Of a stretch of 38,332 nt of DNA, positions 1 through 38,332 are shown in pieces. Made by a program: the position numbers and the translations under genes. Location of the stretch: the UHGV virus genome UHGV-1370146; one strand, 5' to 3'. The DNA comes from a virus. The notes below the pieces were generated by a model. It was not told the DNA's origin and made no database searches. It saw only the letters and a program-made list of their open reading frames with translations. The first letter of the stretch is position 1. Each line of letters starts with the position of its first letter.

Positions 1-705
1 AATCGCTCCGCCATAGCCATTATCAGTGATACCATTTAGATCAATGTTGCCGTCCAATCCGCCAGCTACATACGTGCTCGTGAATTGATAGATTGCTACC
101 CCATCCATACTTGGAAACACTGACCAGACTGGAGAAGGAGTAACGTTATAATTTGGATAAGCCGCCATCCACAATGAGTTTGGAAACTCGGCAAGGATTT
201 GCTGGTAATAGACGTTTGACAAAGTAAACGGCTTGTACGAGTAGTACATCGGCGTATAGCCCGCTTGCTTAATCCGTCGCATACCGTACAGGATTGTGTC
301 TGTATTTGCTTGTTTGTTGGAGCTTGCGCCATGCTCAAAATCAAGTGCCACAATGGAATTTTTAGGCGTTTGGATTTTAGGTAAGAAGTAATCCATCGTA
401 GTTTTAGCAATACTCATACTCCCCCACGTATCGTACCAGATGTATGTGTGAGCACGTTTCCCCTGAGCAATGGTACTTGCTACTTGGCTTTTATACGTCC
501 ACTGATCATAAAGACCGTTCGCATTATAACCGCCAATTTGACTGATTGAAAACCTATCATGAGCATAGCCAAACTTTCCCTGTGCTCCTTGGTATACCGC
601 CCAATCAGTTCCTAAGTCTCCTTTTGCAGCATCCACGCCAATTGGAAAAATTGGCAACAAAAAAAGAGCCACAATCAGGCTCACAATTATTTTTTTCTTT
701 TTCAT
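1..705 (-). CDS. Endolysin, GH25 muramidase family, with an N-terminal Sec-type signal peptide; the C-terminus runs off the window start.
   Basis: ATG at 705..703 with RBS AAGGAGG. The translation is MKKKKIIVSLIVALFLLPIFPIGVDAAKGDLGTDWAVYQG...YQFTSTYVAGGLDGNIDLNG, which carries GH25-like motifs. The frame stays open to position 1. The gene sits directly after the holin. Confidence 0.85.
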   Translation of the reverse strand, partial: MKKKKIIVSLIVALFLLPIFPIGVDAAKGDLGTDWAVYQGAQGKFGYAHDRFSISQIGGYNANGLYDQWTYKSQVASTIAQGKRAHTYIWYDTWGSMSIAKTTMDYFLPKIQTPKNSIVALDFEHGASSNKQANTDTILYGMRRIKQAGYTPMYYSYKPFTLSNVYYQQILAEFPNSLWMAAYPNYNVTPSPVWSVFPSMDGVAIYQFTSTYVAGGLDGNIDLNGITDNGYGGAI

Positions 706-1101
706 TTAGTCCTCCTTGTTGGTTTGGTCAGATTTGAAACTGTCTAAAAATCGTTGAAACAAATCAGTCGTACCGCCCAACTTTTGATAATTTTCTAAGA
801 TGGATTTCAATTCCATTAGTAAGTAACCCACATAGAGCGTATACAACAAAGCTGTTCCTGCCGCTCCTGGTACGATTACTGACAAAGGAATGAAAAACAT
901 CAACAGAATTACGCTTACTATCTTTCTCAAAATACCATTAATCCCAACCTTTGACTTGAACTCAATGTCCGGATTAACCTTTGCTGCAATTGTTCCTGAT
1001 AAAAAGTCAATCACCATTGCTCCGCATATCAACATTAATACAAATAAAATTTTCTGATCCTCGGTTTCCAAAAAGTGTCTAAAATAATCGAACATATCCA
1101 T
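706..1101 (-). CDS. Holin, a small protein with 2-3 TM segments
   Basis: Likely start MDMFDYF... with RBS GGAAGG upstream. There are two or three hydrophobic segments and a charged C-terminus. The stop abuts the lysin start. Confidence 0.75.
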   Translation of the reverse strand: MDMFDYFRHFLETEDQKILFVLMLICGAMVIDFLSGTIAAKVNPDIEFKSKVGINGILRKIVSVILLMFFIPLSVIVPGAAGTALLYTLYVGYLLMELKSILENYQKLGGTTDLFQRFLDSFKSDQTNKED

Positions 1102-1173
1102 TGGTCCGCCTTCCTTTCGATAATAAAAAAAGAACACCCACAAGTGCTCTAGTACAATTCAAACATAAGTTTA

Positions 1174-3777
1174 TTAATGTAAGTCATAGGTGAAACTACC
1201 GTTTACCCACAAGTTCCTTACACCCCAATCTAATCCAACAATAATATCTCCGGCTCCTCCGCTATTAACCTTACCAAAAACATCAACAGTAGCATAGGAT
1301 GCCCCATTAGACGTTCTCACCGTACATGAGTGCCAGCTGTTATATAGTGGGGTGGCCCATGCTGGTAAAATCATAATTCTCTTATTTTTATCATTTACTC
1401 CACCAGAAAGTGTAAAAGTGACTCTTGCAACCCCCTGTGAAACTTCTTCCACAAATGGTTTTCTCAGAAGTCCGCCAGAGTTATAAATGAAACCATTGTC
1501 CAAACTTAATTCACTCCATCGCAAATCACCGCTACGACTGTCGGTTGTAATAATGTCGACACCTTTATCTTTCAAAGGTTGAAACGCTTCGTCTGGTGCT
1601 GTCCAAACATTGAATTGTAGTCCATTATCATGGAATTTTTGAGCCATTTCTTTTGTGACTGTTGCATGGTTGTATGCTACATCAGCTGACATTCTCAATC
1701 TGATACATTCATTCAATTCTGTTTGAGTAACAGAATTTAAGACCCAAGCAAGTTCAATTTCGTTGGACATATTTCTAAGTCGTTCTAATATTGATTTATC
1801 AAATGAAATTACGACACATCCATCATTAAGCACCTTATAATGGTTTAGAATAGCCATGAATCCTTGAAGTTGAGCATCAGTGTACGCATTTGATTTTATT
1901 TCAATGAAAGGTACTCCACCAGCAATTTTACAGCATTCAATAGCTTCTTCTAAGGATGGTACAACCTTTTCTGAGTCGCTCAGGACGCTTACATTCGCAC
2001 CTGAATCAATTCTCAACGCTCTGATTTGAGCATAGGTAAATGAATCTACTCGACCTGTTCCATTCGTCATACGGTCAACAGTATCATCATGCATGACAAC
2101 CCAACGACTATCTTTAGTGATCCCGATGTCAAACTCTATAAAACGATGGCGAGAAACCGACTTAAGAGCTAACAATGAATTTTCTGGGTAATCAGCATTA
2201 TTTCCCCTGTGTGCACAATAGTTAACGTTATTGCTTAAATACTTAGATCTATTAATTACTTGTTTTTCATAATAACTTTTCACGCCAGCTGGTGTGACGA
2301 ATTTATTTGACGCTGATCCATTCGCGGCTTCATCAACCGTGGCTGTGGCATAGTTGTCAATATTACCTAAATCTAGGTTTGTTTTATTGAAATCACTTAC
2401 CTTGACCAATTGAGTATCTGCATCGGCTTTTGTCAAAAATGTTTGATTTGTTTCTGTTTTTGAATAAGCACCGGCTTGACTAGCTGTCACACTGTGTGGG
2501 TTATCTTTCCTCATGACAAAATCTTGAAAATCTTTTAAATTAGCCTTCAACGCCAAATCGTTCTCATTAGCAAAACCTGCTTGATTCAAAACAGTCAATG
2601 GATTCAACGATACTTTTAGCTGAACACCAATATAATCTACATTGATATTTGCAGCAGTGACGCCATTAGAGCTATCACAATAAACAAGTACGTTAATAAA
2701 ACCTTTTGAGTCAATGAAATTACTGTCATTGACTTCAACCGTGAAATCTGTGAACTCTGTTGCATCTCCTTGAATCTTAGTCGTATAGGTATCTGTAGAT
2801 TCAAGATACAATGCAACTTTTAAGTTTTTGTTGTTCGGTGAAGATGCTTTTGCTCGGATCGTCAATGAAATAGAGATAAAGTTATCCTTCATATATTTGA
2901 CTTTCTCAGCTAAAGTCATCCCTTCAAAAATCCTCGGCGCTAATTGTTCAATAGCTTTGACTGTATCAGCTTTATCTAAAAGTTGAGGAATTACACTTCC
3001 TTGGCTTGATCCAATCGAAACACCAGAATCATCACGACCTACCAACTTATTATAATTTTCTTGGCTAATTTCAGTCCAAGTTGCACTTGGTTTTTTCAGG
3101 CTCGTTGCTGTGTAATCCGTATAAGCTGAGTGAGGATTAACTAACGTATTACCTGCAACTTTACCAGCAAAATCCATCATCTTAGGGACATCAACTGGAC
3201 CGGAAAATAATTTGATCGCATCTGCATTCGTTAATCGAATCCCAAAGTCAGCAGCTAATCTGTTTTGCAGGGTATTTTGCTTAACACCTTGTGTATCAGT
3301 ACGTGCTTGGACAATTTCGGGATTGCTATCACCTGATTCCGCTACTAAATCGTCAAACTCATTTCGCAACGCATCAAATTCCTGTTTATTTTGATTTGCA
3401 CGGCCTACGGCTTGATTAGATGTGTCCACCGCGGTTTTTGAATCTGAGATAGCTTGGTCTGCTTTTTTATTTGCTTCTGTTCCGGCAGTTTCTGCAATAT
3501 TTTTTGCTTCTTGTCCGGCAGCTTCGGCAATGTTCGTTGCCTCAGTCGCCGCATTTGATGCCGTTTGTTTTGCTTCTGCTGCCGCTGTATCTGCTGTTGT
3601 CTTTGCAGCCTGTCCGGCATCGGTAGCAATCTTCTTAGCATCTTGAATTCCTTGATTAAGATCAACAGCGAATTGATCAACTTTTTTTGATGAAGTATTT
3701 GATAAATCAATAGCCTGATTTATTTTTACACGTCCGGCATTCAGTGTGTCATTTTCTTGAATATGTTCTACTGCCAA
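1174..3777 (-). CDS. Tail fibre / host-specificity protein with an N-terminal Ala/Thr/Glu-rich imperfect tandem repeat region and a C-terminal glycerophosphodiester phosphodiesterase (GDPD) domain.
   Basis: The C-terminal half contains CAHRGNNADYPENSLLA...FIEFDIGITKDSRWVVMHDDTVDRMTNGTG, which are GDPD catalytic motifs. The N-terminus has repeats of the form AAKTTADTAAAEAK/ATEATNIAEAAGQEAKNIAETAGTEANKKAD. TTG start with a G-rich RBS. Confidence 0.8.
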   Translation of the reverse strand: MAVEHIQENDTLNAGRVKINQAIDLSNTSSKKVDQFAVDLNQGIQDAKKIATDAGQAAKTTADTAAAEAKQTASNAATEATNIAEAAGQEAKNIAETAGTEANKKADQAISDSKTAVDTSNQAVGRANQNKQEFDALRNEFDDLVAESGDSNPEIVQARTDTQGVKQNTLQNRLAADFGIRLTNADAIKLFSGPVDVPKMMDFAGKVAGNTLVNPHSAYTDYTATSLKKPSATWTEISQENYNKLVGRDDSGVSIGSSQGSVIPQLLDKADTVKAIEQLAPRIFEGMTLAEKVKYMKDNFISISLTIRAKASSPNNKNLKVALYLESTDTYTTKIQGDATEFTDFTVEVNDSNFIDSKGFINVLVYCDSSNGVTAANINVDYIGVQLKVSLNPLTVLNQAGFANENDLALKANLKDFQDFVMRKDNPHSVTASQAGAYSKTETNQTFLTKADADTQLVKVSDFNKTNLDLGNIDNYATATVDEAANGSASNKFVTPAGVKSYYEKQVINRSKYLSNNVNYCAHRGNNADYPENSLLALKSVSRHRFIEFDIGITKDSRWVVMHDDTVDRMTNGTGRVDSFTYAQIRALRIDSGANVSVLSDSEKVVPSLEEAIECCKIAGGVPFIEIKSNAYTDAQLQGFMAILNHYKVLNDGCVVISFDKSILERLRNMSNEIELAWVLNSVTQTELNECIRLRMSADVAYNHATVTKEMAQKFHDNGLQFNVWTAPDEAFQPLKDKGVDIITTDSRSGDLRWSELSLDNGFIYNSGGLLRKPFVEEVSQGVARVTFTLSGGVNDKNKRIMILPAWATPLYNSWHSCTVRTSNGASYATVDVFGKVNSGGAGDIIVGLDWGVRNLWVNGSFTYDLH

Positions 3778-3788
3778 GTTAATCCCCC

Positions 3789-3956
3789 CTACGATTTGGA
3801 AATAGATTCAATCGTCATTTTTTGCTCAATTCGATCACCAAGCAAAATAAAAGAACTATCTGTGTTGTCGGATAGTTCCTTGAATAGTTCTTCTATTGTT
3901 TTATCCGTTTCAGCGGTGAATTCACCGCCATCGATTTTTTTTACTTTAATTTCCAT
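3789..3956 (-). CDS. Hypothetical small phage protein of 55 aa
   Basis: ATG at 3956 with RBS AAGGAG. It lies between Tal and the fibre gene. Confidence 0.45.
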   Translation of the reverse strand: MEIKVKKIDGGEFTAETDKTIEELFKELSDNTDSSFILLGDRIEQKMTIESISKS

Positions 3957-4158
3957 TGTCTTGTTCTCCTTCAGATACATCAAAAAGTTCAATCGCACAA
4001 ACATTTACTGGCCTGACCGTTAAACTATCCGTCAATTCAACAAACTTTTTTGCGTTAAAATTTCTTTCAACCTTAGTTTTTAGTGGTTTCAAATTTTCCA
4101 ACTCACCAAATACTTTCAGTTCAATTCCATTATCTAAAATAAGCTGCAATGCATACAT
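3946..4158 (-). CDS. Hypothetical small phage protein of 70 aa
   Basis: ATG overlaps the Tal stop (TAATG). RBS GGAGGA is 8 nt upstream. Confidence 0.45.
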   Translation of the reverse strand: MYALQLILDNGIELKVFGELENLKPLKTKVERNFNAKKFVELTDSLTVRPVNVCAIELFDVSEGEQDNGN

Positions 4159-6173
4159 TAAAACTGTCCTCCTAGTTGAGATTGGATAAATACCCGACAA
4201 GTCACTTGCGCTTCTATCCGAGCAAGCTTGTTAGGTTTAATTTTGATTGTGTGGTTTCCACGTTGAATCTTTCCACTGGTTGTTTTTTTCAAATAATTCA
4301 CGATGTTTAAGCGATCCTGATTGATTTCGTGTTTCGGCAATGTAGTGCCGTCAACGATTATGTCAACGCTTGAAGCAGAATCACTAGCTTGAAAAATCCC
4401 CCATTCAAGCGGATGCGTATGTTCTGGTAGAACTACATTATGCTTGTGAGAGGGAATTTTAACAGTATGCGTGTGATTCGGTATAGATACTTGGTGTGAG
4501 TGACTAGGAATACTAACATTGTGAGTATGAGATTGAATCGTTATACCAAAACCATGGCTATGACTGGGTATTTCAACAGAGTGTGTATGATTTCCTGACG
4601 AACCAGCTGTCCTAAACGTTCCACCTGCCCCTTCAGCATAAAGAACACCGCCTCCACCTGCGACATACATAGCTTTGCTACTTGGTGGTGTCGGCCCTGG
4701 TCTAACGCTGAACATCAAATGATCGTGATTTCCGCCAGCACTAGAAGACCTCACAGAGCCCCCACCTGCATTCGTTGATCCTCCTTGATATGATCCGCCA
4801 CCTGCACCAGAAGTAGAAACACCTCCACCGCCGCTGGTTGTTGAACGGACAGACGCACCACCAGAAGAACTTGTTTGAGTTGACTGGCCACCTGCTTCAC
4901 TGGTAATTGTTTTCGATCCGCCGCCTTTAACAGCCTTCGTGTATCCTCGATAACGTTTCGTTTTGAAAGTCAATTCAACAGTATTCACATGAAACACATC
5001 GTCATCTAAGTAAAATTCGATTTCAGCCGGATAAGCTGACTCACAATTGTCTTGGTATGAGTAATTCAAGATATTTGTTGCACCTTGAGAATACGTTTCA
5101 TTTATTTGTTGTTTCCGGCCGAGATCTGACATAGTTGTATTGATGTCATCTTTTAGATTTCCCAACTCTAAATCAATTGATTGTGGTGCACCAAAAACGT
5201 CGGATTTTGCTTCTTTTTTTATCCGCAGGTTGAGCGATCCGTACTCGTTCGTGTTGATCATCACAACCGTTCCTTGCCGCAATTTATCAATCTCTAAAGG
5301 TGTGTCCGTCAATTTAATCAAATCTGCAGCAGCGACTTTCCAAGTTACTTTTGGAATCGACCATTTTTTAAGCATATTAGTAGCATTATCTTTTAGTGAC
5401 TGCGGCTGCGTGAATCGAAGATCCGTCCAAACATACTCAACAAGTCCATATTTCTTTATCGATTCTTTGTCTTCAACATATGGAACATTATTATTTACAG
5501 ACTTTATGTTAATTTGGTTTACGCCTTCTCCAGCACCGAGAGGATACACACGATTAACAAGATTGTTCGGATCAATATCTATTTCAAACCCTTCCATGTT
5601 ATAACCCTCTTGAATTCGGCAAACTGGTTCAGTTGGAGGTTTAACAAGTGATAGTTCAAATGGATAAACCTTTGTGTTCCATTCCCACAAATAATCTTCA
5701 TCAAAAGCCTTAGGAATTGAAAATAAGGCATCCGCTAATCCATTTTCGTTTTCCCATGCGTAAGAAAAATATCTAGTAAAATCACATCGTTTCAGAATCC
5801 AATGTTTTGTTTTCTGCTGATTCAACACAAAATTAATCACATCGGCTGTTTTCTTATTTGTAATTTCAAAATAACCGAAAAGAACGCTGTCTAATAGCGT
5901 CCCTAAAACATGCGTCGCTGTATATTTTATTGAGTAATTGCTTTTATCCTTTTTCACCAAAGAAGGCATAATACGATACAAACCGATGTATTCATTCTCG
6001 TTATCGGTCAATTCAACATATTGTAAAGCTTCAATCATAGAATTTTTAGTATCGTAAAGTGGCATAGAAAATTCAATCGATCCTATTTCATTTTCTATTT
6101 TTTCATAACTGACATCATAAGCATTTTCGAGGATAGCCGTATATTCTCTGCTTAGATTCATTGTCATTAGCAT
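4158..6173 (-). CDS. Tail-associated lysin / tail endopeptidase-like protein (Tal) with a Gly/Ser-rich linker and a C-terminal HxH repeat module
   Basis: 671 aa downstream of Dit. The N-terminal ~380 aa are typical of siphovirus Tal. There follows a GGGS-rich stretch, then seven-plus repeats of P-S-H-x-H: HTHSVEIPSHSHGFGITIQSHTHNVSIPSHSHQVSIPNHTHTVKIPSHKHNVVLPEHTHP. Confidence 0.8.
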   Translation of the reverse strand: MLMTMNLSREYTAILENAYDVSYEKIENEIGSIEFSMPLYDTKNSMIEALQYVELTDNENEYIGLYRIMPSLVKKDKSNYSIKYTATHVLGTLLDSVLFGYFEITNKKTADVINFVLNQQKTKHWILKRCDFTRYFSYAWENENGLADALFSIPKAFDEDYLWEWNTKVYPFELSLVKPPTEPVCRIQEGYNMEGFEIDIDPNNLVNRVYPLGAGEGVNQINIKSVNNNVPYVEDKESIKKYGLVEYVWTDLRFTQPQSLKDNATNMLKKWSIPKVTWKVAAADLIKLTDTPLEIDKLRQGTVVMINTNEYGSLNLRIKKEAKSDVFGAPQSIDLELGNLKDDINTTMSDLGRKQQINETYSQGATNILNYSYQDNCESAYPAEIEFYLDDDVFHVNTVELTFKTKRYRGYTKAVKGGGSKTITSEAGGQSTQTSSSGGASVRSTTSGGGGVSTSGAGGGSYQGGSTNAGGGSVRSSSAGGNHDHLMFSVRPGPTPPSSKAMYVAGGGGVLYAEGAGGTFRTAGSSGNHTHSVEIPSHSHGFGITIQSHTHNVSIPSHSHQVSIPNHTHTVKIPSHKHNVVLPEHTHPLEWGIFQASDSASSVDIIVDGTTLPKHEINQDRLNIVNYLKKTTSGKIQRGNHTIKIKPNKLARIEAQVTCRVFIQSQLGGQF

Positions 6174-6184
6174 GGCATCGCCTC

Positions 6185-7123
6185 CTACAAATACCTATTC
6201 GAATATTTAATTGTTAATCTAAAATCGCCATCTCTTCCTGAAACATAAAGTGGTTCTGAAGGATAGATATAAAAGTCATTCATTGGCCGTATCATTGGCC
6301 TATCGTTTTTAGTAATATTGAAAGTTTGAGTATCGATCTCAATTGTTGCATTATCGAAGTCGCCTAAATTGATCGTGTCACTTCGAGTTCGAATCTGAAC
6401 ATCACGTCCCATCCCCTCAATCGTGATTGAAGGTTTCACTTTAAGCCCCTCAACTGTTGGATATATCTCAAATGGCTGGGCCTCTTTCCCTGTATCGCCC
6501 ATTAAGTATCCTTGGTGCTGCCAAGTAATAATATCCGAACCCCAGTAAGCCCCACCTTCGAAACGCACTGCCATATTTACTGCACCAGAACCAGTATTGC
6601 CTAAAAGATAGTTTGCTTGGAATGTAATGATCTCGGAACCCCACATGACACTAGTGGCATCTGATTTGGTGTATTTATAAGGATCTCCACATTTTATTGT
6701 GAAACTACTTATACACCAGTTCACTCCTGGTTCAACTTTGTCTATCGTTGCTTTTGTTCCGCTGAATAGCATTTCTGGTTCATCGTTAAACCAAATCTGA
6801 ACCTCCTTTTCAGTAAACAAAGCAACATTTAATTTATTAAATTTATCTCGAAATGAAGCATCGTCTTCAGCTTTTAAATAATACTGAACGATGATTTCTC
6901 TTGCGGGAATTCTGTTGTAAACATGACGTTCACCATCACGTATACCAAGCTGATAATATTCGTTGTTTGTTTCAAAAAGTTCCCGACCCTGAACATTTAA
7001 TGTTCGATAGCCGGGAATAATATCTTCTAAAAATTTACCCCCGATATTCATTGCTTCGGTGGGCATTCCTTCTAAAGGAGAGGTCAATTGAAGTTCCATT
7101 AATGGAGAAATATTTTCTATCAC
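6185..7123 (-). CDS. Distal tail protein (Dit)
   Basis: 312 aa, positioned between TMP and Tal. Overlaps the TMP stop (ATGA). Confidence 0.7.
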   Translation of the reverse strand: MIENISPLMELQLTSPLEGMPTEAMNIGGKFLEDIIPGYRTLNVQGRELFETNNEYYQLGIRDGERHVYNRIPAREIIVQYYLKAEDDASFRDKFNKLNVALFTEKEVQIWFNDEPEMLFSGTKATIDKVEPGVNWCISSFTIKCGDPYKYTKSDATSVMWGSEIITFQANYLLGNTGSGAVNMAVRFEGGAYWGSDIITWQHQGYLMGDTGKEAQPFEIYPTVEGLKVKPSITIEGMGRDVQIRTRSDTINLGDFDNATIEIDTQTFNITKNDRPMIRPMNDFYIYPSEPLYVSGRDGDFRLTIKYSNRYL

Positions 7124-10100
7124 TTCCGTATCCCCCTCCGCCTGTCAGCTCGTTCTTGACGTTTTTGTAAAGCGAGTGCGATTTTATCAATGTCCGCTTC
7201 TTCTCTAACAACAAACATTGCACCATCATTCATTCCGCGATAATCGTAAATAATTGATTCTTTGTTGTCATACTCATTTGTATTGACATTTCGCTTAGCA
7301 GCTTCCTTTGCATACTTCATTGAAGCGTCATGAGGAATCACTTGTGAACCGGATGGAAGAACAACCATTTCTCCTCGGCCACCCTCATTCATTCGGGCGA
7401 ACCCGCCTTGGAAGGAGGTTGAACCAGATTGCAAATAAGGGATTGATCCAATTGAAACTCCTGGAATCTTATTAATTACATCGACTGCACCATTAACTCC
7501 ACCAATAACATCGTTAACAAATCCTTTCACCGATGAAACTAACTCATTGACTGCAGATCCAACACCGTCAAACACTCCGCTAACAAATGAAGTTAAACCA
7601 TTCCAAGCATTTTGAATTCCGTCAAATATGCCTGTAACAGTCTGACCAATTCCATTCATTACTTCGCTGACGATCCCCGCAGCAGAGTTAAATGCACTCG
7701 ATACAACTCCGCCAATTCCACCAATGACTCCACCAATAGCATTGAATATCGTTGACGTAAAATTCATTACTGTATTCCACGATCCTGAGATAACCGAAAC
7801 AACCGTACTAAAAACACCTGCAATAAATGCGATTATTGGTGAAATAGCGGCCATCATAGAACTCATAATTCCTACAATAAATGTAACGATAGGACTGACT
7901 ATTCCCATAATCGAAGCAATCACGTTAGCAACTACTGTAACAATCGTTCCGATTGTTGAGATGACTACTGTCACAACATTCACAACTACTCCAATAATGC
8001 TCGTGATAATAGGTAGCATTGTTTGAATTGCTGTGATAATTGCTTGAATAATTGAAATAAGCACAGGAGCCACAGCGGAAACGATATTCATTAATGCTGT
8101 TACGATATTCGCTATTACTGGTGCAAGTTGGGATATTAGTGTGGCAATAAGAGGGGCCATTGCCGAAACCAATTGCATAACAACTTGAATAATTTGCTTA
8201 AAGACAGCTGTTAGCTGAGATACTAAAGTCGTTATAACAGGCACTACAGAACTTACTATCTGAGTAATCGCTGTTTTTATCGCAGTTACTGCTGGAATAA
8301 ATGCTGCTACTACAGATTGAATCATGTTTGTTACTGATTCTCTAAACGAGCTACTTGTAGCCATTAGCTGAACAAAGGTAGCGATCAAACCAGCAAGTAC
8401 AGCTACCACAATTCCTACTGGCGAAAACAGTCCACCAACTGCTGTTGCTATTCCTCTAAGTATTCCGGATACTGGCAAGGCTCCTGTCGATAATTGAGCG
8501 AATATCCCAACTAATCTGCCGACAACACCAGCTGCAGAACCAGCTATTGAAGTTAACATTGGACCAATGCTAGTAAATGCTGAAACAATCAGTTTTGCCA
8601 CAGTCATCAATGGCCCACTCAGTTTTGTTGCTATCCCGGCAAATAGAGCTATGAACACTCCAATCTGTGGTTGGGTTTTACTGATTACAGGTCCGAGTAA
8701 ATCTCCCAAATAATTAAAAATACCTTTGATCGATTCGAACCCCGATTGAAGCATTGGTTTAGCTTTTTCAAAAACAGCTCCTAGTTTATCTCCAACAAGG
8801 CTGGCGAATGACTGAAGCTTTGGAATGACTTCTGAAATAAAACCAGATACAGTCGATTTAACGCTTTGGAAAACCTGCAGGACTTTCTCTCTAAATGCTT
8901 CGTTCTTGATCATAGCTGCGGCAAATGCAACTCCTAAAGCAACAACAGCTCCTATTACTAATCCAATTGGGCTTATTAAAAAACCAAAAGCTGAGACAAG
9001 TCCTCCAAGCCCCATAACCAAAGTTCCGACTATTACTAAGACTGGACCAAGCACAGCTAAAAGAGCAGCACCTTGAGCGATAGTTGACTTCATACTTTCA
9101 GGCATCTGATTAAATTTGTCGGCGACATCTCCAACCTTTTTGGCAAGCTCTGCAAGTGCTGGCGTCTGAGTTCCCATGATCGACATCACTAAAGCATCGA
9201 TCGAACCCATCATAGTTTCTGCGGCGGCTGATAATGTTTTTTGCATTTCTGCTGCTGTTTTTGATGCATCACTGTTTTTTTCGATAGCACTATTCATTTT
9301 GTCGTAGCCGTCAACACCTTCAGCCAAAAGCATTGCCATACCTGATGCCGCTTCTGTTCCAAAGATCGTAGCTAATGCAGCTGTTTTTTGGGCAGGAGTG
9401 TAATCTGCTAAAGAAGTATTTAGTTCCCCTATGATCGTTCTTAAATCTTTAAAATTACCAGAACCATCAACAGCAGAGAATCCAAGTTCTTCCATAGCTT
9501 CAGCTGAAGCTTTTGTTGGTTTTACCAATCGTTGAAGCCCCATCCGCATAGTTGTACCTACTTGGGAAGCTTCAAGACCTTTGTTCATCATGACTCCAGA
9601 AACTGTTGCTAAATCATTCATGCTAATGCCTAAGTTATGCGCTGCGGGAGCTGCATATTTAAATACGTTCCCCATATCAGCTACACCAGCGGCCGAAGCA
9701 TTGGCAGTTCCTGTTAATAGATCAGCGACCTTGCTCGCGTCTTTTGCTTCCAAACCAAAACCATTTAAAGCAGATGAAACAGTATCAGATACAACAGCCA
9801 AGTCTTCTCCCGAAGCTGCTGCCGCTGACAAAACGCCGGGCATCATTTCTATGATTTGTTTACTGGCATAACCTTTTGCTGCCATTTCTTGCATTGCATC
9901 AGCAACCTCTTGAGCATTTACAGGAAAATCTGCTGCTAACTGTAAAGCTGCTTGTTTCATCTTATCGAGGTTTTTACGTGATCCATCAGCTACTAAAGCT
10001 GCCTTGTTCATTGACTGTTCAAAGTCTGCTGTTGATTTGACTGCCTTAGCAAATGGCATAGTGATAGCAGCAGTCATACCAGCTCCAAGAGCAGCTGTTT

Positions 10101-10242
10101 TTGCTCCGAAACCTGAAATTGATGATCCAGCACTAGAAACCTTGCTAGAAAGGGTATCTAACTTTGCTCTTGCTCCATCAATCATTTTGTTAAAACTAGA
10201 AGCATCACCAGTGACACGAGCGCTTAATGTATAATCTGCCAT
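7120..10242 (-). CDS. Tail tape measure protein
   Basis: 1040 aa. The N-terminal region is Ala-rich and alpha-helical. The protein contains long hydrophobic repetitive stretches typical of TMP. It lies directly downstream of the G/GT chaperone. Confidence 0.9.
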   Translation of the reverse strand: MADYTLSARVTGDASSFNKMIDGARAKLDTLSSKVSSAGSSISGFGAKTAALGAGMTAAITMPFAKAVKSTADFEQSMNKAALVADGSRKNLDKMKQAALQLAADFPVNAQEVADAMQEMAAKGYASKQIIEMMPGVLSAAAASGEDLAVVSDTVSSALNGFGLEAKDASKVADLLTGTANASAAGVADMGNVFKYAAPAAHNLGISMNDLATVSGVMMNKGLEASQVGTTMRMGLQRLVKPTKASAEAMEELGFSAVDGSGNFKDLRTIIGELNTSLADYTPAQKTAALATIFGTEAASGMAMLLAEGVDGYDKMNSAIEKNSDASKTAAEMQKTLSAAAETMMGSIDALVMSIMGTQTPALAELAKKVGDVADKFNQMPESMKSTIAQGAALLAVLGPVLVIVGTLVMGLGGLVSAFGFLISPIGLVIGAVVALGVAFAAAMIKNEAFREKVLQVFQSVKSTVSGFISEVIPKLQSFASLVGDKLGAVFEKAKPMLQSGFESIKGIFNYLGDLLGPVISKTQPQIGVFIALFAGIATKLSGPLMTVAKLIVSAFTSIGPMLTSIAGSAAGVVGRLVGIFAQLSTGALPVSGILRGIATAVGGLFSPVGIVVAVLAGLIATFVQLMATSSSFRESVTNMIQSVVAAFIPAVTAIKTAITQIVSSVVPVITTLVSQLTAVFKQIIQVVMQLVSAMAPLIATLISQLAPVIANIVTALMNIVSAVAPVLISIIQAIITAIQTMLPIITSIIGVVVNVVTVVISTIGTIVTVVANVIASIMGIVSPIVTFIVGIMSSMMAAISPIIAFIAGVFSTVVSVISGSWNTVMNFTSTIFNAIGGVIGGIGGVVSSAFNSAAGIVSEVMNGIGQTVTGIFDGIQNAWNGLTSFVSGVFDGVGSAVNELVSSVKGFVNDVIGGVNGAVDVINKIPGVSIGSIPYLQSGSTSFQGGFARMNEGGRGEMVVLPSGSQVIPHDASMKYAKEAAKRNVNTNEYDNKESIIYDYRGMNDGAMFVVREEADIDKIALALQKRQERADRRRGIRK

Positions 10243-11033
10243 CTAATCACCTCCATTTTTGGGAGTCTTGATCCCATTAGCTCGATAGATTTTATCGACC
10301 CACGACTTGCCATCGCGTTCTTCGACTTCAAGAACAACTGACATAGCTTCTTGATTAAATTCTTTGTCTGCTTTCGCTGGCCGTTTCTTAAAGAGTTCTT
10401 GAAACCGTGAGCCTTTTTTACGAAGCGCGTTTGTCACAGCGTTGAATACTGCATCTCGAATGTATGTAGTATCGTTGATTGTTTTTTTCTCATACTCCTT
10501 GCGAATGAATCGCTTTTCAGTTTCTGTCAACTCTTGATACTCAGATTTTGAATATCCAAAATTGACAACAAAAAAAGCCAAGTCCATTTCATCTGAGAAT
10601 GGCTTGGCTAATTCTATTTTTCTTTTTTCTTCAGGAGTAGGATCGCTATCATTACCCCAATATTCATAGCTAATGAGGTCTAGCGGAATAAAAAACCTGC
10701 ATCTTTTTGCAGTTTCTCAATAATGAAATTATTAACTGTTAACGCTCCATTTTCTTGAATAAAAGGTTCAAACATTTCTGCTGCTTTCTTTTGTTTAACA
10801 GCTTTCAGATCTTTTGATTCAACTAAACCAAAAGAGAATAAGGCTTCCATCATTTGTAACGACAAAACACCATTATTCTGAACAGCTTCAGCACTAATAC
10901 TTTTCTTAGTGACTAATTCAATCGTTTTGATTTTTTGAGTGTTATAGCGTAATTCATAAATTACCCCATCAACTTCAAACTGACCATCTTCTAATTCTTG
11001 TTCGTCAAATAATTCTGTTGATTCTTCATTCAT
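10243..11033 (-). CDS. Tail assembly chaperone G-T fusion produced by a programmed -1 frameshift
   Basis: The slippery heptamer T_TTT_TTA lies in the G frame at 10695..10689. I translated the -1 frame by hand from that site and it reads ...IPLDLISYEYWGNDSDPTPEEKRKIELAKPFSDEMDLAFFVVNF... with no stop, running into the 10243..10587 ORF. Confidence 0.7.
10680..11033 (-). CDS. Tail assembly chaperone (gpG-like)
   Basis: 117 aa acidic protein immediately upstream of TMP. Ends ...DAGFLFR*. Confidence 0.75.
   Translation of the reverse strand: MNEESTELFDEQELEDGQFEVDGVIYELRYNTQKIKTIELVTKKSISAEAVQNNGVLSLQMMEALFSFGLVESKDLKAVKQKKAAEMFEPFIQENGALTVNNFIIEKLQKDAGFLFR
10689..10695 (-). promoter_or_regulatory. 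-1 ribosomal frameshift slippery site TTTTTTA (X_XXY_YYZ) for G to G-T
   Basis: The mRNA reads ggT TTT TTA ttc cgc tag. The frame offset between the ORFs (start coordinates differ by mod 3 = 2 vs 0) matches a -1 shift. Confidence 0.7.
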
Positions 11034-11046
11034 TTATAGTTTCCTC

Positions 11047-11784
11047 CTAAGATGCTGTAATTGTTACTAAACAAGTCGCTACTTCTTTTGATGATGATGT
11101 AGCAGTAATAATCGCATTTCCCACAGAAACCCCTGTAATTAAACCGGCATCGCTAACAGTGGCAATCGATACATCTGATGATTTCCAAGAAACGGTGTCA
11201 CTTTCTGGCTGAACAGTTGCTGCTAAAGTTTCTGTTGCGTCAACAGTGATTGAAACAGTTGTTTTATCTAGCTTAATCGACGCTGTTCCTTCAGGTAATT
11301 GGTTTGCACCTGAATCTGTCAAATCAACGAGTGCTCCCATACCGTCCAGTTTGATTGAATAAGTCATCGCGTCATCGTATGGAGCTTCTAAAGAATAGTC
11401 CGTTACGATTGCTAGACCGCCGAACATTCCAGTTTTTGATTGCATGTCTAAAACTTTAATGCAGACCGGATCATCACCATCAAAGTATTGACCTAAGACT
11501 TTATGAGACTCGTCATCTCGAACATACAATCCATCATTATCAATCGACCATTCTTTCATACCGCCAATTTTAGATTTCCATCCACCTTTAGTATCTTTAG
11601 ATGTAATCTCGATCGAGTCTTTTGAACGGTTAATAGTCAGTCCTTGTTGTCCGGCAATTGCCAGTAACTTATCACCAGTCATATTAAAAATAGCTAGTAA
11701 GATGTTCTTACCAGCTACTGCTTTTGTTGCTGATTGTGAGAAATCACAATACAATTGATTTTCGAATCCTGTTACTTCTGGCAT
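11047..11784 (-). CDS. Major tail protein with a C-terminal bacterial Ig-like (Big_2-type) domain
   Basis: 245 aa upstream of G/GT. The C-terminus KLDKTTVSITVDATETLAATVQPESDTVSWKSSDVSIATVSDAGLITGVSVGNAIITAT is Big_2-like. Confidence 0.8.
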   Translation of the reverse strand: MPEVTGFENQLYCDFSQSATKAVAGKNILLAIFNMTGDKLLAIAGQQGLTINRSKDSIEITSKDTKGGWKSKIGGMKEWSIDNDGLYVRDDESHKVLGQYFDGDDPVCIKVLDMQSKTGMFGGLAIVTDYSLEAPYDDAMTYSIKLDGMGALVDLTDSGANQLPEGTASIKLDKTTVSITVDATETLAATVQPESDTVSWKSSDVSIATVSDAGLITGVSVGNAIITATSSSKEVATCLVTITAS

Positions 11785-11796
11785 ATTTACGCCCTC

Positions 11797-12210
11797 CTAA
11801 ATTTTATATTTGAATCCATATGTAATGGTCAATGAATAACCCATTACTGCATGTTTTGTTTTGTCTTCGTCATCGAGGATTCGTTGAGCTCCTTCTGGCT
11901 TTTGTAACAAAAGATCATAGCCTTCTGGTAGTTGAACCTCCTCTGTCATTGCAGATCTTATTTTGTCGACCACATCAAAAATGGGCTGAGAGGATTGTTT
12001 TCCATCAGCCCATCCATGAATATAAATTTGAAATTTATCCCTCCACATCGTTTTCGATGGAACAGGATCTAGTCCGACAATCTCAGCGTGTATAAATGGC
12101 CGATTTTGATTCTTTTCGAAATGATCAAAGACCGGTATATCATCGATATTCTTTTCCAAAAGATCAATGACTCCCGCTAGAACGTCGACGAATGATAATT
12201 GTTGAATCAC
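11797..12210 (-). CDS. Tail terminator / tail completion protein
   Basis: 137 aa, assigned by position between the head-tail joining genes and MTP. Confidence 0.5.
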   Translation of the reverse strand: MIQQLSFVDVLAGVIDLLEKNIDDIPVFDHFEKNQNRPFIHAEIVGLDPVPSKTMWRDKFQIYIHGWADGKQSSQPIFDVVDKIRSAMTEEVQLPEGYDLLLQKPEGAQRILDDEDKTKHAVMGYSLTITYGFKYKI

Positions 12211-12214
12211 GCTA

Positions 12215-12595
12215 TCACTTCCTTAATTCGTTAATCATGTCAGCTTTGTACGTTTCTTTTTGGGTATCAACGTTTTTCTTCAAGAAGTATTGTCCTGGTA
12301 CAAAACTGCCACCACCTCGTGTCATATGACCAAACTCAACATGTGGTCCATAGTCTTTACTGTATCCTGTTTCATCTCCAGTATAAGACATGGAAATTCG
12401 CAATTCCCCTTGATCATAAGGTGTTCCACCGGATGCCGGAACAGCTCCATTTTGATAATACTGATCTTGGCCACGAGTGTAGATATCTCTTAACTGTTTT
12501 CTTTGAACTCCTACAAAATCAGCATTGCCCTTCCTGATCATCTCAGCTTCCAATGCTTCAATACCGTAAAAGCGAATCATAAATTCAGAAGCCAT
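12215..12595 (-). CDS. Head-tail joining protein (HK97 gp10-like position)
   Basis: 126 aa. Assignment is by synteny. Confidence 0.45.
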   Translation of the reverse strand: MASEFMIRFYGIEALEAEMIRKGNADFVGVQRKQLRDIYTRGQDQYYQNGAVPASGGTPYDQGELRISMSYTGDETGYSKDYGPHVEFGHMTRGGGSFVPGQYFLKKNVDTQKETYKADMINELRK

Positions 12596-12599
12596 TTAA

Positions 12600-12911
12600 T
12601 CACTTCCCGTATGATTTTAAATAAACGATTCTCCAACGATCATCGTCTTCACCTTTGATTTCCTCGATTGAATATTGATCACCATTCAACTCAAGACATA
12701 CGGCTTGTTCCAATCTACTACGACACAGTGTAGTTACTGCCTTTTGGAGCTGTTTGGAAACGATACGATTGTCTAGTGAAATTTCAGTTGCCGTCCAGAT
12801 GGATTTACGACCCTCACCTACAAAAAAAGAACTTAGCTCATAGATTGGATTATGAAGTTTATCCTGTCCGATTTTTTTATTTTCAAATAATTCGATCGGG
12901 TAAAGATTCAC
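12600..12911 (-). CDS. Head closure / head-tail adaptor protein
   Basis: 103 aa. Assignment is by synteny. Confidence 0.45.
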   Translation of the reverse strand: MNLYPIELFENKKIGQDKLHNPIYELSSFFVGEGRKSIWTATEISLDNRIVSKQLQKAVTTLCRSRLEQAVCLELNGDQYSIEEIKGEDDDRWRIVYLKSYGK

Positions 12912-13276
12912 ATGAACACCAGCTTTCCATTTTGGCTGTCGTCTTCTTGATCTAATGTCTTTTTGTAATTGGAAAACTCCCTGTCATACTCGCTAAGCAG
13001 TCCATTCACGAAAGTGACACTCATAACATCCACGCCTTCGCTGGTTATGCCTTCATGATATTTACGTCGATACATAGCTAGAACCACGTCAACAGCGATA
13101 GAATTAAAGGCCTCGGGAAATTCCGCAAGGCCTGCATACAATTTAATTCTATCTATTGCTGTTTCTGTATACTCAGATACTAGCTCAAGCTGTTCTTTCA
13201 ATTTTGGTTCACGAATTCCTACTCGTTCAACAATCGTTTCTTTCGGTTCCTTAGTTTCGCTTCCCACATTGATCAC
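12908..13276 (-). CDS. Head-tail connector (gp6-like) protein
   Basis: 122 aa directly downstream of the major capsid gene. Confidence 0.45.
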   Translation of the reverse strand: MINVGSETKEPKETIVERVGIREPKLKEQLELVSEYTETAIDRIKLYAGLAEFPEAFNSIAVDVVLAMYRRKYHEGITSEGVDVMSVTFVNGLLSEYDREFSNYKKTLDQEDDSQNGKLVFM

Positions 13277-13278
13277 TC

Positions 13279-14232
13279 CTAGCCTTCTCCGCCACCAGTT
13301 CCACCTGTTACTGGTTCTGTAATCGTAGTTTCGATAACGCCGTTTTGAATTTCAGCAAACAGCTGAACACCTTCAACAGCGATCGTTTCTTTTGTTAAAT
13401 TGTTCTTAACAGTGTCATGAGTAACTCCGATCAAACCAGTTTGATCAGTGGTTAATTCAAACTCTGCTGCAAAATCAGAACTTGAAACATCTGCGTTTGC
13501 CAAAACAATATTATTTACTGCAGTAGTGTAAATTTTACCCTGTGGGATATTGTCGAATACTAAAACAGTTTGACTCAAGAATCCAGTTAGCAAGGTAAAA
13601 CCATATGCTGTCGATGGTCCTGATTGAATGGGTGCTTGACCTAAATATTTTGCAACATCGGTCGCGTTAACCATTGAAATAATTGACACGTTCCCTTTAA
13701 AGAACTCCTTTGTCTTAGCCCATCCCATTGATAGTGCAGCTTGGAATCCTTCAACATCTTGTTTTGTTGGATTAGAAGCAAGGTAAGTAAAGAATTGACC
13801 TTTGATAGCTTCTTGGATTTCTTCCAAGATTTTTTCGTCAGTTTCGTTTATTGCAGCATCACTACCAACACGGCGAATAGATTCTGCAGAAACTGCTTTA
13901 CGATATTTGTGCAACGGAACTTGGTAAGCAGGACCTTTTACTTTCTTAACTTTAGAAAGTGGAATTAACTCGCCTTCACCAACCGCATTGTCAGCTGCCA
14001 TTGTAGTTTCATATTTGTATGTTTGAATCTTCTCATCACCAGTCAAAGTCATGCGCCGTGTAACACCTAAAACTTGCAGCAATTCCTCAATTGAATATCC
14101 AAATAGATTTACAAAATCAATGGAGCGAACTTCTCCAAGATCATTAGCCACTGTTAAACCATCTTCCGCAGCGAAAGTCTGCAGGTTCATTTCCATTAAA
14201 CGTTCTTTATTTGTTTTGGACATGTTTTTCAT
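13279..14232 (-). CDS. Major capsid protein
   Basis: 317 aa following the scaffold gene. RBS GGAGGAAT. The N-terminus MKNMSKTNKERLMEMNLQTFAAEDG contains an L27-like N-L-Q-x-F-A motif. Confidence 0.75.
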   Translation of the reverse strand: MKNMSKTNKERLMEMNLQTFAAEDGLTVANDLGEVRSIDFVNLFGYSIEELLQVLGVTRRMTLTGDEKIQTYKYETTMAADNAVGEGELIPLSKVKKVKGPAYQVPLHKYRKAVSAESIRRVGSDAAINETDEKILEEIQEAIKGQFFTYLASNPTKQDVEGFQAALSMGWAKTKEFFKGNVSIISMVNATDVAKYLGQAPIQSGPSTAYGFTLLTGFLSQTVLVFDNIPQGKIYTTAVNNIVLANADVSSSDFAAEFELTTDQTGLIGVTHDTVKNNLTKETIAVEGVQLFAEIQNGVIETTITEPVTGGTGGGEG

Positions 14233-14248
14233 GTATGATTCCTCCTAA

Positions 14249-14908
14249 TTATCTAAAAAGATGAATGTTTTCTTTAATTGCTTTTTGACGCTCTGCCGGA
14301 TTTTTAATTTCCATGATTTCTTTTTTAGTTAATTGTTTCCCTGGCGTCAGATTTACTTGTGGAGATTTTCCAGTTAACGCTTGTTTCATTTTTATTTCAG
14401 CAGTTTTATCGACTAAAGAAATAAACTTTGTCACAGCTTCTTTCGTTCCCTCTGCAGTCTCTTTAACAACAAAGTCAAGTGTTTCTTCATCCGCAGCAAT
14501 TGAAGCCTCAGAAAGCATTTTAGAGGCTTCTTTAGACATAGCCGCTAAATTGTCTTTTTTCTCAAGCTCACTAATTCGATCTAGCAATTTTTGCTTTTCA
14601 TGCTCTGCCTTCTCGTTTTCATTCATGTTAGCGAGCCGTTCGGCTTCTTTTTGTTTAGCTTCTTGTTCTTTTTGCCATTTAGATTTTTTGCCTTTGATGA
14701 TAGAGTCAACCTCAGTATTATCTTTAAAGCCGTATTTTTCCTTTAATGTCTGAATTTGATCATCTGTAAGATTATCTAGATTTACTTCCGATTCTTCAAT
14801 CGTTGTTCCTTCGCCGGTTCCTTCTGCGCTTTGTTGGCCACCCGCAGCACCGTTATCTTCGGCAAAAAATTGCAATCTCATAGACATTAAATTCATTTTG
14901 TTGTACAT
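14249..14908 (-). CDS. Scaffolding protein
   Basis: Coiled-coil, E/K-rich. The likely start is MYNKMNLMSMRLQFFAEDNG, with RBS GGAAGGAG 8 nt upstream. It contains an L-Q-F-F-A motif. Confidence 0.7.
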   Translation of the reverse strand: MYNKMNLMSMRLQFFAEDNGAAGGQQSAEGTGEGTTIEESEVNLDNLTDDQIQTLKEKYGFKDNTEVDSIIKGKKSKWQKEQEAKQKEAERLANMNENEKAEHEKQKLLDRISELEKKDNLAAMSKEASKMLSEASIAADEETLDFVVKETAEGTKEAVTKFISLVDKTAEIKMKQALTGKSPQVNLTPGKQLTKKEIMEIKNPAERQKAIKENIHLFR

Positions 14909-14987
14909 GGTGGTTTCTCCTTCCATAGCTTTTAACGTGGATCAATGCTTGCACTTCCATAGCTTTTAACGCCTTCCATGCCTGGGC

Positions 14988-15014
14988 AAAATAAAAAGTC
15001 CTATTTTTAGGACT
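14988..15014 (-). terminator. Rho-independent terminator between the small ORF and the scaffold gene
   Basis: On the minus strand: AGTCCTaaaaatAGGACT followed by TTTTATTTT. Confidence 0.5.
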
Positions 15015-15246
15015 GCATATCATCAATTATTTGTGTTTTACCAACTTCCATCATCCCGATTATCGGAAAACTACCTTCTTGACTAAAGAATGTTTCAACA
15101 CTTCCGGATGGGTATTGGACAGTAACACATATTTGTTCAAAATCCTTGGCTTCTTCAAACACCCATGCTAAAAATTCTTCGTTAGTTTGACCACGCTCTT
15201 TTTTTCTTTTCGCTTGTTTGAAGTCCAAATGATTACCCCCGTTCAT
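15007..15246 (-). CDS. Hypothetical small phage protein
   Basis: About 80 aa. Overlaps the end of the gp7-like gene. Confidence 0.4.
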   Translation of the reverse strand: MNGGNHLDFKQAKRKKERGQTNEEFLAWVFEEAKDFEQICVTVQYPSGSVETFFSQEGSFPIIGMMEVGKTQIIDDMQS

Positions 15247-16141
15247 TATTTTCAATTGGAACTACAGTCGATCTGCAAAAGCTGTGCATTGGCGGAGCAT
15301 TCAGGCCAGGAGAATAGTCTTTGAACTCAAAGACCTCTTCATTTAAGGTTTGGCATATAGTGGATGTTCTATTATCCATTATTGCTGAAAAACGATACTT
15401 CTTAATACCCTCTCGCATAAAAGCATCCGCATTCGCTTGGTTCGTAAAGAAGGCCGACTCAGTCCAAACGAGACGCTTTGCATAGAATTTCCCAACGTCC
15501 ATTCTACGCAACAGACTTTTAACGAGATCGTCATAGTTGACTCCGGAAACAAGTCCATTTTTCAAATCGTTTGTGATCCAATTTCTTAAAGTGTCTTTGT
15601 TATCCCAAATACGATCTGAATAGTTCTTTTCATTGAACCATTTATTATCTAAAGCCTGTTTTAATAGCGAATTATTGATACTAAAAAAGCTAGACGTGTG
15701 TTCCAAATTCTTCATAGTGGACATGTAACCAAACCCATAGGATGAAGAAAGATATTCTTTCATCATAGAGTCCTCAATAGCTCCAAGTTCCGCTACTTTA
15801 ATCCGAATCGACATTTCTAGTCCTTCAAGTCTATTCAGTTTATAAATGTTCTGTCTGACCGGCAGTAGTTTGGAATATTCAGGATGTTTACTTACAAAAT
15901 CGTCAAAATTTTTAAATACTGACTCACGATCTGCTGCAGACATTTGTGACATTAGAGTTCGATATTCGAGAATGTCATCATTCCCATAAGCCTGATAGTA
16001 ATAAGCGATCTCTTTTTGAAGATCGCTTAAAAGAGAGTCGTATTCTTTTAAGAGTTTCTTGGTAAAAGCTGCATCTCTTTTATCAAGGCCAGAAAGAAGC
16101 AGTTCTTGACGCTTCAGCCAATATTGATCAGATCGAGCCAT
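15233..16141 (-). CDS. Head morphogenesis / minor capsid protein, SPP1 gp7-like (Mu F-like)
   Basis: 302 aa after the portal. The C-terminal region ...WTESAFFTNQANADAF...RFSAIMDNRTSTICQTLNEEVF...HSFCRSTVVPI is typical of this family. Confidence 0.8.
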   Translation of the reverse strand: MARSDQYWLKRQELLLSGLDKRDAAFTKKLLKEYDSLLSDLQKEIAYYYQAYGNDDILEYRTLMSQMSAADRESVFKNFDDFVSKHPEYSKLLPVRQNIYKLNRLEGLEMSIRIKVAELGAIEDSMMKEYLSSSYGFGYMSTMKNLEHTSSFFSINNSLLKQALDNKWFNEKNYSDRIWDNKDTLRNWITNDLKNGLVSGVNYDDLVKSLLRRMDVGKFYAKRLVWTESAFFTNQANADAFMREGIKKYRFSAIMDNRTSTICQTLNEEVFEFKDYSPGLNAPPMHSFCRSTVVPIENNERG

Positions 16142-16145
16142 CTAA

Positions 16146-17492
16146 TCAACTCCTATCAATTCGACTAAAATTATCAGTTACGGCCCCGCCAGATTCTTCT
16201 TTCATTTGCTCCGCAGTCGCTTTCGGGTCTTTAACAGTAGAAACCATTGAAACGCGATCTTCCAACGGTAATAGACCTGCAGCTTCTTGTGCTGCTTGGA
16301 TTTCCGAAAGTACATCTTTTGGAATATTTCTATGAAAAGTAAATTCTAAATTGAACCATTCCTCTGACTGACTTGAGGGTACGTTAGTAGGTAAGCGGAA
16401 AAGCATCTTAAAACGTCGATTCATTCCACTAGTGAACTTCCTTTCTGCAGCAAGAGCTAAGTTTTCCATTTCCTGGAGTTTAAAAAGGAGGCCTACGCCA
16501 GAAGCATTACCGAACGATTCACTATTTAAGTTGGTAACCATAGCCATCTGATAGATCAACTTTTCCAATCGATCAAGCAAGTGTTCTTGTGAACTGTCTC
16601 CATCAGGCTTTTGAAGAAATTCAACAACGATATTTTTAATTTGCTCTGGATCGTCAGTACCAAAAAAATTAATTATTCGGTTATCTCGAATTTTTTGCAG
16701 GCCATCTTTATCAAGTTGAACTCCCAAAATAGCTAAATAAGCATCGGCAAAATAATCGACGTCGTTCGCTTTTTCAGATAAGGCTTTATTAAAAGCATTG
16801 ATCATCGAAATGACTGGTTCAAAGATGCCTTGCCTTTCATCATTATTCACATATTCAATCACTGGAACATCTTGGTAATAATGTGGATGATCATTGATAA
16901 TCTGATAACCTTTCTCTCCCTGGATAAAATCATAAACTTTATCACTCGTATAAATCTCGCCTTGAAGTCTGTTATCCTCATTGAGATAGTAACGAACGGC
17001 AAAAAAAGGACGTTGTGCAATTGTGTCGTCGTACACCATAAACATATCGAGAGGTGAATTATAAGTTATACAAGTTTCCGTATTTTCATTTTGATAAAGA
17101 AATTCATATGCACGACCATAAATTCGAACAAGCTTCGAAAGTTCTGCATTATTATCGTCTTGATCATTTAATTTCATTAACCTATTCACCTGCTTAGACA
17201 ATTCTGGATCTTCGTGTGAAACAGTAACAGGTTTCCCCATAAAGTAACCGTTAAATGTCTCTACAACGTAACGTGCAAAGTTGGCCACAATTCGATTATC
17301 AGGCTTGTATGAGTCTTTTTCTTCTGCATCAACAATCGCATGGCGACCACGATACATCTTCCAAAGCATCTCATAACGGCTAATTTCTGCTTTGTGCTTG
17401 CTAATGTAATAAGCAAGTAAAGCACTATCGATCTCTTTTGAAGGATCGCAAGTCATAACCTTTGGTGGATCGAAAAATTCATCTTTCATCAA
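16146..17492 (-). CDS. Portal protein (SPP1 gp6-like)
   Basis: 448 aa between TerL and the gp7-like gene. Overlaps the TerL stop. Confidence 0.85.
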   Translation of the reverse strand: MMKDEFFDPPKVMTCDPSKEIDSALLAYYISKHKAEISRYEMLWKMYRGRHAIVDAEEKDSYKPDNRIVANFARYVVETFNGYFMGKPVTVSHEDPELSKQVNRLMKLNDQDDNNAELSKLVRIYGRAYEFLYQNENTETCITYNSPLDMFMVYDDTIAQRPFFAVRYYLNEDNRLQGEIYTSDKVYDFIQGEKGYQIINDHPHYYQDVPVIEYVNNDERQGIFEPVISMINAFNKALSEKANDVDYFADAYLAILGVQLDKDGLQKIRDNRIINFFGTDDPEQIKNIVVEFLQKPDGDSSQEHLLDRLEKLIYQMAMVTNLNSESFGNASGVGLLFKLQEMENLALAAERKFTSGMNRRFKMLFRLPTNVPSSQSEEWFNLEFTFHRNIPKDVLSEIQAAQEAAGLLPLEDRVSMVSTVKDPKATAEQMKEESGGAVTDNFSRIDRS

Positions 17493-18895
17493 ATTCCTCC
17501 TTTCATGAATTGAACACCAACAACTGGCGGTTCATAGAATGCCATCACGACAGCTTCTGCTCTATCGGGAGAAGGCAATCCCCTTTTTTTCATTTCTTTT
17601 TTTCGCTCAATCAATACTTTCCCTTTGGAAGTCATTGAGTAACGACGAATCGACAATTGAGCCATCAGATCGTCATCGTTGGGTAATATAATTGTCTCTA
17701 AATAATCTTCTTTAAACTTGCCGTACATCATCGAGATAATACCGTCATAATCCTTATTCCCTTTACTAGCAAAATTGATCGGATGGATAGTCAACCATTC
17801 CAAATCATCTTCATAGACAATTTCCCTAAGCCTATCAGTAACACCACCACCAACACCAGTATCATCAAGCTTGATTCTTATTTGATGATTTGGATAAAGC
17901 TCATGCAACCTATTCGATTCTTTTATTACGAGTCCGACCGTTTTCATCAAGTCTTGGCCTTGAAAGCTTTTCAGTTTCAGACAAATAGCCCCGATCCTTG
18001 AAGCCATTACAGTTTCATCATCGCCAAATCGAGCGACGTCAAGCCCTATATCAATTGGTGCATGACTTGGAATGTCATAAAGATTACGACTTAGATCAAT
18101 AGCTTCATAGTTTTCTGGTAGCTCTCTATTGATCGCTGCCTCGACCGCAGTAAGAGATATCCAAGCATTTGGCTCTCCAAGAGGGAAATCGCCATCCACA
18201 CGAACTCGAACAACATCAGAATCTTTACCATACCTACGAATTAACCGATCAATATTCTTTTTGTTGGTGCGAGACGAATCAAGAGAAGATACTTTTCTAT
18301 TCACCCAATCGGCGCGATCCTTGTGAAAGGCATCAAAAAAAATCCCACTAGTTTTAGTAGGATTAGCCATCATAATTATTTTGTTGTTTTCACCGGATAA
18401 CGTTCCAAGTATCGCCTCCATTATCCGATCGTCAATCCCTGACGCTTCGTCAACTACGAATAGCATGTTGTCCTCGTGGAATCCTTGCATGTTTTCAGGA
18501 CGTGTAGCCGTCTTGGCAGTAGCAAACCATCGCTGTTCACTACCGATCATATAAACTTTAGTCTTTGTCCATTTTAGAATGTTCTTGATCTTTGAATCAA
18601 CTAACCACTTTGCGACCTCAGCCCACAGAACCTCATTTAACTGTTGTTTAGTTGGTGCGGTACAAATCACCTTAGCATTACTGAAACACACCAGAAACCA
18701 CAAAATAATGACTGCTTCGACCGATGTTTTACCAACACCTTGTCCTGATCTAATTGCTACTTGATCATGATCACGAATATCATTCAGCGCTCCGCTTTGC
18801 CATTCGTCCGGAACAAATCCAAGAGCTTGTTTAGCAAATATCACAGGATTTTCACGCCAAATTCGAACCAATTGTTTCATTGCTGATCTATTCAT
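17489..18895 (-). CDS. Terminase large subunit
   Basis: Walker A GQGVGKT and Walker B FVVDEASGI. A C-terminal nuclease-like region is present. 468 aa. Confidence 0.9.
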   Translation of the reverse strand: MNRSAMKQLVRIWRENPVIFAKQALGFVPDEWQSGALNDIRDHDQVAIRSGQGVGKTSVEAVIILWFLVCFSNAKVICTAPTKQQLNEVLWAEVAKWLVDSKIKNILKWTKTKVYMIGSEQRWFATAKTATRPENMQGFHEDNMLFVVDEASGIDDRIMEAILGTLSGENNKIIMMANPTKTSGIFFDAFHKDRADWVNRKVSSLDSSRTNKKNIDRLIRRYGKDSDVVRVRVDGDFPLGEPNAWISLTAVEAAINRELPENYEAIDLSRNLYDIPSHAPIDIGLDVARFGDDETVMASRIGAICLKLKSFQGQDLMKTVGLVIKESNRLHELYPNHQIRIKLDDTGVGGGVTDRLREIVYEDDLEWLTIHPINFASKGNKDYDGIISMMYGKFKEDYLETIILPNDDDLMAQLSIRRYSMTSKGKVLIERKKEMKKRGLPSPDRAEAVVMAFYEPPVVGVQFMKGGI

Positions 18896-19349
18896 TTAAA
18901 CCACCTAGTTCTTTTTCTGCTTCAGCAACGAGTTCGGACCAATTGTTTGCATCCTCGTTACCTTTGTTTGATCCGCGAAGTTCTTCAGTCTCAGCCTTGA
19001 GCTTATCGATTTGAGCTAGTTGAAGATCCGTTTCAGAAATAATACCAGTACGATCAAGAATATCTTTTGCTGCATTAAAGCGGACCATCTCAGATTTAGC
19101 TTTCAAAAGATTTCGCATCGTTCGGACTGCATCACTTGAATACTCCCTCAACATGAAGTGATTATATTCGTCTTGAGCTTTGCGGAATTTTTCGTTCTTT
19201 TTCCACTTAGTGATTGTGGAATCTGCGACGGAAATTTCAGCAGCAATCTCATTTTGTTTGTGCTTCCCTTCAAATAGCATCGCAATAGCTTTTTGTTGTT
19301 TCCTAGTTAAACTATAAAAGACTTCCAAATCCGCCTTTTTTTTACTCAA
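18888..19349 (-). CDS. Terminase small subunit
   Basis: 153 aa with an N-terminal HTH-like region (KQQKAIAMLFEGKHKQNEIAAEISVADSTITKWKK). Overlaps the TerL start. TTG start with RBS GGAGGTG. Confidence 0.7.
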   Translation of the reverse strand: MSKKKADLEVFYSLTRKQQKAIAMLFEGKHKQNEIAAEISVADSTITKWKKNEKFRKAQDEYNHFMLREYSSDAVRTMRNLLKAKSEMVRFNAAKDILDRTGIISETDLQLAQIDKLKAETEELRGSNKGNEDANNWSELVAEAEKELGGLNE

Positions 19350-19360
19350 ATAATCACCTC

Positions 19361-19392
19361 CCCTGAAAAAAAGACGAGCCTCAGCCGTCTTT
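19361..19392 (-). terminator. Rho-independent terminator ending the accessory cassette, directly abutting the terS RBS
   Basis: On the minus strand: AAAAGACGgctgaggctCGTCTTTTTTT. The stem overlaps the stop of the upstream CDS. Confidence 0.7.
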
Positions 19393-20255
19393 TAACTTCT
19401 AACTATATCACCAATAACTTTTCTAATTTCTTCAACAGGCAAATCTAACTCTGAAGCTATCTCTTCAGCCGCAGGTAAACGTTCTAAATCAATCGTCAAT
19501 TGAACTACCGTACTTATTACCCTATCCACAAAACCTTGCGGAAGGTTATTTTTCAAATAAATATTATAGCTATGACCTTTTACTTTAAAGTGAAACATAT
19601 TGTAATTTTTATTAATAACACTTTCTCTATTAGCCATATTCGTTATTCTTGATCGCTTTTCAAGTCGACTTATTGAGTCTTGCATTTCAAATAGCATTTC
19701 TAATATAGCTTCATCAGCATTAACTTTTTCACCTTTACTAACTTCGCTAATAATATTTGTGCGTTGAATCACTCTGTATACAGGATTATCGTGCGTACCA
19801 TCCTTTAAAAGCTCTTCAATCTTTTCGTCAATTCCAATTTTTAATTCACCGGAACCTGCAATTGTGTTGTCAAAGAAAATTGTTCTTTCCTCAATAATAT
19901 CAAAGGGAAGTTTTGTTTCTGTTTCGCAAATCATAATAGTAGGAACCCCAAATGAATGTGACACTGCCGTTTCATACATAACGTTCGGATTTAATCCTGT
20001 CAAATTCGAAATAACTAAATCTGCATCAAGAATATTTTTAAAAACTTGATCACCAATAGAACCAATATTTTTAATTTTATGAGCCACGATCAATTGATAC
20101 CCATGCTTTTCTAAAATAGGTTCGATTACATTTATAGATATTCCTTCTAATTTTTTGAATTCCTCAGAATCTTTGGTACCAATCGGCGTAATGAAGAAAC
20201 AAGTTTTTTTACTAGAATTATTGCCATTGTTATTAGCTGCTTTATCTTTAGCCAT
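19392..20255 (-). CDS. Accessory (moron) protein with an N-terminal nucleoside 2-deoxyribosyltransferase/TIR-like Rossmannoid domain and an uncharacterised C-terminal domain; candidate defence or nucleotide-targeting effector
   Basis: ATG at 20255 with a perfect RBS AAGGAG(N7). The motif FFITPIG...DADLVISNLTGLNPNVMYETAVSHSFGVPTIMI matches the NDT/RCL-type pattern [AD]D-hhh-x...NPNV-x-YE-xG...G-hP-hhhh. The ~100 aa C-terminus is unrecognised. The gene is flanked by hairpin terminators. Confidence 0.7.
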   Translation of the reverse strand: MAKDKAANNNGNNSSKKTCFFITPIGTKDSEEFKKLEGISINVIEPILEKHGYQLIVAHKIKNIGSIGDQVFKNILDADLVISNLTGLNPNVMYETAVSHSFGVPTIMICETETKLPFDIIEERTIFFDNTIAGSGELKIGIDEKIEELLKDGTHDNPVYRVIQRTNIISEVSKGEKVNADEAILEMLFEMQDSISRLEKRSRITNMANRESVINKNYNMFHFKVKGHSYNIYLKNNLPQGFVDRVISTVVQLTIDLERLPAAEEIASELDLPVEEIRKVIGDIVRS

Positions 20256-20330
20256 CAATTTTCTCCTTATTGCTTTTTTACAATTATAATATATTGATAG
20301 CTCTTTTTCAGCGATTTCTTCAATTGAAAC

Positions 20331-20366
20331 AAAAAAGCAGCCCAATAAATGAGCTGCCAGTTTCAC
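20331..20366 (-). terminator. Weak hairpin plus T-run downstream of arpU and upstream of the cassette
   Basis: On the minus strand: GCAGCtcatttattggGCTGCTTTTTTGTTT. Confidence 0.35.
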
Positions 20367-20517
20367 GTGATTTAATCGGCCAGTTAATTTTTGTTATTGT
20401 GAGTAATCTAAATCAATGTCCGATCGCTTTCCCTTATCTTTCGACACTATCATAATAACTCTGGAAATAGGTAGACAGCAGGTAAAAAAGAGGTATAAAA
20501 AAGGTAGTTTACGTGTA

Positions 20518-20988
20518 TTATTTAAACCTTATTAATTCCAATGCAGAAGCGAACTGAATCAATATCACACTTGATTCTTGTTTAACTAGCTCTTCGCTAA
20601 CATGGCAACGGTCTGCGGTGAAATTAACAGAATAACCATGAATGTATCGATCGTAAAAAATTTGTTTCCTGCGTTTGGTGATATCCGGCTTAAATGGATG
20701 TTGTATTGCTGAGAAACCTTGAATGAATAATTTATGCAGATAGATAAATTCTTCTTGAGCCGTTTCATTTTGTATAAGCATTTGTTCTGCTTCTGGATGA
20801 TTTACAGAAGAATGAGAAGGCGGCACAAGGGAAAAACTCGAGGTGATTTTGGGTTCTCTCGGTTGCCCTACTCTGCTTCTCGATGCTAGATACTCGCCTA
20901 AAAAGACACCTACATTATATTTAGTTCTCTCCATATCAACATTTTCTTTAGCTGGTACTTCATACTTAGAAACGTCAAATAGCGCCAT
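20518..20988 (-). CDS. ArpU-family phage late transcriptional regulator
   Basis: 156 aa protein in the canonical position before terS. The C-terminal region is a sigma-region-4-like HTH. Confidence 0.7.
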   Translation of the reverse strand: MALFDVSKYEVPAKENVDMERTKYNVGVFLGEYLASRSRVGQPREPKITSSFSLVPPSHSSVNHPEAEQMLIQNETAQEEFIYLHKLFIQGFSAIQHPFKPDITKRRKQIFYDRYIHGYSVNFTADRCHVSEELVKQESSVILIQFASALELIRFK

Positions 20989-21059
20989 GACCGCGATTCC
21001 CCCTTGTGATATACTAAAAATGCGAATAATTAGTATGAGCTGGGGAAACCCGGCTTTTT

Positions 21060-21242
21060 TTATGCCATTTCAGTTTCGTGCCAGTTGTCAGCTTCTAAAA
21101 CTATATATTGCGAAATAGAAATTCTACCTTCATTCAATTTATCCCGAGCCTTTTTAGCTGCTGCTTTTGATTTGTAAATCTTTGAACCTTCAGCGGGAAA
21201 CATAAACTTACCGCTGATTAATGCAACACAATATACTTTCAT
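21060..21242 (-). CDS. Hypothetical small protein of 60 aa
   Basis: Strong RBS GAGGAGG 5 nt upstream of the ATG. Confidence 0.5.
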   Translation of the reverse strand: MKVYCVALISGKFMFPAEGSKIYKSKAAAKKARDKLNEGRISISQYIVLEADNWHETEMA

Positions 21243-21330
21243 GCAAATTCCTCCTCAATTGGGTCGGTTAGTATTGCTTATGGTTTCTATATCTCTTTTT
21301 TGTTATTATTAATAAAAAAAGGATGTGTTA

Positions 21331-22149
21331 ATGTTGGATCCTATTATTACTAGCTCTCTAATGACTTTTGGAGCCGGCTTTGCTACTGCAGCTTTTTCAA
21401 AAGCTAAAGGTCCTGGTCAGGCCTTAGACGATGCTATGGCCCTAGTTGGATTTGATAAGCTGCATGAAGTAGCAGAAAAGAAACGCGCTAAGAGAGAACT
21501 AAACATGCAACGTTATAAAGACTCAATTGCTCAAAAGATTGTTGCCATTCCTGATGGAAATTTAAAAGAACCTCCACTTTCGATAGTTGGCCCAGCTCTT
21601 GAAGCATCTAAATATTACATTGAAGAAGAAGAGCTTAGAGAAATGTTCGCTAGGTTGATTGCTTCTTCCATGGATAAAGCGAAAGAAACTATCACCCATA
21701 CTTCATATGTCGAGATAATAAAGCAATTAACCCCTTTAGACGGAGATAACCTGAAATTAATTAACCAAAACAAAGGCGAAGAGCTTATTTCTAGACTTAT
21801 TGTAAATTTCGACAACGAAGGATTTAAAATTGCTAGAACGAATCTTTTTTTAGCAAATGAAAATTGTAATGACCAACTTATACTTAGCGCTTCATTAGAT
21901 AATTTAAATCGATTAGGATTAGTCACATTGGATTATTCTAGGTATCGTAAAATCGATAATATTTATGATCAATTCAAACTAACCAAGGAGTATGAAGATC
22001 TAAAGCATACAATTGAATCACAAAACCAGCATTTAGAAAATAATGAACTTCCGAGTGAAAATTATCCATTTTTATCTGGTCCTGAAATAGGCATGGGTTT
22101 AGTCTCCATCACTTCGTTCGGAGAGAACTTTTGCGCTACTTGTCTTTAG
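21331..22149 (+). CDS. Opposite-strand accessory protein, possibly Abi-alpha (DUF4393)-like abortive-infection family
   Basis: It is the only long + strand gene inside a minus-strand operon. The start is ATG at 21331 with AGGA 8 nt upstream (the track's GTG at 21325 is less likely). The segment IVGPALEASKYYIEEEELREMFARLIASSMDKAKETITHTSYVEIIKQLTPLDGDNL resembles, from memory, the conserved core of the Abi-alpha family. Confidence 0.65.
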   Translation: MLDPIITSSLMTFGAGFATAAFSKAKGPGQALDDAMALVGFDKLHEVAEKKRAKRELNMQRYKDSIAQKIVAIPDGNLKEPPLSIVGPALEASKYYIEEEELREMFARLIASSMDKAKETITHTSYVEIIKQLTPLDGDNLKLINQNKGEELISRLIVNFDNEGFKIARTNLFLANENCNDQLILSASLDNLNRLGLVTLDYSRYRKIDNIYDQFKLTKEYEDLKHTIESQNQHLENNELPSENYPFLSGPEIGMGLVSITSFGENFCATCL

Positions 22150-22290
22150 ACAGGTAGCTTTTTATATAGTTTGTCTCTTCTTCAAAGAACTTGTCCATCC
22201 ATTTATTTATCATGTGCATTTGTAATTTCATCATCATAAACGACACGATTCCTGCCGTAAAAACTGAAATTAGGATTAGTTTTAACATGT
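22136..22290 (-). CDS. Small predicted membrane protein of 49 aa, convergent with and overlapping the 3' end of the Abi-like gene
   Basis: RBS GAAAGGAG 5 nt upstream of the ATG at 22290. The product is MLKLILISVFTAGIVSFMMMKLQMHMINKW... with a single TM segment. It is not in the ORF track because it is shorter than 60 aa. Confidence 0.35.
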
Positions 22291-22341
22291 TATCTCCTTT
22301 CTTACTTGATAGGTTGAGTTAGTTTATCTCTTCATTTAACC

Positions 22342-22509
22342 TTACCGATTCCTTCTCCCGGCCTCTAGCTTCATAGCTAATCCATGAATAATACCCAAAG
22401 CTTTCATAGCGTCCACACGGTCAGCTGCTTTTAAACCGCCTTTGCCATCCTTAATTTTTCTTAGCTCATCTGATGCTTCTCTCAATAAATCAATATTTAT
22501 AGTTCCCAT
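22342..22509 (-). CDS. Hypothetical small protein
   Basis: An internal ATG with RBS GGAGGAAAG. The longer track ORF overlaps its upstream neighbour. Confidence 0.4.
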   Translation of the reverse strand: MGTINIDLLREASDELRKIKDGKGGLKAADRVDAMKALGIIHGLAMKLEAGRRNR

Positions 22510-22537
22510 ATTCTTTCCTCCATCTTTTAAGGCATCT

Positions 22538-22846
22538 TTAGTCATTCCAAATAATCGCTTCATCAAACCGATGTAGCTTATGTTGCTTTGTTGCTTTAGG
22601 AGCAGCTTCAATAATTAGCACAGGATTGTACTTAGAATTAAGTTTCAATCGTTCAACGTGGTCTTTTGCCTCGGTCAGAGTGAATCTGCAATTTAGCTGG
22701 TCATCACCTTTTTCAAGGATTCCTTCAAGGTCAGTTACAAGATAATCCACATCTCTGTATACTGGCGACCAGAAAAGAAATCCCCAATGAATATCGAGTC
22801 CATCATTAAACTCGGTTCCAAGCAAAACTTTATACATTTTTTCCAC
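22538..22846 (-). CDS. Hypothetical protein
   Basis: 102 aa ORF in the early operon. Confidence 0.45.
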   Translation of the reverse strand: MEKMYKVLLGTEFNDGLDIHWGFLFWSPVYRDVDYLVTDLEGILEKGDDQLNCRFTLTEAKDHVERLKLNSKYNPVLIIEAAPKATKQHKLHRFDEAIIWND

Positions 22847-22887
22847 TTCTCTGACTCCTTCCTACTTTATAGGCGTGGTTACCGGAA

Positions 22888-23043
22888 CTATTCGTCCATT
22901 TCATTAATAATTTTTACAACTTCTGACTTCGCAGATTTACTTAATTTGTAAAAAATAATCTGATTTCTGTTTCTAAATTTCATGTTTGCATATTCTCTTC
23001 CAAGCGCTACGCCTAAAAAAAATAAAATAATAGTCCATGTCAT
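22888..23043 (-). CDS. Small predicted membrane protein of 51 aa
   Basis: ATG at 23043 with RBS GGAGG. The N-terminus MTWTIILFFLGVALG is hydrophobic. Confidence 0.4.
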   Translation of the reverse strand: MTWTIILFFLGVALGREYANMKFRNRNQIIFYKLSKSAKSEVVKIINEMDE

Positions 23044-23077
23044 TTGTGGCCCTCCTCTAAGTCGTCCGTTAAGTGAA

Positions 23078-23275
23078 TTACTTTGGCCAACGTACACCAT
23101 AAGCAAGGTCAGATTTAATTGTTCTCAGCTCTGTCAGTTGAGCTAATTTGGTGGCGTGTTCCATTAAATCTTTTGCATTGCGCTCATTCCCAAACTTTTC
23201 AAACCATTCGACTGCACCTTCAAGTATTTCAATACGTGCATCAAGTATGCTGTATACCTCTTTTTCAATAGACAT
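23078..23275 (-). CDS. Hypothetical protein
   Basis: 65 aa ORF. Confidence 0.45.
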   Translation of the reverse strand: MSIEKEVYSILDARIEILEGAVEWFEKFGNERNAKDLMEHATKLAQLTELRTIKSDLAYGVRWPK

Positions 23276-23309
23276 TCAATCCCCTTCCTTTCTCTGCTAA
23301 TGCTCCAGA

Positions 23310-23522
23310 TCACTTACTTTTCGCTTGTGCCTTTCTACGTTTCCAATTACGAAAAGTACGTTCTAAAAAGTTCTTTTCATCTTCGATATTGTGAAGATAG
23401 ATATAGCCATCTTGACCGAAAGTGCTGTAATAATTATCTAAATCATCAAGCATTTTTCGGTGTTTCAAAAACTGTTCTTCTGTCGTATAGCTTTTAATTT
23501 GATCAGGATACAAATTCATCAC
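23310..23522 (-). CDS. Hypothetical protein
   Basis: 70 aa ORF. Confidence 0.45.
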   Translation of the reverse strand: MMNLYPDQIKSYTTEEQFLKHRKMLDDLDNYYSTFGQDGYIYLHNIEDEKNFLERTFRNWKRRKAQAKSK

Positions 23523-23524
23523 CT

Positions 23525-23722
23525 CTAATCAATAAATCTTTCTTTTTTGTAGCCGATTTCTAACAAATATTCTTCTCGTTGGTATAAAGCTGGCCGACGA
23601 CTAATTGTTGCATCAACACTTTTAGAAACATGCTGAGCTTTTTCAAAGCTGGTATAGCAAAAGCAACGATTGTCCTCGTCAACAATTATCGCTGCAATAT
23701 CGTCGTGATAAATTCGATACAT
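23525..23722 (-). CDS. Hypothetical protein
   Basis: 65 aa ORF. Confidence 0.45.
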   Translation of the reverse strand: MYRIYHDDIAAIIVDEDNRCFCYTSFEKAQHVSKSVDATISRRPALYQREEYLLEIGYKKERFID

Positions 23723-23932
23723 TTAATCACTCCAATTCAATTTTCCTTTTTCAAGTAAGTGCAGATACAGTAAACCGACATCGATTACTTTCTGATTCAT
23801 CTCGATCGCTACTTCTGTAGGTTTAAGTCCTTGAGAAAAGAGCGAGATTGCTCGCTCAATTTCCTCGTTGGACCAAATCCATTTAGCCTCTTCCAAAATC
23901 AAAACTCGATCCTTTTTATTTATACGGATCAT
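23723..23932 (-). CDS. Hypothetical small protein (the start is probably the internal Met of the 119-aa track ORF)
   Basis: This avoids a long overlap with the upstream 268-aa gene. Confidence 0.35.
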   Translation of the reverse strand: MIRINKKDRVLILEEAKWIWSNEEIERAISLFSQGLKPTEVAIEMNQKVIDVGLLYLHLLEKGKLNWSD

Positions 23933-24722
23933 CTTCATCGTCAGAATTATCATTTTCTGACGGTTCATTTCCGTAAGGGTCTGATTGTCCAAGTAAATCG
24001 CCCTCAGCTTCAACATCAACTCCCAGAGCCTCTTCATTAGCATCTGTTTCGTCCTCTGCGGCGTTTTCTGTTTCTTCTGCATTATTTACCGTTTTGTCTT
24101 CTGGCTCTTCGCTGTCGCTTTCTGATTCGCCAGAATCGTCGGTTTCTTCTTTCAGAGCTTGGAAAACTACTTCATCACGTTTTTTATCCCACTCGTTAGC
24201 AAAAGGTGCAAAATACTGACGAGCAGCTTCAATTTGATTAATCAATGCCGTGTCGGACATTTCATAACTTTCGGCAATCTCACCCAGGTCTTCGCCGTCG
24301 TTGATACGAGAAATCACATCACGAGGATTAATGTTGATATCTTCCGGAAGCGGTAATGAAGTTGCTTTTGAAATAAATTCATCGACCAAATCTTTGGAAA
24401 TTTGGATTGTTTGATTTTCAACTTCTTCCACGCCGTCGCCGACATCAAGTGAGGTTTGCTCTTCTTTTTGCATCTCTACTGTTCCGTCGTTGTTCACGAT
24501 ATAGTTGACGTTTGGCCGCTTAGTCTGTTTGTTGACCGGCAAAACATACTCAACTGTTTCAGGTTGAATCGTTACGGAAACTGTCTTGCCTAGTAAGGCA
24601 TCTAAATCATCTTTCTTACCTAACAGCGATCCATTATTAACGATAAGAAGAACCTCAGTAACACCGTTCCCCTTTGAAGTTGCTTTTTTTAATTCCGGTC
24701 TAAAACTTACTTGATTTGTCAT
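23916..24722 (-). CDS. Hypothetical protein with a strongly acidic, D/E/S-rich C-terminal tail
   Basis: 268 aa. The last ~80 aa are poly-acidic. Confidence 0.55.
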   Translation of the reverse strand: MTNQVSFRPELKKATSKGNGVTEVLLIVNNGSLLGKKDDLDALLGKTVSVTIQPETVEYVLPVNKQTKRPNVNYIVNNDGTVEMQKEEQTSLDVGDGVEEVENQTIQISKDLVDEFISKATSLPLPEDININPRDVISRINDGEDLGEIAESYEMSDTALINQIEAARQYFAPFANEWDKKRDEVVFQALKEETDDSGESESDSEEPEDKTVNNAEETENAAEDETDANEEALGVDVEAEGDLLGQSDPYGNEPSENDNSDDEDDPYK

Positions 24723-24971
24723 TTATTTTTCCTCCTTGATTTCCAAATAATACTTGCTGTTTATGGTGGTTACTTTTATTTCGAGTCCTTTTGAACTGAT
24801 ATCGATAACCCTTGAAGTTCTCAAAAGGTTACCATTCGGGAAAGTAATCGCTAAGCTTTTTCCTAATTCGCATTGCAGCACTTCTCCGATTTGGCTTTTA
24901 GCCCTGCATCCTTGACTTTGTTCATTTGAAATTCCCAGAACTTTTACCTTTTTACCGATATAATCCATCAC
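24723..24971 (-). CDS. Hypothetical protein
   Basis: 82 aa ORF. Confidence 0.45.
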   Translation of the reverse strand: MMDYIGKKVKVLGISNEQSQGCRAKSQIGEVLQCELGKSLAITFPNGNLLRTSRVIDISSKGLEIKVTTINSKYYLEIKEEK

Positions 24972-25087
24972 TCTTCATCCTCACAATCTTCGCAATTGCG
25001 CGGGTACCCTGGCTCCTCGCCGTCAATGAACGAACCGCAAGAATGGCAAAGAAAGCCGTCTAATATCATTTCAGTTGTTTCTCCCAT
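24968..25087 (-). CDS. Small Cys-rich (CxxC...CxxC) zinc-ribbon-like protein of 39 aa
   Basis: RBS GGAGGAAAAACA-ATG. The product is MGETTEMILDGFLCHSCGSFIDGEEPGYPRNCEDCEDEE. Confidence 0.35.
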   Translation of the reverse strand: MGETTEMILDGFLCHSCGSFIDGEEPGYPRNCEDCEDEE

Positions 25088-25098
25088 TGTTTTTCCTC

Positions 25099-25569
25099 CT
25101 AATAATTGGTTGCATCTTTCCAGTGATAATCAAAATTCGTAGTAATGAATGGTTCTTTTTCGTTTAGCGATTTTGTGACGCCTTGAGTGATCACTTTGAA
25201 ATCATTCTTTCGGATCACTACAGCTTCAACCGGATGTTTGAAATAGATCGCAAACAATCTGAAACGCAATTTATTCGACTGATCAATTCCATAAGCGCCG
25301 AAGCTATTTTTTACATCGATCACATGTAACCAATTGCCTTCGTGATCTTTAATAATAAAATCTGGTGTATAAGCAATTTGCGTAATCTTGCCGCCTTCCG
25401 GAAGTTCCGTTAATTCAGTCAGTTTAAATCGTGGGTGAACTTCAAACGGCAAGCCGCAATTTTTTATAAAGCGTTGGTAAAACAATGCTTCTTTTTCTGA
25501 ATCGAATTTGTATCCATCAATAACGACTTTCTTTCCTCGCTTGTTTAAAGCTGTTGGACTATTCGCCAC
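25099..25569 (-). CDS. PD-(D/E)xK nuclease, VRR-NUC/DUF1064-like
   Basis: The motifs E...YTPDFII...(16 aa)...HVIDVK...Q have spacing typical of VRR-NUC. Confidence 0.55.
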   Translation of the reverse strand: MANSPTALNKRGKKVVIDGYKFDSEKEALFYQRFIKNCGLPFEVHPRFKLTELTELPEGGKITQIAYTPDFIIKDHEGNWLHVIDVKNSFGAYGIDQSNKLRFRLFAIYFKHPVEAVVIRKNDFKVITQGVTKSLNEKEPFITTNFDYHWKDATNY

Positions 25570-25573
25570 ACAA

Positions 25574-25813
25574 TCATTCCTTTCGCATCCACGCTTGATT
25601 AGCTTTTTTGGGTGCCTTTTTATTTTTCGATTCCTGTTTGGTTCGAACTATTTTTCTGTCTTTTTGGTCAATGATCTCGACGACTTTTCCGCCGCAAACT
25701 GCAGCCACTGTAGCCGCCATTTCATAATCCTCATGATGTTTTGCATAGACTAGGCTTGGCTCGCCTCTACCGCCATCATTGAGGTAGCACATCTTTTTGA
25801 CGACAAAACTCAA
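25574..25813 (-). CDS. Hypothetical protein
   Basis: 79 aa with a basic C-terminus. Confidence 0.45.
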   Translation of the reverse strand: MSFVVKKMCYLNDGGRGEPSLVYAKHHEDYEMAATVAAVCGGKVVEIIDQKDRKIVRTKQESKNKKAPKKANQAWMRKE

Positions 25814-26655
25814 ACTGGATTCCTCCTTTTGTCTGCTGTTTCTTTAAAGTTCAAGGCATAATCTTTGCCGGCATTGTTCATGATCCTGGAAAAGACTCGT
25901 TCGCCATAAGCATTGATAAGCTGTTTAGAAGAAAGATTAGTGGTGAAAATTGTTGCTTTATTCAAACGAGCTTCCGCGATTGAAGTAATGACATCGACGT
26001 CATATGGCGTGGCTTTTTGATTATCTTCAAGACGGCCGAGTTCGCTGCCAAGATCATCAATCAAGACCACATCAGTTTTTTTGATTTCAGCCATCAACGC
26101 ACCTTGAATCTGTTTTTGGGCTTCCGGGTCACTCATGGCAAATTTGAGTTGCTCAAGTAGCTCGCGGTAACTTACTACCGAACAGGTCACTAAGTAGCCT
26201 GTCTTTTTCAAAGCGAAGTTCAAAATGCTCATTCCTAAGTGAGTTTTCCCGGCTCCAGGGGAACCAGTCAAAATTGCGTGTACTGGATTGCCGTTAACAA
26301 TTTCTTTCGCCCAATTGATTGATTTTTCTTTGGCTATACTTGTTTCTGAATCCATGACTTTGTAATTCTCAAAGTGGTTGGTGAAAATATTTTGATCTGT
26401 GACGATTGATGTATTTCTTAATCTGTTCAAAGCGTCCTTCATTCTCGATTCGTCGAACATAGCCTGTTCTTTCAACTGATTCCGTTTAGTCATTTCACGG
26501 TGGCCGCAAACAGTGCAAACGGGAGCACATCTTTCTGTGCCATCTGAGTTACTGTTTTTCCATTTGCGCATTGGCCCATCACACTCCGGACACTTCCCGA
26601 CAACAACCAGAACTTTATCCATCAGCTTCTCAATTGCAGTTCCTAAGTTCTCCAT
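25810..26655 (-). CDS. DnaC/IstB-like helicase loader ATPase with an N-terminal Cys4 zinc finger
   Basis: Walker A GSPGAGKTHL and Walker B VVLIDDLG. The N-terminus contains CPECDGP...CTVCGH. Confidence 0.8.
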   Translation of the reverse strand: MENLGTAIEKLMDKVLVVVGKCPECDGPMRKWKNSNSDGTERCAPVCTVCGHREMTKRNQLKEQAMFDESRMKDALNRLRNTSIVTDQNIFTNHFENYKVMDSETSIAKEKSINWAKEIVNGNPVHAILTGSPGAGKTHLGMSILNFALKKTGYLVTCSVVSYRELLEQLKFAMSDPEAQKQIQGALMAEIKKTDVVLIDDLGSELGRLEDNQKATPYDVDVITSIAEARLNKATIFTTNLSSKQLINAYGERVFSRIMNNAGKDYALNFKETADKRRNPV

Positions 26656-27419
26656 TACCAGTCAAGCCCCGTTTCCGGAAGATCTTCGTCAGGAGTTGAG
26701 CGAGTATTTTTATAACCGGATTTGCTTTTTTCAAATTCAGAATCTAACTCTTTGACATCGGCCATATTTTTTACGCCTTTTGCTTCCCATTTTTTTAGGA
26801 TCCCCTCGGTGTATTTAAATGATCGGGATCCCTTTGATCGTTTGAGTGCTTCAACCAGCAATTCAGGTGAAAGGTCTTCGCACCAATACTGAATACTTTG
26901 AACATTGACTGAATTCAAAACGCCAAAAGTTTTTTCGTAAAGCTGAAAAATCTCTTTCATGATTTCATCCCCATCATGATGTATATTCTTTTCATTCTTA
27001 TAATTCTTATCATTCTTGTTTGTTGTCACTTGATTGTCAGTTGATTGACTAACGCTTGACAGTTGTTTGTCACTGCCCTGATAGTCAGACCAATTTTCTA
27101 TTGATATGACGCTGTATTTCGAGGTTGATTTGATTGTCAACATTTGCTCTGTTTCAAATTTCTTCAACCATCTCCATAGTGTTCTGTGTGAAATCAGCTT
27201 GTCACGCTTCGCCCCTTCGTTGAACTCTTTTGCTATTGCATAGGCTCCTGTGACGAATTGTCCGCTTGACAGCGACACTTCTTGTCCGTTAAACAAAAAT
27301 TTCCTTCCTTCGTGGCTGGCCTTCATTAAGCAAAGACACCAAAGCTTAAACATATCTGAATTTGTCCAGACGAATGAACCAGTCACTTTTCTATATAGTT
27401 TTATATAGCCTTGGTTCAT
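26655..27419 (-). CDS. DnaD-domain replication initiator / replisome organiser
   Basis: An N-terminal winged-helix-like region and a C-terminal DnaD-like segment (...IQYWCEDLSPELLVEALKRS...). Internal DNA repeats form a candidate origin. Confidence 0.65.
   Translation of the reverse strand: MNQGYIKLYRKVTGSFVWTNSDMFKLWCLCLMKASHEGRKFLFNGQEVSLSSGQFVTGAYAIAKEFNEGAKRDKLISHRTLWRWLKKFETEQMLTIKSTSKYSVISIENWSDYQGSDKQLSSVSQSTDNQVTTNKNDKNYKNEKNIHHDGDEIMKEIFQLYEKTFGVLNSVNVQSIQYWCEDLSPELLVEALKRSKGSRSFKYTEGILKKWEAKGVKNMADVKELDSEFEKSKSGYKNTRSTPDEDLPETGLDW
26985..27085. repeat. Iteron-like direct and inverted repeats inside the DnaD-like gene (candidate phage ori)
   Basis: Three tandem 9-mers tcattctta/taattctta/tcattcttg are followed by ttgtcacTTGATTGTCAgTTGATTGACtaacgcTTGACAgttgttTGTCActg. 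Confidence 0.4.
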
Positions 27420-27430
27420 TCGAGCACCAC

Positions 27431-28159
27431 CTAAGCTATATAGACAGGAACGCCAACGATTTGCTGGGTTTCTTCTTTGAATTGTTTTTCAACACTATTT
27501 GAATCTGAAAGATGGAGTAACCAGACTTCCTGCAACCGATCAGATTTATTTTTTTTGACGAACTCTTTCGTTCGATCAAAATCAAAATGACTTTCTAACA
27601 ATCGAGTTTTTCTTTTTAGATCAAATCCGGTCGTCATTTTCTCGTCGATCACGTCTTTTGAGTAATTAGCTTCAATCATCATGTGTGTTACATTGGGAAA
27701 CGTGTACTTCACGTAATATGAGTCAGTTACAAATACCATGCGATCTCCTGCCGTATTATCAATTAGAAATCCGCAAGGCTCTGCAGCGTCGTGTTCTGTT
27801 TTGAATGGTGTGACGTACCATGTTCCAATTTTTCTAGTCGATTTATAACCAAGCTCCGTAAACTGGTAGCTGTGGTGCCGCTCCAGCTTCAATAATCCAT
27901 CGTCAAACATGGCATTGATAGTTCCGTGAGTCGCGAATACTTCTAGCGAGACTTGATCAATCAACGGCTTCACATATTTACAATGATCGCGGTGTTCGTG
28001 GCTAATCAAACAGCCGGCCACACGAGAAAAATCAAATCGCATTGCTTGTTGAATTTTTTTAAACTGGACACCCGCCTCGATGATTAATTGAGTGATGCCA
28101 TCATCAATCAAATAACTGTTGCCTGAACTACCCGATCCAAAGCTTTTGATTTTAAGCAT
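27431..28159 (-). CDS. Metallo-beta-lactamase-fold hydrolase, possibly a nuclease
   Basis: The HxHxDH motif LISHEHRDH. The likely start is MLKIKSFGSGSSGN... (an internal Met that avoids overlap with the upstream gene). Confidence 0.7.
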   Translation of the reverse strand: MLKIKSFGSGSSGNSYLIDDGITQLIIEAGVQFKKIQQAMRFDFSRVAGCLISHEHRDHCKYVKPLIDQVSLEVFATHGTINAMFDDGLLKLERHHSYQFTELGYKSTRKIGTWYVTPFKTEHDAAEPCGFLIDNTAGDRMVFVTDSYYVKYTFPNVTHMMIEANYSKDVIDEKMTTGFDLKRKTRLLESHFDFDRTKEFVKKNKSDRLQEVWLLHLSDSNSVEKQFKEETQQIVGVPVYIA

Positions 28160-29219
28160 AAGGATCAACATCCTCTGGTTCATTGACAGTTGATACATCA
28201 GTGGCTTCAACTACAGCGTCTTGGATTTCTCCATCCTCAGTTACATTTTTAGGTCGCTCAATTTCTTGTGGAATCTCCGGGTCCAATATTTCTTTATTGG
28301 CATTCTCATTTATCTCTTCGATAATCTCAGCTTCTTTTCTAGAATAATTGTGAGTAGAAAAGTCATCGTCTACTGATTCAACGACAGATTGAATGTATGC
28401 ATTTGAAAAATCTTTTGGTATTTTTTTTACGACGTTATTTCTCATTTTTCGAACAATCATTGATTCTCTACTATGGGGATCTTTCCACGCTGGGCTAATA
28501 TTCCCAAGCGTCTGCATCTCTTCACTATCTAACACTTCATCGAGGGTGTGCTTATCAGCAAATTCTTTAATTTTACTTTTTTTATCTTTTTTATTTTTGT
28601 CCCACATTAAATTATTGAACATATGAGCAAGCAAATTTTTTTCTTTCACTTCTTCTCTCTCGGCAGTGAAATACTCTATTTGACCATCGTTATATTCAAT
28701 CGGATAGACTACTCGGATAACTTTGCCCGTGCCCTTGGGATTCCAAGTTGGCGGTGTTATTTCCATGCCGACGTGACCAGGAAAGGTAAAATCATCATTT
28801 TCTCGAACTTCCCAATGACGGTGAACCGTTTTAACTTCACGTCCGAAACGAGAAAGAATTGCATCATTTCCATCCCCTTCAATACCCATTTCAATAATTT
28901 GAATTTCTGTACCATTTTTATTTTTTTGTTTCCGTTTTATGAAATAAACCTCTCTTGGAGTAGCTGCAGCGTTCAATTGTAAAACTGCAACTTTCATCAA
29001 AATTTGAGTGATATTACTCTGGTCAATATCTCCGATGCGAATCCCTTCTTTGACAAGCATTTCATTAATAGAAGATAGGGCATTGATCACAACTGTTCGT
29101 TGGTACTCCGTCATGTGGATTCTATTGCCGCGAAGTTGGGTTTCGATCTGTGGCATATAGGTATCATTGATTTTTGCTAACTGCGATTTGAATATTTGTG
29201 GTGTATTTTGATTTGTCAT
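28152..29219 (-). CDS. RecT-like single-strand annealing protein with an acidic C-terminal tail
   Basis: 355 aa. The central region ...YFIKRKQKNKNGTEIQIIEMGIEG...RENDDFTFPGHVG... is reminiscent of the RecT core. The call is an inference. Confidence 0.5.
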   Translation of the reverse strand: MTNQNTPQIFKSQLAKINDTYMPQIETQLRGNRIHMTEYQRTVVINALSSINEMLVKEGIRIGDIDQSNITQILMKVAVLQLNAAATPREVYFIKRKQKNKNGTEIQIIEMGIEGDGNDAILSRFGREVKTVHRHWEVRENDDFTFPGHVGMEITPPTWNPKGTGKVIRVVYPIEYNDGQIEYFTAEREEVKEKNLLAHMFNNLMWDKNKKDKKSKIKEFADKHTLDEVLDSEEMQTLGNISPAWKDPHSRESMIVRKMRNNVVKKIPKDFSNAYIQSVVESVDDDFSTHNYSRKEAEIIEEINENANKEILDPEIPQEIERPKNVTEDGEIQDAVVEATDVSTVNEPEDVDPYA

Positions 29220-29422
29220 TATCTATTCTCTCCCCAAATTAATTTGTATTCGTTAGCTCCTTGGACGATGTAAACAGGACGGTGTGTTCGCCCGCTGGTT
29301 AAGTATTGCAATCCGAGTTCATCCATTCGCGACTCAACTTCATCGTGAATATCGTCCAATGAATCAAAGGTGCCGATTAAAATTTTTTCTCCGTAATCTT
29401 TTACATATGCGATAATTTCCAT
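29219..29422 (-). CDS. Hypothetical protein
   Basis: 67 aa ORF. Confidence 0.45.
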   Translation of the reverse strand: MEIIAYVKDYGEKILIGTFDSLDDIHDEVESRMDELGLQYLTSGRTHRPVYIVQGANEYKLIWGENR

Positions 29423-29424
29423 TT

Positions 29425-31377
29425 CTATACCTCTACTTTCAGTTTTTCGTCTTCAGTTACTTGTAGCTCAATCATTTGTCCTTCGATCGGTTGCAGGGTG
29501 TTAACTGACTCGGCGTTATCAACGAATACCGGCATAGTAATCCCAAGTTCGCGCGACAGCGTGCGAATGATATCTAAATCGCAATTGATTCGCGCTCCGT
29601 TGTTTAAGCCACTGCTGTACTCGATACCGTTGTATGTCGCTTCGCACATTTCTTTGATACCTTCATTTTTCTGAACATCGAATAGCTTCCACTTCACGAT
29701 CGAGAACAGTTCGTTGATTGATTCCTCAATCCGCTTCACTTTGCGGCGTGTGAATTCCTCGATGAGCCACAATTGTTTTTCGACTAATTGATTTTGATTC
29801 TTCAAGTCTTTGTCCTCGGTTTTTAACGTAGATAAACGATCATCGTAGCTTTTAACCGTTTCGAATTTCTGCAATTCTTGATTCAAACCAGCTAAAATCT
29901 GTTTGTCAGATTGAATGTCTGCAGATAATTTATCGACTTCTGCATTGGTATCTTTAGCAGCGGCGAGTTCCATCGCCTTTTCTAGTTGAGTGTTTTCAGC
30001 GATAATATTGCGATAGATCTGCGAGTCTTCGAAAACGCCCTGCTTGCTTTTTTGAAAAATCAGGTCGTTATTGATTTCATCTAAACGAGAATCAGAAGCT
30101 TGAAGTTGGTTTCTTTTCTCCGTGATTTCCTTTTGAAGAGGAATGATTTCAGCTTCTAATTTGTCCGCATCTTGTTTAGTGGCTTTGCCGATCTCAACAT
30201 TTTTCTCTAAACGATTGGCTTTATTCTTATTAAATTCAGAAACCATGTTTTCAATCTCGTTTGACGGTAAATTTTGACCACAAGTAGGGCATGTCTTTTG
30301 ATGCTCGTCAAAATTCAAAGCTTTGATTTCCTTGTATTTAGTTAGATGATCCTGTAGAAACTCTCGCTTTTCTTTCAGCGCCTCTTGCATCCGATACTCT
30401 TTGCTTTCTAAAGTCGATAAATCGGTTCGGAGCGAATTGACTAAGGCCTGCTGACTGTTAAAATCTTCTTGTAAGCTGGACGTTGCTGCAAAAACGTTCG
30501 TTTGAAATTTAGTCTTTTCATCGACTAGCTTGGCTCGAAGATCAGCCTGTTTCTGTTTCAGTCCGTTTAATTCATGATTTACTGTTCCGGCTTTGGCATC
30601 AATCAACCAAGATTCCTTTTCAGCGATCAAAGCGGCCATTTCATCGATATCTTTTTGAACAGCTTCTTTCGTCCGCCCCTCAATATTCAAGCTTGCTTTC
30701 ATGTCCGTGACTTCTTGAATCCGTGCTGGCATGCCGTCGATGTCTCGTTTGATTTCTTTCTTACGACCAGCAAGGATTTTCTTCATTTCGTCAATGCTAT
30801 GATCTCCGATGAAATCATTGATTTCTTTGAGTTGATCGTCTTCTTTGATGATCTGTTCATCTGTTAAATCAGTAAGATCAATCAACCGCTCGCGACGCTC
30901 TTTCCAGTTCAAAGACATAAAAAAAGACGAATTCGACAACATTTGCAGCGTCGGTTCCCCACCTAATTTTTCAAGATAAGCTTTCCAATCTTTCTCTTTG
31001 ACCGGCACAGCATCTATAAAGTATCTTGTGCTGTCACTACTACGAGTCTTTTCAAGCTCGCCTTTTTTAGCGGTCCATTTTTCTTCTTGGATTCGTTTGA
31101 GAACAGTCACTTTTCCATCGATGATCAATTCTGCTTCCACGGTAGGCTCTAAACCTAAAAGCTCTTGATTCTGCTTGTCTCGCGGTTTTGGGTTTAGCTT
31201 TGCTCCAGTGGAATCTTTTCCAAAGAATAGCCATTGAAGTCCATCTGCAAGGCTCGTTTTCCCTATTCCGTTCCGACCGCTTACTACCGCAGATGTGCCG
31301 TTCAATACGAGTTCAAAGTTTTCTAATCCTTTGAAATTCTTATAAGCAATCTTATTTATTGAAATCTCAGTCATCAA
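29425..31377 (-). CDS. SbcC/Rad50/SMC-like ATPase with a central coiled coil and a zinc hook
   Basis: N-terminal Walker A GRNGIGKTS. A long coiled coil contains CPTCGQ (CxxC hook) near its apex. The C-terminus has ...PVFVDNAES (Walker B / D-loop). Confidence 0.75.
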   Translation of the reverse strand: MMTEISINKIAYKNFKGLENFELVLNGTSAVVSGRNGIGKTSLADGLQWLFFGKDSTGAKLNPKPRDKQNQELLGLEPTVEAELIIDGKVTVLKRIQEEKWTAKKGELEKTRSSDSTRYFIDAVPVKEKDWKAYLEKLGGEPTLQMLSNSSFFMSLNWKERRERLIDLTDLTDEQIIKEDDQLKEINDFIGDHSIDEMKKILAGRKKEIKRDIDGMPARIQEVTDMKASLNIEGRTKEAVQKDIDEMAALIAEKESWLIDAKAGTVNHELNGLKQKQADLRAKLVDEKTKFQTNVFAATSSLQEDFNSQQALVNSLRTDLSTLESKEYRMQEALKEKREFLQDHLTKYKEIKALNFDEHQKTCPTCGQNLPSNEIENMVSEFNKNKANRLEKNVEIGKATKQDADKLEAEIIPLQKEITEKRNQLQASDSRLDEINNDLIFQKSKQGVFEDSQIYRNIIAENTQLEKAMELAAAKDTNAEVDKLSADIQSDKQILAGLNQELQKFETVKSYDDRLSTLKTEDKDLKNQNQLVEKQLWLIEEFTRRKVKRIEESINELFSIVKWKLFDVQKNEGIKEMCEATYNGIEYSSGLNNGARINCDLDIIRTLSRELGITMPVFVDNAESVNTLQPIEGQMIELQVTEDEKLKVEV

Positions 31378-31745
31378 AACTCCTCCTTCAAAATACTTTC
31401 AAGAGCTTTTTTGAAATCTTCTAGCGTTTCAATCACGAAAGTGTGCGCAGGCTTTTTCTGACTTTTTAAGTAGTCATCGTAACTGATTTCACCTGCAGCA
31501 ATTGCTCTTAACGCCGTGCAACCAGCGCAGTCGCAGCCGATAGAGTTTTTAGCGTCTCTAGACAATGAATCTTGAATTGCTAAGTAGTTAGCTGCTTGAC
31601 TCATTGAATTACCGACCGACAACACTTGCGTTTGTTCATTTTTTTCAGAACTCGTATAAGCCACTACCAATCCTGCCTTGGTTCCCTTTACTAACTGTTG
31701 AAGTTCTTCAATGTGTTGCTCGATCTTTTCATTATTGGTTTTCAT
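31374..31745 (-). CDS. Hypothetical protein
   Basis: 123 aa ORF overlapping the start of the ATPase gene. Confidence 0.5.
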   Translation of the reverse strand: MKTNNEKIEQHIEELQQLVKGTKAGLVVAYTSSEKNEQTQVLSVGNSMSQAANYLAIQDSLSRDAKNSIGCDCAGCTALRAIAAGEISYDDYLKSQKKPAHTFVIETLEDFKKALESILKEEF

Positions 31746-31759
31746 GTGTTAAACTCTCC

Positions 31760-32467
31760 TTAGATGTATTCCTTATTTTTGCTTATCTCGGCGGTATCCG
31801 AGGTAGGCTTTTTTTCTTTTTGTTTTCGTGCATAATACTTCATGCGATTAGTATCAATTTGAAACCAAATATCTGTAACTGCTTTTAGTCCTTCCGAAGA
31901 ATTCACACTAACTTTGGTTCTGTCTGGAAAAATATTGATATAGCCTTGCTTTCTTAATTTCCAAATAATGTGTTGTGTTTGCTTATAGCTAAGATTTAAG
32001 GCTCTAGCCATTTGTTTTGTATTTGACACATAACCATAAATGTCAAACTTGACTTCGGATAATACAAACTGTATTTCTTCATTTGTGTAAACGTGTCGTT
32101 TTCTATGTTTCAGTTTTCCTTCCTTCCGTAGTTTGCGAGCCCTATGAACCACTGAACTATATTTTTTTCCAAGAGCATCTGCAATTTCGGCGCCACGGCT
32201 TCCTTGTTTGATCATATTTATCAATATCTTGTCTTCTGTCTCTGTGAAGGTATCTAGAATCGGAGCGATTGGATCATCATAATAAATATCTGGGAGAATA
32301 CCGGAGCGTCTCAGATATCTGATTCTTGCATTCACTCGTTTTCGATTCATCCCCAACAACTTTTGAAGCTTTTTGCCATTGTTCATGTATCCACGCTCAT
32401 CAAAAGTAATGTTGTCTAAAAGCATCCGTGTTTCTTCTTTGGTCCATTTCTTAAACGTTTTCCCCAA
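31760..32467 (-). CDS. DNA-binding protein with three tandem HTH (sigma-region-4/Myb-like) repeats
   Basis: Three ~55-aa repeats each end in a basic helix (...RIRYLRRSG / ...RARKLRKEG / ...IIWKLRKQG). TTG start 8 nt after GGAGGTG. Confidence 0.55.
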   Translation of the reverse strand: MGKTFKKWTKEETRMLLDNITFDERGYMNNGKKLQKLLGMNRKRVNARIRYLRRSGILPDIYYDDPIAPILDTFTETEDKILINMIKQGSRGAEIADALGKKYSSVVHRARKLRKEGKLKHRKRHVYTNEEIQFVLSEVKFDIYGYVSNTKQMARALNLSYKQTQHIIWKLRKQGYINIFPDRTKVSVNSSEGLKAVTDIWFQIDTNRMKYYARKQKEKKPTSDTAEISKNKEYI

Positions 32468-32472
32468 AATGA

Positions 32473-32646
32473 TCACCTCCCAAAAAGTACAATGGCCAAT
32501 AAACAAGCAACAAAGATGATATTCGCGATCAAACTGACGTAGCCAATCAATTCGAGCCGTCTCAGCCGATACAGCGGATTGTTGGCTAACGTTGCTAACC
32601 CCTTTTTCGTAGACTCTTCTTTTAAATATTCAAAATCATTCCGCAT
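32473..32646 (-). CDS. Small predicted membrane protein of 58 aa
   Basis: RBS AAAGGAG 7 nt upstream of the ATG at 32646. The C-terminal TM segment is LIGYVSLIANIIFVACLLAIVLF. Its stop sits inside the RBS of the next gene. Confidence 0.35.
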   Translation of the reverse strand: MRNDFEYLKEESTKKGLATLANNPLYRLRRLELIGYVSLIANIIFVACLLAIVLFGR

Positions 32647-32648
32647 TA

Positions 32649-32936
32649 CTAAACTCCTTTCGTCTGATGGGAAAGCATAAATTCATCAATCGCTCTTTTG
32701 TCGTAACGTTTGTGTTTAGCGGCCGGTCCTAATTGGATTTCAGGTAAACCGTCTTTAACCAATCGATTAAAGTCATCTCCAGTGATCCCGCCGATGTATG
32801 CACGAGCATCTTTTTGCTGGAGATATCGGCATTCATCAGATTTTTCTTTTAGAAAAATTTGAAAAGCATCTCGAACGATTGAAACAATTGATTCCCGAAG
32901 TTTGTTCAAAAATTCTTCGCTTAAAATGTTTAGCAT
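32649..32936 (-). CDS. Hypothetical early protein (possibly DUF771-like)
   Basis: 95 aa ORF. Confidence 0.45.
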   Translation of the reverse strand: MLNILSEEFLNKLRESIVSIVRDAFQIFLKEKSDECRYLQQKDARAYIGGITGDDFNRLVKDGLPEIQLGPAAKHKRYDKRAIDEFMLSHQTKGV

Positions 32937-32973
32937 CGTTTATCCCTCCTATCTGATTTTTTGTTCCTACATT

Positions 32974-32982
32974 TGATATAAT
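32974..32982 (+). promoter_or_regulatory. Extended -10 promoter (TGaTATAAT) for the + strand small gene
   Basis: TG-N-TATAAT lies about 28 nt upstream of the GTG start. The RBS AAGTGAGGTG follows. Confidence 0.5.
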
Positions 32983-33009
32983 TCTCACTAGAAAGTGAGG
33001 TGAATTTTT

Positions 33010-33339
33010 GTGGATTGGTCCGTAATAATTACTTCTTTACTAACTGCTTGTGTTCCATCAGCTTTTGCTTATTTCACCGCTACCAAACAGTCACAAGCTA
33101 AGCTAAAGGAATTAGAATCAAATTTTAAAAACGAACTAGAAAAAATTGATAAGCAACACGAACACCAAATTGAATTACTAAACGTGCAATTCAATCAAGA
33201 AAATAAGAAAAATGAAAATGAGATAGTAAATAATCTTGCTACTGGCGTGATTAAGGGTGATTATGACCTAGAATCTCTTATCAAATTAGCCAATCAGGCT
33301 AAATCATTTTCAAATTCTAGCGACAAGACTAAGAGTTAA
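33010..33339 (+). CDS. Opposite-strand small membrane-anchored coiled-coil protein (moron-like)
   Basis: GTG start with a good RBS, an N-terminal TM helix and then a coiled coil. It has its own promoter and terminator inside the leftward early operon. Confidence 0.55.
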   Translation: MDWSVIITSLLTACVPSAFAYFTATKQSQAKLKELESNFKNELEKIDKQHEHQIELLNVQFNQENKKNENEIVNNLATGVIKGDYDLESLIKLANQAKSFSNSSDKTKS

Positions 33340-33402
33340 ACTACACGTTTTCACAGATTCGCTAACTACCATTAGTAAAATAGGATTATCAATCATAATT
33401 TC

Positions 33403-33460
33403 AGTAGGAATACTTACTAACATATCTAGGTGTTTGGTTAGTATTTCTACTGCTTTTTTA
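33403..33460 (+). terminator. Hairpin plus T-run after the small + strand gene
   Basis: Two stem segments of 8 bp and 7 bp, a 15-nt loop, then GCTTTTTT. Confidence 0.45.
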
Positions 33461-33501
33461 TTCTTTTCTTCTTCCAAAGTTTTTACCTCCTCATTTCAAA
33501 C

Positions 33502-33690
33502 TTATAAGCCAAATACTTTCAATAAATCGGCTAGAATTTCATGGGACTTGTCCGTTTGTCTGCGACCGGTTACCGCATCATATACTTCTTGTTTATTTTG
33601 GCTAACCATGTCCGCTAAAGTTTGGTACGAGTATCCTTTTTCGTTTTTATAATCTAAAATTTTTTCCCGTGCTGTCTTTGTTTCTGGCAT
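33502..33690 (-). CDS. Cro-like XRE-family HTH protein
   Basis: 62 aa. Starts MPETKTAREKILDYKNEKGYSYQTLADMVSQNKQ... with RBS GAAAGGAG. It is divergent from the cI-like gene. Confidence 0.7.
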   Translation of the reverse strand: MPETKTAREKILDYKNEKGYSYQTLADMVSQNKQEVYDAVTGRRQTDKSHEILADLLKVFGL

Positions 33691-33748
33691 ATTTATTCTC
33701 CTTTCAAAATATTCGTAAGCAAATAAGATAGCGATATACAAAATATTG

Positions 33749-33777
33749 TTGACATGCGTATACAAATATTCTACAAT
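33749..33777 (+). promoter_or_regulatory. Consensus sigma-A promoter TTGACA-17-TACAAT, rightward toward the repressor operon
   Basis: Exact hexamers at 33749..33754 and 33772..33777. Confidence 0.6.
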
Positions 33778-33884
33778 CGAAGCATAGCTAAATAAGCGTA
33801 GCAAAGCCTTTAAAAACGTTGGGGAACGGTCGCAAAGGTCTTTTTAGTTACTGCTTTTTGCTAACTAATTTGCTTACAAGAATC

Positions 33885-33912
33885 ATTATATACAAATATT
33901 CAGCGTTGTCAA
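33885..33912 (-). promoter_or_regulatory. Consensus promoter TTGACA-16-TATAAT, leftward toward cro (face-to-face with the rightward promoter)
   Basis: tgtcaa at 33907..33912 and attata at 33885..33890 on the + strand. Confidence 0.55.
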
Positions 33913-33970
33913 CTAAATTCGTAGAATTTTTGTATACATTCTTTCTTGTATTTAAGAAAGGTTGATATAA

Positions 33971-34348
33971 GTGGAGTTGTATGAACGAATAAAAGAACTC
34001 GCAGCTAATAAAAAAATATCGATTAGACAGCTCGAGGAAACGCTCAAATTTGGTAATGGCACAATCAACCGCTGGAGGACTAACACTCCAGGAATTGATA
34101 AAATCCAAAAAGTCGCTGATCATTTTGACGTCTCTGTAGATTACCTTTTAGGCAGAACTGATGATCCAAAACTAAATACCGGCAATGTCGAAAATGAAGA
34201 TGATTATGAACAAGAACTTATTATGATGTTCCGTAAAGGAGAAAAAGAAGTCGCTCCTGAAAAACGCGATCTTTACAGAAAACAAACAAAGGATTTGATG
34301 AGCTTCATCTCTAAAACTATGAAAGAACTAGATGAGGAAAATGAATAA
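33971..34348 (+). CDS. XRE-family CI-like repressor (ImmR-like)
   Basis: N-terminal HTH (KKISIRQLEETLKFGNGTINRWRTNTPGIDKIQKVADHFDVSVDYLLG). GTG start. It sits upstream of the ImmA-like gene. Confidence 0.8.
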   Translation: MELYERIKELAANKKISIRQLEETLKFGNGTINRWRTNTPGIDKIQKVADHFDVSVDYLLGRTDDPKLNTGNVENEDDYEQELIMMFRKGEKEVAPEKRDLYRKQTKDLMSFISKTMKELDEENE

Positions 34349-34364
34349 CTTGGGAGTGTAGTCG

Positions 34365-35039
34365 TTGGAAGATTTAAAAGGCAACCGATTGACCTTGAGC
34401 AATTTATTAGTAAACCAGTTTTTGTTGAAGAAAAATATTAAACCTGAAGAATATGTATTTTCCGAGTTCGTTTCGGATTTCATAAAAACGAACGGAATAA
34501 AAGTTGTCACTCAAATACCAGCTATTGATGAAGATTTCTTTCTTGGGGTTACAGTTAGAAGTAAGAAAAGTATTTGCATATTCTTGAACCCTAACGTGTA
34601 TAAACGCCGAGCAAATTTTAGTTCATGCCACGAAATCGCTCATTGTCTATTTGATATGAACATGAAAAAGAAAACTCAGCAATTTTTTAATATTGACAAC
34701 AACCCTTCTTTTTATGCTGATGATGATTGGCAACTTGAATTGTTGGCAAATAGTTCCGCTGGGATAATTATGCTCCCAGATATTAAATTAGTTAACTATA
34801 TGAAATCAAACAAATCTTTCTACTTAATTGCGGATGAATGTCAGATGAGTAAATCAGCTTTATACAATCGCTTGTTAGATTTCGGCGTATACGGTTGCGG
34901 AATGAGCGAAGCAACCGCCATACAAGCAGTAAGGCTGTTGCAAGATACAGGTGATCGTTCTCTATTCCGAATGTTTCTAAATGGAGTACATTCTAATCGT
35001 GAAAAACAAATAATTTACGACTACGAGAACTCCATATAA
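34365..35039 (+). CDS. ImmA/IrrE-family HEXXH zinc metalloprotease (anti-repressor protease)
   Basis: The motif HEIAHCLFD. It is co-directional with and immediately downstream of the repressor. Confidence 0.8.
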   Translation: MEDLKGNRLTLSNLLVNQFLLKKNIKPEEYVFSEFVSDFIKTNGIKVVTQIPAIDEDFFLGVTVRSKKSICIFLNPNVYKRRANFSSCHEIAHCLFDMNMKKKTQQFFNIDNNPSFYADDDWQLELLANSSAGIIMLPDIKLVNYMKSNKSFYLIADECQMSKSALYNRLLDFGVYGCGMSEATAIQAVRLLQDTGDRSLFRMFLNGVHSNREKQIIYDYENSI

Positions 35040-35106
35040 AAAAGCCCGTGCTAGCACACGGACTAAACCCATTTCTGAGCTACATAACAAAAATATTATA
35101 TCAGAA

Positions 35107-35940
35107 ATGAGGAGCTGTAAAGTGAAAAAAGTTGTTCGAATATTATCTCTTTTAATTGGTTTTTTTCTAGTATTTATGGGTTTGTTTGGTGGAATTATAG
35201 CTAGTGGTGATTTTATTACTGGGGCTATCGTTACTATCATAGGCATTCTTTTCATGCATTTTGGGCATAAAATGAAAAAACCTACTGAATCCCAATCAAT
35301 AGAGCACATCAATAGTCAATCTCTTACTAATAACAAAAATACAGTTACTGCTGAAACTGAATCTCAAAAAGATGGAATGAACCAACCAGTTCCTGCCTCA
35401 AGTCATATAAAAAAAGAGGAATTTACCTCTAATGCTGAAACCGAAAAAAAGGAACTAACTTTTTTCGAAAAGAAAGTTGCAAATACTGTTTATTATGAAA
35501 CATTTAAAACAGTTGGTTCGACCTTTAGAAAGAAAAGTGATTTGAATAATGCTATTAAGTATATTGCAGAAGATTACTTTGGTGAATTTTATGACGGAAT
35601 GAGCAATAAAGAAATTGCTGAAGATATGGGACGTGTGTACAAATATCAAGATTTTTACACTAATAATGTTTCACTCATACCTGAACCTGAAAACGAATAT
35701 GATAAAAATGCTATCAAAGTATTAGTTAGTGATTTTTGTATTGGTTATATCCCCAAAAATATTAACAAGCAAATTCTCTCTTTTGTTAATGATGATACCT
35801 TAGATCGTGATTTGACAGTCGAAATTATTGGAGGACCTTATAAGGAATTAGATTTCATCGAAGATAAGGTTACTACAACAAATGATAATTACGGATTCGA
35901 ACTAACTACTCGATTTTATAAGAACACAGAAAACAAATAA
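35107..35940 (+). CDS. Membrane-anchored protein with two N-terminal TM helices and a cytoplasmic C-terminal HIRAN-like domain; candidate superinfection-exclusion / lysogenic-conversion gene
   Basis: TM1 ILSLLIGFFLVFMGLFGGII and TM2 ITGAIVTIIGILFMHFG with positive residues on both flanks. The C-terminus ...EPENEYDKNAIKVLVSDFCIGYIPKNINKQILSFVNDD... matches the HIRAN signature. A GTG at 35122 with RBS GAGGAG is an alternative start. Confidence 0.6.
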   Translation: MRSCKVKKVVRILSLLIGFFLVFMGLFGGIIASGDFITGAIVTIIGILFMHFGHKMKKPTESQSIEHINSQSLTNNKNTVTAETESQKDGMNQPVPASSHIKKEEFTSNAETEKKELTFFEKKVANTVYYETFKTVGSTFRKKSDLNNAIKYIAEDYFGEFYDGMSNKEIAEDMGRVYKYQDFYTNNVSLIPEPENEYDKNAIKVLVSDFCIGYIPKNINKQILSFVNDDTLDRDLTVEIIGGPYKELDFIEDKVTTTNDNYGFELTTRFYKNTENK

Positions 35941-36058
35941 AAAATACACGTCGCTCTCCCCTGCAAAGTTTGAACGACGTGATCACATAAATAAAACCTA
36001 CAGCAATAGGCTTACTTAACTGTGCCTATTGTATCAAAGAAAGCGAGTTGGTTCAATT

Positions 36059-37207
36059 ATGGCTGGAGTAAAAGAGTATCGAAAAAAAGACGGTACAATT
36101 AATTATGAGTTTCAAGTGTATGCTGGCATTAATCCGATAACTGGAAAGCAAATCGTAACCAGACGTCGTGGGTTTGCTACAAGTAAGGAAGCAGAATTGG
36201 AATTGGCAAAAATAAATTTAGCTATTGCCGAAGGAACGTTTAAAGTTCAAGAGCCTCCCCGGACTTTTAAAGAGATTGCTGAGATCTGGCTACCCAACTA
36301 TAAGTCAACTGTTGAAGAAGTCACTTATACTGGTACCCTTTCCATTCTAAAGCTACACGTATATCCTGATTTTGGAGATATAAAAGTAGACAAAATTGAT
36401 GTCACCTACTGCCAAAAAATGGTAAATAAATGGGCTGATGAACAACCATCATCTTTCAAAAAATTCCGCAACTATACAAGTAAGGTTTTAGATTATGCTG
36501 TAAATATCGGGTTGATTGATGACAACCCAATGAACAAAGTATTAATCCCCCGCGTTAAGAAAGAAAAGCGAGAGACTCCCTTTTACACTAAAGATGAACT
36601 GAAGCATTTTTTAGAGTTAGCAAAACAATACGATCCAACTAAAATTTATACCTTCTTTCGCCTACTCTCCTATTCTGGCATGCGTAAAGGTGAAGCTTAT
36701 GCGCTGAATTGGGATGATATTGATTTTGAAAAGAATCAAATCGACATTAATAAAAGCTTGGCTCGCGGGGAAAACAAAACAATCTATATTAGCGCTCCGA
36801 AAAATAAAAGTAGTATCCGAAAAATTTCAATGGACAAAGAGACAATGGGTATCTTAAAACGCTGGCAGCTGGAACAAAGGAAACAGCTTTTTGCTTTAGG
36901 ACATCCAATAAAAAAAGAAAAGCAAGAATTATTTTCTACTGACGAAAATGATCTTTATCAACCTACTGTCGATGCCCATTGGAAGAAAGGAATCTACAGA
37001 TTAGACCCGGAATTCAAAAAGATCAATACTCATGGATTTAGACATACTCATGCATCCCTACTATTTGAAGCTGGCGCATCCATTAAAGAGGTCCAAGACC
37101 GTTTGGGACATGCGGATATTGCTACAACGATGAACATTTATGCTCATGTTACTGAAGCAAAAAGAGATGAAACGGCAGATAAATTCTTCCGGTATTTAAA
37201 CGAGTAG
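36059..37207 (+). CDS. int: Tyrosine recombinase / phage integrase
   Basis: C-terminal catalytic motifs ...HGFRHTHASLL... and ...NIYAHV. The N-terminus MAGVKEYRKKDGTINYEF is integrase-like. The track's TTG at 36029 has no RBS. Confidence 0.9.
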   Translation: MAGVKEYRKKDGTINYEFQVYAGINPITGKQIVTRRRGFATSKEAELELAKINLAIAEGTFKVQEPPRTFKEIAEIWLPNYKSTVEEVTYTGTLSILKLHVYPDFGDIKVDKIDVTYCQKMVNKWADEQPSSFKKFRNYTSKVLDYAVNIGLIDDNPMNKVLIPRVKKEKRETPFYTKDELKHFLELAKQYDPTKIYTFFRLLSYSGMRKGEAYALNWDDIDFEKNQIDINKSLARGENKTIYISAPKNKSSIRKISMDKETMGILKRWQLEQRKQLFALGHPIKKEKQELFSTDENDLYQPTVDAHWKKGIYRLDPEFKKINTHGFRHTHASLLFEAGASIKEVQDRLGHADIATTMNIYAHVTEAKRDETADKFFRYLNE

Positions 37208-37381
37208 ACCAATTTTAAATAACGAAATAGAAAGATTATTTGGCTTATATTTTGGCTAGGTTGTTAATATTTTTCTGAAGCATTTAAAGAACCATCACGG
37301 TTAAAAGTTCTAATTTCATAGTATCTACATTCTATGAAGGATTTAAAAAATAACTAATCCTCTACTCTGAATCAGGTAAGT

Positions 37382-37406
37382 GTAGGTTCGAGCCCTACTA
37401 TCCCAA
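37382..37406 (+). other. tRNA 3'-end-like fragment (T-arm GTAGG-TTCGAGC-CCTAC plus 3' acceptor strand); candidate attR core
   Basis: The canonical GTTCGAG T-loop sits in a 5-bp stem. No complementary 5' acceptor strand or anticodon arm was found upstream, so this is not a full tRNA. A terminator follows. Confidence 0.3.
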
Positions 37407-37425
37407 TATATGTAATCATTGATAT

Positions 37426-37459
37426 GACAGTCTTCCCGAGTGGTGGGACTGTCTTTTTT
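37426..37459 (+). terminator. Rho-independent terminator (GACAGTC...GACTGTC followed by TTTTTT)
   Basis: A 7-bp stem extended by two G-U wobble pairs, then T6. Confidence 0.55.
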
Positions 37460-37698
37460 AGGACTAAAAGTTTTAATGGCTAAGAAATTGGCTAAGTTAT
37501 AATTGAATTTTATGTATATAAATAACAAAGAACCATTCATTTCAGAATTAATAATAAAATGTTTTAACTAATAATTATCAAGAAAAAAAGAAGTTAGCTT
37601 ATGTTCAAGCCGAGGCCCATAGCAAGCTCAGCAACAACAAAACAAATCTGAGAACCAGAGACTTGCAGAACAAGATAAAGCTAATGGATACTAAAAAA

Positions 37699-37737
37699 AG
37701 CTCCACTCACCCCGATTAGGAATGAGTGGAGCTTTTA
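37699..37737 (-). terminator. Bidirectional rho-independent terminator after the cell-wall hydrolase gene
   Basis: An 11-bp stem AGCTCCACTCA/TGAGTGGAGCT flanked by A7 and T4. Confidence 0.7.
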
Positions 37738-37738
37738 A

Positions 37739-38332
37739 CTAATAATTCAATTGTTGGCCAGCATAAATTAAGTTGGGATTACTCAACCCATTCTTAGTTG
37801 CTAACGCTTGAAATGACGTTCCCAACTTAGCTGCAATTCCAGATAATGTTTCACCGTAACTAACAGTGTAAGTACGACTAGTAGAAACTACTTCACTAAC
37901 CTTTAGTTGTTGACCAGTATAGATATAATTCGGGTTGCTTAGACCGTTCAACGTGGCTAAATTTTGATAGGTCGTGCTGTACTTAGTCGCGATACCACTA
38001 AGCGTTTCGCCTGATTGAACGACATGAATGCTCACAGAAGGTGCCGGACCTGGATTCGTTGTCTGCAAAATTTCAACATCCTTGCGATTGATCCAGCTCA
38101 TGACTCCACCTAGCAACACTTTCTCACCGCTAACTTGTTGGACAGTATAGCTGTTGCCTTTGATCCATTGCGGGATCGCTTGACCTGTTGACCAATTTTT
38201 TGCAGAGAAATTAACTTTGACGGTGTAACCCGCTTTGATTTCTTTTTTAGGCGTTTCGTTTGCGTTTTGACCCTCATCGATTGCTGGCGTAGAAGTATCA
38301 GGATCGACAGTTACTTTTCCGTCATCATCTTT
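37739..38332 (-). CDS. Host cell-wall hydrolase-type protein, C-terminal part: SH3b-like domain plus two LysM domains (the N-terminus lies beyond the window end)
   Basis: I translated the frame by hand and it is open from 38332 to TAG at 37739. The product is ...AGYTVKVNFSAKNWSTGQAIPQWIKGNSYTVQQVSGEKVLLGGVMSWINRKDVEIL (SH3b-like), followed by two LysM repeats (VVQSGETLSGIATKY...NGLSNPNYIYTGQQL and YTVSYGETLSGIAAKL...NGLSNPNLIYAGQQL). Confidence 0.75.
   Translation of the reverse strand, partial: KDDDGKVTVDPDTSTPAIDEGQNANETPKKEIKAGYTVKVNFSAKNWSTGQAIPQWIKGNSYTVQQVSGEKVLLGGVMSWINRKDVEILQTTNPGPAPSVSIHVVQSGETLSGIATKYSTTYQNLATLNGLSNPNYIYTGQQLKVSEVVSTSRTYTVSYGETLSGIAAKLGTSFQALATKNGLSNPNLIYAGQQLNY

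Follow-up and report, generated by a model that had tools for sequence, protein, structure and literature searches.

What might a phage gain from a protein that carries a HIRAN domain on a membrane anchor and is encoded between the repressor and the integrase of its lysogeny module? The question is raised by a 277-aa ORF at 35107-35940 (+), which we confirmed in the virus genome UHGV-1370146, the 38,332-nucleotide stretch analysed here and referred to as the window. The repressor-integrase slot of Gram-positive temperate phages is known to house lysogen-protecting genes, few of which have an assigned mechanism. The original prediction read this ORF as a superinfection-exclusion (Sie) protein and held the architecture to be undescribed. 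On novelty it has to be amended. Kwun et al. describe ThaL, a protein that was named in a study reporting no functional test of thaL (PMC12637031); in GenBank, proteins encoded next to int in Streptococcus and Staphylococcus phages already bear a HIRAN-domain annotation, and several PHROGs families, all labelled 'unknown function', match as well. What is known is the architecture of transmembrane (TM) segments plus HIRAN and its location in the lysogeny module; what is new is a divergent member of the named ThaL-type family, which we call thaL-like. A full-text literature search for HIRAN in connection with superinfection exclusion, anti-phage activity or lysogeny returned no function assigned to a phage HIRAN protein. 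The reading that we favour, with a probability of roughly 0.4, is that the thaL-like protein is expressed by the lysogen, acts solo and would capture incoming phage DNA by its 3' ends on the cytoplasmic side of the membrane.

The genomic setting is that of a temperate phage whose host is a low-GC Gram-positive bacterium (Bacillota). Joining positions 37739-38332 to 1-~700 (minus strand) produced one uninterrupted 432-aa endolysin ORF with a signal peptide, a muramidase-like domain and two LysM repeats. Since the ends of the window join into this intact ORF, the window represents a circularly permuted, complete temperate phage genome of 38.3 kb. The nearest terminase, from an Enterococcus phage, is only 58.6% identical, and among named genomes the nearest to encode a relative of the thaL-like protein is that of Atopobacter phocae (39%). 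A nucleotide search of the GenBank phages with the lysogeny region gave zero matches, indicative of a phage with no close sequenced relative, and a search for tRNA genes in the phage found none. Several other genes were recorded along the way. A 650-aa SMC/Rad50-like ATPase with a zinc-hook signature is encoded at 29425-31377 (-) in the replication/recombination module, and an 867-aa tail-region protein at 1174-3777 (-) contains a GDPD (glycerophosphodiester phosphodiesterase) domain, which points to a virion able to break down teichoic acid. The gene at 21325-22149 (+), whose neighbours are on the other strand, encodes an Abi_alpha domain (PF14337, E=5.6e-48) and constitutes a second defence-like cargo gene of the same phage. 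Additionally, a 109-aa ORF at 33010-33339 (+), situated among minus-strand early genes, has a hydrophobic helix at its N-terminus and a charged tail that is probably a coiled coil; it matched no family and may be another membrane cargo gene.

The thaL-like gene is part of a lysogeny module read on the plus strand. The first gene of the lysogeny operon encodes an XRE/ImmR-type repressor (33971-34348; HTH_3, HTH_19 and HTH_26; phrog_8) and is followed by an ImmA-type M78 metallopeptidase gene (34365-35039; PF06114, E=1.3e-6; phrog_1516, E=5e-67), the thaL-like gene itself and a tyrosine integrase gene (36029-37207; PF00589, PF14659 and PF14657; phrog_1, E=1.6e-84). Ahead of the repressor gene, a promoter-like site, TTGACA-17-TACAAT, was found at 33749-33777 (+), and together with a divergent promoter-like site at 33912-33885 (-) it marks the genetic switch. 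The ImmR/ImmA pair (33971-35039, +) also matches PADLOC capH (E=3.8e-9) and capP (E=1.1e-10), a regulator pair in control of some defence operons. At the other end of the module, attP should be found between int and the endolysin gene, in 37208-37738, beside a hairpin at 37696-37736 that resembles a strong terminator. From gene order only, we infer that the thaL-like gene is expressed in the lysogen.

Between immA and the thaL-like gene we observed a G+C-rich hairpin with a 9-bp stem at 35043-35064, which scores as terminator-like on the minus strand only, and two intergenic blocks at 35070-35105 (+), CATTTCTGAG and CAAAA(T)-TATTATATCA. Both blocks recur near-identically at positions 6945-6990 of L004, a relative in which the protein encoded by the gene is just 63% identical. 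A consensus promoter scan yielded no strong or confident promoter for the thaL-like gene and did not call the conserved blocks; these are possibly the gene's own weak promoter, or an operator. The start codon also had to be revised. Translation from ATG 35107, as originally assumed, would give 277 aa, yet it probably begins at GTG 35122, because a Shine-Dalgarno sequence read directly from the DNA, AGGAG at 35110-35114 (+), stands seven bases upstream, the closest homologues of the protein start with MKK, and the ATG of L004 that matches window position 35107 is out of frame with the gene. The coding sequence would then span 35122-35940 (+) and the protein would comprise 272 aa, a choice that leaves the predicted topology unchanged. 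The gene is the poorest in GC of those tested (30.4%; whole genome, 38.1%), which suggests acquired cargo.

The N-terminal part of the protein is dominated by a single 44-residue hydrophobic stretch (residues 9-52 by hydropathy), which the turn ASGD splits into two helices, and a charge count placed five K/R ahead of the stretch and three K just past it. An AlphaFold2 (AF2) model was built from a 15-sequence alignment and reached a mean pLDDT of 79, with helices at residues 2-27 and 31-50 (272-aa numbering). Hydropathy, charge count and model together define a two-helix TM hairpin at 35140-35265 (+), consisting of ILSLLIGFFLVFMGLFGGII, the turn ASGD and FITGAIVTIIGILFMHFG. Because K/R flank the hairpin on both sides, the positive-inside rule predicts an N-in/C-in topology with the HIRAN module in the cytoplasm. 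The two TM helices with positive flanks and the cytoplasmic facing were both anticipated by the original prediction. Between the anchor and the HIRAN module lies a low-complexity, predicted disordered linker of about 60 aa (35272-35460, +), with pLDDT values below 50 at residues 56-88 and 95-103; the linker varies in length and cannot be aligned between homologues.

The identification of the C-terminal part as HIRAN is borne out by Pfam, by the family profile and by the fold search. The protein scored 31.6 bits on Pfam HIRAN (PF08797), above the gathering cut-off of 24.7 (E=1.4e-7), and its homologues scored 32-62 bits on the same profile. The family profile matched HLTF HIRAN chains in the PDB with E=2.7e-9. 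In a Foldseek search, the top 16 matches were all HLTF HIRAN or lp_0118, each with a probability of 1.00, and the next matches, to Cas12c, had probabilities of 0.77 at most. As modelled, the thaL-like module is the beta-barrel fold of HLTF, Rad5 and lp_0118. Its size, previously put at about 100 aa, proved to be larger: AF2 yielded a well-defined alpha/beta module of about 150 aa (residues 114-267; 35461-35922, +) with pLDDT 86-97, in which a family-specific helical insert of about 40 aa (~138-175) separates strand 1 (VGSTFR) from the EPxNxYDxNAIKV core. This insert splits the HIRAN core, which explains why Pfam aligns just profile positions 25-70 of 96. The core recognised by both the Pfam match and the comparison of the family profile with the PDB lies at 35665-35799 (+) and contains EPENEYDKNAIKV. 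No nuclease domain was found by Pfam or by the fold search, and an NCBIfam search with the protein returned nothing.

We next compared the module with the HIRAN domains of human HLTF (PDB 4S0N, 4XZF, 5BNH and 6KCS), yeast Rad5 and Lactobacillus plantarum lp_0118 (3K2Y), which it resembles. Unlike these proteins, the thaL-like protein has no SNF2 motor or RING, and it is phage-encoded and bears the ~40-aa helical insert and a membrane anchor. In HLTF HIRAN, D94 recognises the 3'-OH while Y72 and Y93 grip the two terminal bases (PMC5773155), and the substitutions R71E, Y72A and Y93A abolish binding (PMC6511057). D194 of the thaL-like protein (35701-35703) aligns with HLTF D94 and the preceding Y193 with Y93. 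The aspartate is invariant in all 162 family sequences, as are an Asn three residues earlier and an Ala three residues later. The position equivalent to Y93 (193) is occupied by Y, H or F in 140 of 162 sequences, and the position equivalent to Y72 (F135), which was assigned from motif order and not from a superposed structure, by F, Y or H in 148 of 161. The family alignment also revealed a nearly invariant, family-specific GG-x-Y-K motif. With the pocket residues conserved in this way, the family appears to have kept what is needed to hold a 3' end. The 3'-end binding of HLTF HIRAN is required for HIV-1 restriction (PMC6511057), which provides a eukaryotic antiviral precedent for end capture.

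An exhaustive HMMER search over 1.84 billion cluster representatives was needed to gauge the size of the family, a word-indexed protein search having found just 16 relatives. The family comprised 412 proteins (clusters at 50% identity) at E<=1e-30 and 1490 at E<=1e-10. Among 162 sampled representatives, 81% bear TM segments, located at the N-terminus in 127 of them, mostly as a two-helix span, at the C-terminus in three and at both ends in one. The remaining 31 (~19%) have none predicted, so membrane tethering is not obligatory. The TM-less relatives (P0008, P0013, P0014, P0017, P0042, P0075, P0081, P0127 and others) often begin MG[LF]F..[LI]FKK, a motif seen by eye that may form a short membrane-targeting helix. 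Other TM-less forms have CxxC pairs, which suggest a zinc ribbon, or another N-terminal region; they include a form from Staphylococcus phages with a different N-terminal domain. One metagenomic relative, P0017 (335 aa), carries two tandem HIRAN stretches after its MGLF start, which shows that duplication of the module occurs. Where relatives with the full module come from a named genome, they all belong to Bacillota, covering both Bacilli and Clostridia; the latter include many from the gut, and relatives are frequent in Lachnospiraceae, Oscillospiraceae, Finegoldia and others. A tblastn search of the GenBank phages retrieved 64 records, namely 36 from Streptococcus, 23 from Staphylococcus, three from Bacillus and two from Lactobacillus, all matching the C-terminal module only and covering at most 53% of the protein. 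We inspected three of these records, and in each the lysogeny module contains the gene, close to int.

The way in which the anchor varies bears on the role of the membrane part. Pneumococcal IPP42 combines an N-terminal 2-TM hairpin with HIRAN, the S. oralis phage Javan348 has the hairpin at the C-terminus, and in the Staphylococcus phage P954 a different N-terminal domain replaces it. Given an anchor that is interchangeable in kind and in place, and a linker that is both long and disordered, the membrane part would serve as a tether rather than as a pore-forming effector. The same observation weighs against abortive infection (Abi), in which HIRAN would detect 3' ends left free on phage DNA, whether replicating or incoming, binding would bring about oligomerisation, the hairpins would then permeabilise the membrane and the infected lysogen would die before phage release. 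Such a scheme would fit the combination of a sensor domain with small TM segments, a layout that resembles known TM-effector defence proteins, and it would suit a single gene that has no partner and travels as prophage cargo in a phage that also carries the Abi_alpha gene at 21325-22149. With hairpins that the family can exchange, however, they are poor candidates for the effector, and we regard Abi as unlikely.

We surveyed the gene's surroundings across the family in 60 non-redundant loci. An XRE repressor is encoded upstream in 45 of them (in 44 on the same strand), and a recombinase is encoded downstream on the same strand in 47, comprising 39 tyrosine integrases and 8 serine recombinases; ImmA is present in six. 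The slot between repressor and integrase, as previously noted for this locus, is thus the rule across the family as well as true of the window. Neighbour clustering over the 60 loci disclosed no conserved partner gene beyond the repressor, the recombinase, a cro-like HTH, an antirepressor and ImmA, and no kinase family among the conserved neighbours. The lack of a conserved partner beyond lysogeny genes indicates a single-gene system that would work alone. In pneumococcal prophages, the slot holds thaL, szaL or spaL as alternative lysogeny-associated genes (PMC12637031), and this alternation in one slot is the behaviour of accessory cargo.

Such a constant position could alternatively reflect a role in the phage's own life cycle. 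The protein would then tether the phage genome or its replication intermediates to the membrane, or sense ends or damage on behalf of the ImmA/ImmR switch or of integration and excision. The gene's place between the repressor and recombinase genes and its shared orientation with them speak for this, as do the action of eukaryotic HIRAN domains at stalled forks and the triggering of ImmA-type switches by DNA-damage signals. However, the family accompanies unrelated switch types (ImmR/ImmA, C1/LexA-like and plain XRE) and both tyrosine and serine recombinases, where co-variation would be expected of an integral component of the switch or of integration. In addition, the gene is missing from many related phages, in which others fill the slot, and its low GC suggests an acquired origin. 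A life-cycle role is on this evidence quite improbable, and solo capture of incoming ends remains our preferred reading.

The closest described counterpart is ThaL-type protein of pneumococcal prophages, which shares with the thaL-like protein the TM segments, the HIRAN module and the lysogeny slot between repressor and integrase. Prophage proteins of pneumococcus, S. mitis and S. oralis align to residues ~125-270 with 31-43% identity (E 4e-13 to 4e-22); by tblastn, IPP28 is 42% identical at E=1e-20 and IPP42 31% identical at E=4e-13. The thaL-like protein is thus distant in sequence from its pneumococcal relatives, and its likeness to ThaL of phiRMV8 is drawn from the published description. 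The two also differ in their regulators, the thaL-like gene being paired with ImmR/ImmA and phiRMV8 having a C1-type repressor.

The streptococcal relatives bring up another kind of incoming DNA. Transforming DNA enters Gram-positive cells 3' end first, and HIRAN binds single-stranded 3' ends, so that the protein might capture the 3' end of transforming ssDNA at the uptake channel, or the closing end of a conjugative strand, and thereby avert 'chromosomal curing' or the arrival of competitors. Homologues are indeed common in prophages of naturally competent streptococci, and conflict between prophage and transformation is documented in pneumococcus (PMC12637031). Yet the thaL-carrying phiRMV8 lysogen is reportedly naturally transformable, in a study that included no thaL-specific mutant, and loss of the phiRMV8 prophage by transformation is roughly as efficient as acquisition of a point mutation (PMC12637031). 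We down-weighted the anti-uptake explanation because phiRMV8 lysogens can be both transformed and cured by transformation. The family is furthermore frequent in Clostridia for which competence is not known, and we consider a barrier to DNA uptake very unlikely.

We return to superinfecting phage DNA as the favoured target and to the systems already known to guard against it. Lactococcal Sie2009 and Ltp of the S. thermophilus phage TP-J34 are small membrane-associated superinfection-exclusion proteins whose genes lie between repressor and integrase and which the lysogen presumably produces; in the case of Ltp, the action takes place outside the membrane. We know of no recognised DNA-binding domain in proteins of this type. 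The thaL-like protein is likewise small, predicted to be membrane-associated and encoded in the same interval. In contrast, its functional domain is predicted to be cytoplasmic and is of a DNA-end-binding type, and no sequence similarity to Sie2009 or Ltp was detected. Across Pfam, PHROGs, NCBIfam and PADLOC, the matches were to HIRAN or to families of unknown function only, with no homology to a characterised Sie protein. The only PADLOC match of the protein was to the HIRAN core of PDC-M03B (E=3.5e-7, residues 186-230). Membership of PDC-M03 (HipA-HIRAN, 'HipI'), a group of candidate defence or toxin-antitoxin pairs, was rejected, given that the neighbours of the thaL-like gene encode the ImmA peptidase and the integrase and no HipA kinase gene adjoins it. 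The TM anchor and the extended module of the thaL-like protein are moreover not part of the PDC-M03 definition.

A conceptual parallel is provided by SNIPE, a nuclease bound to the membrane, which cleaves phage DNA while it is being injected and makes contact with the tape-measure protein and a host permease (Saxton et al., bioRxiv 10.1101/2025.11.03.685801). The two share the concept of a DNA-targeting domain kept at the membrane, where only entering DNA would be met, but the nuclease domain of SNIPE has no counterpart in the thaL-like protein, for which no homology to SNIPE was detected. Confining a general DNA-end binder to the membrane would permit a spatial discrimination of self from non-self, as SNIPE shows for a membrane nuclease. 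Resident DNA, with no free ends at the membrane, would be spared, and the distinction would be made by location, not by sequence.

On this basis the following course of events can be envisaged. The lysogen would transcribe the thaL-like gene together with the repressor gene, immA and int, and possibly also from its own weak promoter. The HIRAN module would be tied to the inner face of the membrane by the two-helix hairpin and a flexible tether of ~60 residues, and no dedicated partner protein would be needed. As a superinfecting phage threads its linear DNA into the cell, the leading end would emerge amid a concentration of tethered HIRAN modules, and the pocket would cap the 3' end, the Asp engaging the 3'-OH and two aromatics clamping the last two bases. 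Annealing, ligation and priming of the capped end would be hindered, which would leave a linear genome within reach of host exonucleases. As the protein carries no nuclease or other effector domain, end-capping would need to be enough by itself, unless a host factor is recruited. We infer both the DNA-end binding and the protective effect of the thaL-like protein from the features described above. HIRAN needs a few unpaired 3' nucleotides, and HLTF HIRAN can open a duplex end (PMC5773155). Owing to this need for unpaired nucleotides, the blunt ends of pac phages would be poorer targets. Many Gram-positive cos phages carry 3' overhangs at their cohesive ends, and these would make ideal ligands for HIRAN.

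Extended to the whole family, the proposal becomes more tentative. It may be that ThaL-type proteins constitute a widespread, one-protein and nuclease-free form of superinfection exclusion of Bacillota prophages, in which a tethered HIRAN module caps the injected 3' end at the point of entry and blocks circularisation or replication, although we hold the odds to be against so general a statement. The thaL-like family is one of the commonest occupants of the repressor-integrase slot and includes prophages of S. pneumoniae and S. aureus. If true, the proposal would give a prokaryotic HIRAN domain its first assigned function and would represent the first Sie mechanism based on DNA-end recognition. 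Recognition of ends at the membrane would then add to the means by which cells distinguish incoming DNA from their own, and a eukaryotic domain that remodels forks and restricts HIV-1 would be linked to antiviral defence in bacteria.
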